Of a stretch of 64,000 bases of DNA, positions 1 to 64,000 are shown one piece after another (the stretch's first letter is position 1; every line of letters begins with the position of its first letter). Under the pieces are notes generated by a model. It worked only from the letters and a program-made list of their open reading frames with translations, made no database searches and had not been told where the DNA came from. The position numbers and the translations under genes are program-made. The DNA is from Naegleria gruberi (Eukaryota). Location: assembly GCA_000004985.1 (NCBI GenBank), contig GG738893.1. The stretch is one strand, 5' to 3'.

Positions 1-80
1 AACAAGGAGAGTCTTCAACCTCATCATCATTAGAGGAGGACCACAGCAGCACACAACAAGCACCACCAACCAACGAAGAG

Positions 81-1982
81 ATGACATCTCCCTCACTACA
101 ATCCATCACTTCTAATCTCACAGAAACCAACAACACACCTCAACAACTTGAATCCAATTTGACTATTGACAACAACTCACCTCCACCACAACAAACATCA
201 CGAGAGGAAGAATTGGCAACAGCTTTAGCTCTTGAAGAACAATCAAAACAACAAATTGCTACCACTTCCATTATTGAAAAATCTTCATCACCATCAGCAG
301 TGGAAGGAAAGGATGAAGCAATTTCTGAAAATGATGTGGAAGTTAATATTGTAAAGGTTTCTCCACGTTCTCCAAAATCTCCACGTAGAGAAAATTCACA
401 AAAATTGATTGTTGAACCATCTCCTTCAAATGTTGTTGCTGGTAATGGTGCTGCTGCTGTTAATCAATCGACAACTTCATTGGAATCAACAGTTGGTACA
501 GAGAGTACTCCATCCGAAGCAGCTAGTGATCCACAAAAGAACTTGTCGAATGGTAATCAGAAACATAATGAAACTTACCGAAAGAAATCTTCCAAGTTTC
601 CAACAGCTCCAAAAGCCACACACGAAAATAATATTGGATTTTTCAGGTCGTTAAAGAATTATTTCCTCTCAATGATTTATGCTTCTCAAGCACAAAGACA
701 AGAAACCAAAAATAATCTTACAAAATCTTTAGAATTATTTGAAAAATCACTCAATCATATGAAACAAACTAATAATAATGCAGCAGATGTCAGTTTGTTG
801 CACTACAATATGGGAATAGTATGGGAAAAGATTTATTCCATTAAATTAACTGCCATGCTCAATGCTAGTTTCAGTTTGGACGATCATCAAAATGTTGCCA
901 CCACAAAATCCTTCCTCCTCAGAGATAAAACCACTGAAACATTGACCGGACAGCAGAAAGTTGATCATTTGATTGAAAAGGATGGACCAACAGAAAATAA
1001 TACCAAGGAAAAGAAACAAAAAGTTGATCCTGAGAAATTACTCGAAACTAAACCTTCAATTATTGTAATGGATGGAGAATTGGGAGAATTTACTGGAAGA
1101 AGAACAACTGTTTCAGGAATTAACTACTTGACAAGTGTTACTGCAGAGGAAATTCTCTCACACTTGCAATCTGATTATGAATTGGACATGTTTTTGGAAT
1201 ATGAACAAGCAATGACTGAAAGATTCACTGAAAAGGATGAAATTTCCAATGCTGAGAGAGCCACAATGATCAAGAATATCTTTACTCACTATGCAGAGAG
1301 TTTGAGATTGAATCCAATGCATTTGGAAACCTATTTCCAACTTGCAAACATGTTCCAAAGAGTGGGCTTGTACTATCATGCTATAGCTCTATTTGAAAAA
1401 ACAGTTGAAATTCAAGAAGAATTCTCAGAGGGTTACAATTGTCTTGGTGTTTGTCTATTTAACATGGGTCAATTGGATAAGGCATCCTATTTTTACAATA
1501 AGGCACTCAAATATGATTTGAAAAATCCAATCATTTTTGCCAATTTGGGTGAAGTTTTATACGAAAGAGGAAAATTTGCAGAAGCTCTCAACATGTTTTC
1601 ACGTGCCTTTTATTTGGCTCCATCTCTTGGATCTTTGTATTGTTACTTTGGATTGTATTATTTGGAACAGGAGAAATCAAAGGAAAAGGCCCTTCAAATG
1701 TTTGAAAAGGCAATGGAACTCTCTCCTACTTCAGGAGATGTTCAATTCTACTATGGACGTTTTTGGTTAGAAATTGAAGATTATGATAAGGCCCTAACAC
1801 ATTTTGAAAGAGCAAGTCAATTAGTCCCACCAAATCGTCAAATGTACTATTATACAGGATTGGCATTGACAAAAGTTGGATCCAAGGAAGAAGCCATTTC
1901 AAATTTAAGTAAGTCAGTTGAATTGGCTCCAACATTGGATTTGTATAAGGAAACTTTGGAAAAGGTAAAAGCTGAGGTGTAA
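81..1982 (+). CDS. TPR-repeat protein with N-terminal S/T/Q-rich low-complexity region. The C-terminal approx 230 aa contain at least 6 tetratricopeptide repeats.
   Basis: Long ORF starting at ATG 81. The C-terminus shows periodic 34-aa units with the W/LG/Y–A–F–A–P pattern, for example YNCLGVCLFNMGQLDKASYFYNKALKYD and FANLGEVLYERGKFAEALNMFSRAFYLAP. The N-terminus may extend beyond the window edge. Confidence 0.6.
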   Translation: MTSPSLQSITSNLTETNNTPQQLESNLTIDNNSPPPQQTSREEELATALALEEQSKQQIATTSIIEKSSSPSAVEGKDEAISENDVEVNIVKVSPRSPKSPRRENSQKLIVEPSPSNVVAGNGAAAVNQSTTSLESTVGTESTPSEAASDPQKNLSNGNQKHNETYRKKSSKFPTAPKATHENNIGFFRSLKNYFLSMIYASQAQRQETKNNLTKSLELFEKSLNHMKQTNNNAADVSLLHYNMGIVWEKIYSIKLTAMLNASFSLDDHQNVATTKSFLLRDKTTETLTGQQKVDHLIEKDGPTENNTKEKKQKVDPEKLLETKPSIIVMDGELGEFTGRRTTVSGINYLTSVTAEEILSHLQSDYELDMFLEYEQAMTERFTEKDEISNAERATMIKNIFTHYAESLRLNPMHLETYFQLANMFQRVGLYYHAIALFEKTVEIQEEFSEGYNCLGVCLFNMGQLDKASYFYNKALKYDLKNPIIFANLGEVLYERGKFAEALNMFSRAFYLAPSLGSLYCYFGLYYLEQEKSKEKALQMFEKAMELSPTSGDVQFYYGRFWLEIEDYDKALTHFERASQLVPPNRQMYYYTGLALTKVGSKEEAISNLSKSVELAPTLDLYKETLEKVKAEV

Positions 1983-2094
1983 TAAACAATCAGTTACTTC
2001 AAGACTTTCAATCAAACTATAGTTTACAAAATATTAACAATTAATTATGTAAAAAAAATATTTCAACACCAACACAAATCCATTGATTATTATT

Positions 2095-2487
2095 ATGAGT
2101 AGATACGGATTACGTTTCTTTAGAACTCCAAGCCAAAAGGAAGATCGTGCCCTAACAGTAGAACCATCCAATGAGAGTTTAATCACTGTGAGGAAATTAT
2201 TCATGATTGAGTGCAAGATGGAAATTCTAAATATTTTGCAATTGGCAAGTGATCATGAATCTGTAATGGGAAATTTAAAAGAAGATGAAACTGATTCTGA
2301 TTCTGATAAAAAAATAGTATCAAAATCTTCAGCTGAAGAGAGAATTAAATATTATTCGAATCAGTTGGAGGAATCAAAAAAGATTGTGCAAGATTTGGAC
2401 TTTATTCAATTGGTTGAGAATGAAAATAATTTGGACGCATTGGAAAGATTAAAAATTCGAGTGGTGGATCCAGAGGAAATAAACTAG
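2095..2487 (+). CDS. Small acidic coiled-coil hypothetical protein
   Basis: 130-aa ORF from ATG at 2095; the ORF track begins earlier at a non-ATG start. The sequence is acidic and Ser-rich and then predicted helical. I recognise no family. Confidence 0.25.
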   Translation: MSRYGLRFFRTPSQKEDRALTVEPSNESLITVRKLFMIECKMEILNILQLASDHESVMGNLKEDETDSDSDKKIVSKSSAEERIKYYSNQLEESKKIVQDLDFIQLVENENNLDALERLKIRVVDPEEIN

Positions 2488-2583
2488 TTTCGAATACTAA
2501 ACAAAATATTCGAATACTATTTCATTCTTTATCATTTGTGAAAAGTCAATTTCGATATTTACAAAAAAAAATTACAAAAAAAA

Positions 2584-4341
2584 ATGCAACAACACGATCA
2601 TCACCACAGTGATGACCATAAATTACTCGACTTGCCCTCCGAAATCTTTGAATTACTAGTCAGTTATATTCCTTTTAAGGAATCTTATCATTTCAGAGTT
2701 TCGCATCGATACTTTCTTTCCGCCTTTTTAAATTATTTTCGTAGAACATTTCGGAATTATTTGAATATTTATAATGAACATTTGATTGATAAATTTAAAT
2801 TAGTGGATTTTGATGATGATGATGAATATAGAGAAATGTATCAGGTAGAATTTGAGAGAATTCAGAATGAATTTAATTGTAAAATTCCATTTATTTTGAA
2901 GGAATTATTAATGATGACTAGACATTTCAATGATGAATCGAATGGTGGCACCTATTCCTATTCACAATATCCAGCACATTGGTTCAATCCAATCAAGTCA
3001 TGGAAGAAGGAGGGAAATATTGTAAGAATTAGTAATTGTGTTGGCCTAGTTCCAAATGGAAAGTATAATAATTTATTGCTTTTAATTTCAGAGTTTAGTT
3101 CAGAGGTAGATTTGAATTATTCACTTTTTTATCCAAATTCTTCCTTGTTTAAGATTCAGGGTGATAGTTTTCCAAAGTATTGCAAATTGGATTTTAATAG
3201 AGGTTTTGCTTACTCCACTTCTAATATAACATCCATTCCTCTAGCTCTTTGTGCTCTGAAATATTTCACAACAATTGACCTTTCTCCAAGGAGGATTTCT
3301 CTTTTAATTTCAAGATTTTCTCCAGATTTATTCAGTAATAAGGAATTCCTTTGGAAAGCTGTCAATATTTACTACAAGATTGGAGAGCAAATACCTGAAA
3401 CCCTTCTCAATGATAGAGATTTTTGTCTCAGATTGGTCAGATCACACGGTAAAGCACTAAAGTATTGCACCAAATTTGTGAAAGATAAGGAAATTGTAAC
3501 TCAAGCTCTGAAACAAAATGGATTTGCTATCAAGTATATCAGTTCACAATATCTGAGATACAATCAAGACTTGTTAGAAATTGCTGTCGAAAGCAAACCA
3601 TTCTCTTTGAATTATGTTCAGAATTCGACTCGTAATTTCAAATCAATGGTCATCAAAGCACTCCAAAATATGAAAGAAATGACCACTATACCACTATTCG
3701 TGGATAATGATGAGTTTCTACAAGATAAGGAGATTGTGGAAATAATTTTAATGAAAAATCCTAAACTCATGGAACAAATGCCAAATATTTGGAGGGAATG
3801 TAGACCTCTAGCAAGAAAGATGCTTTCAACTAAATCTTCTATAACTGGCTTTTCTCAAAAAGTAATTGAGGATCCAAGATTTTTCAAAATGGTTGCCGAA
3901 ACTAAACCAACTTTGCTTATAGAAGAGAAAAAAGACACTTCCAAACTTGTGAAAAAAGTAATGAATGCATGGGGCTTACAATTCAACCATAGAGATGATG
4001 AAGAAACCATGACCAAAATTCTAGAACTAGCAAGAAAGAATCCAGATATTTATTCATTCATGTTACAAATGCCTCGTTTTGGTTGTGGGTATTCTGATTC
4101 ATTGCGATTTACATTTCTGAAAGAGGGAGTTTCACATGATCCTCTCATTATTTGTAATAAGCGAGTAAGGAATATTGTAAGCCTGATTGATTTGGAACAA
4201 CAAGAAGAAATTCTCAAAATATTCCTTAATAATAGGGATAACTCAAAAACAATTTCAGTCACCCTTTCATTTGATAAGCAGCTTTTAAAAAAATATGCAT
4301 TGGAGGGATACAAGAAGGGAATTAAATTGTGCAAATATTAA
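2584..4341 (+). CDS. F-box-like protein with DUF4116-like repeats
   Basis: Start at ATG 2584 after an A-run. The N-terminus LLDLPSEIFELLVSYIPFKE is F-box-like. The central and C-terminal regions carry repeated approx 30-aa units (DKEIVTQALKQNGFAIKYIS, NQDLLEIAVESKPFSLNYV, DKEIVEIILMKNPKLMEQM) that resemble DUF4116 repeats. Confidence 0.5.
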   Translation: MQQHDHHHSDDHKLLDLPSEIFELLVSYIPFKESYHFRVSHRYFLSAFLNYFRRTFRNYLNIYNEHLIDKFKLVDFDDDDEYREMYQVEFERIQNEFNCKIPFILKELLMMTRHFNDESNGGTYSYSQYPAHWFNPIKSWKKEGNIVRISNCVGLVPNGKYNNLLLLISEFSSEVDLNYSLFYPNSSLFKIQGDSFPKYCKLDFNRGFAYSTSNITSIPLALCALKYFTTIDLSPRRISLLISRFSPDLFSNKEFLWKAVNIYYKIGEQIPETLLNDRDFCLRLVRSHGKALKYCTKFVKDKEIVTQALKQNGFAIKYISSQYLRYNQDLLEIAVESKPFSLNYVQNSTRNFKSMVIKALQNMKEMTTIPLFVDNDEFLQDKEIVEIILMKNPKLMEQMPNIWRECRPLARKMLSTKSSITGFSQKVIEDPRFFKMVAETKPTLLIEEKKDTSKLVKKVMNAWGLQFNHRDDEETMTKILELARKNPDIYSFMLQMPRFGCGYSDSLRFTFLKEGVSHDPLIICNKRVRNIVSLIDLEQQEEILKIFLNNRDNSKTISVTLSFDKQLLKKYALEGYKKGIKLCKY

Positions 4342-4498
4342 TGTGGACCACTCATATTTATGTTTAAACGATGTATTTTTCAAAGCTAAATGCTATTCGT
4401 ACTCCTTGTGCCATTAAGTATTGTTCAATTATTCACTGTTTCATCAATAACGAATCTATTACAGTAAAGTTTCTTCAACATTTATTGGTATTATATAA

Positions 4499-5254
4499 TT
4501 ACAGAGCTATCTTTAATTGTTCACCATAATGTTTACGAAGACCTCCAATCACATTGTGAAGAATGGTATTTTCCTTCTTACTTGTTGCTGATCCCTGACT
4601 ATTAGATTGACTATTACTGTATGTAACTCCAGCACCTGTCAAATCAATAAATTGCAAATTATCACAAGCTAAATTCAAACTCTTCAAATTTTCACACCAA
4701 TTAAGTTGGAGCCTATTTAGGGCTGGGCAAGAAATAAATGGCTTGCTCAAATATTTACAGTCAATAATTTTGATTTCTTCAATGGTGTTACTTTGAATGA
4801 CAGGATTTGTCAGAGGTTCACATTCGGTCAAGTAAAGTTTTTTAAGAGAACCATACTTTCTATTCTTTACATTTCTGGCAGTATCAAAAATAGAGTCATC
4901 ATCATTATCAGCAGGTTTTCCCTCCAAATCATTTTCCTCTGTTTGTGAATTTGTATTCGAAACGGATTGCAAGTGTGCAACTTCTTCATATAATAAAGAT
5001 TTCAATGTTGCCAAGAGAAGAGTATCACCAAGACCTGTACATTTAAAGCAGATGAGTCTATCCAACTTGGAGCATTGTATAATCTTCAAGCACTTTTCAA
5101 AGGAAGAATCGTAAAATTCGAGAGAGAGTAAATTCTTTAAATATCCAACTTCAAAAGATGTAAATTTGATAGCACTGAATCGAAGCACTTTAAGCTGTTG
5201 AATAGAAGGAATATATTCGGTATCTGATGATTGTGAGAAGGACTCAGAGTTCAT
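4499..5254 (-). CDS. F-box/LRR protein, 3' exon (cysteine-containing leucine-rich repeats)
   Basis: LRR_cc-like repeats: LKKLYLTECEPLTNPVIQSNTIEEIKIIDCKYLSKP, CPALNRLQLNWCENLKSLNLACDNLQFIDLTG. The frame stays open upstream of the first Met, which is consistent with an acceptor site near 5290–5310. Confidence 0.45.
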   Translation of the reverse strand: MNSESFSQSSDTEYIPSIQQLKVLRFSAIKFTSFEVGYLKNLLSLEFYDSSFEKCLKIIQCSKLDRLICFKCTGLGDTLLLATLKSLLYEEVAHLQSVSNTNSQTEENDLEGKPADNDDDSIFDTARNVKNRKYGSLKKLYLTECEPLTNPVIQSNTIEEIKIIDCKYLSKPFISCPALNRLQLNWCENLKSLNLACDNLQFIDLTGAGVTYSNSQSNSQGSATSKKENTILHNVIGGLRKHYGEQLKIAL

Positions 5255-5543
5255 ACTCTTCTTATCCAGTATAATTGGTGAATCGAGAGGACATTCACGA
5301 ATATGAATCTCTGAAAGGTGTGGTGGTAAATTTCTATTTTTTCAAAAAATTAAATATTTTAAAAATCCAATTTTTTTGTAACGAACGTTTTGTTGATGGG
5401 GATATATTATCCAATAAATTAGTTAAATATATGATTAATTATTATTATGTAAGAAGATGAAGTACATGACAAAAGTATTCCACAAATATTTAACATGACA
5501 AGGTTTGATCGTTATTAATATCAAGATGATGAAGAATAACTAC

Positions 5544-5969
5544 TTACTCTACAAGTTTGGAAAGGCAAACATCAGTGAAAAAGTCGAGTCCGTCCAGGGA
5601 GAGAACCTTCAGTGATGGGAATCTATTCACAATATCAATCATGTTTGTCATGTTGTGGTTTTGTTGTTCTTCCTCACTTAAATGTTCAACATCACCAAAA
5701 TTTGTATTTTCACTGTCCAATGTTAAATGTTCAACAGAGTGATGCACAGCATAATGTGTTGCCTTTGAAACAAGTGCAACAGTATGGATCAACTCATCAA
5801 AATCAAGAAATGATAATATATTATAAATTGGATGTGTAAGGTTTGTATCTTGATGAATAATCAATGATGATGATTTATATTTCAAAGAGGAAGGAGAAGC
5901 CAATTCCATAGTACTATCCTCCACAACGGCAGCAGACGACGATTCTTGCATTGGTATTGACTTTAACAA
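5544..5969 (-). CDS. F-box/LRR protein, 5' exon (F-box-like)
   Basis: ILSFLDFDELIHTVALVSKATHYAV is F-box-like. The exon ends at a GTAAGT donor (plus-strand acttac near 5542–5547). It probably joins to the 4499..5254 exon across an approx 250–290 bp intron. Confidence 0.4.
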   Translation of the reverse strand: MLKSIPMQESSSAAVVEDSTMELASPSSLKYKSSSLIIHQDTNLTHPIYNILSFLDFDELIHTVALVSKATHYAVHHSVEHLTLDSENTNFGDVEHLSEEEQQNHNMTNMIDIVNRFPSLKVLSLDGLDFFTDVCLSKLVE

Positions 5970-6537
5970 GGAAACAAAATTATTAAAAATTGGAACATTG
6001 TGATGCGAACGTTTTACCCTCTTACTTCCATTGTTGTTGTTATTAGCTATTCAGATGATGAGCAGTGTTGCTATTTTCTTGTTGTTGATTTGATGCGGAA
6101 TCTTCTTCTGGTGAGGAACGTTTCATTTTTGCTGTTTTTTTTAGAAATTGTAAGCAGAAGAATTTCCAGAGAAAACTGGTTGTTGGTTTGGCGCCAATTT
6201 GAAAGGAATGTTATGCAATAATATTGAAGATTTAAGAAGATGAAAAAAATTACCTTACATTGCATTGTGTGTGTAGGAATGTGTTTTGGGGATGAGGATT
6301 TTTTTAATTAGAGGAGAGGAAATTCAACAAATAATTGGATGTAGATAATAGTATGAATTAGAATTTTTCAAATCCAACTAAATAATTTGTTCCGAAACAA
6401 AATTATCACACTGAAAGGCTTCCGATATTAATAGAATACCAAACACAATTTTCTTCCCGATATCAGTTGGTGTTTATGTCTACTTTCACGTAGAACAAAA
6501 AAAATGAGTGACTCAGAAAAAGGTCGAGGAAGTTATC

Positions 6538-9500
6538 ATGCCGAGAAGATCAACTCGACAACGTACCGTTAAAAAGCTGGATGACGATTATGAATACGAA
6601 GATACAGCAGGAAAGAAGAAAAAAGCAGCTGCTAGTACAACAACACCTAAGAAAAATCAAGCAACAAAAAGAAAGGCTTCAACGGAAGAGGTTGAGGAAG
6701 AAGAGGATGTAAAACCATCATCATCAACAATTTTACTCTCTGCTCCACCGGTGCAACCTCCTAAAGAGAAAAAGACTACGAAAAAACGTAAAACAAAGAA
6801 GGAAAAGGAAGAGGAACAGAGGGAAAGTCTCAAGTTGAGAGAAAAATTGCACAAGGAAATGGAGGAGGCAAAGGAAATGGAAAAACGTAACATGGAGGAA
6901 ATGATTAAAAAAGAGAATGAAAAGAAGAGACTAGAGGAAGAAGCTAAGAAAAAAGAGGAAGATGAAGCTAAAAATTCAACCACCTCTCCATCTCCATCAT
7001 CAACAACTTCATCAACACCTGCATCATCAAAATCATCAAAATCATCAAAAAAGAAGCCTAAGGAAGTTGAACCACAACAACAGGACATGAGTGACGATGA
7101 AGAAGAGGAAGAAGATGAATCTCTTGGATTTTCCGATTTACAAAGAGTGATAAATCTCTCTAATGATGCATTGGAAAAACCAGTACTTATCCATGGTGGA
7201 TTTATAAAGGTACTTAAACCTCATCAATTGGAAGGAATTCGTTTCTGTTGGAAGCACATTTCAAAAGGAAGAGGATGTGTTTTGGCCCACAGTATGGGTC
7301 TAGGAAAGACCTTGCAAATGATTGCTCTCGTGCATACATTAATGATTTCTAGCAATATGAAAACAAGAAATATTTTAATTGTGTGTCCTAAGAGTGTCAT
7401 TTTGAATTGGGATGCAGAATTTAGACAATGGCTTGATAAATGTGTTCATGCTACAGTCTCAATACGTACCATTAAGGATAGGGACAAGAGTTATGAAAGT
7501 AGATTGAAAAAGTTACAAAAATGGAAAAAGAGGGGAGGTATTCTCATTCTCTCCTTTCAAATGTTTCACAGATTCCTTGGTCACTACAGCAAAGATAAAG
7601 ATTATGAAAGTTTAGCCTATCAGAAAAATCAACTCCAACAATACAAAGTTCAAAAAGAAACAAGGAGATCACTGGGAATTTCTACTCTGGATCTTGAAGC
7701 CACAATTAAGGATTTGGTAGAACAAACTGAAAAAACAGAAAAAAAGCTTCGACAGAGAGAAGATTTCGAAGAAGAAGCAAGTGATATTATCATTAATGGT
7801 ACTCAGCTAGTTATAGTTGATGAAGCTCACAGAATGTGTTCCAACACAGATATCTACATCAATCAAGCTCTTAATAGACTCGAAACTCAATTAAGAATTG
7901 CACTTACAGGAACTCCAGTTCAAAACAATTTGATGGAATACTACGCAATGATAAATTGGATTAGAAAGGGATATTGGACAAATGAGGAATTTTTCGGATT
8001 CTTTTCCAAACCAATTCAATCAGGTATGAGAAAGGACTCTGATGATCAGGCTGTAGAAGAAATGAAAAAGAGTTCCTTTTTATTGGTGAAAGAATTGGAA
8101 GAATTTATCCACCGTAGAGATCAATCGGTTTTAAGAGATAGTTTACCTCCAAAACACGAATATGTCATTAGTTTCAGAGTGAATCCATTACAAGCCAAGC
8201 TATACAAGGCCTTTGCTGATGCTCGTCAAAGAGAAGAACGTAAATATGGAGCAGGATCTGCTTCAGGCTCTGGACTTTTTGATCCAAAGTTTTATAGTCA
8301 ACCGTTAACGAGAGAGCAAATTGATAGCTCCTCTAAAACTTTATTTTATCTTTCAGTTTTATTGAACAAGATTACAAACCATCCTGACCTTGTCAGAATG
8401 TACTGTGAAAGAAGAGATTTTACTTATGAAGATGCCATGAAGCACCCTGGAGTTTTCATTACCAGAGAGGAAATGCAAGAAAAGAGATATCAAAACGAAG
8501 AAGATGAGGATGGAATGTATGATGAAGATGAACCAGAAACTCCAAAAGTCAAAAAGAGTGAATCTCCAATCAAAACTGGCTCAGCTAGTTCTATCAAGAA
8601 TGAATCTCTCAAGAGAGAATCATCTTCATCTGGTGTGAAGAGTGAGCCAATTTCATTAGATGACGATGAAGATTTGTTCAGTATGGACTTGTTGGGCTCA
8701 ATATCATCACAACCAAAAACACCTTCTTCTTCAACAACCAAAAAGGAAAGTCCCTTCTCTGAAGACAAGAAATTACAACCTAAGAAAGAGGAACCTAGAT
8801 CCAAAAAATCCTCTGCCAAGTCTAAAAAGGAAGATAATGACACTCCTAAATCTAAGAAGAATAAGATTAAATCCTCCCTTGATGAAGAGGATGAACTGGA
8901 AGAAGATTTTGATAATGTTAACGCTAAGGCCGAAGAGGAATTGGGGCATAATCTCTTTTGGGCAGCACCAGTTCTAGCAAATGACTACAAATTACACAAT
9001 GCTAGGAATAGTCCAAAAATGGAATTCTTGTTGAGAATTATTGAAAAATGTTATCTCAACAATGAAAAGATATTAGTTTTCACTCAATATGTAGAAATGT
9101 TGGATGTTATGGAGGCTGTTTTCAAACATACTCCAATTGTGGTTGGAACCGAGGAAGATGAAGATAATCAAACTGTTCCTATTAGGAAAACTCTTTCTAA
9201 GGGAGATGATTATCTTAGAATGGATGGATCAATTTCAGGCAGAGCCAGACAGGACTTAGTCGATAGTTTTACAGAAGAATCAACAGCTCATGTTTTTATT
9301 ATCAGTACAAAGGCAGGTGGTTTAGGTATCAATTTGATAGCTGCAACACGAGTCGTTATTTTTGATCCGTGTTGGAATGATACTTGGGACAAGCAAGCAT
9401 TGTTTAGAGCATATAGATATGGTCAGAAAAAACCTGTCTATGTGTATAGATTTGTTACTTATGGATCCGCAGAGGAAAAGATTTTCAATCTGAGTACTGC

Positions 9501-10638
9501 CAAAGCTTGGTTGGCAAAACGTATTGTAGACGACAAGACTCCAGATCTCATTATGAAGAAGGGTGATTTGGAAATTTTGAATCAGGCCCTTAGTATTGAG
9601 GAAACCATGACTGATAAGCTTCTTCTCAATCCTAAACAGTATCAGGAAGATCCAATACTAAAAGATTTATTGGGTGTTAATTGGAACTATTCTGAAGAAG
9701 TTATTGATCCACTCAAGCCAGTACACATCACTATTGATGAAGACGAGGAAAAACCAGAGGATAAACAAGCCAAGAAACCAGATACATTCTATCCAGAAGA
9801 GGAGGAAGATCTCTCTGGCGAATTCAATGTCCAACGTAAAATTAAGAGTGTTTTCAGATATGATTCCCTCTTTGTGGAAAATGAGAGTCTTCGTCTTGAA
9901 GAGAGTGAACAAGAACGTAGTATCTCTGAATATGAACAAAGGAGAAAGGATGCACGTGAAAATCCAGGTAAATTACTTGCTGAGATTATGGCAGATGATC
10001 TCTATGATCCTAGCATGCTTATTTCACCTTCTGCACTTGTACCTTCATCGGTGGGAGTTTTACCAAACGTGGATGGTCCATTGACTCCAGCTTTAGAGTC
10101 ATCCAGATTGGGTTTATTGGCCAGATTACAACAATTCATTCAAGCTCAGGATAATAATGCAGATAATGAAAGTAATGCCGATAGAGAGGCAACCACAACA
10201 CTCAATACTATGTGGCAACAAGTTTCTGCTAACGAAGGTGTAATGAAAATGATTAACAAATTGAGGAAGAGAAGACAGAGAATGATTGCAGCCCAAGGAT
10301 TATCTGCATCACAAGCAAACACTCCTCAGAGTATGACTCCTACCACACCAAGTCTGCCACCTTCTTCATTCACATTTGATGCATTGCAACAAAATAATGG
10401 TTATGCATCCTCACCACCACCATTCAGTTTTAACAACCCATCTCAATTTAACTTGATGCCACCACCATCTTCCTCATCAGTTGCTTCATCCTCTCGTGGT
10501 CCAATTTTCTCAATTCCTGTCATTTCAGCAGATGAACCAATTGAAATTTCACCTCTCCCTTCCTCAACAGCAACAAGAAGAACCAATGCAACACCTTTTA
10601 ACAATTCCATTTCTTTAGACTCTGACGATGATGAATAA
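6538..10638 (+). CDS. SNF2/RAD54-family DNA-dependent ATPase (ATRX/ARIP4-like) with a long acidic/basic low-complexity N-terminus and C-terminus
   Basis: Helicase motifs are present: LKPHQLEGIRF, motif I GCVLAHSMGLGKTLQ, DEAH box VIVDEAHRMCS, LTGTPVQNNL, and the helicase-C region ISTKAGGLGINLIAATRVVIFDPCWN plus QALFRAYRYGQKKPVYVYRF. The first ATG is at 6538; the track start at 6508 is GTG. Confidence 0.8.
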   Translation: MPRRSTRQRTVKKLDDDYEYEDTAGKKKKAAASTTTPKKNQATKRKASTEEVEEEEDVKPSSSTILLSAPPVQPPKEKKTTKKRKTKKEKEEEQRESLKLREKLHKEMEEAKEMEKRNMEEMIKKENEKKRLEEEAKKKEEDEAKNSTTSPSPSSTTSSTPASSKSSKSSKKKPKEVEPQQQDMSDDEEEEEDESLGFSDLQRVINLSNDALEKPVLIHGGFIKVLKPHQLEGIRFCWKHISKGRGCVLAHSMGLGKTLQMIALVHTLMISSNMKTRNILIVCPKSVILNWDAEFRQWLDKCVHATVSIRTIKDRDKSYESRLKKLQKWKKRGGILILSFQMFHRFLGHYSKDKDYESLAYQKNQLQQYKVQKETRRSLGISTLDLEATIKDLVEQTEKTEKKLRQREDFEEEASDIIINGTQLVIVDEAHRMCSNTDIYINQALNRLETQLRIALTGTPVQNNLMEYYAMINWIRKGYWTNEEFFGFFSKPIQSGMRKDSDDQAVEEMKKSSFLLVKELEEFIHRRDQSVLRDSLPPKHEYVISFRVNPLQAKLYKAFADARQREERKYGAGSASGSGLFDPKFYSQPLTREQIDSSSKTLFYLSVLLNKITNHPDLVRMYCERRDFTYEDAMKHPGVFITREEMQEKRYQNEEDEDGMYDEDEPETPKVKKSESPIKTGSASSIKNESLKRESSSSGVKSEPISLDDDEDLFSMDLLGSISSQPKTPSSSTTKKESPFSEDKKLQPKKEEPRSKKSSAKSKKEDNDTPKSKKNKIKSSLDEEDELEEDFDNVNAKAEEELGHNLFWAAPVLANDYKLHNARNSPKMEFLLRIIEKCYLNNEKILVFTQYVEMLDVMEAVFKHTPIVVGTEEDEDNQTVPIRKTLSKGDDYLRMDGSISGRARQDLVDSFTEESTAHVFIISTKAGGLGINLIAATRVVIFDPCWNDTWDKQALFRAYRYGQKKPVYVYRFVTYGSAEEKIFNLSTAKAWLAKRIVDDKTPDLIMKKGDLEILNQALSIEETMTDKLLLNPKQYQEDPILKDLLGVNWNYSEEVIDPLKPVHITIDEDEEKPEDKQAKKPDTFYPEEEEDLSGEFNVQRKIKSVFRYDSLFVENESLRLEESEQERSISEYEQRRKDARENPGKLLAEIMADDLYDPSMLISPSALVPSSVGVLPNVDGPLTPALESSRLGLLARLQQFIQAQDNNADNESNADREATTTLNTMWQQVSANEGVMKMINKLRKRRQRMIAAQGLSASQANTPQSMTPTTPSLPPSSFTFDALQQNNGYASSPPPFSFNNPSQFNLMPPPSSSSVASSSRGPIFSIPVISADEPIEISPLPSSTATRRTNATPFNNSISLDSDDDE

Positions 10639-10731
10639 ACATTTACAATACCAACCTTGAACAACGAACCCTTTCCCACTTCCAAAAACAGATTCTAGCT
10701 GCAACCAGCAGTCACCAATCAGTAAAAAAAA

Positions 10732-11991
10732 ATGCTTTCTCAATCAACAGTGTTTGCCAGTGGTAAAAACAGAGCCTTTCAGCTCGGAATTGACTCCAAA
10801 GACACATCACTATTAGATGATATTCCCTTCACTCGTGTTGCCTTCTTTGATCGGAATCCACATTTAAAAATTGTGAATATTTCTAGCTCGAGTATTTCTA
10901 CATTTTTTCTAATTGATGAATCATTATCTGCACATGAAAGTGGACAGTTATCGTTGTATGGATGTGGTTGTAATCAATTCGGTCAATTATCATTGGGTGA
11001 GATTTCCTTCATCAAGGAAATTACAAAAATTCCACTCCATGATGAAAAATTGTGGATTGACAAGATTAGTTGTGGAACGAAACATAGTTTGTTATTGACT
11101 GTGAATGGAGATTTGTATGCTTGTGGAGCTAGTGATGATGGTCAATTGTCAATTCAACCAGGAGAATGTGTTACAAAGTTTACAAAAATATTGGAAAATG
11201 TTCAAATTGCAAAAGCTATTGGAAAGAGAACAATGATTATTACTCGAGATTGTAAATTATTAGTATGTGGAGAAAATCAATTTGGTCAACTGGGAATGGG
11301 AGATGCAAAAAATCGACTGACACTCGTTCCACATGAATTCTTTACCGATTTACTCATTCAAAACAATGAATTTCCAATAGATATCGATGGTGGAATTTCA
11401 CATACGATTGTCATGACAAACAAGAAGAGAATTTTCTATTTTGGAAATACTTTTCAAGCATGTTCATTGAAACCAATTGAATTATCCTTCTCCTCACCCA
11501 AATCTATCAAGTGCACCAATTATGCAACATTCGTCATTACAGAACGAAACAAAATCTTTAGTTGTGGATTGTGTGGAAGTGGTCAAATTCCATTTGATTC
11601 GAAACTTCTTCCAAAATCATTGATTAGTTGTAATTCAATGATTTCTCTTGTGGAATTGAGTAAATCTTTAGATAGAGATGAAATTGTGGTGGATATTAGT
11701 GGTGGATCGAATCATACTTGTTTTCACACCAATTTTGGAAGAGTTTTTATTTGTGGGAAACGTTTCGAAAATTCAAACGAACTTCAAAAGCCAATTTTAA
11801 TGGAAAATCCATTCGATTCGATTGAAAATTTACAAGATTATAAGATTATGCATTATTATGGAAGAAGTTCATTCTTTGTTACAAAAACATTGCACAGTTA
11901 TATTGTAAACTTTAAGAAACAATTATTGAATTGTTCAATATTTGATGTGTTTATAATAACATTTCAAAATTCGCAACAGGATGACGATTAA
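10732..11991 (+). CDS. RCC1-repeat (regulator of chromosome condensation-like) protein, gene A
   Basis: Repeated motifs YGCGCNQFGQLSLG, YACGASDDGQLS and VCGENQFGQLGMGD are typical of RCC1 beta-propeller blades. ATG at 10732; apparently single-exon. Confidence 0.7.
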   Translation: MLSQSTVFASGKNRAFQLGIDSKDTSLLDDIPFTRVAFFDRNPHLKIVNISSSSISTFFLIDESLSAHESGQLSLYGCGCNQFGQLSLGEISFIKEITKIPLHDEKLWIDKISCGTKHSLLLTVNGDLYACGASDDGQLSIQPGECVTKFTKILENVQIAKAIGKRTMIITRDCKLLVCGENQFGQLGMGDAKNRLTLVPHEFFTDLLIQNNEFPIDIDGGISHTIVMTNKKRIFYFGNTFQACSLKPIELSFSSPKSIKCTNYATFVITERNKIFSCGLCGSGQIPFDSKLLPKSLISCNSMISLVELSKSLDRDEIVVDISGGSNHTCFHTNFGRVFICGKRFENSNELQKPILMENPFDSIENLQDYKIMHYYGRSSFFVTKTLHSYIVNFKKQLLNCSIFDVFIITFQNSQQDDD

Positions 11992-12197
11992 AGATCACTG
12001 AATTTTCGAATAATATATTGAGTTTACTTTAACTTTTATTCGAAACTTGTCTTCATGAAGTGAAGGTAGTGCTTCGCTGTTTTGTAACTTATTCGATTCA
12101 CTGCCACTTTCGAATATCATCAAGGCCGACTGTCAAATGTTGAGATGAGCTTGATGCCATTTAACGGCTTTCAATTGTCAAATTTCAAAAAAAAATA

Positions 12198-12246
12198 ATG
12201 GAGGTCAAACAGAGGACGCTCCTTGTCTCGGGTGATAATGACTTTG
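12198..12246 (+). CDS. RCC1-repeat protein gene B, exon 1
   Basis: ATG at 12198 encodes MEVKQRTLLVSGDNDF. The exon is followed by the donor G|GTTTGT. Splicing to 12328 recreates the RCC1 motif DNDFGQLCTGNNKP. Confidence 0.5.
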
Positions 12247-12327
12247 GTTTGTTATCAATAATTTGAAAATAATACTAAACAATATTCTAAACCTTTCCAA
12301 TAACTAAAACAACATTTTTTATAATAG

Positions 12328-12444
12328 GACAACTTTGTACGGGAAACAACAAACCCACAAAAAAACTTGTGGAACCAAAACTCCCGCCAGAATTAGTCAT
12401 TCAACAAGTTGCTGTTGGTTATGATCATACGTTGATTTTGACTG
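12328..12444 (+). CDS. RCC1-repeat protein gene B, exon 2
   Basis: Acceptor ataatag precedes 12328. The exon encodes GQLCTGNNKPTKKLVEPKLPPELVIQQVAVGYDHTLILT. The donor ACTG|GTAAGT lies at 12445. Confidence 0.55.
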
Positions 12445-12772
12445 GTAAGTTTTATAGTAGTTGTAGATTTTTGGAGGGAAAAAATTGTGTTGCTTGTTGT
12501 TGTGCTTTTTATTGCGGAATTTTTCTTCTTGTTGTATTTTGTGTGCTGTTTTTTATAATGATTTATATCATCATCATGGGATGATTTTTATTTATATATT
12601 TAAATTTAATTATACTGTTTATGTGTAATACAATAATAACATCATCATCATGATAAAACAATAATAATAACAAATTCATCATCTCATCATCATCTTTCAA
12701 TATTACTCTATATTGTAACAACTGTTAATAATACTAAATGTGGTGTATTATTGATTTGATTAAAAATAATAG

Positions 12773-15195
12773 ATACCAATGAATTGTACGTTTGTGGAAG
12801 TAACGCCTATGGTAAACTAGGAATGGGCAAACATCAAGAAGAAATTAACAAATTAACACGAGTCGATTTTTCACATTTGCATCAACGAAGAACAACTTTG
12901 GAAAGTCCATTCACTGGATCACCTATGAAATTTGCTGCGACAGATTTTGATGAAACACAATCAATGCCACAAGCTCTTCATCATTTGACAAATATTGGAT
13001 ATGGAACATTGAGAACGAACAAGAAGAAGGTAGCTTCGGGTAATAATTCGAGCTCTGTTTTTAAAATGTTTCAATCCAATACAAATGCAAATGATGCACT
13101 GGGTGATTTGGCAGATTTTAGAAAGAGAAAGAATATGATGAATGGTACTGGTAATAATGGTGATGAAAATTCTGCAGAAACATTTTCAACGAGTGCTCCT
13201 ATCACGAGTGAAACTTTTTTAACACAAAATGTGGCAGATTCTAATACATTTTCCTCTCCTATTGGATCAAGTGGTTCGGGATCTCCATTTGGAGAAAGTT
13301 TGGAAATTAGAGAATCTGCATTGAATTCAGTTTCTCCCCAACAGAATAATTCTACAGGAAGTAATACAGTCAATCAAGTACCATTTGATGCTTCTCTCTA
13401 TGATTCAAGCCATTCAAAGCGAAGGGGACATACAAAATCATCTAGTATTGCAACATCTCCACTCGAATCTGAATCTACATCCTCCACACAAAGCCGATCG
13501 AATTTTGTAAAGGAATTGGTTTCAAATGATGGAGATTTTAGATTGAGTGTGAGTGGTGAATCCAATCAAGCAGTTCATATTCATCAACAACAACATCAAC
13601 AACAGGATAGTGATGATATCAACATTGTAACAACTTCTCCATCTCCAATTTCAGCTTCAGTAGGTGGAACTCCCTCTGCATTATTATCACCAAACTCTGA
13701 TCAATCTGCAACTGGATCACGTCGATACAGTGATGCACACCCACCAACCCATGTTCGATACGATTCTGCTTCGCTTCCAACTATTAATACAGCTACTGTC
13801 AAGGCCACTAAACATAATACTAGAGATATGGGAAGTTTTGACTTTGATAATGTTGTCTTTTCAGTGGGCAGTGATCCAGGTATGACACCAATTAGTGAAG
13901 AAGATGCAAACATGACATCTAGCACTGATGAGGATAAGGAAAAGAAGAGAAATAGTGGAGGATTGAAACCATTTGGATCTCTTTTAATTAGACAAAGAAA
14001 GTCTTCAAATGCCACAGTGAAAGAAGTTCCAAAATTGAAAACTGACAATTCAGATTCCCGTGCCCAGTTGGATTTCTTACGAGATGTACATCTACAAACA
14101 ACTCCAAACACTGCAAGAAATTCAGGAAATGGTCAAATTCCACCATTTGAAATTAAGAGTATTTTCTGTGGAAGAAATAATAGTTTCATTCTAACAAAGG
14201 ACGATGAAATTTATTGGTGTGGTGAACGTTCATCATGCTATTTTAAGAGATTGCAAGATGAAGAATTGGAAGGAAAGAAGATTAAATTATTTTCGACATC
14301 ACCTTTCGCAGATCATTTCCTCATTGTTACTTCACAACAGGAGGTTTTAGTGAGTGGTAATAATAGTAATGGTCAATTGGGAGATGGAACAACATTGGAT
14401 TGTTATGGATTTTTGAAAAAGATTCAATTTGATTTTGGTGAAGATTATACGGATGAAGAAAAGAAATATGTTGATTTCAAATTTGGTGCTTGTGGTAGAG
14501 CACATACCTGTCTTGTTGCTACATTGAATGGAGGCATTGATGTTTTCTACAGTACAGGAAATAACCAATTTTCACAATTAGGTTATGCTCTACCAGTTGA
14601 GAGAGCATACTTTGAAAATCCACCATCTCTCCCATTCGAAAGAAAGCCAATCAAGGATTTAGCATGTGGAGCCCAACATACAATTGTATTGACAGAGGGA
14701 AATGAAATTTGGGCATGCGGTAAAGGAGATTTAGGTCAATTAGGTAACGGTTCTTATTCACCAAAGAATGTTTTCCAAAAGATTGACCTTCCAACCAATT
14801 ACATTATTAGACGAGTTTTTTGTGGAGGTGGTTATACTGTTTTATTGACCACAGATAATGTAGTGCTCAGATCTGGAGGTAACTATTATGGACAAGCTTT
14901 CTTGGGCAGTACTGAGATGGTTTGCGATTATAAGGAACAGAAAATTGAAAAGATTGGTTCCTCCTACAAGGTCTATTCCATACATCCAACAACTCTCTTC
15001 TGTATCATACAATGTACCAAGACAGTTACTACTGGTAAAAAATCATCTCGAACCGTAGAGACTCCAACACAAGAGAAGGAAAAGAGTTCCACCTTAAAGT
15101 CAGGCATGTTCTCTTCCAAATCTAAACTCAATTTGAAATTAGATCTGTCAGGAGTACAGGATAGTGATAGTTACAGGCCCAACACAACTAGATAA
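12773..15195 (+). CDS. RCC1-repeat protein gene B, exon 3 (large; central S/T/N-rich linker, C-terminal RCC1 blades)
   Basis: Acceptor aataatag at 12765–12772. The splice yields ...LILTDTNELYVCGSNAYGKLGMGK. The C-terminus carries VSGNNSNGQLGDGTT, WACGKGDLGQLGNGS and LRSGGNYYGQAFLGS. Confidence 0.6.
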
Positions 15196-15218
15196 ATGTA
15201 TCATATATTTTACATTGT

Positions 15219-16112
15219 TTATTTTGTCTTGTACTTTTGTACAATATTAAGCAAAGGTTGGATTTTATCTTTCATTCTTTCCAAATAGTTTGGTAATTTG
15301 GAAGAAAACTCTTCTAGTGTGCAATGTCGTGTTTTAGCTGTCAAGAATGTGTTCCTCGTTACAGGTTTAAGGAAAGCGACTGAAGGTAAGGATGTGTGTA
15401 AATTAACCCACTTTTCGTTCATTGTACTGGTGGACTTGCAATTTACTGGAATAATCTTTCTGCCCATCATTATCATTAAGCCAACAGGACATCCTTAATA
15501 GCAACATCTTCGAAAGGAAAATTATATGATTCTCCAAATGATGTATGCTGGTTTATCAATTCGCAAAATCTTTCAACTTCAGATCTATTGAGAGTTAGGC
15601 CATTTTCAAAACTGAAGCCCAAATTCATCCTTATTAAAAAGTAAGTGTGCTCTGACAATTCTTAGAATTTGTATTGCTTTTTGTGAAAATCCAAATTGAT
15701 TCATAGTTGTGTCATCCAAAGTACGTACAATAAATGAACTTCCAGTAAACGGATTATTCATATTTGTTGCCTTTTTGATATCTTCTGCACTCAATCCACA
15801 CGTTTTCAAAAGTTGAACCCATTGCATAGATTGTGGTAGAAATGATTTAATTGTATCAGGGTTGAGTTGCTTGGCATAATTGATAAGATTTTGCCTAAAT
15901 TTTTCTGATACATATTCTTCTTTTTCCTTTGGAACTTCTTTTTGAACCACATCGATAATTAATACATCATCATCTTCCATTGCATCCTCAATTTGAGGTT
16001 GTGTTAATACTAACTCCTCTGGATCGTTAATTGGCTCAGCTTCTCTTTGAACTGATTCTTGCTTACTTGGGGAAGCAAGGTTGGTTTGTGATGTACTTGG
16101 ATGGCTCGACAT
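15219..16112 (-). CDS. Hypothetical protein, 3' exons of the gene above. Three successive ORF segments (15606..16112, 15476..15658, 15219..15476) are linked by short introns.
   Basis: Consecutive minus-strand ORF segments in different frames run directly downstream of the 16063..17928 exon. No recognisable domain, and the splice junctions are not resolved. Confidence 0.3.
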
Positions 16113-17928
16113 TGGATGAGTGATTGCTGTATTGATTGTATTGTTTGGTGGTGGTATAATTGTTTGGGAATGGCAGTGTCTGTTGTAATTTTCCTACACT
16201 ATTAGTTGAGGAAGGTTGAAAATTGTTTTTCAAATTAACTGTTGTCGAATGTGAATTGCTGGTAACTGGTGATGATGTAATTTGGGTGCCCTTTTGAGGT
16301 GTTGATTTAATGTGGGCAGTCTGATTTCTAATAACTGGGCTAGCAGTACTAGTTGAAATCACATCACTTGGAAGAGTACATTTAACTGATGGAGGTGGTG
16401 GTGTACTGCTATTTGATTTTAATTGAGGTGGTGGAGTTTCTGAGTTCATTGGTAGTGTCATATTATTTGATAGAGTTTTTGGAGTTGATGATGAAATATT
16501 CATTGTTGATTTTTTGATATCTGACTTTCTCATGTACATGTCTTTGTTCAAATAAACCAATTCCAACAACTTCCAAACTTGATCCTCCATACCTTCAATA
16601 GTCACATTATGGAGATCAGATGTCTGTTCAACAATTTGATGATTGCCAACACCTACTGCCAAGTTTTGATTTAAACCTGGTTTGGATTTTGGTTCAAGTT
16701 TAACACAGGAATTTTTGACAATAGTTGCATCAAATTGTGTTTCCTCCTTAATGACACACTTGAAAACCTTGGCAATGATTTTTCTCTCTTCTCTAATGCA
16801 ATCTTCTTCATCACAGTCACTTGCTTCTTGTGGAACTTTCATACATAAGGGAACTACATGCCCATCCTCATTAATCATTCCACGTAGAAACATTTCAGTC
16901 TTCCTCTTTAAAACAGCAACCATATTATTGTGTAATTCCTTTCCATCAATATTAAAATAGGTAATCGTATCATGATTTGTATTGTTGATTAATTTCAAAG
17001 TTATTAATTGATCATTGTCTGGATTTTCCAAACAACAAATGATTTTCTTTGTTAAACCATCATCTTTGATGCAACGAGAAGGTACTGGTGAATGTCCTTC
17101 TGAATTAATAGTACACAAATAGATGGAGAAATTATCGTGGATGATGTTATTGCTACTACTAGTACCAGTACTACTTTGATTATTAATAATATTATTTAAA
17201 TGATTACTATTACTAATGATGCTAGTGTTTGTATTCTTATTATTATTAATATTATTAATATTATGATTAGCCTTTGAAATTGTATTTAAATTAATATTAT
17301 TATGCAAGCCACTAGAAGATGCTGCTGCATTGCCATTATTACTAATATTGGAAGCCTTGCAGCTAGCTTTCTTTTCTCTTACTTGATCAATAACTAATTT
17401 CTTTCCTATGAAGGAATGATCCGAGCTTTCGCTTCCAGAATCAAAGTCTTCATATTTTCTCTTCTTCATTCTAACATCTTCTTCTTCTTCACTTGAGGAT
17501 GACAATAAATCACTGAAATCAAGTTGTGGAGCAATCTTCTTCTCAACCCGTCTGATAAGCTGATTATTATACTTCGGATCAGAATTTGAATATTTTTTAA
17601 TTAATTTTAAATTATTGCTGTTATGATGATTTGATGGATTTGATGAGGAAGGTGTTGAAGTGTTAGTAGGGGTGGTGGGTTGTTTTCTTTTTAAAAGTAG
17701 TGGACGAGTGGTAGGTGTGCTTTGGTTCTTCTTGTTTCTTTGTGGAGTACTAGTTTGGCTTGAAGAAGCTTTCGATGATGAAGGAGTTGTTGCTGTGTTC
17801 ATTGATGAAGAGGATGAAGATGATGATACTGTTCTCTTTGGTGTGCCAGAGGAACCACGTGGTGGTTTTGATAGAAACAAGGATTGGTTCTGAATCACCT
17901 TGTCCTTGTCAGAGCGCAAGAATGGCAT
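16063..17928 (-). CDS. Hypothetical protein, large 5' exon (S/T/N-rich low complexity plus an unrecognised central domain)
   Basis: First ATG at 17928 (MPFLRSDKDK...); the track start is TTG. The frame shift relative to the downstream ORF 15606..16112 implies at least one intron. Confidence 0.4.
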   Translation of the reverse strand: MPFLRSDKDKVIQNQSLFLSKPPRGSSGTPKRTVSSSSSSSSMNTATTPSSSKASSSQTSTPQRNKKNQSTPTTRPLLLKRKQPTTPTNTSTPSSSNPSNHHNSNNLKLIKKYSNSDPKYNNQLIRRVEKKIAPQLDFSDLLSSSSEEEEDVRMKKRKYEDFDSGSESSDHSFIGKKLVIDQVREKKASCKASNISNNGNAAASSSGLHNNINLNTISKANHNINNINNNKNTNTSIISNSNHLNNIINNQSSTGTSSSNNIIHDNFSIYLCTINSEGHSPVPSRCIKDDGLTKKIICCLENPDNDQLITLKLINNTNHDTITYFNIDGKELHNNMVAVLKRKTEMFLRGMINEDGHVVPLCMKVPQEASDCDEEDCIREERKIIAKVFKCVIKEETQFDATIVKNSCVKLEPKSKPGLNQNLAVGVGNHQIVEQTSDLHNVTIEGMEDQVWKLLELVYLNKDMYMRKSDIKKSTMNISSSTPKTLSNNMTLPMNSETPPPQLKSNSSTPPPPSVKCTLPSDVISTSTASPVIRNQTAHIKSTPQKGTQITSSPVTSNSHSTTVNLKNNFQPSSTNSVGKLQQTLPFPNNYTTTKQYNQYSNHSSNVEPSKYITNQPCFPK

Positions 17929-18172
17929 TTTTTTTAGTATGATTGAAAACAAACTTGTTTGTGTCCATCAAATTTTTAAGTACTTGATGGAACCAATCAT
18001 TTTTTATTTTAATAAAAGGCACAAGGGGATACGATAAGCTTAATGAGTCAAAGCTTACAGAGCTCTATCGGACACTACTCGCCACCAATACCAATGGTAT
18101 TAACAGAGTTAAAGTGTATAAATAAAGCTGCGTAAATTTTTTATTTTAATAAAACAAGAGATTGAGTTACAT

Positions 18173-19995
18173 TTATTCGAATGTGTCTTTTGGTACTTTT
18201 TCAATTGTTGTTGATTCCAATTCTTCTTTTGGTTTGTTGATAGTTTTTTTCAAAATTAACGAAACTAAAAACATGAGAATGCTAATGGAAGTCGCAACAT
18301 AAAAAACCAAACGATGGTCAATTGGAAATTTGGACACTGCAACAGAGCTAGCGAATATAGATCCACCAATTATTGGACTAACCATTCTTGAAAGTGAAAC
18401 AAATGATTGAGAAGTTCCGTTCACTTTCCCATAGTTTCTTCTAGAAACACTATTATTGGTGAAAATAAAAGTTCCTAAAAAGGTATAACCCGTTGCAACC
18501 TGTTTAACCAAAAGAATAGATCCAAGAGCGCCCCAGAATAAGATATGTTTCCACATTGGATCAGTATCTGAAACTACCAACCAAATAATTTCAGGAAATA
18601 TGACATTGAAAATTGCTTCAACTATAATACTCCATCTATAACATGTCAATGGACCAAACCTTTGAACTACAAGTGGTGTAATAAACAATTGACTCAAAAA
18701 TAGAATAAATCCCAAAGTTCCACCCAAAACTAAACAATTAATCTACTTTCGAATAGTCTATATACTTACTACCTAACTGATAAGAAGACATGCCTAATCC
18801 TCCTTTGTCTATTGGCATGACTGAAAATAGAGGATAGCATTCGTCAAACATGATTTGTCTCGAACCCAAAAACAAATACAAGAAACAAGTAGCCAATGGA
18901 ACAGGAGAGGACAACATTTCATGTTTTCTGAAATTATTAAAATTTTTCTTGAATTTTTCAAAACGGCTTTCCTTAATAATTGGTTCCTGTTCAGAGTATT
19001 CGAATTCAGTGGTTGGAGAGGACAATAAATTGGTTTTGGAAATGGTAGTGGATGATTTTTGGATGGTCTTTTCAGATTCTTTTGAAATGAACTTTCTGTA
19101 ATACCAACTCGATTGATTAGTTTCTTCCAATTTAAAATAGGCCAAAATGAAAGATAGGAAGGATAAAGTGGAAATGAATAGACTAGGTAAAATATAAGGG
19201 AATTGAATAATAAAGCTTTGTAACCATTCTGGGAATAACATTACAAAACTTGGATATTGTTGGAAAGGCCTTGAAAATAATCCTCCAAGTAATGGACCAA
19301 TGACAGATGCCAAACTAAATGTAATACTTGTAAAAGAAAATGCTCTCGCCTGATTGGTACTATCTGTGATTTCTCCCAAATAACTCTTTACCACTCCTAA
19401 ATTTCTAAGTGAAGTTTAGTTTGATTTCTCTAATTAAACTATTGGAAACCTACCCATTTAATAAACCATAAAAGAATCTACAAATGCATGCCCACCACAA
19501 CCACTTTGAAAATCCAAACATTAAAACACACACTGCTCCAAAAAATGTTCCAAAAAGTAAAACTGGCCTTCTTCCTAAATTATCCGAAATTGTTCCCCAA
19601 AGAAATGAACTAATAAACTGAGATATAAAATAGGAAGCTGCTAATAATCCAACATAATATCCATACTCTCTTGGATTGTCTGTCAAGTTAAAGTCAGCAA
19701 TCATGAACGTGACATATGGAAATAGAGACGTCACGCTCAAACTGTCACACAAATACATGAAAAACACAACTGATAATTTTCCCCATGGTAAAGGTGTTAC
19801 TTTTTCAGGTATTTCTTCAGTTTTCTCTTCATTTTCCAACTGTTTTTCAGTCAATTCTTCCAAATTTCCATTGCTCAGCAAGTGATGATCAATTGGCAAG
19901 GAATTTTCTTCATCAATCTGTTTTGTACTTTTCAATTCAACATCTTCCGATGATGGTTGTGAATTATTCAATTCATCGAAATCCCTTCTGGTCAT
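18173..19995 (-). CDS. Major facilitator superfamily transporter, 3 exons (19995..19450, 19394..18738, 18727..18173 approx)
   Basis: ATG at 19995. The canonical MFS motif GTISDNLGRRPVLLFG is present. Exon junctions are consistent: LLNG|GTAGGT then acceptor cacttag gives ...GLLNGNLGVVKSYLGEITD; YQLGA|GTAAGT then acceptor tgtttag gives ...ILGGTLGFILF. Multiple predicted TM helices. Confidence 0.65.
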
Positions 19996-20323
19996 TGTTG
20001 ATTCTTTTTTTTGATTCTTTTTTGTGTGAATATTGAAACAGGAGAAAGATGCAATTTTAATCCTTCCGCAATTGTTAGTTCCCGGAGTTGAAATTTTCTC
20101 CTGTGAGTTGTTTCAATATTCATTTGTTAATATTTTTATTCATGATTGTAAAATTGAATTTTTTAAGATGATAATTGAAATTATTGCTGTTTTCCTTTTG
20201 AAGAATTAAAAAATGTTAAAAAAAAAGAAAATCAAATTCTCCATGTGAAAATTCCATTAATATATAGTACACTAGAATATGATTTATTCCAATTTTAAAT
20301 AATCTTGATAAAGTTCACTTCCC

Positions 20324-21820
20324 TTAAACATCATAAATACCCACATGATCTGCCAAATTCATTTCTCGAATATATTTTTCACCCTCATCACTTATATTGT
20401 TGTCAACTGTGTTAAGTCTTGTTAATTGCTTCATTCCACATAGGAATTTAACGCCTTCGTCACCAATTTCATTGTAACCAATATCTAGAAAAGTTAATTG
20501 TTCCATTTCACTTATAAATTTGGCTCCCTCATCTCCAACAGCATTGTGATAGATAGAAAGCTGTGCTAGGTGCTTCATTTCACTGATTTGTTTTGCACCT
20601 TTTGCTCCAATATTATTATGAGCACTTATTAGATACGTTAAATTATCCATTTTACAGATATATTGTATACCTATTGGTGTAATATCAATACTAGAAACAT
20701 TAAGTTCAGTTAATTGGTTCATTTCACTTATAGATTGGACTCCGTTATCCCCAATATCATTATCAGAAATGTCAAGCTTAATTAAATTTTTCATTTGGCT
20801 AATGTGCATAGCCTCATACAGTGAAATCAAATTTTTAGCTATAGAAAGATGAGTTAATTGATTGAATGATGAAATGTATTCTACTCCATTCGATCCAATA
20901 CAGCGACTGTTTACATTAAGATCTGTTAATTGTTTCATTTCTCCAAAACACTTAACACCGTCATTAATAGAATTAAAACCAATATTGAGTTTGGTTATAT
21001 TCATCATTTCACTAACATACTTGGCACCGTTCTCGCCTATATTATTAACAGAAATATCAAGATTAGTTAATTGTTTCATTCCACTAATAAATTTAGCTCC
21101 TTCGTCACAAATATTGTTGCCAATAATGTTAAGGACAGTCAACTGTTTCATTTCACTAATAAATTTTGCTCCATCCACAGTAATTTCATTGGCACGGATA
21201 TTAAGAAAAGTCAACTGTTCAAGGCCACTAATATACTTGGCTCCTTCTGGGCCAATATTATTATTAGCAATATGAAGTTGTTTCAATTGCTTCATTTCAC
21301 CAATATACTTGGCTCCTTCTACACCAATATAATTACCCGTAATAAGAAGATAAGTTAGTGATTTCAATGATGGTAAATGTTTAGCAATAGGCAATCTAAA
21401 ATAACAGAAAGTCATATAAAGATCAGTCAATTGTTCCAATGAACATATATACTTGAATCCACTTGGATCAATATTAGAATTATATTCTATATTGAGCTTT
21501 TTCAATTCTTTCATCGAATCCAATATCTCACAATTAAATCCAATTTCCTCATTATTTATCACTCTTAGATTTGCAATATTTTCCAAAAACGGCAATTGAC
21601 CAACCATTTCCCAATCACTACTACGTGTTATCGAGAGGTGTTTACATGAATTTTTAATGACACGAAACCACTGTTTGGAAACCAATGCACACCTCTGTAC
21701 AATAAATTTAAAATCATCATGAAAAGATAAAATTTCAAAGAGCGAATCGTCAGAGAATGGAATATTTTCTACATTTTCTTGCACTTTAGAAGTGATGGAA
21801 TGGCTTGGTTGTGTGATCAT
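20324..21820 (-). CDS. F-box / RNI-like leucine-rich repeat protein
   Basis: N-terminus FSDDSLFEILSFHDDFKFIVQRCALVSKQWFRVIK is F-box-like. It is followed by about 16 tandem 24–25-aa repeats of the form QLTxLNIxxNNIGDEGAKYISEMK (ribonuclease-inhibitor-type LRR). ATG at 21820. Confidence 0.7.
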   Translation of the reverse strand: MITQPSHSITSKVQENVENIPFSDDSLFEILSFHDDFKFIVQRCALVSKQWFRVIKNSCKHLSITRSSDWEMVGQLPFLENIANLRVINNEEIGFNCEILDSMKELKKLNIEYNSNIDPSGFKYICSLEQLTDLYMTFCYFRLPIAKHLPSLKSLTYLLITGNYIGVEGAKYIGEMKQLKQLHIANNNIGPEGAKYISGLEQLTFLNIRANEITVDGAKFISEMKQLTVLNIIGNNICDEGAKFISGMKQLTNLDISVNNIGENGAKYVSEMMNITKLNIGFNSINDGVKCFGEMKQLTDLNVNSRCIGSNGVEYISSFNQLTHLSIAKNLISLYEAMHISQMKNLIKLDISDNDIGDNGVQSISEMNQLTELNVSSIDITPIGIQYICKMDNLTYLISAHNNIGAKGAKQISEMKHLAQLSIYHNAVGDEGAKFISEMEQLTFLDIGYNEIGDEGVKFLCGMKQLTRLNTVDNNISDEGEKYIREMNLADHVGIYDV

Positions 21821-22158
21821 ATTTTTTTTAAATAATTTTATTTTGGGGCTAAAAGTTTCCGGAAACTATTCCGGTCTTAAAAGTAATTCAGAACATATTC
21901 TGCAAGAGAAGGAAGATAGAACTATTGGTTTTGTGATGATTGAAAGAAAACAAGCTTATTTGTGTCCAAAACAATTTTCAAAAGCTGGAAAGTGCACTTA
22001 AACCGAAAAAACAAGTAGAACATTTTCTTCATCAAAAAGAAAGAGCAGTACATTGACTTCCTCTAATTAACCAATAACTATATATTGAAAATATAATACA
22101 AATATTTACATAATTTAAACAGCAACAAATATGATCACATAGAAAAACAAGGCCCTTC

Positions 22159-23111
22159 CTACACAAGCATATTTGCCTTCAACATTTTCATAATTCTAAC
22201 AGTGTGCTCGGAAAGTTCAAACTCTTGCATCCAACAATAACCATAACAAAATTCCCAACCATTGAAAACAATCTTCTTGTAATCATCAGGGAAGAGAAAA
22301 TTACCCTCAACATGAGCATGATCATCATTATCATCATTATGAAATTCATCAAAGCTTAATTCTCTCATCAATTCTTGAGAAGTGAGCATGCAAATTCTAC
22401 TTCTGGAGAGAGTTTTGGCCTTTGCAAGGATTTCTTCTTCAGTAGGAGGTTGCCATACGACTCCGTATCGATGTAGATAAGGTGTTTCGAGTAGAAGGTT
22501 GGCTTCTGGAAGATAGCCTTCCAAGGTATGGTCTAAATCATCATCATCGGAATATAAATTATTATTATTTATATTAATTATTAATAATAATTAATTACTA
22601 ACCTTCTACTTGTTGGACAACAACACCAAGATCAGCCATAGCCACAGCTGGAGCAATATCTTGATCTGAAATTATTCCAAATTATCATCATCAGGAATAT
22701 ATATTTATTTAATTATTATTTAATAATAATAAGTAATATATCAAGTTGTAGAAACTTACCAGCACTTAAATTACCAATAATATCACTTCCGTAATTAAAA
22801 TATGCTTCAACATATTTCAAAGGAGACGTGATGTGTTCTCCGGCGAAGGAAAAGAGAGCAGAAACATCAACAATACGTCTACGAAGATCTCTACCTTCAT
22901 CACGGATGTGAAATTCATATTGTTCATTGTTGTTAGCAACAGAATGAGTAGTAGCTTCAGAAGTTTCAGAAGTGGAAGGAATTGGAAGATTTGGTTCTGG
23001 ACGAGATCGGACTCTACTGGCCAAAACTCTTCTTATCAGCCAATGTTCTCTCTCTTTTCTAGTCAAACGGAAACCTCTTTGTACTTCTTTGCTCACAAAC
23101 CGTCCTGGCAT
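22159..23111 (-). CDS. Hypothetical conserved-looking protein, 3 exons (23111..22717, approx 22663..22601, approx 22543..22159)
   Basis: Donor NLSAG|GTAAGT after 22716. The middle mini-exon encodes DQDIAPAVAMADLGVVVQQVE and ends in GTTAGT. The third exon begins after the acceptor gatttag. I could not assign a family. The two introns are extremely AT-rich with near-palindromic aattattatt runs. Confidence 0.35.
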
Positions 23112-23277
23112 TTTTATATTTATTTAAATTCTGATAAACTTGAGTTTTTCTCTTTCTTTTTTCTGGGTCCAAGGTGATACAAATATTTTTTGACGCCAAA
23201 GAAAAAAGAAAGAGGTAAAAATAAGAAAATTAGCGCGAAAGAGATTAGGTTTGCAATAAACCTGAAAAGGAGCAATA

Positions 23278-24420
23278 TCAGTTTTCACCAGAGTTATTCT
23301 TCGTGTAAAGGTCTGTAAAGAATGATTCTAAATCTTTTGCTGACGGTCTGTTCTGTGGATCAGAATCAACCATTTTTAAAACCATCACACCAAATTCAGT
23401 AATATCCCACTTGATAGTTTTCATTATTAGATGTAAGTTGATATTTTCCTCATCCATAGCATTTTCGAATACTGCAGTGAACACCGTCCTATTTTTCAAA
23501 TATAAAAGTGAAGCTCCAAGGCTGTATATGTCTACTTTTTCATTATAATTGAGCTCTTGGCTAACCTCTGGAGATTTAAACAGAAGAGTTCCCACATTTT
23601 CATTGGCAAGCACAGTTTCGTTTTCTCTCACTTCATAATAATAACCCTTTTCATCCTCTTCAATCTCAAAACTCACACCAAAATCTATTAAAACAAAGCA
23701 TGAAATATTACTTGCGTTATTGAATGATCTTTTCATGATATTGCTTGGTTTTATATCTCTGTGAACTATTTTGTTTGCATGAAGAAAACCCATAGCTATT
23801 GAAATATCACTTGCCAATTTTAAGAGATATGATTCATTGCAATCATCTTCATTAATGGATTGAAGCTTTTCAAATTCAACACTATTGGAATAAATATTAA
23901 GCACTTGTGGAAGGTATAGACAATACTCCTTCCTATTCACTAATCTCATTATTATATTTCTTTCTTCATTATTTACATCCTTAATTACTGAAGTGGTTCG
24001 AACAATGTAGATATCTTCACTATTGTTTACAACTCCAACAACTTGCTTATACTGTTTCATTCTTTTGTGAGGTTTGATTTTTCTGTCTGTTGTAAGTTCA
24101 TCAATTAATCCAACCTGATTTTTAAAGGGTGTCTCTAATGCAGGCCTATATGGCCTCATTTCTGAACCAATATCTTTAGGAACATAGTGTTGAATGAAAT
24201 ATCCAATGTCCAAAAACAATTTCAACATTTGAACTGGACGTGTCGAATATTGGTGCATGTAAATTGAATATTTGGGAACAATTAGCAATTCTTTCTGATA
24301 GTTCACTTCCTCAAAGTTTGCCTCTAAAATGAATAAGTAAACAACTCTTTGAAGATATGAAATTCCCATCACCTTACTGTATTTTGTCATTTCTTCCTTT
24401 TTGAAGGCATATTTTTGCAT
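23278..24420 (-). CDS. Protein kinase-like protein (C-lobe clear, atypical N-lobe)
   Basis: HRDIKPSNIM catalytic loop, DFGVSF, SPEV (APE-like) and C-lobe helices are present. No canonical GxGxxG or VAIK was recognised. Upstream ORFs 24454..24696 and 24689..25339 on the same strand are probably 5' exons of the same gene. Confidence 0.5.
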   Translation of the reverse strand: MQKYAFKKEEMTKYSKVMGISYLQRVVYLFILEANFEEVNYQKELLIVPKYSIYMHQYSTRPVQMLKLFLDIGYFIQHYVPKDIGSEMRPYRPALETPFKNQVGLIDELTTDRKIKPHKRMKQYKQVVGVVNNSEDIYIVRTTSVIKDVNNEERNIIMRLVNRKEYCLYLPQVLNIYSNSVEFEKLQSINEDDCNESYLLKLASDISIAMGFLHANKIVHRDIKPSNIMKRSFNNASNISCFVLIDFGVSFEIEEDEKGYYYEVRENETVLANENVGTLLFKSPEVSQELNYNEKVDIYSLGASLLYLKNRTVFTAVFENAMDEENINLHLIMKTIKWDITEFGVMVLKMVDSDPQNRPSAKDLESFFTDLYTKNNSGEN

Positions 24421-24453
24421 GTTTTCTCTAATTTCGTATAAACATAATCTGAA

Positions 24454-25339
24454 TCAAATTACGCACCTTAATAAACTCTTCATACATATTATCAACTTGT
24501 GAAAATCAGTTCCCAATTGATACCATTTTTCAGTTTCATCCAAAGCTTTGTCTTCTTTCAGTAAAAAGGTGATTTCCTTATTATATAAATATCCATCATT
24601 TCGTTGATTTATCAAAGGTAATTCATCACTCAACCAAACTGTTGATTGCATATCACTATCAACCGTAAGTAAAAGAGGTTGTAATGACCTACCCATTCAA
24701 ATTAATTGTCCCAAATGAAGAGCAAATCACATCCAATAGACTGTTAATGGCAGAGGAGACTATTAGTTCTCCAATATTAGTTCTACAAGACATATCATGT
24801 AATTTTCGGGTTGCTAATATCAATTCACACAAGCACATTCGTGTAATATTACAATCAGAAAGGATGGACTCAATTTGATTCTTCAACATTTCACAAGCCT
24901 CTGTTTCAAAGCACGATTCTGACTTTTTTAATAATAACTGAGCAATATTGTCTGCATCTTCAATTGGAAACTCAAAGTTTTGATTCCAATCCTTCGGAAC
25001 AACATTTAAGGCATTAAAGAATGAAGCCTTTCCTTCAACCCAACACGGTTGCTTACTAGGTAAAGTTTTTACTCTTTCGCAATAATTTAAAAAAAACTCT
25101 AATTTACAATCATCATCATCAATAGTGTCCAGCAAGGAATTAAGCCTTTGATACCAGAGAGCTTTATCTGTTTTCTTCTCTTGCTTTCTCTTTAGCATTT
25201 TTTTTTTTAAATTTGAAAAAATATTAAGAAGCGCGAGTGCAACAGTTTTGTGATAAGGGATGTTATGGTAAGGATTGTGAAATTGCTGATTTTCATGTGG
25301 AGGAAATGATGGGTAGTAAATGATCCAACTGCAATGCAT
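24454..25339 (-). CDS. Probable 5' exons of the kinase gene, or a separate hypothetical protein (two ORF segments: 24689..25339 and 24454..24696)
   Basis: Same strand, contiguous and frame-shifted relative to each other. No recognisable domain. Confidence 0.25.
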
Positions 25340-25537
25340 TGGAGATGACCCAGTGCTTTATTATTTGACCAAATTCAATATTTGTACAATCTCAATATCT
25401 TTTTTGAATATCAGTGGCTAACCTAACCAACTATTTAACAGAGATCTACTTCTCAAATGTTTTGTGTGAGATTTCAAATATATGTCATTTGGATCGCTTA
25501 CAATAAACAATATTTGAAAAAAACAAACTCACACAAA

Positions 25538-25664
25538 ATGTTTTTCCTACTGGAAACAAAAGCTGCTAGTTATGCCTTGTTCCGTATTTTGGATGAAAGT
25601 AAAATTGGCAGTGTGCAATCAATCAATGAATTGTTTGATTCTAATAATCAATCACTTTCGGAAT
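25538..25664 (+). CDS. Nop5/56/58-family protein, exon 1 (NOP5 N-terminal motif)
   Basis: ATG at 25538 encodes MFFLLETKAASYALFRILDESKIGSVQSINELF. This matches the conserved N-terminus of Nop56/Nop58 (MLVLFETxxGYAIFKVLDE...). A GTATGT donor follows. Confidence 0.5.
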
Positions 25665-25730
25665 AGTATGTATATATTTTCTCCAAATAATTACAATTTC
25701 TAATGATGATGATGATGATATATGAAATAG

Positions 25731-27435
25731 TATTAAATTAGTATCGTTGGAAAGCTTTCAAAATTTATCCGAAACTAATGCTGAATTAAAATTGGAAAAG
25801 TTGGCCAAGTTATTGCATCAATTGACTGATCAAAGTTTATTGATGGTTTGTGATGAAAAACTTGGAGCTACCATCAAGAGTGAATTTGATATTGAATGCA
25901 TCTGTGATGAGATAGCAATTGCCTTGACGAAATTAATTCGTTCTAGATTTGAACACTTGTTGAGAGATGCAAATATTGATGATTTGGAAGAAACTCTTTC
26001 TAATAATCAAGCAAAAATAGAAAAAACTGATACAATGATTGTCCAATCTGTTTCATTATTGGATGAGCTTGAAAAGGAAGTGAATACGTATGTAATGAGA
26101 GTTAAGGAATGGTATGGTTGGCATTTTCCTGAATTGGCAAAGATTTTATCTGATGATTCTCTTTATATAGAGACTGTTTTATGTCTTCAAAATAGAAGCA
26201 ATGCCCAAAATGCTCCATTGACCAATTTTTTAACACAAGCTTTGGCTTTACAAGTTAGAGAAGGAGCCAGTTTTTCAATGGGTGGTGATATTTCTGATGA
26301 AGATATGCTTCAAATTACTAAATTGGCTGAGCAAGTTAAAAGTGTGAGTGAATACAGATCTTCCCTCTTGGATTATGTAAAGAAAAGAATGCAAACCATA
26401 GCACCAAATTTGACTAATCTAGTTGGTGAAATAGTTGGTGCTCGTTTAATTGCTAAATCTGGTGGTTTGGTGAGTTTGGCTAAACAAACATCAGCTTTGA
26501 ATAGTAATAGCAACATTTCTGAACGTGCTCTATTAAGAGCATTATCAAAAAAACAAAACACTCCAAAATATGGTTTATTATATTATCGCGATACACAAAA
26601 AAAGCGTGCTGAATTGGAAAGCGTAGCCAAGGATTCGACTCAAAAGAGAATTCATCAAGTTTTGCCAGCTGATTTATTGCTTGAGATATTTGTAATACTA
26701 TTCGATAGTTTAAACGATGATTGGCAATTCACAACTTTACAAAATTGTTCACTAGTTTGCAAGGAATGGAATGATTTGTTGAATTGGAGAAATTATTCAC
26801 ATGACAGCAATTTGTGGAAATTACTTTTGAGAAATAATTCTATTACATTGGATCAAGAGGAAACTACAGATGTTAGAAAGGAATTATGTAAATATTGGAT
26901 TCCAAGAGGAGAATTGACTGAAATTAGTCCAAATATTGAATTTAGTTATTTTGATTTTGGAAATTATCAAACTTTTGGAGAAATTCATGCTTTCAAAATG
27001 AAAAAGTCATTTGGATTTGGAATTTTAAAACGAATTATTAAGCAAGATGAAGAGATTCATGGATTATTCAAAGAATTCATGACCAATGCCAATCCAGAGC
27101 TTTATTTCCAAGATATTTCCTTAAATTCAGATCTAGTAGACAAGTACGAATCATCTATGGATGATGCCAGAGAGGAATATAATGGAGGAAGAACCTTTGA
27201 GGAAGAAAAGAAGGATTTGGAATCTGATTGTTTATTCTCGCAATTAACTGAACACATCAGAGGAGAAAAGGTAGAGCTATCGGATTTGAATCATTTAAGA
27301 GAATTCATTAAGGAGGAATGTCCTATTGTGGCTGAATATAAGGATTGTATTATTGGTGGTGTATTCTCAATGGCTTTTCTATTAATTACGAAACATGAAC
27401 GATGCGTTTATTTCGAATATTGTGCTGAGGTGTAG
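25731..27435 (+). CDS. Nop5/56/58-family protein, main exon: coiled-coil + Nop domain, fused to a C-terminal F-box-like region
   Basis: TDTMIVQSVSLLDELEKEVNTYVMRVKEWYGWHFPELAKIL and IAPNLTNLVGEIVGARLIAKSGGLVSLAKQTS...TPKYGLLYY align with the Nop56/58 Nop domain. Downstream lies LPADLLLEIFVILFDSLNDDWQFTTLQNCSLVCKEWNDLL, which is F-box-like. There is no KKE/D tail. Confidence 0.6.
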
Positions 27436-27496
27436 GTTTCTTGGCAATCTCATTAAATAAAATTACAAAAATTAGCATTAGAAAGAGAAAAGGATT

Positions 27497-30235
27497 TTAA
27501 TAGGAAGCCAATGCTTCAAAAGCTTGTTTGGCAGTTGGTCTTGAATCTGGATCCAAATTTAACATGTCAAATGTGAGTTTTTTAAGTGAGGTAATAATTT
27601 CCAAATCTTGTCCAGACCAAGTTCTCTCGATTTGGGTGGTCAAAAAGTCGAATTCACCATTTTGGACTTTTCCTTTCACATCAGTATTAAAATCAAATGA
27701 AAGTAATTGGTAGAACATGACTCCCATCGACCAGATATCTGTTGAGAGGTTGTATCCTCTTCTACTTGACATTTCAGGACTCATATAACTATTAAATTGA
27801 AAATTATTGAAATCTTGTTAATTAAAAGTGAAAACTTACCTTGCAGTACCTGCAACTTGAGTTTCAGTTTTGAGTAAAGTCTTAGCCAAACCAAAATCAG
27901 ACAAGATTGGTTTGAGTGTCTTGTTAGCCAAATCAATGGATTCAATCAAGACGTTTTGAGGTTTGATATCTCTGTGGACAATTGAATATTCTTCATGTAA
28001 ATAGGTCAAGGAATCCATCAATTGTTTCATAATTGAGCCCAATAACTTTTCAGTAATGATTTGAGATTGATTCTTAACAAGCTCATACAAGTCACCATGA
28101 CTGTACAATGGCATGGCGAAACAAAGATATCTCTTTGTTTCAACACCCATAATACCAATGTCAGAGCTTTGAACTTCAAAGACATCTGAAATTCTGGCAA
28201 TGTTTGCGTGATCCAATTGCAACATTTGAATACCTTCTCTCATGGATCTGTTAAAGTTTACAATACTGTCAATTTCAATGTATTTAAGGGCACAAAGAGA
28301 TGGTTTGGTCTCTGTTGAGGAATAGGCATTGGCAGAATAAACACTACCGAAACCACCCTTACCAATACGTTTCAAGATTTGATACTTGTCATTGACCAAC
28401 TGAATATTAGTGTTTCTTTCAATAATTTGACTGATTTGGTTGACTTGGATTTCTTCCTTAATAATTCTAATCTTGGCAACTTTTGGTGATCTAGGAATAT
28501 CTTCAATTCTCTCTAATTCAACCCAATCATTGATAGAATCTTCAAAGTATTCTACAATAACTCCCCTATCAAACAATTCATTCATGCTTTGATGTTCTTC
28601 TTGGATTTGGAACTTTTCAAGAATGGACTTGACAAGTAATGCAAAAGTGATATTTCCAGATTCCTTAGTCTTCTTCTTCTTTCCATTAAATTCAATGAGG
28701 AGAATGAAATCTTCACCTGCTTGTGAATCGTCATCTCCACTTTGCAAATTCTTCTTCAAATCAAATAATTCTTCAATGTAGGTCTTATTGCTGTCAAACA
28801 AGAGTTTCTTACTCTCATTGATTGATGTCTCATAGAAATCATATTTTTCACTATTGAAAAACTTTTCTGGATTATCCTTAACCATATTATACAATCCATT
28901 ACAGAAAAGTCTTTCAATTGGTTCATTTCTCAGCTTGATTAAATCTCCCAATGTAACAACAGCCTCTTCAATGAATGGCTCCACATATTCTGGATATTTG
29001 GCTGCCTCCTTATAGACCTGTGCACAATAACTAGCACAGACAGTTGCTGGCAATTTGGCTGCAAAATAAACTTTGGAATATCTTTGGAAAAACATTTTGA
29101 AATCTACCTTGGCCAATGTTGGATATACAGCTCCCAAAACTGCCTTTGAAGTTTCACTAGCTCCATACTTAATTACCAATTGATTCATATTATCATTCCT
29201 CAAAATATCCAACAATAGGTCAATTTTTTCCTGAGTTCCAAATGCCATTTGAATAAACAATGAAAAGAGTGTAATAATATTCGAATCTTGCTTTTCAATC
29301 AAATGACAATGTCTCAACAATACTTTCACAACCAATCTTAAATCATCTGTCACTTTTCCAAGTGCCATCACTTGCAAAACAGAAGAAATAATCGAATTAA
29401 TTGTAAATATATTATCCATATATAAATCAAGAGTTGTTTTCAAACTGTCAAATGTAAATGCTACAGTAGATGGTAGCTCATCTCTTGTTTGACAATTATT
29501 TTGTTGTAAAATCAAATCTAATTGTCGTTGAATGGGTTGGAGTGAGCTTGACATTGGAGAGGATGAAACAATTGCTTTCAATTCGGAGAGAGAAACTAAA
29601 AATTCACCTTGTTTGGTTGCATCTTGTGGAATTTCCTCTTGATTAGTTTCGGTAGTTTCGTCTGGAATTTGAGGAGTGGTTTCTTCTTGTTCTTGCTGTG
29701 GAATTTCTTGTGTGGAAATGGTTTCTTCTTCTTCTTGTTGTTGTGGAATAGTTTCAGAGGTTTCTTCTGGAATAGTTTCGTCTACTACTTGAGAGGTTTC
29801 TTCCAAGGAATTTTCTGTTGATGATTCTACAATGGATGATGAAGGTAATTCTTCAACAACAATAGAGGATTCGTCTTGAGATTCCAATGGTGCTGAAGGA
29901 GTTTCTTCTTGTGGTGGAACAATAGTTGATGTTGTTTCGTCTTGAGATTCTTCCAATGTTGTGTGAGTTTCTTCTTGTGGTGGAGCTGATGGTTCAATAG
30001 AATTTGATTGATCATTAGAAGTGATTGTTTCGTTTCGAATATTTTCATTAATGATGATATTTGATGGTTTACTACTTTCGTCCGGAATAGTTTGAATATT
30101 CTGTGGTTGGTTATCATCAGAACTAGTTGGTTTCTTGAAAATTGTTCGTTTTGGTGGAATGTTAGAAGCAGTGTTATTATTATTCGATTCTGCTTTCTTC
30201 TCCCACATTGAAAGAAGAGAACTCAACTTGCCCAT
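27497..30235 (-). CDS. Serine/threonine protein kinase with a long N-terminal S/T/E/Q-rich region and an unassigned central domain; 2 exons (30235..27836, 27784..27497)
   Basis: ATG at 30235. Kinase motifs: IGKGGFGSVY, ALKYI, HRDIKPQNVLI, DFGLAK. The splice ACTGCAAG|GTAAGT...tttaatag restores GTASYMSPE. Subdomains IX–XI sit in the second exon. Confidence 0.75.
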
Positions 30236-30599
30236 TTTTTTTTCTAGATGACAAAAAAGTGTTCTGATTTGTTCCCTTTCACATCAACAAATGTTCATCA
30301 TCATCTCCACAAAGAAACATTAATATACAATAAATTGTATAAAAACTAATTAAAAAAAACTATTCGAAACTCAAATAGAGACTCATATTCATTGCATCAT
30401 TTACTTAAATTCTCTATGAATTGAATGTTTTTCAATGGAAATTATTCCACCATCCTCTTCTCCATCCTCATCATTCTTCTCTTTCAAAAACTTGGCTCTA
30501 TATTTAATTTCACTAAATTCACCATGTAAGGTTTGCCATGAATTGCGAGGGAGAAAACTATTCTTTCCCGATCTACATTTCCATTCAAAAGTTTCACTT

Positions 30600-31472
30600 C
30601 TATTGGCGAACTGCTACCTGATCCAAATTTTCCACAAAACATTTGGCTTGCTCTTTATGGTAAATGGACGAAATGCCAATTTTTGAGCTAGTTGACTTTT
30701 CAGAATCGAATAGAATTTTGTAAAAATCTTCAAAATTATCAAATCGAATACAGACACACAGGGCAGCAATTGTCATTTCAGTCCTTTGTAAAATCTTTTC
30801 TTTCGAGTTGACTAGGGAAACAATGACACGATCTGTCCACACATTTGGTGAATACTGTTCAGAACCGAGAATTGTAAGAATGGCAGCCATCTTTGCCAAA
30901 CTATATTTCATTTCAAAATCAAATTCTTCTCCATCCCTTTTAAAGGCAACTTCCACATTTGGTCTAAACGGATTGGGAATTCGAAACTCTGTAAATGTCT
31001 CCAAACTAAATTCTGTAATAATTTCCTCTTCCTCTTCTGAATCATTCTCACTACTACTACTACAACTACAACTACTCAAATCATTATCATCATTGTCATC
31101 ATTCTTTCGTTTCTTTTTGGGTGGTGAAGTAATTTTCTTCTGCCTCTTCTTTCCATCATTATAATACTCGGCCTCATCTTCCTCCTGATACCAAATCAGA
31201 TATCTATGAAATAGTGGAAAACAAAACAAGGTTCTAAATAATAGGTACCAATATTCATCCCGATCAAGCTTTTCGGAAAAGATTAATTGATCACTCCACT
31301 CAAAATCTGCTTCCATCAATAGATCGGAATAGAGCGGAAACCATAGATCATTATGTTTACTTGCCTTGTACCATTTTCTATTGATTAATTGAATGGAATT
31401 GCTGAGCAGTGATTGTGGCGGTAAAAATTGGAAAATTTTGAGGAGGAAAAATTCATTCACTTGTTTTGGCAT
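30600..31472 (-). CDS. F-box-like protein with acidic Ser-rich linker
   Basis: N-terminus FFLLKIFQFLPPQSLLSNSIQLINRKWYKASKHNDLW is F-box-like. ATG at 31472. Confidence 0.45.
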   Translation of the reverse strand: MPKQVNEFFLLKIFQFLPPQSLLSNSIQLINRKWYKASKHNDLWFPLYSDLLMEADFEWSDQLIFSEKLDRDEYWYLLFRTLFCFPLFHRYLIWYQEEDEAEYYNDGKKRQKKITSPPKKKRKNDDNDDNDLSSCSCSSSSENDSEEEEEIITEFSLETFTEFRIPNPFRPNVEVAFKRDGEEFDFEMKYSLAKMAAILTILGSEQYSPNVWTDRVIVSLVNSKEKILQRTEMTIAALCVCIRFDNFEDFYKILFDSEKSTSSKIGISSIYHKEQAKCFVENLDQVAVRQ

Positions 31473-31552
31473 TTTTTTTTAATGTTTTCGAGCATTTGCT
31501 GGAAGTTTGAGTGAACTTTGTTAATTTTCTATTGGAATGTTGAGTGGGAAAT

Positions 31553-33190
31553 TTATTTGAGAAGAACAGGACTGTATTTACCTCTAGTACAAGCAACCAG
31601 AAGGCATGCCATCCCATAGAATATCATAGAAGTCCATAAAATAATGGTTGGAGCGAGTGGTGTCGTTGCCTGAAGAACATTCGTATAGATGAGCATGAGT
31701 ACTTCACAAATTGTTTGGAAAGCAATAGTTACGAGCATGGTAGTGGATGGATGCACTGGATAGGTAATGTAAACTGTCATTTGAGTCAATAATGATGGAG
31801 TAGGACCTGTGAAAAATCCAATAATGACAAATGCCATTCCTGACATGACTAACATTCCATCATCCTTATACCACAACGTTAGAATGCAAAACCAGAGATA
31901 TCCCAAACTCCCCGAAAAGCTCGTAATGATAGTAATCAATCTAAACTGTTTCGTTCTGTCAAAAAGAAATGAAAAGATAAAAGATCCAATCGTTCCAAAC
32001 ACAACCAAGATAATGTTCATATTTCCTGCATCGATAGCTGTATACTTATTCACCTTAATTACCTGCTCAAGAATTGAAATGCTATTGGTAGCAGCGGAGA
32101 AGAGTGAGATGGCTCCCAACAACATGAAATAGGATGGCATTCTTATTAAGGTCTTTAGACCAAACATGAGAGTTTGTGGAGGATACACATCCTTACTTTC
32201 TTCTACTTTCTTTTCAGCGGTCGATTCTTCTTCTGACAACATTGGCTCAGTAAGTGAAGATGGCGAATCCTCCTTTTCAGTTGGTGCATAAAGAGGTGGA
32301 GTTGGTGGTTTTTCCTTGAAGAATAACAGTCCCAATAACCCAACTATTGTTACAAAAATTGCTTGGGATATGAAAAAGATTGAAGTTCCCAATACGGAGA
32401 ACCTTAAATCTTCTGAACTTTCACTGCCAATGGTCATTACTCGAGTGCTGATGGTTATTCCGACAATGCTTCCAATGGCACCAGCTGCAATAATAACGGA
32501 CATGATGAATGTTCTTTCATTATTACCAAACCAGAGCATGCCCAATAGGTCAGTAGTATGATTAAGGAAAGGTAAACCAATTAACATGACAACATGTCCA
32601 ATGAATGAAATCCAATATGATGATTCAGTTCCCTATTTGATTCGTATTAAATTAAGAGAATTGATGCGGAAACTTACCTGAATTCCCATTAATTTAATCC
32701 AAGAACCCACTGAGGTGAGAATTGAAAAAACCACAATCGAAGTTCTCAATCCAAAATTCTTAATAACAAAGGAAACAACCAGAGATAATGGAATGGCAAA
32801 CGGTCTTGTCAGCAAACTACTCACATTAATCTTCCAATTCTGATTGCTGCCAAGATGATAATATTTCATCATGAGTGTTCTGCATTAAGGCAATTAAGAG
32901 AATATATATATTAAGGATCATGCAAATATTGAGGAAACTTACCCTGCTGATGAGAATGTTGCGGTACAAGTAGGTCCAACAATCATCAAGAGAGCAAACA
33001 ATAATAATTGGAACCATCTTCTGATATACAATTTTGGTGTCTGCTGCTCTTTTGTTAGTTCCTCTTCTTCTTGTGGTACAATATTTGACCCATCAGAAAT
33101 ACTGTCCACCGTACATGCTGATAATGATTGAATGTTATTGATCGAGTTGGAGTTGGAGTTGGGCATCTCCTGAATATCTTCTTGTTGCAT
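31553..33190 (-). CDS. MFS transporter, FLVCR/MFSD7-like, about 4 exons (ORF segments 32939..33190, 32826..33017, 32633..32872, 31553..32587)
   Basis: N-terminus KLYIRRWFQLLLFALLMIVGPT resembles the FLVCR family. Many predicted TM helices continue across frame-shifted ORF segments separated by GTAAGT-type introns. ATG at 33190. Confidence 0.55.
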
Positions 33191-33426
33191 TTTTATAGGG
33201 ATATTGAAATTTCACACACAGCGTTGATTTTCTCTCAAATGAAGAAACATTGCGCATATTATGTAGTAAGCGGGCTCAAAATAAATTCCTGAGAATTATG
33301 CACACCGTAGTGGAACCGGAGATTACTAGAAAAAGAGAGGGATATTTCATCCTCATTCCTTCTATTAAGGAGTCGTAGGAAATGGCAAGAATCAACAGAT
33401 TTTGGTAAGGGAATTGATAATGGACT

Positions 33427-35937
33427 TTATAATTTGGAAACTCTTGATCCAGTCTTCCAATTGACTGGTAAGAATGCAGAGACACATTCTGGATTTTTGA
33501 GAGAGCTGATTTCTGATGGTTGGACTGGATCTTGATTGGTCAATTTCTTGACAAACTTTTCCATCTTTTTGCCATTCACATTTACTGGAACACCATTCAC
33601 TTGGGCAATGACAGATGGACGATGTCTAGATGATAAATGAGTCTTGATAGTGTCATGAATCTTATCAACAAGTTGTTCGTTCAATTCCAAGTTTGGAGCT
33701 AATTGAACAAAGAGAACGACTTGCTCGTTACCATCCTTTTGTCTTTGACCTACGACAATTGAATCAACCACTTCCTTAACATGTTGCAAGACATCATAGT
33801 AATCACCAGTTCCAATTCTGACTCCTCCTGGATTAAGGGTACTATCACTTCTTCCCTTCACATAGAATCCAAAACGAGGAGTTTGTTCACTCAAATCTCC
33901 TTGAGCCCAAATTCCATCAAATGTTGTAAAGTAACTTTCAAAGTAACGTTTCTGATTCTTTTCTCCCCAGAAAAAGAGTGGATAGGATGGGAATGGATTC
34001 AGACAAACCAATTCACCATTATCTCCAAAGATACGTTCTCCAGCATCATTCCAAACTTGAACATCGAGACCTAGACCTGCACATTGCAATTCACCTGGAT
34101 AGACTGGTAAGAATGGAGAACCCAATGCAAAACAACCATTCAAATCGGTACCACCACTGATAGAGCTCAAGTGAACATGTGGAATCATGTACTTGTAGAG
34201 GTAGACTGCAGTGGATGGAGCCAATGGTGAACCAGTGGTTGTAATTAAACGAAGATGAGAAATATCCAATTTTGTCTTGTGAACCAAATCAATCTTGTTA
34301 GTAACCATGAAAGATAAATATCTTGAACTAGTTCCAAAGAAGGTAATCTTTTCAGTTTCAATTAATTTCCACATGGCCAAAGCATTAGGGAAGAGAGGAC
34401 TTCCATCATATAGCACATTCTTACAACCAGTATATAACATTGAGACACACCAATTCCACATCATCCATCCACAATTAGTATATACAAATGAAGTATCAGA
34501 ATCCTTAACATCGCAATGCAAATGAGTTTCCTTAATATGATTAATCAATACACCAAATCCTTGACAAATACATTTTGGAGCTCCTGTACTTCCACTTGTG
34601 TACATGATCCAAACTGGATGATCCACATCCACAGGTTCAAATTGAATATCCTTTTCATTACAGAGAGTTGGTGATAAATTTCTCAAAAATCCACCATTCA
34701 CAACATCACTATGATAATCGACATATTTGATACGAGAATGTTGAGTGAGCTTATTCACACAATCTTCATTGGACATGATTTCCTTAAGACAGGTATTTCT
34801 AGAGAATTGAGGGAAGAACTTTTCATCGTATTCGAGAGTTTTGACCTTGATAACAGCACGAAGAGTTGGAACATGGTGCATGAGGTATTTACAAGTTTCA
34901 TTGGTGGAGAATAACTTGCCATTGAATGTGTAATATTCAGTTGTAAAGAGGACAACTGGTTCAATATGTTGAAATCTTGCAAAAACAATCTTCTTTCCCA
35001 AATCTGGACTTACACTACTCCAGACAGCTCCAATACTAGTCACAGCCAATAAGGCAACAATGGATTCAGAGCAATTTGACATGATTGATACAACACGATC
35101 CATCTTTTTAACCCCCAGCTCATTTCTCAAGTAGTGAGCCATCTTGGCCACCCGATTCCACAATTCTCCATAGGTCATTTCCACTCTCGGAACCGTAACA
35201 CCCTTAATACCATTCTCACCAATGGCCAAGAGTGCAACTCTATTCACATATTGAGGATCCAAGCATTTGTGAAGTAAATTTTGAGCATAATTGACCTTAG
35301 CTCCCACAAAGAAACGACTTCCCATATGAGGATGAGTTGTAGTCAAACTTGCAAGCATTTCCTCTTCAGTTTGCTTTTTTCTTTCCTCATCAGAAATCTT
35401 CTTTGGTCTTGAAATTACTTGAGAATAGTTTTTAAAGGATTTAATCTTTAAGAATTGCCACAATAAACCCCAGAAACGATCATCCTTAACAGTCCACTCA
35501 AAGAACTTTTGATGATATTTAACTGGATCATCTTGCATCTCCATTTTAGTAAATTCATATGAACAATTGCCTTGCTTATTCAATTCCTCTCTGGCAAACA
35601 ATGAAAAGGCAAACATGACACTCTTCTCCATTGAATCAGCAGAAGGTTTCCAAAGCATTTTGTTCAAATCGACATTGTGAATCTCAGAGTCATTATCAGA
35701 GGGATGAGGTTGAAAGTGTTGAGAAGAAGAACAAGCAACAGCAACAGATGAAGAAGAGGAGGATGGTTGCTGATGAAAATGTCGGTGCTGGAGATGAATT
35801 TGTTGTTGGTGTTGATGGTGATGATGAGCGTGGTGAAGATGAGACATGTTGAATGTTTTTCTGTTGAAAATTTCGCGAATTTTTGGAACATTCAAGCAAT
35901 AACAATTGAACGTTCTGTTACCGCCTTTTCCACACAT
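33427..35937 (-). CDS. Acetoacetyl-CoA synthetase (AMP-forming acyl-CoA synthetase family) with His/Gln-rich N-terminal extension and C-terminal -SKL
   Basis: LWKPSADSMEKSVMFAF...DDRFWGLLW is the AACS N-terminal signature. The AMP-binding motif IMYTSGSTGAPKCI and the conserved C-terminal region are present. The protein ends ...GSRVSKL, followed directly by the stop. Confidence 0.8.
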   Translation of the reverse strand: MCGKGGNRTFNCYCLNVPKIREIFNRKTFNMSHLHHAHHHHQHQQQIHLQHRHFHQQPSSSSSSVAVACSSSQHFQPHPSDNDSEIHNVDLNKMLWKPSADSMEKSVMFAFSLFAREELNKQGNCSYEFTKMEMQDDPVKYHQKFFEWTVKDDRFWGLLWQFLKIKSFKNYSQVISRPKKISDEERKKQTEEEMLASLTTTHPHMGSRFFVGAKVNYAQNLLHKCLDPQYVNRVALLAIGENGIKGVTVPRVEMTYGELWNRVAKMAHYLRNELGVKKMDRVVSIMSNCSESIVALLAVTSIGAVWSSVSPDLGKKIVFARFQHIEPVVLFTTEYYTFNGKLFSTNETCKYLMHHVPTLRAVIKVKTLEYDEKFFPQFSRNTCLKEIMSNEDCVNKLTQHSRIKYVDYHSDVVNGGFLRNLSPTLCNEKDIQFEPVDVDHPVWIMYTSGSTGAPKCICQGFGVLINHIKETHLHCDVKDSDTSFVYTNCGWMMWNWCVSMLYTGCKNVLYDGSPLFPNALAMWKLIETEKITFFGTSSRYLSFMVTNKIDLVHKTKLDISHLRLITTTGSPLAPSTAVYLYKYMIPHVHLSSISGGTDLNGCFALGSPFLPVYPGELQCAGLGLDVQVWNDAGERIFGDNGELVCLNPFPSYPLFFWGEKNQKRYFESYFTTFDGIWAQGDLSEQTPRFGFYVKGRSDSTLNPGGVRIGTGDYYDVLQHVKEVVDSIVVGQRQKDGNEQVVLFVQLAPNLELNEQLVDKIHDTIKTHLSSRHRPSVIAQVNGVPVNVNGKKMEKFVKKLTNQDPVQPSEISSLKNPECVSAFLPVNWKTGSRVSKL

Positions 35938-35999
35938 TTCCTTTTTAGAATGTGCATAAAGGGAACTAGATAATTTGTTAAATTAATTGGAAAAGTAGT

Positions 36000-37017
36000 T
36001 TATTCTTGTTGGTGGAATGGATAGTCAGTGTAACCAGTAGCAAGATCACCACCAGCATAGTAGAATGTTTCTCTATTGTACTTGTTCAATGGTAAATCCT
36101 TTTCCAATCTGTAAGGCAAATCAGGTGTGGAAATAAAGTGACGTCCAAAAGCAACCAAATCAGCATCACCACGTTCCACCATTTCAATAGCAGTTTGTCT
36201 ATTGAAACCACCAGCAGCAATAATTGGGTTCTTGAAGAATTGTCTCAAATGCTTGCAGGCAACTGTTTCAGTTTGTTCAACTTCTTCAGTGCTCTTGGAA
36301 TACATTAATGAAGTACGTGGTTCAACAACGTGCAAGAAGGCCAAATCATACTTGTCAAGAGTCTTGGCAACTTCAGAGAAAGTTTCAGTTGGTGTAGAAT
36401 CGCTCATTTGGTGAAGAGCACCAGATGGACTAATTCTGATACCAACACGATTAGATTCACCATTGACAGCCTTCAAAACTGATTCAACAACTTCACGCAT
36501 AAATCTCAATCTATTTTCAATAGAACCACCATATTCATCAGTTCTCTTATTGACTCCATCTTGAATGAATTGGTCAATCAAGTATCCATTAGCTCCGTGA
36601 ATTTCAACACCATCAAATCCAGCTTCAATAGCATTCTTAGCAGCAGCACCATATTGTTCAACAATGGTCTTGATTTCTTCAACTGATAAACTCTTTGGTG
36701 GTTCAGCAGTAACTTGTTCAAAGGTCTTCAAGTTGAAACATGGAAGATCAGTCATGGCAATATCAGATGATGAAACAGAATCAGCATATCTGACTCTACC
36801 TACGTGCCATAATTGCAAAAAGATGATACCTCCCTTTTGATGGACAGCATCAGTAATCTTCTTCCAGGCCTTAACTTGAGCTTCGGAATAACAACCTGGT
36901 GTGAATGGATAACCTTGTCCTTGTGGTGTAATTTGTGAAGCTTCAGCAATGATTAAACCACCCTTTGAAGCACGTTGATTGTAATAGATAGCACCAACAT
37001 CAGTATGTTCACATTCT
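36000..37017 (-). CDS. Old Yellow Enzyme (NADPH:flavin oxidoreductase / 12-oxophytodienoate reductase-like), paralog 1, exon 2
   Basis: YYNQRASKGGLIIAEASQITPQGQGYPFTPG, WKKITDAVHQKGGIIFLQLWHVGR, GFDGVEIHGANGYLIDQF and RLRFMREVV are OYE hallmarks. Acceptor aataacag sits upstream. Confidence 0.8.
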
Positions 37018-37219
37018 CCCTGTTATTGAATTAATTGAATGATCATGAAATGAATTTGATTCCATATATTATGAATATTCACACAAAACAAAGTAGTTGT
37101 ATGTAGTAGTAAATAGTTAATGATGATATTATCGTTCGTCATCATTGTCATCATTGAAATATTCATCAAATGATAATCGACACAATAATTAACAAAAAAG
37201 GCTATAATTTCAAACTTAC

Positions 37220-37336
37220 AGCAACAGCTCTTGTTCTAGTAAGTGGGGCCATAACAATACGATGGTCCAAAGACAAGCCGTCCTTTCCTCCCAACTTGAG
37301 TGAAGTAAATAACTTTGCAGGTGATGAAGCAGACAT
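37220..37336 (-). CDS. Old Yellow Enzyme paralog 1, exon 1
   Basis: ATG at 37336 encodes MSASSPAKLFTSLKLGGKDGLSLDHRIVMAPLTRTRAVA|GTAAGT. The 117 nt end in phase 0 and join to exon 2 (GECEHTDVGAIYY...). Confidence 0.7.
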
Positions 37337-37739
37337 TTTCAGTGATGAGTTTTTATCGTAGTTTTTTTTGAATTTGATTGTTGTTCGCAGTAAGTTTGTT
37401 GCGCGCCAAGAATTTATAACTTTGATATCTTAGGACGCTTTAATTTCGCACTTAATAGGAAAAAAATAGAGAATTTCAAGTGGTTTTGTTCTGAGCCAGC
37501 CACTGTGGAACGTGGATGCATATTATTTGAGGAAGGAATATTTCAGTGCTCAGTTAATTGTTCCGATTGAGCATGTACTATTAATAACAAGTTGGAAATT
37601 GAATTATTATTTGATGGAGTTAATTAATAGTAAAAAAGCTAGCTTACTTAATCATTTGATGATATTGAATTTAATATTACACAATATTAATTAAAAAAGA
37701 AATCAAAAGAGGAAATTAAATAATCAGTGTGATGATAAT

Positions 37740-38750
37740 TTATTGAAAAGTTGGATAATCGGTATAACCAGTAACAACATCTTTGGAACCATAGAAAGTA
37801 CTTCTGTCATAATGAGTGAGTGGATGACCATTTCTAATTCTTTCAACCAAATCAGGATTAGAAATAAAGTGTCTTCCAAAAGCAATCATATCTGTGACAC
37901 CCTCCTCTGTGGTAATCTTTGCTGTGGCTGGAGTAAAACCACCAGCTGAAATAATTGGAGATCTTGTCAATGGTTTCAATTCCTTGGTTACAACCACAGG
38001 TTTGGATTCAGCTTCGCCATTATCTGAAATTGCTCCACCTGATACTCTTGGTTCTACAAGGTGAATATATGCCAAATCATATTCATCCAATGCCTTGACA
38101 GCTGCTTCAAAGAGTGGTTTTGGATCTGAATCACTAATTTCCAAGAAACATCCACTTGGACTCATACGAATTCCAACACGATCTGATTCATTATCAAATC
38201 CTTCAATACATGCTGAAATAGCTTCACGCATAAATCTCAATCTATTTTCAATAGAACCGCCATATTCATCAGTTCTCTTATTGACTCCATTTTGTAAAAA
38301 TTGGTCAACTAGATAACCATTAGCAGCATGCAATTCCACACCATCGAATCCAGCCAATTTGGCATTTCTAGCAGCTTGCTTATATTGTTCCATAACGACC
38401 TTAATTTCCTCAACAGACAATGCCTTTGGAGTAGTTGGCAATTGTTGTTCTCTGGTTTGCAAATTTGTAGATTTCACATTTTGAATTGGAACTGCAGAAG
38501 AGGAGACATTGTCAGCATAACGTTGTCTACCAACATGCCACAATTGCAAAAAGATGACACCTCCTTTTTGATGGACAGCATCTGTCACCTTTTTCCAAGC
38601 TTTAACTTGAGCTTCGGAATAACAACCTGGAGAACATGGATAACCTTGTCCTTGTGGTGTAATTTGTGAAGCTTCAGCAATGATTAAACCACCTGGTGTG
38701 GCACGTTGAGAGTAGTAAGTAATTGCATGTTCTGTTTGTTCACAATCTCC
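37740..38750 (-). CDS. Old Yellow Enzyme, paralog 2, exon 2
   Basis: ITYYSQRATPGGLIIAEASQITPQGQGYPCSPG, LQLWHVGRQRYAD, GFDGVELHAANGYLVDQF. Acceptor ctattag upstream; stop at 37740. Confidence 0.8.
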   Translation of the reverse strand, partial: GDCEQTEHAITYYSQRATPGGLIIAEASQITPQGQGYPCSPGCYSEAQVKAWKKVTDAVHQKGGVIFLQLWHVGRQRYADNVSSSAVPIQNVKSTNLQTREQQLPTTPKALSVEEIKVVMEQYKQAARNAKLAGFDGVELHAANGYLVDQFLQNGVNKRTDEYGGSIENRLRFMREAISACIEGFDNESDRVGIRMSPSGCFLEISDSDPKPLFEAAVKALDEYDLAYIHLVEPRVSGGAISDNGEAESKPVVVTKELKPLTRSPIISAGGFTPATAKITTEEGVTDMIAFGRHFISNPDLVERIRNGHPLTHYDRSTFYGSKDVVTGYTDYPTFQ

Positions 38751-38885
38751 CTAATAGTTGTGTGAAATAATATTTAACAGTTAAAGGTGATGAATTATTG
38801 TAGTAATCAATCAAAAGTGATGTCAAGATGATGAATATTTAGTTTTCGGAATTTAATATCGGAATTTGTTGATAATAGTACTTAC

Positions 38886-39023
38886 ATCCAATGCTCTGCA
38901 ACGAGTGAGTGGAGCCATCACAATACGATGGGAGAGAGTAATTCTCTGACTGGCAGGAATTTTGTCAGTTCCCAATGTGAGTGGTGTGAAGAGTTTGCTT
39001 GTTGATTCGGAAGTGGCAGACAT
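38886..39023 (-). CDS. Old Yellow Enzyme paralog 2, exon 1
   Basis: ATG at 39023 encodes MSATSESTSKLFTPLTLGTDKIPASQRITLSHRIVMAPLTRCRALD|GTAAGT. Confidence 0.7.
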
Positions 39024-39402
39024 TTTGATTTTTTAAAGTGTGAAAATTATTGGAACAATTAAAATTGAAGGCGAATTTAAATACAATTTGGAGGTAGGAG
39101 TAAATTGGATGAGGTTTGGATGTTGAACAGTGATTTTCTTGGATGTCTTTGTAGAAAGTACGTACGAAAGGTCAAGAGAACGGTCTAATGTTAATGCATC
39201 TGAATAGTATTGACAAATTCTCAGTTAAAGTTACAATTCTTGGATGTTCATAAGGCACATCTTCCAATTTTATTTCTAATAAATAACAACGAAAACCCCT
39301 AAGGCAAAGTTGTTTATGTTTCATGTTCTTTAGTTGCTTTTGTAGAATGTAATTTGGTGAATGATTTCTTGTTAACTTTATTCTATTGCTTCAGATACAA
39401 GG

Positions 39403-40674
39403 TTAACAACAAGAACTACCACTACATGAGCTTGGTGAACAACTATTGGCAGTTGAAGGTTGTTGAGAAGTTGATGGACCCTTAGAACAATCAAAAGCTC
39501 CATAATGTGTACTCATATCACCAATAATTTGGAAATAAGGACCTAACCAAGATGGTTTGGATAACATACTGGCAGTATTTCCACAAACGAGAACTGGTCT
39601 ATTTCTCTCAAAGACATGTCCAGCATCTAAGGTGTAAGCATGCTTGTAGACATGATCAACTTCTGAGCCTCCTCTATAAATTGCAATTTGTCCATAATCT
39701 TCACATTGTGGTTCCAAATCATTCAATTTGAATAAACGATAAGTGATGGAATAGAATTTGGCATTTCCAAGAATTTCCTTCAATTTCAAATCATGAATAA
39801 CAATTTCACTTCTTGTCAATTCTCTTGGATCATCGAATCCAACCTTCTTACAGAGTGCTAAAAAGTCATTTGTGTACAATGCTCCAGCAATACATTCTCC
39901 AAAGAGTAATTCATGAGAACGAACGTCAGATGGCAAACGACGATCACAATAAACATCAGAAAATACAAACTCTCCTCCAAATCTCAAGCTATTGTAAACA
40001 CCTTTCAAAACGGAAGCCTTATCTGGTGACAAATTCACAACACAATTAGAAATGACAATATCAACAGAATTTTCCTCAATTCCAGCACCTTTCAAATCTT
40101 CAATAAATCCCTTTTTGAATTCCAGAGTTGCCAAATTGTCAGCTCCAAAATTTTCTTGCAACTTTACAACATTGTCCCTTGCAACTTGCAATTGCTCATC
40201 AGTCATATCAACTCCAATAGCTTTTCCTCCCTTTCCACAAAGCATACTTGCCAAATAGACATCTCTTCCACTTCCACAACCCAAATCCAAGACAGTTAAT
40301 CCAGAAATGCCAGCCAATGGCAATGGTGACCCACATCCATAATATTTACTCAATACTTCATCTGGAATTTTAGCAAGTAAAGCTTTCATAATCGGATGAG
40401 GTGCTCCACTTGAAGTGCATGCAGAAGTTTTCAAATCTTTAGTAGTAGACAAGACTTTTCCGTAATATTCCTTCACAGATTCATAAACTGCATTGGAATT
40501 TGTATAGGATACTCCTGTTGTATTTTCACTAATTAAATTATGATTATCCGATGATGATGATGAAGATTGATTGTTGGTTGAACAACATGAAGCAGTTGTT
40601 TGTTTAGGTGTATTTTCCATTGGTGATGATGAAGAAGGAGGACAACAGGATTTTTGGCTTCCACAACAAGACAT
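39403..40674 (-). CDS. Arsenite S-adenosylmethionine methyltransferase (AS3MT/ArsM family), single exon, with Cys-rich N-terminal and C-terminal tails
   Basis: VLDLGCGSGRDVYLASMLCGKGGKAIGVDMTDEQL (SAM-binding motif I), ISNCVVNLSPDK, LRFGGEFVFSDVY, and the conserved Cys pair in YYGCG. The N-terminus MSCCGSQKSCCPP and the C-terminus CSPSSCSGSSCC are unusual. Confidence 0.85.
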   Translation of the reverse strand: MSCCGSQKSCCPPSSSSPMENTPKQTTASCCSTNNQSSSSSSDNHNLISENTTGVSYTNSNAVYESVKEYYGKVLSTTKDLKTSACTSSGAPHPIMKALLAKIPDEVLSKYYGCGSPLPLAGISGLTVLDLGCGSGRDVYLASMLCGKGGKAIGVDMTDEQLQVARDNVVKLQENFGADNLATLEFKKGFIEDLKGAGIEENSVDIVISNCVVNLSPDKASVLKGVYNSLRFGGEFVFSDVYCDRRLPSDVRSHELLFGECIAGALYTNDFLALCKKVGFDDPRELTRSEIVIHDLKLKEILGNAKFYSITYRLFKLNDLEPQCEDYGQIAIYRGGSEVDHVYKHAYTLDAGHVFERNRPVLVCGNTASMLSKPSWLGPYFQIIGDMSTHYGAFDCSKGPSTSQQPSTANSCSPSSCSGSSCC

Positions 40675-40827
40675 TTTTTTGTGTTGATTGCTTTTATCCT
40701 CAGCACTTCTATCGCTTTAGTTTTCCAATCTATCCACAACAGTAACGGCGAAACTAAAGATGTGTGGATGTTATTGCGTCCATGTCTTGTGATTGGATGT
40801 TTGATTTCTGCATTGTAAAATGATGTT

Positions 40828-42153
40828 TTACAAAATCCACCACCATACCTGACATAAAACATAAGTCAACAAGCAAACAGTTAAAATACTCAAATAGCTC
40901 AACACGGATTTGAACTTGAAGATTGAATAAATGGTAGCAATAATGAATAATATGGCATAGAATATGAAAATATTCCAAATCTTTGGCAAGTAATAGATGG
41001 ACAAGTCATGTACAGAGTTTCGTTCCATATCCAAGGTCAAAATTCCATAACCATATTTGAAAGTACCTTGTAACATGCTAAATGTTGGAATGGTATGCTC
41101 TGTAACAGTGTGCTCATAGACATTGTGTTGGAATTTGCAATATTCGTGATCATCTCCACTCAGAACAAGAATTGGTTTGGTGAGTGAGACTAATTTCTTT
41201 GAATCTGAAGGATTGAGCATGTTTCTGTAACCTGCTCCATAACCCTCTTCCAAAGGTCTACTCCTAGATTTGGTTCCCATTCTGGTATCGAAGTCATCGT
41301 TCTGGCAAAGCCCATCTCTATACAATGGAATGTGTGTCAGTAAAATATTCTTTGAATTTTCTGCATCTACGTTTTTCAATAGAAAATCATAAATTGGTGT
41401 TCCCAAATACATTGAATTCACTCCAATAATATTCATCTTACTATTGATGGCATAATTAAAATTGAGTGGCATGAAATGCTTTTCAAATCTGTCCAAAATC
41501 TTCTTTTCCCAATTTTCTAATCCAATATCATGATTTCCACTCAGATAAATCGTCTTGATTCCATCTCTATTCTCAAAAGTTTTCCTAAATCTCTTCAATT
41601 CCCTCCCATATTCTTCATCAGTGATCCTCCTTCCATTATCAAATAAATCTCCCATAAATATAATTGTGTGAATATTGTTCCTATTCATTCGGAGAATGGA
41701 TTGAAAATTCTTCCTCATGAAAGTATCACACAACATGAATATAAACCTTGAAAGAATTGCAAATTCATCATTCACAAACGAATAGGAATATCTATCGGTC
41801 AATTGTGGATCTCCAATCAATAATATATTATGATACTTGTCATTTACCTTCGGAGCATATGTAAATTGGAATCTAAATATCAAAACTTCCATAAAAACAA
41901 TCAAGAACACCAATAGCATGATAAATCGAGTCAGATGAGAAAATTCCGAAATGAAATGTTGAATCCTCTCCACATAGGAAAATACAATAATTAATAGGCT
42001 TTGATTTTTCTCTTCTGTATGTGATGAAAATTCCTCATGATGATGATTATTTCCTTCCGATGATGATTGTCTGATGGATAAATCGACTCCTCCTTCCTCT
42101 TCTTCAAGATTATGAGTGGATGATGTGGTTTTCCTGTTTCTTGATTGCAACAT
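40828..42153 (-). CDS. Calcineurin-like metallophosphoesterase, Cdc1/Ted1/MPPE1 (PGAP5)-like, with N-terminal and C-terminal TM segments
   Basis: LIGDPQLTD, FMGDLFDNGR, GNHDIG and SGDDHEY metallophosphoesterase motifs are flanked by hydrophobic helices. First ATG at 42153; the track start is TTG. Confidence 0.7.
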   Translation of the reverse strand: MLQSRNRKTTSSTHNLEEEEGGVDLSIRQSSSEGNNHHHEEFSSHTEEKNQSLLIIVFSYVERIQHFISEFSHLTRFIMLLVFLIVFMEVLIFRFQFTYAPKVNDKYHNILLIGDPQLTDRYSYSFVNDEFAILSRFIFMLCDTFMRKNFQSILRMNRNNIHTIIFMGDLFDNGRRITDEEYGRELKRFRKTFENRDGIKTIYLSGNHDIGLENWEKKILDRFEKHFMPLNFNYAINSKMNIIGVNSMYLGTPIYDFLLKNVDAENSKNILLTHIPLYRDGLCQNDDFDTRMGTKSRSRPLEEGYGAGYRNMLNPSDSKKLVSLTKPILVLSGDDHEYCKFQHNVYEHTVTEHTIPTFSMLQGTFKYGYGILTLDMERNSVHDLSIYYLPKIWNIFIFYAILFIIATIYSIFKFKSVLSYLSILTVCLLTYVLCQVWWWIL

Positions 42154-42397
42154 TTTTTTTAATTTAAAATTAAATTTAAAATTAGTTTGGTCAATTAAGT
42201 CCAAAGAAAATCATTTTATTTAACAAGCTGATAAGATTTAGAATTTCACAATTTGATAGAATAAATATCAAGGATCCATTAGATCTTGGATAGGAATCGC
42301 TACATCTGATCACCATCTATGAAAATAAGAATGAAGAAACAATTTTGAAATAAATTAAACATGTATGAGAGGTTGAAAATTAATTTTGCTTGGTTTT

Positions 42398-43450
42398 TCA
42401 TAGAACTACGTAATTCTTCTTGGCAACCATCACTCCTCTGCAAACCATAGCCAATCCAAAACAAACCAAAAGTAGAACAATGAATGCAAAGAAGGAACCA
42501 ATCACAGCCACTGCAGTATCATGTTCATTGGAGGCAAATGCAGTTTTGGCAAAAGTAATGGCGCTATTGGCTTTGCATTGATCTCCAACTTGTGTTGGAC
42601 AATCAATAAAACTCAATTCCTTATTCAGACAAAATCTGACCTCTACCAATATGGAACTATTGTAACAAACGAGAGCAGGTGTTCCAAATCCACTGGCTTT
42701 GAATCCTTCCTTCATGAATTTAATGTCATAGGTTGTGGTATTGGATGGAACAATGTTTTGTTTCTTGAGGGATGGTAAAATTGACATACTCTTTCTCAAT
42801 TTGATTGATTGAAGAAAATAATCACGAACTGCATTACTTGAGAATTGAGGTAATTGTGCAGCACACGTTCCATGTTTATCATATTCGTGTTGCCACAATC
42901 CAGGAGCAGCATTCTTATAATCTGAAATAATTTCCAAATATTCAATCATTAAATATTCAATCTATTAATAATTGTGAAATATTTACCTGTCCAATAAATA
43001 TCCAAATCACTTCTCAAATCCTCGATAATACTGTAATTAAAAGCAGGAGCATTACAATTGAAAGGTCCCATTTTTCCTACCAATTTACTTTCATTATTCG
43101 AAATTAATTGAATTTAATCATCAACCTACTTTGGCCACAATCCATGAATTGTAAAATCCTTCACTTCAGGTTTCAAAAAACAAGGCTTCAATGTATAACA
43201 TGCTGATCCAGGCCACGACAATGCAAAAACCTAATTTTTCATTAAAATTCAAGCATCAAGATTATTATTATTTAATTATAATTTTCTTCCAAACTTTATC
43301 CGAAAAACCTACAAATATATCAAAATCATCATCTGCAGCACCTGATCTCTTCATCATGTTGAGTTTTCCCTCTGTGATCCCTCCATTCATCAACCCAATA
43401 GCAACGATGCAAGATAACACCAAGATAATACGCGACACTATCTGCGACAT
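42398..43450 (-). CDS. Ribonuclease T2 family, secreted; about 4 exons (43450..43317 signal peptide, 43230..43130 CAS I, 43076..42987, 42921..42398 CAS II)
   Basis: CAS I FTIHGLWP and CAS II WQHEYDKHGTCAA are present. Exon 1 has an N-terminal signal peptide (MSQIVSRIILVLSCIVAIG). Exon 3 encodes GPFNCNAPAFNYSIIEDLRSDLDIYWT. The exon 3–4 junction (ACAG|GTAAAT...tttcag) is clean; the exon 2–3 phase is unresolved. Confidence 0.7.
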
Positions 43451-43549
43451 TTTTTTTTCAAAATCTAAAAAAAGCGCAAGATTTTTACAAATTTTTCAAA
43501 GACTTTTTTAAAATGTTACAATTTTATATTGGAATGAAGATAAAGACTA

Positions 43550-44509
43550 TTAATAATTGAGAGTTATATTAATATTCACATTAAAGAGAGTAGTACCATC
43601 AAATAAGGCAAATACGAAAGGTCCATCTCTTGATTGTTTGACTGTGAATTGCACAAGTTGATTTCTCTTGGCTTGGATTTGATAATTTGCATTGTTTGGA
43701 TTCAATTGATATAGAGAAGGATTGGTAGAATATAATAATTGATAAGGATATGAATAATTAATGCCTGTTAGTTGGAATTTGACATTGACAGGTGTATTTT
43801 TTGGAATGAAATCTTTCTTGAATTGGATGAGATTGATTGTTTGATCGAAATTCAAGTTACTAAGGGAGAGTGAATTATCTTTCAAGGAATATTCAGTAGT
43901 AAAGTGGGTAAACAATTTTGGAAGAATGGTTAATGAAGCTTTAGAGTTTGAAAATAAACTAAAGTAAACGATTGTGAAATTGTGGATATCTCTAGAGAAT
44001 GAAACAGTTGCATTCAATCCAGAAGATTGGGAAACTGAATTGGCAGGTGTTGGATAACCACTTCTCAAAGAAGCATATACAGTAACTCCATCAAACTGAT
44101 TCTTTCCAATAAACGAAACTTGTGCAATATCATTTTCAGAAACTTGTGGATCCAAACTCATGTAAACATTATTAATCTTTGCTGCATGTACTTCAAACAC
44201 ATGACCATCCACTATCTCACTTGCATCCTCTGGAGTATCCTCCAACAAACATGCAGTTCTATGTCCATTACTTCTCTTGGATGGACACACATAACATGAA
44301 CTAGCACCAAATATTCCAGAAACACTTCCATGTGCACAATCATGTGATTTATCATCACCTGGACAGAATTTTCCTGGTTCACACTGATGACATGGAATAA
44401 AACTAAATTGTTTGTAATATCCAGGACCACATTCACTTGTCAGGATTGAACATGTGAAACATGCAAGGATAACGAACAGTGTTAAAGAAAAACTGAGAGA
44501 TGGTTTCAT
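43550..44509 (-). CDS. Secreted cysteine-rich protein (signal peptide + approx 12-Cys module, then N/S/Q-rich region)
   Basis: MKPSLSFSLTLFVILACFTCSIL signal peptide. The module CGPGYYKQFSFIPCHQCEPGKFCPGDDKSHDC...CYVCPSKRSNGHRTAC is ephrin-receptor-like / TNFR-like. No confident family assignment. Confidence 0.4.
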   Translation of the reverse strand: MKPSLSFSLTLFVILACFTCSILTSECGPGYYKQFSFIPCHQCEPGKFCPGDDKSHDCAHGSVSGIFGASSCYVCPSKRSNGHRTACLLEDTPEDASEIVDGHVFEVHAAKINNVYMSLDPQVSENDIAQVSFIGKNQFDGVTVYASLRSGYPTPANSVSQSSGLNATVSFSRDIHNFTIVYFSLFSNSKASLTILPKLFTHFTTEYSLKDNSLSLSNLNFDQTINLIQFKKDFIPKNTPVNVKFQLTGINYSYPYQLLYSTNPSLYQLNPNNANYQIQAKRNQLVQFTVKQSRDGPFVFALFDGTTLFNVNINITLNY

Positions 44510-45888
44510 TGATGTTTTTTTACACTTCTTTTCAGTGTGGTCAGTTCAGGTTGACCAAGGAGAGAAATAAAAGAACGAGTCCATCCTATGATTGCAATCT
44601 TTTTGAAAATGCAAAGATTTAGAATAGAAATTTTGTCAAACTTGAACGGAGTTTCAGATAATCATTTGTTGGTATCCACTACATATCTGATTCCTTAACC
44701 GTCAACGAATTGTTTTCTTCTCCCTAATTCGAATAATGATTTCAATTACAAAACGAAACGGGAAGCCTGCCAGGAATATGGCGACTATCCCGCTGCAGTC
44801 TTTGACTGCATGAACAGTGAAAATAAAAAACAGAAGAGTCCTCAACTTTGAGGACCCTCAGTTCTTTTTGTGTTTGGGATAACACAGAGAGGATGAAGTT
44901 ATAGAATTGGACACATGGCTGTGGATTTATTGGTTTTGGTAGGTGTGGCCAAAGTGAACTTGGGTTGTGGTTTGGAAATTTAGAAATTAAAAAAGTTCAT
45001 TTCTTGTGGTTTGGATGGAAACAAATGTTGAATCTTCTCACCTGTTAATTAACCTTCACCAATGTACGCGTAAGTTCATTTTTTGTAACTCTCCAAGTTT
45101 GTTCCGCGATCATGGTATTTTGGAACTTTAAAGAATGGAAATGTTCAATGTTTGGATTTCAGTCATTATATGCAAGGAAGGATATTACGGATCTGACAAG
45201 GTTTTGTTCATGTTTCACTGCTTAAACTTGTAAATGTACTTGAAGAATACATTCGGATCAAATTGTAAATTTGTTGCAACATCTTCAGAATCAAATAATG
45301 TTAATGAAAATATCCAAGTCTCTAACATCACAAAAGCTAGTACCCGTATAAATTTTTGGAGTGGTTACAAGGACATCAACAAAAGCTAGTAAGGCAAAAT
45401 TTTTAAAAATTAAAAAATTGAAATCAATCTTCACCCACAAGCCTTTTTTCGGATCATGTTGAAGAACATGTTATCTTTAAAAGAAGTTTTGCAAGCGGAA
45501 TGTGATTGGCCTTAACTATTCAATTTATTCTCTAATGATCATAAAATAATTATTGTTTATTAAGAAAATACAACAGGTTGAAATTTTCCCCATCACCATA
45601 ATGGATTAATTTCACTTCGTTATAATCATCATTCCACATTATTTGATTCCAAATCATCATACAAAATTCCTAACAGCAATATTCAAAATAATTATTACGC
45701 TCCAAGTACTTGCTCAACCTTCCATAATCAACCTCCAGCACAAATTATAATCACAGCGCCTATTCTTATCCCATTTGATTATCATAATTTGTTTGTATTC
45801 TCAACTGGCCTGTCAACAATAGTAACTGCACACAATTAACATGTTCAGCTATCACATTTATTCTAATCATCAGTAAAAAAAAACGAAA

Positions 45889-47445
45889 ATGAAGTTGACA
45901 TCTGCCATTGTCATGGCCATTTTGATGGCTGTGCTTTACGCTACATATGTTACCGCTTCCACAGATTCATTCGATGCATTGACAGATGCCATGGTCGAAG
46001 CAATCTATGCCAGAAGATTACCTAGATCTGGTGGAGGTGCCAGAGGTGGCTCAAGAGGAGGTGCCAGAGGAGGTGCTCGTGGAGGATCAAGAGGTGCTAG
46101 AGGAGGAGCCAGAGGTGGATCTCGTGGTGGTGCCAGAGGTGGTGCTAGAGGAGGTTCTCGTGGTGCCAGAGGTGGATCTAGAGGTGGTGCCAGAGGTGGT
46201 GCTAGAGGAGGAGCCAGAGGAGGATCAAGAGGTGGAAAAGCTGGTAAAGCTGGTAAAGGAGGTAGAGGTGGATCTAGAGGTGGTAAGGCCGGAAAGGGAG
46301 GAAAAGCTGGTAAAGGAGGAAAAGGAAAAGCTGGTAAGGGAGGAAAAGCTGGTAAAGGTGGAAAAGGAAAAGGTGGAAAAGCTGGTAAGGGAGGAAAAGG
46401 TAAAGGAAAAGGAGGTAAGGGTAAAGGTGGTAAAGGAAAAGGTGGAAAGGGAAAGAAGGATAAGAAGGGAAAGAAAGACAAGAAGGGAAAGAAGGATAAG
46501 AAAGATAAGAAGGGAAAGAAGGACAAGAAGGATAAGAATCAACAACAACAAGGTGGAGAACAAGGAGGTCAAGATGGTGGTCAACCAGGAGGTGAACAAC
46601 CACAACAACCAGAACAAGGAGGTGAACAACCACAACAACCTGAACAACCACAAGAACAACCACCAGTTGAACAACCACAACCTGAACAACCACAACAACC
46701 TGAACAAGCTCCAGTTGAACAACCACAACAACCTGAACAACAAGCTCAACCAGAACAAGCTCAACAACCTGAAGTTGCTCAACCACAAGCTCAAGAACAA
46801 CAACCACAAGCTCCAGTTGAACAAACTCAACAACCAGCTCAACAAGCTCCTGTTGAACAACAACCAATTGCTCAACAACCAGCTCAAGAACAAGCTCCAG
46901 TTGCTGCCCAACCTGTTCAAGAACAACCACAAGTTGCTCAACCTCAAGTTCAACAACCTGAAGTAGCTCAACAAGTTGCTCAAGAAGGTCCACAACCAAT
47001 TGCTCAACCTGATCAACCACAACCAGATCAACAAGTTGCTCAACAAAACCCAGACTTCCAACGTGCTCCACAATATGGTGACAAGCAAAGAATTGAATAC
47101 TTGAGAGGAATGATCAAGAAGAATATTTCCCCACAAGTTGCTCAACCAGAACAACAAGTTGCTCAACCTGAAGTAGCTCAACAAGAAGTTCCACAACCAA
47201 TTGCTCAACCTGATCAAGTTGCTCAACCAACTGAACAAACTCAACCAGCTAGAAGAACTAGAAAGTACAACAGAGGTGGTAACAGAAGAGGTACCAGAAG
47301 AAATCAATTCTCTCAAATTCCTGAATTTGGTAGATATTTCTTGGGTAATCAAGCTAAGGCTCAAAATGGTGATAACGATAGAATCAACTTTTTGAGAGGT
47401 TTGATTGATTTGCTCATTGCTCAAACTAAAGCTCAACAAAATTAA
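45889..47445 (+). CDS. Secreted, extremely repetitive low-complexity protein: signal peptide, (GGARGGSRGG)n, (GKAGKGGK)n, (KKDKKG)n, Q/P/E-rich (QPEQPQ, VAQPE)n, basic C-terminal region
   Basis: MKLTSAIVMAILMAVLYATYVTAS signal peptide. There are more than 14 RGG-type decapeptide repeats, then Gly-Lys repeats, then Lys-Asp repeats, then approx 250 aa of Gln/Pro/Glu repeats. Two RI(E/N)(Y/F)LRG(M/L)I motifs occur near the end. Confidence 0.6.
   Translation: MKLTSAIVMAILMAVLYATYVTASTDSFDALTDAMVEAIYARRLPRSGGGARGGSRGGARGGARGGSRGARGGARGGSRGGARGGARGGSRGARGGSRGGARGGARGGARGGSRGGKAGKAGKGGRGGSRGGKAGKGGKAGKGGKGKAGKGGKAGKGGKGKGGKAGKGGKGKGKGGKGKGGKGKGGKGKKDKKGKKDKKGKKDKKDKKGKKDKKDKNQQQQGGEQGGQDGGQPGGEQPQQPEQGGEQPQQPEQPQEQPPVEQPQPEQPQQPEQAPVEQPQQPEQQAQPEQAQQPEVAQPQAQEQQPQAPVEQTQQPAQQAPVEQQPIAQQPAQEQAPVAAQPVQEQPQVAQPQVQQPEVAQQVAQEGPQPIAQPDQPQPDQQVAQQNPDFQRAPQYGDKQRIEYLRGMIKKNISPQVAQPEQQVAQPEVAQQEVPQPIAQPDQVAQPTEQTQPARRTRKYNRGGNRRGTRRNQFSQIPEFGRYFLGNQAKAQNGDNDRINFLRGLIDLLIAQTKAQQN
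46020..47230 (+). repeat. Coding tandem repeat array (30-nt GGARGGSRGG units, GKAGKGG units, KKDKK units, QPEQ-type units)
   Basis: ggtgccagaggtggtgctagaggaggatcaaga-type periodicity is directly visible. This region generates many spurious overlapping ORFs on both strands. Confidence 0.7.
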
Positions 47446-47813
47446 ATCTGAGTAAAATAAAGAGTAATGTTTAGATAAGATTTAAATTGAGCTAATTCAA
47501 TGCTTATATTTTTCATTCTCAATCACTTCAAAACCTGCTCTGTATTGAGAAAAATTAGTAAGGAAGAAATCTTCAATATAGAGTGCACAATTGATCATTC
47601 AGTTTGAGCACTATGAATACCTGTTGTTAAAAGTTCAGAGCATTCCTTTTTACAAAGAAAGTAGTCTTTCATATGTATGATTCTTCCAACAAAAGCACAA
47701 CTTATTATAAAATTGTTATATAATAACCGTAGTAGTGGATTGAATAGTCTCTTTCCTCCTGATTAAGGGAGTAGTTATAACCTTCAAATCAATTCAAAAA
47801 TTAACAAAAGATA

Positions 47814-47886
47814 CTCCCCCTGGTGGGCTCGAACCACCGACCTGCAGATTAACAGTCTGACGCTCTACCGACTGAGCTAAGGGGGA
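47814..47886 (-). tRNA. tRNA-Asn (anticodon GUU), 73 nt, no encoded CCA
   Basis: Minus-strand sequence TCCCCCTTAGCTCAGTCGGTAGAGCGTCAGACTGTTAATCTGCAGGTCGGTGGTTCGAGCCCACCAGGGGGAG. It folds as a 7-bp acceptor stem, D-arm GCTC/GAGC, anticodon loop CTGTTAA and T-arm GGTGG/TTCGAGC/CCACC. Confidence 0.85.
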
Positions 47887-48343
47887 TTATAGTTAGTGAA
47901 TTGCAGTTTGGATTAACACCACGAAGGTGCAGAACACATTGTGATTGTTTAAACACATTTTACAACAGTAGAGGGTTGGAATTATTGACATCAAAAAGTT
48001 CAACAATGGATGCTTTGAAAATCAGTCAATGAGGGCACAATTATTGAGATATGAACAAATTCTGGGCGAAATTTACAACATTTCCAAAACTACAGATTCA
48101 AGTTGGACAATATTTATCAAACTTGTAAGAAAGTTTTCAATTGCAAATAATATTCGAATAAAAATCAACTATTCATTCAATAATTATTCAATTTAGCATG
48201 TTTTTCGTTTTATTCCAAAACTTCAAGGGTGCCTTATTGACACAATAAAATTACAATTATTACTGGTACAATTAGTTCTCTAACGAAGATCCATCCAATA
48301 TTTACGCTGTGGATCCACAAAATCAAAATTCCAATTTGTTTAA

Positions 48344-48565
48344 CTAGCCATCCTGTGGTCCGTATCCCTTATTGGCACATTCCTGCTTTGAAGGAGCAAG
48401 CACCAACTCTACAATTGAAAATCTAATGTCATCATGTTTAATCAATTCACTCATGGCCGATCTATTATTGGCTCTTTTAATGTGATGTCCGAGGGATTTC
48501 CAAACTCCCTTTCCTTGTTTTCTGACAATTCCCTTTCTGCTATTGTTTGATCTGGTCATTTTCAA
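48344..48565 (-). CDS. Small basic hypothetical protein (73 aa)
   Basis: Isolated ORF MKMTRSNNSRKGIVRKQGKG... with no neighbouring exons. I recognise no family and it could be spurious. Confidence 0.2.
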   Translation of the reverse strand: MKMTRSNNSRKGIVRKQGKGVWKSLGHHIKRANNRSAMSELIKHDDIRFSIVELVLAPSKQECANKGYGPQDG

Positions 48566-49296
48566 TTATGTGTTTAGTTGTTGGGTGTTGAAGGTGGTTG
48601 TTTTTTTTGATTTTGTTTCTAAAAATAAATTTTTGAAGTGCGAAATTTATTGAAATTTGCAAGAAATATTTTTAGCAAATGGAAAATGATCGGAATTTAT
48701 TACAATGCAGTGAAAGGTTGTATCTCAATAAAAACATGATGATTGCTCAATATTACTTTAAAGAAGAAATGGATGGATTAAAGCAGGAATTGAAGAATGT
48801 TGTTACTGAGGGTGAACAAGAATGTTGACACACTGTACCAACTCCTATTAGAGTAATTATTAAGAGAAAAATATAATATTGTCCCTTAAAGATATGTCAG
48901 TTTTCATTCAGAAAGAGACAATTACAAGAACAGGAGATGTACCTGATTGTGTTTGCAAACTTTAACTACTCAGTGAAGATGTGGCTAATTGTCAACACCA
49001 TCCAATAAAAACATATTGCTGATATGTTATTCTTTACTCCATCTCAACGACAATCTGTAGTGAGAGTTGAAAAGAAGAAAACAATCTGATAACTTCCCAA
49101 ACATTCAAACTGAAAAACTCAAACTCTAAAAAGCACTTTCAAATTTGAGTTACAAAATTCATGGGTGATGAACTTTGAACAAATTTCAAAATCAAAAAAA
49201 AATTCCAAACTCAAAAGTGCACAAAAACCTTTCAGAGTTTCGGAACGATCACAAAAAACAATCATTAAATAATCGGATCAACGCATTGATAGTGTA

Positions 49297-50663
49297 ATGA
49301 CTTCTATTTTTAATTTTTTCAAGAGTGGAGGAGCCTATTCAAAGAGTAGTACTGGAGCAGTGACGAATAGTAGTAGTGAATCTTCATCTTCTTCTGATAC
49401 TAGTAATAATAATAGTAATAGTAATAATGGAACTCCTTTGAGTAATCCTCCGAGTGTTGATAATAACAATGTAAATAATGTATCACCGAATGTAAACACC
49501 ACCACCAATGAGCAAAAATCCATGACAAGTCAGATTGTTGAGGGAAAGAGCATGATTTTGTCAATTCAACCTGGAGAGAGACCACTTTTTGATTCTGTCG
49601 ATTTGGCAGAATTGATCAAGTTGAAGGAACATTTACAATACAAACCAAGTGTTTTGAATTTGATTGCTGTTTATCAGGCAGAGATTCAAAAACACGTCGA
49701 GTATGGTGTTAAAAAATCAAACAAGAAGGTGCAAAACTATCAGATTGAGCCAGCTCCAACAAACACAAAATATGTCTATCTCACATCATCTGGTTTGCCG
49801 GGAGTATTCTGTACAAATAATGATATGATTGATTATAGTCACTATCAAGCTATTTCGAAAGGAAGATGTGTTTCTCATTCTTTCGATTCACAAGAGTTAT
49901 CGAAAATTGAGGAAGTATTGAAAAAGCAAACCTCAATTTCAGAAAATTCAACAATTGTAAATAAGCGAAATGAATTGGAAAATTTAGAAAAGCAATACAC
50001 TCGATTGATGAAAGAAAAGGATAAATTATTGATCGATAGAGCAGCTGTTCTTTCACTTGAGGAATTGGCCATAATTGAAGCAGAGGAAGGTAGCATCAGA
50101 AGAACCAATGGAGAAGATAATGATGAATGGGAAATTGAAAGAAAGAAGAGAATTATAGAAAATGAAAGAAAATTGATTGAAAAAAGATTGGTCGAAGCTA
50201 AAAAGCACAAAAATGTTCGCTTCTACTGCAAGGGAGAATTAGACTATCTCACCAAATGGAATGACCACTTTGTCAAGACGAACAGTGAGACCACACCAAA
50301 AGGCGTAGACCAATTGCTGAGATACAATTTCAGTCCAACCAATGTCTTTGATTTAGGTGCAGAAGAGATTCACTTTAGATTTTGTGAATCCCAACTTCAT
50401 AGACTTGCCTCCTCTCCAATGTATGGCTCTTCTTATCCAACTGCCAGGGTCGTAAAGGTTGACTACATTGTCAATCCGGTTATTATGAAGAGATTTAATG
50501 CATGTAAGCAGGAATTGGCTGAAAAGCATGGCTTTATGCTTGAAAGTATGAAGCCATTGCTCTTATTCCATGGTACATCAGATGCCAATATGGAGAATAT
50601 CTTAAAGACCAATTTTTTATTGAACAAAATTGGAAGTACAACAGATATGGGATATTATGGAAA
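49297..50663 (+). CDS. PARP catalytic-domain protein, exon 1 (N-terminal S/N-rich region, coiled coil, start of ADP-ribosyltransferase domain)
   Basis: ATG at 49297. The C-terminal part LLLFHGTSDANMENILKTNF...GYYGK carries the H-G-T/S motif. Donor AA|GTAAGT at 50664. Confidence 0.6.
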
Positions 50664-50714
50664 GTAAGTTTCTTATTCTTATTTTGGATTTATTGACCTT
50701 TTTCTTAATAATAG

Positions 50715-50949
50715 AGGATTTTACTTTAGTGAATATCCTGGATTATCAATGGCCTATGCCAGAAATCAATATTTATTAATTTGTATGGTTTTGATTGGTA
50801 AGGCTTTCCACATGAATCAAGTAGAAACTGGTAGAGCTATCGAACCTGGCTATGATTCACACGTGGCTCCAGATGGTTGTAGTGAAGTTATTATTTTCAA
50901 TCCAGACCAAATCATTCCTCTTTACAAGATTGAATGGGCACAAAATTAG
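50715..50949 (+). CDS. PARP catalytic-domain protein, exon 2
   Basis: Acceptor aataatag at 50707–50714. The splice recreates YYGKGFYFSEYP (the Y-G-x-G-x-Y-F motif). The exon continues ...CSEVIIFNPDQIIPLYKIEW, which holds the candidate catalytic Glu. Stop at 50947–50949. Confidence 0.6.
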
Positions 50950-51022
50950 TGAATTACAATTAAAAAAAAGTTTCTCAGATTTGGAAACAACCTTTGCAAT
51001 ATTTTTATTGATAAAGTTAAAT

Positions 51023-52884
51023 TTATGCAAAGAAATATTCCAATTTCACACTATTCTTTCCATTTACACAATTCAATTGAGAATGATCAATGAATGGTCT
51101 AGTCAACACTTGACCATTCAATACTACTTTAAGAATTTTTGGAGAATCTGGCTTAAAGTTATAAGATTCAATAGACAAGAAACAACCATTCTCTCTCTCC
51201 ACCTGAATACTCTCAAACAATGGAGATCCAACAAAATATTCACTAGAACCAGCTCTTGGATACAAACCAAGTGCTGACCACACAAACCATGCACTCATCG
51301 TTCCATAATCGTTATTTCCAGGCAAACCATCTGGATTCACACTGTATAATCTATCCATCATTTGTCTCACATAGTATTGAGTCAAATCTGCTCTGTCCAC
51401 ATAGTTAAACAAGTACATGCTCATTAGATCATGTTCATTTCCTCCCCAATAGAATGGATTTGGCAATACGGTGAATGGAAAGTCGAAGGAATCTTTTGCG
51501 AATTGTTCCAGTGCAGCAGTGAACTTTTCCTTTGATCCAAACAGGGAAATTAATCGTGGAATATCGTGTGGAACAAAGAATCTATAATGCCAGGCATCAC
51601 CTTCGACATTATAGATTATCGACTGTCCCATCCATCGGCAAATGTTAATTCTGGACAATTCCACTTTCCAGAAATTGATTTTGGACAGAAGAATTGTTCC
51701 TTCTCGTGCCACACATTCTTATAGAATTGAGAACGAGCAGTAAAGTTCAAATAGTCTGCAGTTTCGTTAAGGACCTTAGCAACGGAGGCAATGCATGAAT
51801 CTTCGTAGGAATAATCTAGAGTGAGAACTGCTCCAACTTGGGCAGATTCTTCTGGGACAAAACCAAGAGAATTATATTGAGCTGGATTGACTCTTCCAAC
51901 ATAATTGACTGGTTCATTAGATGTCTTTTTCATTGCTTGATACGTCTTTTGCATATTAATCTTTGAACTTCTCAATTGACCTTTTAGGAATGCTTCTGTA
52001 ATGATAACAATTGCATGATTTCCAACCATTGAACCAGTTTCTCCATTACAGAAAGGCCACTTTGGAAGGAAACCAACTTGATCATTGACTCTTATCAATG
52101 GTATGTGAAATATCCAAAATGATAAAAGATTCTTTCGATTGATCGTTGAAAGTATATCTGTGAATTCCAGAATAATAGCCACTGGTCAATTCTTCATCAA
52201 TGTCATATCTTTCCAAAGTAGTTCTGAAATAACCTGGTTGAACAAATTGAGTTTCCTTATTATAGGCCCTTACTTTTTTGTCTTTCAACAAGAAATCATA
52301 ACTCAATTCTCCCTTATATAGACAAACTGGCATTATTCCAATATTTCCCATATCTGGAATTCCTGCACCTACCAAACGCATATGTGAATGTAATCATCTG
52401 GATAGTAGAAACCACCTGGATGCTCAAAAGAAATCTCCAAATCGAAAGTATTAGTAGTATCAGGTCCAACTCTAATCATTCCATAAGGAGTTTGAGCCAT
52501 TGGACTCATGGTTCCAGAACCAAAGCCCTTGCCAGTTCCAATGAATGGATTCACGTATTTCATATTCTTGTTGCTGTCCTTCTTGAATTTTCTTCCACTC
52601 TTTCCGTTATGTTGTTGTTGAGTTTGTCCAAGATTGTCTGGATGGCCATGGACACGATTTTCCATATCTTGATGATCATCATGATGCATAATATTAATTG
52701 ATGGTTGCTTCATCATTTGTTGATGTGAATAAAACCTCATATTTTGTCTTGGTTGTTGCTGTTGATGATTCATCATTTGTATCATTCTTGATTCTACCAA
52801 CGTGATGATAACAATCAAAATGATCAATAGCATCTGCAGAAGAACATTCGTACGAATCGAACCATCTCTCATCTTCCTATTCAT
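51023..52884 (-). pseudogene. Glycoside hydrolase family 92 (alpha-1,2-mannosidase-like) gene with N-terminal signal peptide and His/Gln-rich region, interrupted by three frameshifts
   Basis: GH92 signatures: NPFIGTGKGFGSGTMSPMAQTPYGMIRVGPDT, NVEGDAWHYRFFVPHD, DYGTMSAWFVWSALGLYP. The protein is spread over 4 overlapping minus-strand ORFs (52369..52884, 52082..52381, 51616..52182, 51023..51712). Homology continues directly across the overlaps, so there is no room for introns. Confidence 0.6.
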
Positions 52885-53247
52885 CTCAATTTTTTCGCTT
52901 AATATCTTCTTTCAATATTAGTGATGTTAGTGTTATCAAACGGGAAGATAAATTGTGAAGGTTCATCATTGGAACAGTTAGCTACTTGGATTTTAGGAGC
53001 AATTACTGCATTTTGGTGTTACTTGAAAGTGGACTGTTGGGAGATTTGGAATTTTATTGGTGTGGTTATTATTTGTTGATATTATTTGTAAAGAATTTCA
53101 GGTCAGAGTAAACTTTGTTGATTAGCTCTATACCCAAAGAATTTCAAGTAATACATGTTTATTTTTCAAAACTAGAGGAAAATTGCAAACGATTCATGTA
53201 TAAAAATGTACAGTAGCTCCAAAGTTGATTAAGATTAAAACAAAAGC

Positions 53248-53267
53248 TGCAGAAGGTGGGATTTGAA
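53248..53267 (-). tRNA. tRNA-Leu (CAA) 3' fragment: T-loop remainder, 3' half of T-stem, acceptor 3' strand and discriminator
   Basis: Minus strand TTCAAATCCCACCTTCTGCA. CCCAC pairs with the GTGGG in the 5' fragment. CTTCTGC pairs with the 5' acceptor GCAGGGG (5 Watson-Crick + 2 G-U pairs). This gives an 81-nt tRNA when joined. Confidence 0.6.
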
Positions 53268-53539
53268 GTTTGAATTTTAAAATATAAAAATATATGAAAA
53301 CAATACAATATTGATGAATAACCTCACGGTGTTTGATGAACAGTCATTTAAAGTTTAAATTTTAGAATTAAAATAATGAAAATAACATCAAATTATCAAT
53401 AGCCAAGGAGTAACCCCATGGTGTTTGATGAACAGTGACTAAAAATTTGAATTTTAGAATAATTTTATCAACAACCATAGAGTAATCCCACGATCTATTA
53501 CCATATATAGATAAAACCTTAATAAAAAAACAATAAAAT
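53268..53539. repeat. 272-bp insertion/tandem array of three degenerate approx 70–90-bp repeat units inside the tRNA-Leu T-loop, flanked by a 9-bp direct duplication GGATTTGAA (53259–53267 and 53540–53548)
   Basis: Units at approx 53268–53327, 53328–53419 and 53420–53492. Each starts with ggtg(t/g)(t/g)(a)tttga and ends with gagtaa(c/t)cccat(g) or similar. Repeated phrases include ggtgtttgatgaacagt and tttgaattttagaat. Confidence 0.6.
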
Positions 53540-53609
53540 GGATTTGAACCCACGAAGCTTGCGCAGTAGAACTTGAGTCTACCCCCTTTGACCACTCGGG
53601 AACCCCTGC
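53540..53609 (-). tRNA. tRNA-Leu (anticodon CAA), 5' portion (positions 1 to approx 64: acceptor 5' strand, D-arm, anticodon arm, long variable arm, 5' half of T-arm), interrupted in the T-loop
   Basis: Minus strand: GCAGGGGTTCCCGAGTGGTCAAAGGGGGTAGACTCAAGTTCTACTGCGCAAGCTTCGTGGGTTCAAATCC. It has the GAGTGGTCAAA D-loop typical of tRNA-Leu, anticodon loop CTCAAGT and a long variable arm. It then runs into AT-rich non-tRNA sequence. Confidence 0.7.
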
Positions 53610-53718
53610 TTCACATAAACAAAACCTTAATACGAGCAATTCTTTTAGATTTAGTGTAACCTAATTTATCGACAGATTGGTAAAAGATAGATATTTGTAA
53701 AGTTGTTTGGTTTTTTAT

Positions 53719-55570
53719 TTAAAATACAAAGGATTCAGTTCTAATGTTATTTTCTGGATATTTGAGTTCTTTAAGCCAATTTCGAATAGAATTCATAAAT
53801 TGAGGAGGTCCACAAAGATAAATTATTGGAATTTCTGAATTGCTGATATTGGAAGCACCTTGTAGAGCTTGTGCAACATCATTAGAATTAATTCTTCTAT
53901 TGAAAATTGAATAATTATTCTCTGCATGTGTAGCATGTCTGGTGGAATCAAAAACTTGTAAACTTGAAACTCTTTCATCATTTCTGAAAGATTTGGTAAA
54001 TTCGGCTTCACTTCCTCTTCCAGAATAGAGAACAGATAACTTGACATTAGATTTACATTCCTGTAAGGCAGACCACATGGAAAGGAATGGAGTTATTCCA
54101 ACTCCGGCAGCTATCCAAATCATATTTGGAGTTTCCACTCGATTGGTTTCCTTTTCAAAACATGTGAAATTTCCACCAACTCCAATCAATTTCAAACTCA
54201 ATTCAGAAACATTGGAATGTAGCAATGGAGTGACAGCTCCATTTTCCACTAATTTGATAGTGCATGAAATAAAATTGGAAGATTCAAATTTGGTGGTTTC
54301 AGTTGTTTCGTCAATTAAGGGAGATGAAGAAATGGTCCAAGTTCTAATGAGATCATCATTGAGTGATTTTGGATTTAAATTATTCATATGTTGATACTTT
54401 TTTTGAATAATTTCACTAAAATCAAATAATGCATAAGATCCTGGCTGATACTTGATTGGAAATTCCAATTTAAATGTAAACTTGGAAATGAGGGGAGTTA
54501 ATTTTTCAACAGACCAAAGTTTAGCTTGATTGGAAGGAATGTGTTGCTCATTTTCAACATGAGTCGATTGATATACTTCTCCTTTCACATGACGAATTGG
54601 TGGATTGTAAGGAGAATATTGATCTGAACCTTCTTGTTTCAAATTCAATCCTTGTTTTACAAATACATGACCTGTCACTCTAATTCTTGTAATCAAAGTG
54701 ACTCGTGGCATGATTTCTTCAGCTTGTTCATCGAATAGATTCTCTGCATCACCAGTAATGTACAACATGTCACCAGTCTGGAAGTTTGGAATTACTAGAC
54801 CAGCAACTCTATCAGATTGTACATTTCCTAAAGATTGATAGAATCTATTACCTGAATAATCTGGTATTACAACATAGGATTGGCCATTTTCATTGTAAAC
54901 TCGGCAAAATCCTGGATTTCCTCCTCTGTGGTTGACTCCAATATCTGAATCTGAATCTTGAGAGATGTGTCGTGTGGAAATGAAGATTGTACTTGCTTGG
55001 TGGATGTGGAATGTTTCTTCTGGTTCTAAAGTAGTGGAATTTGGAGAATCAATTGCAAGTTGAGGAGTTCTTTCCACATACGAAAGCTTTCGAATAGTGA
55101 TATATTTTGGACAGTTTCCCAAGCTTTCATTTGTTTGAATGTCCAAGTTGATGAACTGATTCTTGTACTGGCTAGAATTAATCAATCCACTAACCTTATT
55201 TCTTCTCCTATTACTAAAATCAATACCAAGACCAGCAAAGTATCTAATAGAATTATCCAATTCTCCAAAACAATTGCCAAATGGATCTCCAACTGACAAT
55301 TTTGCCCTAATCGACATTCTACTTCCCTTCTTAATCTTTACAATATCCTCTTCTTCTGCATTTCCAACAATAATACTTGTCCATGGCCTTTGAAATTCAT
55401 CCAATGTGGCCACAACAAAATAACTCAATTGGGAAAAGAATACTTGATGTTGCAAAGGCATTTCGTCTTCAATAAAATCTGGTAATTGACTAGAAACTTG
55501 AAGAGGAACTTGTCTTTTCATTTGGACGAATAATTCGCCCTTGTGTTGTGTGTGATTTTTCAATATCATG
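53719..55570 (-). CDS. Fused oxidoreductase: N-terminal FMN-binding split-barrel (pyridoxamine-5'-phosphate-oxidase-like) domains + C-terminal ferredoxin-NADP reductase-type FAD- and NAD(P)-binding domains; intronless
   Basis: C-terminus: RTWTISSSP (FNR R-x-Y-S/T FAD motif), IAAGVGITPF (NAD-binding Gly-rich motif), CGPPQFM. The N-terminal half has two PNPOx-like segments. First ATG at 55570; the track begins further upstream at a non-ATG codon. Confidence 0.55.
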
Positions 55571-55910
55571 TTAAATTGCTGTTGTGTTGTTGTTTTGTTT
55601 TTTTTTGTTTGTTTTGTGAAATTAATAGATTGGAATTTCAATCTTTTGATTGGTTGGAATTTCAAAAATAGAAAAAACGAGGGAAAATAGTGCGTCCTGT
55701 GTGAGAGGTCTTTTTTGTTGGTCAACTTCCGTGAAGGTAAATGAAAAATTTGGAATAAAACAATAGTTTTTCAATTTTTGATCCACCACCTTATTCATTT
55801 CAAGAATTTTCTCATTTGAATGAGGTTTATTGGATTCATCCACACACGGTCGAGTAACCACTCACACGTAGGCATTAGATGATATTCCAATATCCATAAT
55901 TACTTCCATT

Positions 55911-56471
55911 CTAATTCTTGTAATCATTACAAGTCTTACTATCAATACAGAACATTTCAATGTCCTTTCCTAATGCTTCATTACTTGTAGTATTGCAAGT
56001 TTTCATAGCAACTTGACACTTATCTTCACATGGGTACAAATTACGGATATAATTTGTCTTTTGAACACATAATGGAAAAACAGCATGACAAACAATGGAA
56101 TGAACCAATTCTTGACATTGCTTTGATGGTGTTTGACCATTGGCATTATCCCAATTCATTAAATTATAGTATAAAGCAGCAACCTTATCAGCATTTCTAG
56201 CACCAACTGCTTCAGTTTCTGTTGTCTTATTCCATTCAGGAATGGTAGTCAAATAATTCACTCTATCATGACAAAAATTCAAAGATTGTTGATTAATTTC
56301 GGAATCAATCAATTCACAAGTTTTAGCAGAAGAAGCGCTTCCGATAGCAAAAGAGCGAGAAAGAGAATTTCTAATTCTATCAGACAAACTGTGGGACGAT
56401 CCAATCATGAAGAACAAGCATAATATCATCATCATGATGACAAAAATTCGTGATGAGGCAATTTGGCGCAT
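55911..56471 (-). CDS. Small secreted protein with a Frizzled-type cysteine-rich domain (CRD)
   Basis: Signal peptide MRQIASSRIFVIMMMILCLFFMIGSS. This is followed by CELIDSEINQQSLNFCHDRVNYLTTIPEW...CQELVHSIVCHAVFPLCVQ...YPCEDKCQVAMKTC, a 10-Cys spacing like the FZ/sFRP CRD. There is no 7TM region. Confidence 0.5.
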   Translation of the reverse strand: MRQIASSRIFVIMMMILCLFFMIGSSHSLSDRIRNSLSRSFAIGSASSAKTCELIDSEINQQSLNFCHDRVNYLTTIPEWNKTTETEAVGARNADKVAALYYNLMNWDNANGQTPSKQCQELVHSIVCHAVFPLCVQKTNYIRNLYPCEDKCQVAMKTCNTTSNEALGKDIEMFCIDSKTCNDYKN

Positions 56472-56607
56472 TTTTTTTCGGGTGGAATATCCAAGAACTT
56501 GTAAAAGTGAACCAAAAAATCTATTACGGAGAATTTTATTAAGCAAAATCTTAATCTTTTTGTAATTAAATAATTAAATATATATTGAATTAATAATTTT
56601 AAAAAAA

Positions 56608-58380
56608 ATGCCGTGTATGTATGATTGGGTTCCTGAAGATTATTTTGAATCCATACAAAACGGAAGACAATTAGAAAAATTTATTCATTCACTATTCTTT
56701 ATTACAAGAAATGATGTTGATCAAGATGATGATCGATATGGTGATGATCAATATACTGTATTGGGAAGGCAATTGTTATCATTAAATTTTCGGAAGGAGA
56801 ATGGTTGTAAGAATAACATTGGGAAAATTAGAATGAGCTTGGGTTGTCGGAAGGAAATTAATCGTCTGATTGATATTGATGAGTTTGGATACTTGATGGT
56901 ATTGAATGAATATTTGGGAATTATTGAGGTTGATTCACAAATTGGATCGGAGAGTTCAGCTACATTGAGAGTAGAGGATGGTGAGGTGTTGGAGAAATTA
57001 GCAAATTCTATTGTGTTCGGAAGTGAGAAAGTGAGAGAATGTAGTAATGTTGAAAACAAAGTTCCATTGGGGCACTATGAGAAATTCATTAGAAACCATG
57101 CCATATGTTCTGTATTTGAATTTATTGGAACGAAGGAATTGATTGAATCATGCTCGAATGTTTGTAAAAGTTGGAATGAGATTATATTGGATGATAGAAA
57201 TAATATAGAGCAGATTTTTGGAAATAGATTTAAGAACAATTCTCAAAAATTAGGACTTGATTTAGATTTTGAAGCAATTAGAGAAGGTTATATTAATATG
57301 AATTGGATGGAGATATACATGATGAGTGGGATGTTTCATTTAGAAATTAATCCAGAATATTCAAGTTGGCTCAGAACAGAAGATCAATTCCTTACTCTTT
57401 TGTTTTTGAATCCATTAATTTTCTTAGATTTACCTCCTAATCATTGTTTAATTGAACGATTCTGTAATTATAAGCGTGTTTTGATTTTATCAGAATCAAG
57501 ACCTACCTTGGAATTAATTCAAAGATACAAGTCAAGGCGCTTCATTAACTCTTTACTTCATCATTCTAATTCCAAAACTGCTATTCAGAATATTTTACAA
57601 ACTCCTGTTATTTTCCCTTTTCATGGTAAGGTATTCTCAATTGATTTTGAATCAGAAATACCTATCTATCTGGATTTTTTGAAAGACATTACTTCAACAT
57701 TATCATCAATTATTGAAAAAACCCATTCAGTGAAAATTGCAACATTTCTAGATAAGATGGTGGAAAAGGCACACGAATATTTGCAACATTTTTCAACTAT
57801 CAGCAATTATAGAGTGGGAAAGGATATTGTAATTGGTCTACATTTGATTTTCTTGGATAGATATTATATGGGAGACAATCTTCTATCATCTCCAAATCTC
57901 AATTTTGGAAAATTATTGAAGAACTTGAACAATAATCAAGTCCAATTGTTTGAATCTGATTCATTTTCTACTGATTTATTGTCTGATTTAGTTACATCTC
58001 TGCAAGACCAAACTAACCAACCCAATCAAACATGGCTTCCCTCTCCAAACTCACCATTCAAACATCAATTTAATGCTTTTGAATTCCTCCAAGAGCACAC
58101 CTTTGAGCTGAGCTCAGTGTCTGAATCAATTTCTAAATTAAGCGAACAACATTTACAACTCCTACAAAAAGACGACATCTCCTTCCCTAACAAAAACTCA
58201 GACCTCATCCTCCACTATCATCTTCTCCATCCACAACACTACATTCATGATTGTTCCAGATTGCTGCCCAACAACTCGATCAAATTTCATGATTTTAACT
58301 TTCTTTACCATCACAACCCTCACTTTTTCTACAACCATCACAGTTGGACAGACAATACAAAGAAACACCATGAAAAATAA
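56608..58380 (+). CDS. Hypothetical protein with internal F-box-like motif
   Basis: ATG at 56608. HAICSVFEFIGTKELIESCSNVCKSWNEII is F-box-like. The rest is unassigned. Confidence 0.35.
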   Translation: MPCMYDWVPEDYFESIQNGRQLEKFIHSLFFITRNDVDQDDDRYGDDQYTVLGRQLLSLNFRKENGCKNNIGKIRMSLGCRKEINRLIDIDEFGYLMVLNEYLGIIEVDSQIGSESSATLRVEDGEVLEKLANSIVFGSEKVRECSNVENKVPLGHYEKFIRNHAICSVFEFIGTKELIESCSNVCKSWNEIILDDRNNIEQIFGNRFKNNSQKLGLDLDFEAIREGYINMNWMEIYMMSGMFHLEINPEYSSWLRTEDQFLTLLFLNPLIFLDLPPNHCLIERFCNYKRVLILSESRPTLELIQRYKSRRFINSLLHHSNSKTAIQNILQTPVIFPFHGKVFSIDFESEIPIYLDFLKDITSTLSSIIEKTHSVKIATFLDKMVEKAHEYLQHFSTISNYRVGKDIVIGLHLIFLDRYYMGDNLLSSPNLNFGKLLKNLNNNQVQLFESDSFSTDLLSDLVTSLQDQTNQPNQTWLPSPNSPFKHQFNAFEFLQEHTFELSSVSESISKLSEQHLQLLQKDDISFPNKNSDLILHYHLLHPQHYIHDCSRLLPNNSIKFHDFNFLYHHNPHFFYNHHSWTDNTKKHHEK

Positions 58381-58488
58381 ATTTATTCCACTCTCAATCT
58401 AATTTCTCAATCAACAACTTTCACATCCCAACGAATACTTTTTCTTTCAAATGCAATTTTCTTTAAAAAATCATAAAAAATTGCTAAA

Positions 58489-60939
58489 ATGTTATCTTCG
58501 ACGTCGGTTGAGAGTTCTACTGCTGATCGATCATCAGGAAATGGTAGTGCTACCCTCTCGTATGATGAACAAGATCCGTGGAAGGGATGGACTGTGCAAG
58601 ATGTTCAACAAATGCGAGAACAACAATTGAGAGAATTTTGTAGAGAAGTGATGATAATGGCTTCATCAGAAATTCCTTCACAAGATTTGAGACGTGCTGT
58701 TTGGAAGGTAGGTTTTTAAAACAATGTCTTGGATTTTATAGTGGTGATCAATATTAATTTGTATTCCTTTGTTGATGCGGAATTACTTTTGATCATGAAT
58801 TATATATTATTTAATAATATTATAATTCATTGTTATTATTATTGTTGTTGGATGTGGACGTTGTGAAAATAACAGAAATTACTTTATAGTAAAGTGGCTC
58901 CTTCAAGCTTGAAAGAGCAAGACTTTGAAAATGTTTCCTGGAGTGATGTTAGCAGAGAAGATTTAAAACAACATCTTTCATCAATAACCACAACACTCTC
59001 TGATGAAGTAGTAGAAAAGACGTACAAGATACTTTCTTTCCATCATCAATTTATGAAAGAAAAGTTTGATAAAGCAAATACTCCATCAAGTACTATTGCA
59101 CCAAACATTATTGAACACATTCTCTCCTACAGACCAGATATGGGTCGATTTGTCTATCACTTTATTAATTGTGTTGATGATGGATCGGAAAAGATGAATC
59201 TATCAGAATTATTTCCAATGGTTTATATCATGTTAAATCAATACTTTAAACCACTTGATTCAAGGAAGAATATTGCTTCATTGACAACAGCAACCGATTC
59301 AAAGATTGGATATTTATTGGATTGTTTCGATCAAATGTTTAGACTTTTGGTTCAATATCATGATCCTGATTTACAACTTCATTTCGATAGACACAGATTG
59401 GAAGTTATTATAGATGAAATTATTCCTTGGTCCAAATCTTTATTATTTGATTTTATTGCTTCATCTATTACTGATGCTTCTGAATTGAAACAAACACTAA
59501 CTTATTTGCTTGATATTTTGATTATTGAACGTGATCCTGTCATGTACACATTCTTGATTATTTCTATTCTAGTGAGAGATCGTAGTAATATTATGGCTCT
59601 TGACATTCCAGAAGAACTCAGATCATATTGTCAAGCTGGACTCTCATCAAAGGAAAAACAACAAATTATCAAGAGCAAAATGGATATTTTCTCACTCTAC
59701 TTGGAAGCCAAGAATTTGGAAAAGGAAACACCAACCAGTGCTAGAAATCAATTACAATCTATTTATCAAGCTTCTTTTGAAGCTAAGTTTGACACAATGA
59801 AGCAACTCTTGCAAGAAAGTGTTATTCTTCCACTTCCAGCTACTGAAATTGCCGACTGCTTTACTAAGGACAAAACCAGACAACAACAAAGATCACAAAA
59901 CTCCAAGGTCAAATATCTTGTCATTGATTGTAGAAGTGTAAAGAGCTTCCAATATGCAAGACTACCAACAGCCATTCATGTTGGAACACGTGTTGGTTAT
60001 GATAATGACAAGATGAAGGCCATTCTCTCCAAGTTTGAAGATGCCAAAGGATCTCACTTTGTTATTTTTGGTACAGGAAGAAAGTTGCCAGAAGAGGAAA
60101 ATTTATTACGAGTTATTGCTATGAAGTTTGTTACAGGTGGATTCCCTCATATTTCTATTGCTGTTGATGGATTCAAAGGGTGTATCAAATATATGACCTC
60201 TAATTTGATTGAATATGTCAAGGATGAAACTTTAGAAAACACTAAAACATCCTCAGCTGAGGAATGGACAAGTAAGGTTTCTGAAACTATTTTCTCATGG
60301 GGTAAGAAGGCAATTGGTGACATTGAAGAATATGTAAAGGAGAAGAAACTTGTGGAACAAGCTTTGACAAAACTCAATAGTAACAAGGAAAGTGCCCTTT
60401 CTACACTCAATTCTTTGAAGAATATGGAAAAAAAACTGGAAAAGACTTTGGAAAAGAGGATTAAACCAGTCTTTTCACTTGGTGACAATGATTCTGATGA
60501 TGATATTTCCACCTCTCCAACAAGTGTTGAAAGTACAGAGGCCACCACTGTCAAATTGGATGATTTGTCCAAACTTGGAGACAATATCAAATTATTTACT
60601 CTCCAATTGAAGAAGAATAAGGAAACAAGATATCTCGCCATTGGAGACAATTTAATAATGTGTCTGAAACCTCATCCACAACTTTTCCAAAGTGGAATCA
60701 TTCAATGGAAGAGAACATTGAGGCAAGTATGCAAGCTAACCTTTAAAAAGACAGATGCAACATCTCTTACTTTCACACTCAAAGGATTCCCAAATACTCT
60801 TTCCTATACTCCTCAACCTCAATCTACAACAGATAACTCACCACCTCCAAGCTTTACTGAACAATTCACCACTGACAAGGCAACGGAAATTATTAATTTG
60901 GTGCAAGGAAATATCAAGAAACTGAAAGAAAATAAATAA
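58489..60939 (+). CDS. TBC1D23-like protein (TBC/RabGAP-like domain + rhodanese-like domain), at least 2 exons (58489..approx 58711, approx 58895..60939)
   Basis: Exon 1: WTVQDVQQMREQQLREFCREVMIMASSEIPSQDLRRAVWK (start of the TBC domain). Exon 2: KYLVIDCRSVKSFQYARLPTAIHVG...VIFGTG (rhodanese fold). There is a GTAGGT donor at 58708, but the exact junction phase is uncertain. Confidence 0.5.
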
Positions 60940-61024
60940 TTTATTGTTGTGTGATTTTAGAATGTTGACAATAACTTAACACAACCACTTCCAGTCTCTG
61001 CTCGAAATTAGCCAAACAAAAAAA

Positions 61025-62044
61025 ATGTCACAACTTACCAATGAAGAGATTTTTGATCCTCCAACTAAAAAGATTAAACTGTCTCGTTCGGAAGACAATA
61101 TCATGCCAAATGTCATTATATTACTGGATCGATCACTTGGTGATTCATTGTTATGGGAAGTTTATCAGGAAACAATTGAAAGAGATTTGAATGAATTTGT
61201 TATATTGCAATTGATGAAAGATTATGGCAGTTTCTTCAACATTAAGATAATGAAAACCCTTCCTCATTTAGTGGCATTTGAAAAGATGTGCAGGGAGAGG
61301 AGTGTCATTTACGAACTGATAAGGGAAGGATTACTCTATGAATCAATTAATGGTAACTTCTTTAGGGCTTCTAGCTTTTTCCAGAAATATTACAATATTA
61401 AGCAATTGTTATTTTCTAAACATGCATTCGAAACTGAGGATCAGTACAAGAAGTTTATAATGAATGTCATTGATTATGATAGAGAGGGAATAATTTATGA
61501 TATTGTTTCTGATTCAATAAGGGATGATTTAGAATTTGTGTTGAGAGCTACCTTAATATGTCCCAAAATACTGTACAAATATCCAGAAAGATTTCTCAAT
61601 TTACAATTTGCATTGGAATATTCAATGAGAGAGCATCCAAGAACTGTCATGAAGACCTTCTTGAAAGATAATGAATCTCCAATCCTAGAATTGGAGGAAT
61701 ATCAAGCAGTTAACAAGTTCAAGGAAGAATCCAGTACATTTATGAGTGCAAGAAGATTCGTAGAGAATGGTTCTAATCTAAGATATTCATTTTACAATGA
61801 TGATCCCCTTCCTAAACTTCCACATGACTTGAATCCATCTCGTTATATGACCAGGATAATTGATTTCGAAGTAATTGAGGAGCTATGTTATTATTTTAAC
61901 ATAGAAGTACCTGCAAAGCTGGGTCCAACAGATTATAGATATACCATACAAGGTATATTCAAAGCTGGATTAGATATAAAATGTCTGGCCTATCCGCAAG
62001 TGGTTAGAAATTTGGGTTTAATATTGGGATATTTGTACAAGTAA
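61025..62044 (+). CDS. Hypothetical protein
   Basis: 339-aa ORF from ATG 61025. No recognised domain. Confidence 0.3.
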   Translation: MSQLTNEEIFDPPTKKIKLSRSEDNIMPNVIILLDRSLGDSLLWEVYQETIERDLNEFVILQLMKDYGSFFNIKIMKTLPHLVAFEKMCRERSVIYELIREGLLYESINGNFFRASSFFQKYYNIKQLLFSKHAFETEDQYKKFIMNVIDYDREGIIYDIVSDSIRDDLEFVLRATLICPKILYKYPERFLNLQFALEYSMREHPRTVMKTFLKDNESPILELEEYQAVNKFKEESSTFMSARRFVENGSNLRYSFYNDDPLPKLPHDLNPSRYMTRIIDFEVIEELCYYFNIEVPAKLGPTDYRYTIQGIFKAGLDIKCLAYPQVVRNLGLILGYLYK

Positions 62045-62048
62045 TAAA

Positions 62049-63983
62049 TTATGAAATTAACTTTTTGAGAACTGCTGCTTTTGTAAAGCCACCTGTCAAA
62101 ATGCCAGTTGTGGTGCAGGCACTAGCTGCTTTGACGTATTCAGTTCCCTCCTTGACATATTCATTGGCCTGTTGAATGTTCTTTTCGATAATGTTGAGTC
62201 CTTGACCTTGTTCTCTAATGAGGAAATTCATTTGTTCGTACATTTCATGAAGTTCAGCGTAATCCTTTTCCACAGCTTCCAACTCTGCCTTTGTTTCAAG
62301 GGCAATCTTCTTTTCCATTTCAATAGTTTCTGCATCGGCAGTACTGAGAATGAATTGAATCTTTTGTTGTTGATCTTGCTCCTTCTTGTGTTGGAGTTCC
62401 ATTTGCTTCTCTTCGTACTTTCTCACCAAGTGATCTGGATTGGTTGCACCCGAATCTCTAGCTCCAGCCATGATGGCTTGCATGAATTGCTTCTTTTTCA
62501 TAACTTGTTCCTCCTTCTTTCTGGCATTTCTATCCACCTTACCTTCTTTTGCTGTGGCAACGGTAGGTGAAGGAATTTCAAGAGATTTCTCTTTAGATTT
62601 CTTGGAAGTTTGTTGAGTGGTAGAAGCTCCTGTTTGATATAATACATGGTCCATTAACTCGTCAAATTCCAACATTCTTTCACTTCTCTTCTTTTTGTGA
62701 TGTCTTTCAATCTTTTGGCGTTTCTTTAAAAAGTTTTGGTATTGCTTGTCAATGTTCTCGAATTGTATTTTAAGTTTTGTTAGTTTCATAATGGTTAATT
62801 TACAGTTAGTGACCTGAGGTAATTTCTTGCTCAGTTTTGGAATAAACTTGTCCAGTAATTCCCTCTTCTTCTCAGCTTTTGAAATACATGATTGAATGGA
62901 ATTTCTAATCTTTTCAGTGTCGTTTTCAAAGTGTTCCCACTTGCTCAAGAGAGCTTCCAGTTTGTTAACCTTCTCTCCAAACATTTGAATATCCATAGCC
63001 ATAACATAGAGCAATTTGAATTGTTGTTTGGTTTTGGTAAATTCCTTCTCGCCTTCTATTTGAATAAGATTGGGTCCACTATTCGAAAACAAGTGATCCT
63101 CTCCCATGCTTGTCGTATTGGCTGATTGAAAATTCACATCATCAAAATTGAAACTCGATTCCAGAGTTGGTGTGCCGAGTGGATCAGCACCAAACCATCT
63201 GGATTTTCTCTTTTGAGCTGCATCATTGTCGAGAGGACATGCATGCTCTTCCTCTTCCTGTGGTGGTAAATCGAAATGTGGTTTGTGATCTGATTTCTTC
63301 TTTGGATGATGATCACCATTGCTTGCTGTCGTCAATGCAACAGCACCAGGTACAGGTGAAGAAGTATTACTCTTATCAGGTGATTCATTTCTCTCAGCAC
63401 CACCTTTCTTCTTCTTCTTTCCAATACCCAATTTAGAAGCCTCCTTCTCTGTAGCTCCAAAATTCAAAGGTTTCACATCCACCTGAATACTTCCACAAAT
63501 TCCATCAGTAAAAATCGAACTCCTTGTCAAGTCAGCAATTGAAGGAGCTTCCAAATCCAACTCCAACGAAGTAATATTTCCAAAATTAAATTGATTCAAA
63601 TGATCAATCGTACAAAATCCAATCGTCTCTCCATTCCTCTCCTTATCATGAACATAAATTTGTATGATATCCCGATTCGGATTCTCCAAGCCTAACAAGA
63701 AGGTCTGATTAAAGGAGGGATTTAAATTATTTCTCTTAGCCTTGGTCCTCTGTTTATAAACTCCATTCACCTTGATCATCAGATAGGGAGAAACCTCCAC
63801 TTGATTGGTCTGCTGGAGCGACGAGGCATCAATCGAGACTTTTTCTATGGTTAATTCGAGCTGGAAAAATTCGGCGGGAGAATTTCCGTTAGCATTGTTG
63901 GCGCCATTTTTTATTTGCGTTAGAAAATTCTGTTCACCCTCGCTGATGAGTCCGTGAAGGTGGTTGGTTCGACTCTTGAACAT
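62049..63983 (-). CDS. C2-domain + syntaxin-like (Qa) SNARE-motif protein
   Basis: The N-terminal C2-like beta-sandwich region is YLMIKVNGVYKQRTKAKRNNLNPSFNQTF...IYVHDKERNGETIGFC. The C-terminal SNARE heptad region is IREQGQGLNIIEKNIQQANEYVKEGTEYVKAA, with a zero-layer Gln. The short tail lacks a clear TM helix. ATG at 63983. Confidence 0.5.
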   Translation of the reverse strand: MFKSRTNHLHGLISEGEQNFLTQIKNGANNANGNSPAEFFQLELTIEKVSIDASSLQQTNQVEVSPYLMIKVNGVYKQRTKAKRNNLNPSFNQTFLLGLENPNRDIIQIYVHDKERNGETIGFCTIDHLNQFNFGNITSLELDLEAPSIADLTRSSIFTDGICGSIQVDVKPLNFGATEKEASKLGIGKKKKKGGAERNESPDKSNTSSPVPGAVALTTASNGDHHPKKKSDHKPHFDLPPQEEEEHACPLDNDAAQKRKSRWFGADPLGTPTLESSFNFDDVNFQSANTTSMGEDHLFSNSGPNLIQIEGEKEFTKTKQQFKLLYVMAMDIQMFGEKVNKLEALLSKWEHFENDTEKIRNSIQSCISKAEKKRELLDKFIPKLSKKLPQVTNCKLTIMKLTKLKIQFENIDKQYQNFLKKRQKIERHHKKKRSERMLEFDELMDHVLYQTGASTTQQTSKKSKEKSLEIPSPTVATAKEGKVDRNARKKEEQVMKKKQFMQAIMAGARDSGATNPDHLVRKYEEKQMELQHKKEQDQQQKIQFILSTADAETIEMEKKIALETKAELEAVEKDYAELHEMYEQMNFLIREQGQGLNIIEKNIQQANEYVKEGTEYVKAASACTTTGILTGGFTKAAVLKKLIS

Positions 63984-64000
63984 GGGATGATGTGATTTTT

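What the first reader, a model, noticed from the sequence alone, without database searches (positions are those of the whole stretch)
55911..56471. Standalone secreted Frizzled-type cysteine-rich domain protein (sFRP-like) without a 7TM region
A 10-cysteine pattern with a spacing like the FZ CRD sits directly behind a signal peptide in a 186-aa protein. As far as I recall, the dictyostelid frizzled/smoothened-like proteins that have been described are 7TM proteins. A soluble CRD could be a ligand trap or lipid-binding module.
Basis: partly seen in the sequence, partly recalled or inferred. Interest (0 to 1): 0.5.

Follow-up and report, generated by a model that had tools for sequence, protein, structure and literature searches.

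The report
Naegleria secreted Frizzled-type CRD protein
The ORF is a real, conserved gene of the amoeboflagellate Naegleria gruberi (not a slime mould) that encodes a small protein made of a signal peptide and one Frizzled-type cysteine-rich domain; it is already in the databases as an uncharacterised protein, and its ligand is unknown.

Summary

The gene is already annotated (XP_002673107, "predicted protein"). It is not an sFRP, because it has no netrin domain and does not group with animal Frizzled sequences. Its nearest relatives outside Heterolobosea are dinoflagellate proteins with a signal peptide, a CRD and a hydrophobic tail (hhalign E=3e-12).

Fz-CRDs in some Excavata were tabulated in 2012. 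The most likely role, by inference only, is extracellular binding of a hydrophobic ligand. This is an ordinary new member of a known domain family, of low to moderate interest.

The parts
55911..56471 (-). Complete single-exon CDS (186 codons plus the stop at 55911-55913). It is N. gruberi XP_002673107.1 / EFC40363.1 / NAEGRDRAFT_71811, annotated 'predicted protein'.
   Evidence: ORF list and sequence. 100% identical to P0042. dN/dS is 0.14-0.28 among four orthologues.
56388..56471 (-). Residues 1-28, MRQIASSRIFVIMMMILCLFFMIGSSHS. It has a charged n-region, a 16-residue hydrophobic core and small residues (G-S-S, S-H-S) that fit a signal-peptidase site. I read it as a signal peptide, but an uncleaved signal anchor is not excluded.
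   Evidence: Hydropathy. All orthologues have an equivalent hydrophobic N-terminus of unrelated sequence. No dedicated predictor was available.
56319..56387 (-). Residues 29-51, a variable Ser/Arg-rich linker between the signal sequence and Cys1.
Evidence: Poorly conserved and of variable length in alignment A1.
55929..56318 (-). Residues 52-181, the Frizzled-type cysteine-rich domain from Cys1 to Cys10.
55995..56117 (-). Residues 119-159, the core signature CX8CX6C-X12-CX3CX6C (Cys3 to Cys8).
   Evidence: Regex scan finds it once in the window; 8 of 200,000 shuffles reproduce it. hhalign puts these six Cys in register with Cys3-Cys8 of Frizzled-8.
56115..56189 (-). Residues 95-119, the most conserved block, D-VAALYYNLMNWDN--G--PS--C, in the long first core helix. 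Partly shared with the dinoflagellate relatives (AA-T-YFYHL-G-N-E-WD).
   Evidence: Invariant columns of A1 and A5. Helix 86-110 in the model. Alignment to the dinoflagellate family.
55947..56036 (-). Residues 146-175, the second conserved block, YPC-D-C--A---CNTT--E-LG-DI-MFC (Cys6 to Cys9, helices 3 and 4).
   Evidence: Invariant columns. Model blocks with pLDDT of 75-91.
56223..56231 (-). N-glycosylation sequon N81-K-T. N-x-T is kept in the four Naegleria orthologues (as N-T-T in P0008) and at the same alignment position in many, not all, of the dinoflagellate relatives.
   Evidence: Sequon scan; alignments.
55986..55994 (-). N-glycosylation sequon N160-T-T, directly after Cys8. Invariant in the Naegleria-type family.
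56472..56607 (.). 136-bp A+T-rich spacer between the start codon of this gene and that of the divergently oriented F-box-like ORF (56608-58380, +). It presumably holds the promoters of both genes.
   Evidence: Sequence; Pfam hit for the neighbour. Promoter function is inferred, not tested.

Best explanation
SHOWN:
- This is a conserved, single-exon Naegleria gruberi gene.
- Its whole product is an N-terminal hydrophobic signal sequence, a short variable linker and one Frizzled-type cysteine-rich domain.
- It has no transmembrane bundle, netrin domain, kinase, GPI-type tail or ER-retention motif.

INFERRED mechanism:
- The protein enters the ER through the signal sequence.
- It folds into the four-helix CRD, stapled by five disulfides (expected pairing C1-C5, C2-C4, C3-C8, C6-C10, C7-C9).
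- It is N-glycosylated at two conserved sequons and released from the cell as a soluble protein of about 17 kDa.
- Outside the cell it acts as a binding module, as groove-type CRDs do in Frizzled (fatty acyl groups) and Smoothened (sterols). The most likely ligand is a hydrophobic small molecule or a lipid-modified partner.
- The ligand would be held between the long first helix (LYYNLMNWDN block) and the helix after Cys8 (LGKDIEMF block). These are the two most conserved blocks of the family. By their position relative to the conserved cysteines (before Cys3; after Cys8) they correspond to the two walls of the Frizzled-8 lipid groove; hhalign aligns the first only weakly and stops before the second.
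- Naegleria has no Wnt, so it cannot be a Wnt trap. The ligand is unknown.
For: Identity and gene model:
- Flanking ORFs are exact N. gruberi NEG-M proteins. The product equals XP_002673107.
- Orthologues of 162-195 aa have the same architecture and the same C-terminal end.
- dN/dS is 0.14-0.28.

Domain:
- Pfam Fz E=7.1e-7. The N. lovaniensis and N. fowleri orthologues score 33.0 and 32.3 bits, above the 32.1 cut-off. 20 of 33 family members match Fz.
- The cysteine spacing fits the published pattern exactly, with the Frizzled-type X6 between Cys7 and Cys8.
- The AlphaFold2 model has pLDDT 70.3 and pTM 0.69, with four core helices.

Secretion:
- There is a hydrophobic N-terminus in every orthologue, no other hydrophobic segment and a polar C-terminus.

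Ligand idea:
- Groove-type CRDs bind palmitoleate, fatty acids and cholesterol (PMC11219042).
- The two invariant blocks lie at the corresponding places in the cysteine framework: the first just before Cys3, within the hhalign alignment to Frizzled-8 though poorly matched there, the second just after Cys8, beyond the end of that alignment and placed by cysteine position only.
Against: - No experiment or structure shows a groove or a ligand.
- The model coordinates could not be inspected, so neither the disulfide pairing nor a groove was checked.
- The best structural matches are MuSK and ROR2, whose CRDs lack an open lipid groove.
- The N. gruberi sequence is 1-2 bits below Pfam's gathering score.
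- Profile-profile comparison with an FZD5/8 alignment is weak (E=0.02).
- The hydrophobic cores of the N-termini are 16-19 residues long, so an uncleaved signal anchor is possible.
- No expression data were available.
Confidence: 0.5

Rival explanations
1. The same secreted CRD acts as a protein-binding module rather than a lipid binder. In this reading it has a closed groove, as in MuSK and ROR2. It would be a soluble ligand, co-factor or adhesion component for a Naegleria surface receptor.
Confidence: 0.25
2. The N-terminal hydrophobic segment is not cleaved and anchors the protein as a type II membrane protein. The CRD would then be displayed on the cell surface or in an endomembrane lumen, not released.
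For: The hydrophobic cores are 16-19 residues long, and the 19-residue window scores 2.32. The dinoflagellate relatives are also tethered, through a hydrophobic C-terminal tail.
Against: N. gruberi, L003 and P0008 have small residues at -3 and -1 just after the core, which fits signal peptidase. No signal-peptide predictor could be run.
Confidence: 0.15
3. The ORF is only the first exon of a larger Frizzled/Smoothened-like 7TM receptor whose later exons were missed.
For: None was found.
Against: The stop codon position is conserved within two residues in all orthologues. Only 340 bp separate the stop from the next gene, an NAD-binding oxidoreductase with no TM-like segment. No cluster of hydrophobic segments occurs in any frame for 2.9 kb downstream. 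Downstream genes differ in L003, N. fowleri and N. lovaniensis. The annotations of N. gruberi, N. fowleri and N. lovaniensis all call a short single-exon gene.
Confidence: 0.02
4. The cysteine pattern is a chance resemblance, or the protein belongs to another disulfide-rich fold such as Mid1/FAM155-type, NPC1 or folate-receptor-type CRDs.
Confidence: 0.03

Closest known systems
Frizzled / Smoothened extracellular CRD (Pfam Fz, PF01392; 'groove-type' FZ-CRD)
   Same: Ten cysteines in the pattern C*C*CX8CX6C*CX3CX6C*C*C. Four core helices. A location in the secretory pathway. X6 between Cys7 and Cys8, as in Frizzleds.
   Different: No Frizzled 7TM domain follows. The Cys1-Cys2 gap (14 residues) and the Cys2-Cys3 gap (51 residues) are longer than in Frizzled-8. 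Identity is only about 15-20%. Wnt and Hedgehog ligands are absent from the organism (own knowledge: Wnt is confined to animals).
Secreted Frizzled-related proteins (sFRP1-5, Sizzled) and the CRD-only 'sFRP-like' proteins of the sponge Amphimedon
   Different: Genuine sFRPs carry a C-terminal netrin/NTR domain and nest inside the animal Frizzled tree (PMC3516229). This protein ends five residues after Cys10, and no animal sequence was reached by its family profile.
MuSK and ROR1/2/Nrk Fz-like CRDs
   Different: Those CRDs sit in receptor tyrosine kinases beside Ig or Kringle domains. They have X7 between Cys7 and Cys8. In ROR2 and MuSK the groove is occluded. Here the spacing is X6 and there are no other domains.
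Dinoflagellate 'FZ domain-containing' proteins (Alexandrium, Karlodinium, Dinophysis transcripts; P0009-P0038)
   Same: These are the nearest relatives outside Heterolobosea: hhalign probability 97.6%, E=3.2e-12 over 100 columns. They share the F-C--V-Y motif and the aromatic AA--Y-Y-L---N---WD helix, and many also share the N-x-T sequon.
   Different: They are 215-310 aa with extra N-terminal and C-terminal cysteines, a shifted Cys5 and a hydrophobic C-terminal tail (GPI-like or TM). Identity is about 25%.
Dictyostelid frizzled/smoothened-like (Fsl) receptors
   Same: Non-animal proteins that can carry an Fz CRD (also Krishnan et al. 2012).
   Different: They are 7TM receptors from Amoebozoa. 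The window is from Naegleria (Discoba), and no dictyostelid sequence was reached by the family profile.

Membership tests
Fz-type cysteine-rich domain (Pfam PF01392, FZ-CRD) | Significant match to the Pfam Fz profile | tested here: met
   E=7.1e-7 at 30.2 bits for the full protein and E=3.4e-7 at 31.2 bits for the mature part. Both are 1-2 bits below the curated cut-off of 32.1. The N. lovaniensis (33.0) and N. fowleri (32.3) orthologues pass it. So the family passes, and this sequence is borderline on the curated cut-off.
Fz-type cysteine-rich domain (Pfam PF01392, FZ-CRD) | Ten conserved cysteines in the pattern C*C*CX8CX6C*CX3CX6,7C*C*C | tested here: met
   The spacings are 14, 51, 8, 6, 12, 3, 6, 15 and 5, against the pattern quoted from PMC4256011. 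All ten Cys are invariant in the orthologues.
Fz-type cysteine-rich domain (Pfam PF01392, FZ-CRD) | Four-core-helix fold superposable on solved Fz CRDs | tested here: met
Fz-type cysteine-rich domain (Pfam PF01392, FZ-CRD) | Disulfide connectivity C1-C5, C2-C4, C3-C8, C6-C10, C7-C9 | not testable with these tools
Fz-type cysteine-rich domain (Pfam PF01392, FZ-CRD) | Extracellular or luminal location (signal sequence) | tested here: met
   Every orthologue has an N-terminal hydrophobic segment, with a 12-residue Kyte-Doolittle maximum of 2.3-3.3. Cleavage was not tested.
Fz-type cysteine-rich domain (Pfam PF01392, FZ-CRD) | Open hydrophobic ligand groove | not testable with these tools
   This would need coordinates or binding assays. 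The only support is that the conserved blocks lie where the Frizzled-8 groove walls lie relative to the conserved cysteines; the first is poorly aligned by hhalign and the second is outside that alignment.
Secreted Frizzled-related proteins (sFRP) | C-terminal netrin/NTR domain after the CRD | tested here: not met
   The protein ends five residues after Cys10, and Pfam finds only Fz. The criterion comes from PMC3516229.
Secreted Frizzled-related proteins (sFRP) | CRD groups with animal Frizzled/sFRP sequences | tested here: not met
   The family profile, run against 1.84 billion representative proteins, hit only Naegleria-type and dinoflagellate-type proteins at E<=1e-3. hhalign to FZD5/8 gives E=0.02, against 3e-12 to the dinoflagellate family.
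Class F GPCRs (Frizzled, Smoothened, dictyostelid Fsl) | Frizzled-type seven-transmembrane domain after the CRD | tested here: not met
   There is no Pfam Frizzled hit, no hydrophobic segment after residue 30 and no 7TM-like coding sequence within 2.9 kb downstream. The stop codon position is conserved.
ROR/MuSK-type CRD | Seven residues between Cys7 and Cys8, and association with Ig/Kringle and kinase domains | tested here: not met
   The spacing is X6, against the criterion in PMC6938638. There are no other domains.
Mid1 / FAM155 (NALF) and NPC1 / folate-receptor / glypican-type CRDs | Family-specific cysteine pattern (12 Cys in the glypican and folate-receptor type) and best structural match | tested here: not met

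The most novel reading that the evidence does not exclude
The Naegleria protein and its dinoflagellate relatives form an old, non-animal branch of the Frizzled-type CRD. In this branch the domain exists on its own, secreted or tail-anchored. If the branch is vertically inherited in Discoba and Alveolata, the Fz CRD arose near the root of eukaryotes as a free extracellular module that binds lipids or sterols, and only later fused to 7TM receptors in the lineage leading to amoebozoans, fungi and animals. Its ligand in Naegleria would then point to the ancestral, pre-Wnt function of the domain.
Probability: 0.2. Interest if true: 0.5.

Novelty: new member of a known kind. Interest (0 to 1): 0.25.

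Why it matters
This gene adds little that is new. It is annotated, its orthologues already carry an automatic 'FZ domain-containing protein' label, and a 2012 survey already scored the Fz-CRD as present in some Excavata and other non-animal groups (PMC3516229).

It does offer a compact, single-domain, intron-free example of an Fz-type CRD in an organism with no Wnt, no Hedgehog and, as far as published surveys show, no Frizzled-type 7TM receptor. That makes it a clean system for asking what such a domain binds outside animal signalling.

The specific link to a dinoflagellate family (E=3e-12) is a small observation that I did not find in the literature I could search.

Tried and rejected
- One search reported that the product was 'not on record'. 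I first took this to mean the gene was unannotated. That was wrong, probably because my reference included the stop codon. Searches show it is XP_002673107.
- The first AlphaFold run, on four sequences, gave pLDDT 54.5 and was not used. The second run, on 33 sequences, was used.
- The profile of the mixed alignment A3 found nothing in the PDB. The Naegleria-only profile found only ROR2, at E=0.15.
- hhalign against Frizzled-8 alone, or against a 25-sequence FZD5/8 alignment, puts Cys1-Cys8 in register but is statistically weak (E=0.006-0.03). It was then confirmed as 100% identical to database proteins.
- I checked synteny with the receptor-like neighbour (weak GPS and RGS matches) seen in N. 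fowleri and N. lovaniensis. It is not conserved in N. gruberi, so I drew no functional link.
- tblastn found no paralogue of the CRD in the window.
- The afdb50 fold library was not available.
- Pei & Grishin 2012 (PMC3537238) is not held.
- Literature searches for the locus tags, and for 'FZ domain' with Naegleria, found nothing.

Full report
**What is there**

On the minus strand of the window an ORF runs from the ATG at 56471 to a stop codon at 55911-55913 and encodes 186 aa. This ATG is the first in-frame ATG.

- The first 28 residues (MRQIASSRIFVIMMMILCLFFMIGSSHS) are the only strongly hydrophobic part of the protein.
- The C-terminus (…CNDYKN) is polar.
- After a variable Ser/Arg-rich linker come ten cysteines, at residues 52, 67, 119, 128, 135, 148, 152, 159, 175 and 181.
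- The gaps between them are 14, 51, 8, 6, 12, 3, 6, 15 and 5 residues.

This matches the published definition of the Frizzled-type CRD, C*C*CX8CX6C*CX3CX6,7C*C*C (PMC4256011).

The core pattern occurs only once in all six frames of the 64-kb window. It arises in only 8 of 200,000 shuffles of the mature sequence.

**Which organism, and is the gene known**

Two flanking ORFs (81-1982 and 62049-63983) are exact matches to Naegleria gruberi NEG-M proteins XP_002673014 and XP_002673108, on a 337-kb scaffold.

The ORF's product is 100% identical to XP_002673107.1 / EFC40363.1 (NAEGRDRAFT_71811, UniRef D2VS48), which is named only 'predicted protein'. An earlier look-up that reported it as 'not on record' was most likely an artefact of including the stop codon in my query.

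**Orthologues and gene model**

| Relative | Length | Identity | Source name |
|---|---|---|---|
| Unnamed Naegleria-type genome (P0002, contig L003) | 179 aa | 75% | none |
| N. lovaniensis | 191 aa | 51% | FZ domain-containing protein (UniRef) |
| N. fowleri | 195 aa | 50% | FZ domain-containing protein (UniRef) |
| Environmental relative (P0008 / P0039) | 162 / 163 aa | 44% | none |

- All are short and all start with a hydrophobic N-terminus.
- All ten cysteines are kept. The four Naegleria proteins end 0-2 residues after …CN(D/N)Y, and the environmental relative P0008 ends at a comparable point (…PCFKGY).
- Pairwise dN/dS is 0.14-0.28, so the reading frame is under purifying selection.

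The genes downstream of the stop codon differ between genomes:

- N. gruberi has an NAD-binding oxidoreductase on the same strand.
- L003 has a rhodanese-domain gene.
- N. fowleri and N. lovaniensis have an opposite-strand gene.

In N. gruberi only 340 bp separate the stop codon from the next gene. That gene's product has no TM-like segment. No frame in the next 2.9 kb contains a cluster of hydrophobic segments. A missed 7TM exon is therefore effectively excluded, short of RNA-seq evidence.

**Is it a Frizzled-type CRD**

Four lines of evidence bear on this.

1. Sequence profile.
   - Pfam reports only Fz (PF01392), at E=7.1e-7 and 30.2 bits over residues 63-165. The mature part alone gives 31.2 bits.
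   - Both values are just under the curated 32.1-bit cut-off, which probably explains the uninformative name in N. gruberi.
   - The N. lovaniensis and N. fowleri orthologues score 33.0 and 32.3 bits and pass.
2. Cysteine pattern.
   - It fits exactly, as described above.
   - It has six residues between Cys7 and Cys8, as in Frizzleds, rather than seven as in the receptor tyrosine kinases (PMC6938638).
3. Predicted fold.
   - An AlphaFold2 model built on a 33-sequence alignment has pLDDT 70.3 and pTM 0.69.
   - Its core helices are at residues 86-110, 117-131, 149-158 and 166-173.
   - Other members of the wider superfamily score lower: FAM155A 5.5 and NPC1L1 4.9.
   - Foldseek ranks the same proteins first, though with weak E-values.
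4. Register with Frizzled-8.
   - hhalign against Frizzled-8 and against an FZD5/8 alignment places Cys1-Cys8 in register.
   - The statistics are weak, at E=0.006-0.03.
   - The Frizzled-8 sequence I used was recalled from memory and then verified as 100% identical to database entries.

**What it is not**

- It is not an sFRP. It has no netrin/NTR domain. Leclère & Rentzsch explicitly exclude CRD-only proteins from genuine sFRPs and show that sFRPs nest within animal Frizzleds (PMC3516229).
- A profile of the Naegleria family, run against 1.84 billion representative proteins, reached no animal sequence at E<=1e-3.
- It is not a class F receptor, because it has no 7TM domain.
- It is not a ROR/MuSK-type CRD by spacing or by domain context, even though these are the best structural matches.

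**Nearest relatives**

That exhaustive profile search found only four proteins: the N. gruberi cluster itself, the environmental 162-aa protein, and two longer proteins.

A further search seeded with these returned about thirty proteins. They come from dinoflagellate transcriptomes (Karlodinium, Dinophysis and Alexandrium, the last named 'FZ domain-containing protein') and from environmental assemblies.

- They have a signal peptide, extra N-terminal cysteines, the CRD and a hydrophobic C-terminal tail.
- Profile-profile comparison of the Naegleria-type family with this family gives 97.6% probability and E=3.2e-12 over 100 columns.
- The same comparison gives only E=0.02 for Naegleria against FZD5/8 and E=0.19 for the dinoflagellate family against FZD5/8.
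- 20 of the 33 sequences match Pfam Fz at E<=0.01.

The Naegleria protein therefore belongs to a divergent, non-animal branch of the Fz-CRD family.

**How it most likely works**

Shown: the architecture (signal sequence, linker, one CRD and nothing else) and its conservation.

Inferred:

- The protein enters the ER and forms five disulfides.
- It is glycosylated at two sequons, N81-K-T and N160-T-T, both kept in the four Naegleria orthologues (N81 appears as N-T-T in P0008). An N-x-T sequon at the first position is also present in many, not all, dinoflagellate relatives.
- It is then released as a soluble protein.

The two most conserved blocks are residues 95-119 (D-VAALYYNLMNWDN--G--PS--C) and residues 146-175 (YPC-D-C--A---CNTT--E-LG-DI-MFC). 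In Frizzled-8, from my own knowledge of Janda et al. 2012, the two walls of the palmitoleate groove are the …HQFWPLVEI… helix just before Cys3 and the …PLMRQYGF… segment just after Cys8. The two Naegleria blocks occupy the corresponding places in the cysteine framework. hhalign aligns the first only poorly, and its alignment ends shortly after Cys8, before the second.

Groove-type CRDs bind fatty acyl groups and sterols (PMC11219042). On that basis I favour extracellular binding of a hydrophobic ligand or a lipid-modified partner. My confidence is about 0.85 for the structural part and about 0.4 for the ligand class.

**Context**

The gene is transcribed divergently from an F-box-like ORF, with 136 bp between the two start codons. 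No other gene in the window suggests a functional partner, and tblastn finds no paralogue in the window.

In N. fowleri and N. lovaniensis the orthologue lies just downstream of a large receptor-like protein with weak GPS and RGS matches (1339 aa in N. fowleri, modelled as 860 aa in N. lovaniensis). This is not so in N. gruberi or L003, so I draw no inference from it.

**Novelty**

- The Fz-CRD was already scored as present in some Excavata, Chromalveolata, Rhizaria and Archaeplastida genomes in 2012 (PMC3516229 Table 1).
- The fusion of the CRD with the 7TM domain was reported only for animals, non-Dikarya fungi and dictyostelids.
- I found no paper dealing with this protein or its orthologues.

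It is a new, uncharacterised member of a known domain family. The tie to a dinoflagellate family is a modest extra finding. Interest is low to moderate.

Noticed in passing
window 45889-47445 (+), with overlapping long ORFs on both strands at 45986-47439: A 518-aa ORF in a stretch where GC rises from about 0.30 to 0.44-0.54. The stretch is full of imperfect 9-69-nt tandem repeats that encode Arg-Gly-Gly-, Lys-Gly- and Gln-Pro-rich low-complexity sequence. It has no Pfam match, and the lack of stop codons produces spurious long ORFs in several frames.
   Followed up: partly
window 51023-52884 (-): A glycoside hydrolase family 92 (alpha-mannosidase-like) gene is split over three minus-strand ORFs. 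These are the GH92 N-terminal domain (52369-52884) and two pieces of the catalytic domain (51616-52182, profile positions 112-260; 51023-51712, positions 272-452). The split implies introns or frameshifts. GH92 is mostly a bacterial family, so its origin may be worth a look.
   Followed up: partly
L002 (metagenome contig ERR1078381 k127_359635, 1944 nt) against window 55755-57899: A metagenome contig is 97-99% identical to N. gruberi on both sides but lacks window 56418-56672. That stretch holds the start codon and signal peptide of the CRD gene and the shared intergenic region. The called product (P0001) therefore starts at MIGSSHS…. This is either a strain deletion or an assembly chimera.
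   Followed up: no
L003 (Logan SRR25266747 contig, 7970 nt) against window 55921-63983: In a related Naegleria-type genome (88% nucleotide identity in the CRD gene) the CRD gene is inverted relative to the flanking rhodanese-domain and C2-domain genes. The F-box-like ORF at window 56608-58380 is absent. This is a local rearrangement.
   Followed up: partly
L004 3380-7399 (N. fowleri) and L001 4749-7377 (N. lovaniensis): Directly upstream of the CRD orthologue, on the same strand, lies a large receptor-like protein (1339 aa in N. fowleri, modelled as 860 aa in N. lovaniensis). It has weak GPS and RGS matches, and its translated sequence appears to contain several hydrophobic stretches. It resembles an adhesion-GPCR-like receptor fused to an RGS domain. 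It is not found in the N. gruberi window.
   Followed up: partly
window 53719-55569 (-) and 56608-58380 (+): These are the immediate neighbours of the CRD gene. One is a 616-aa protein with a C-terminal oxidoreductase NAD-binding domain (ferredoxin-reductase type). The other is a 590-aa protein with a weak F-box match. Neither has an obvious link to the CRD.
   Followed up: partly
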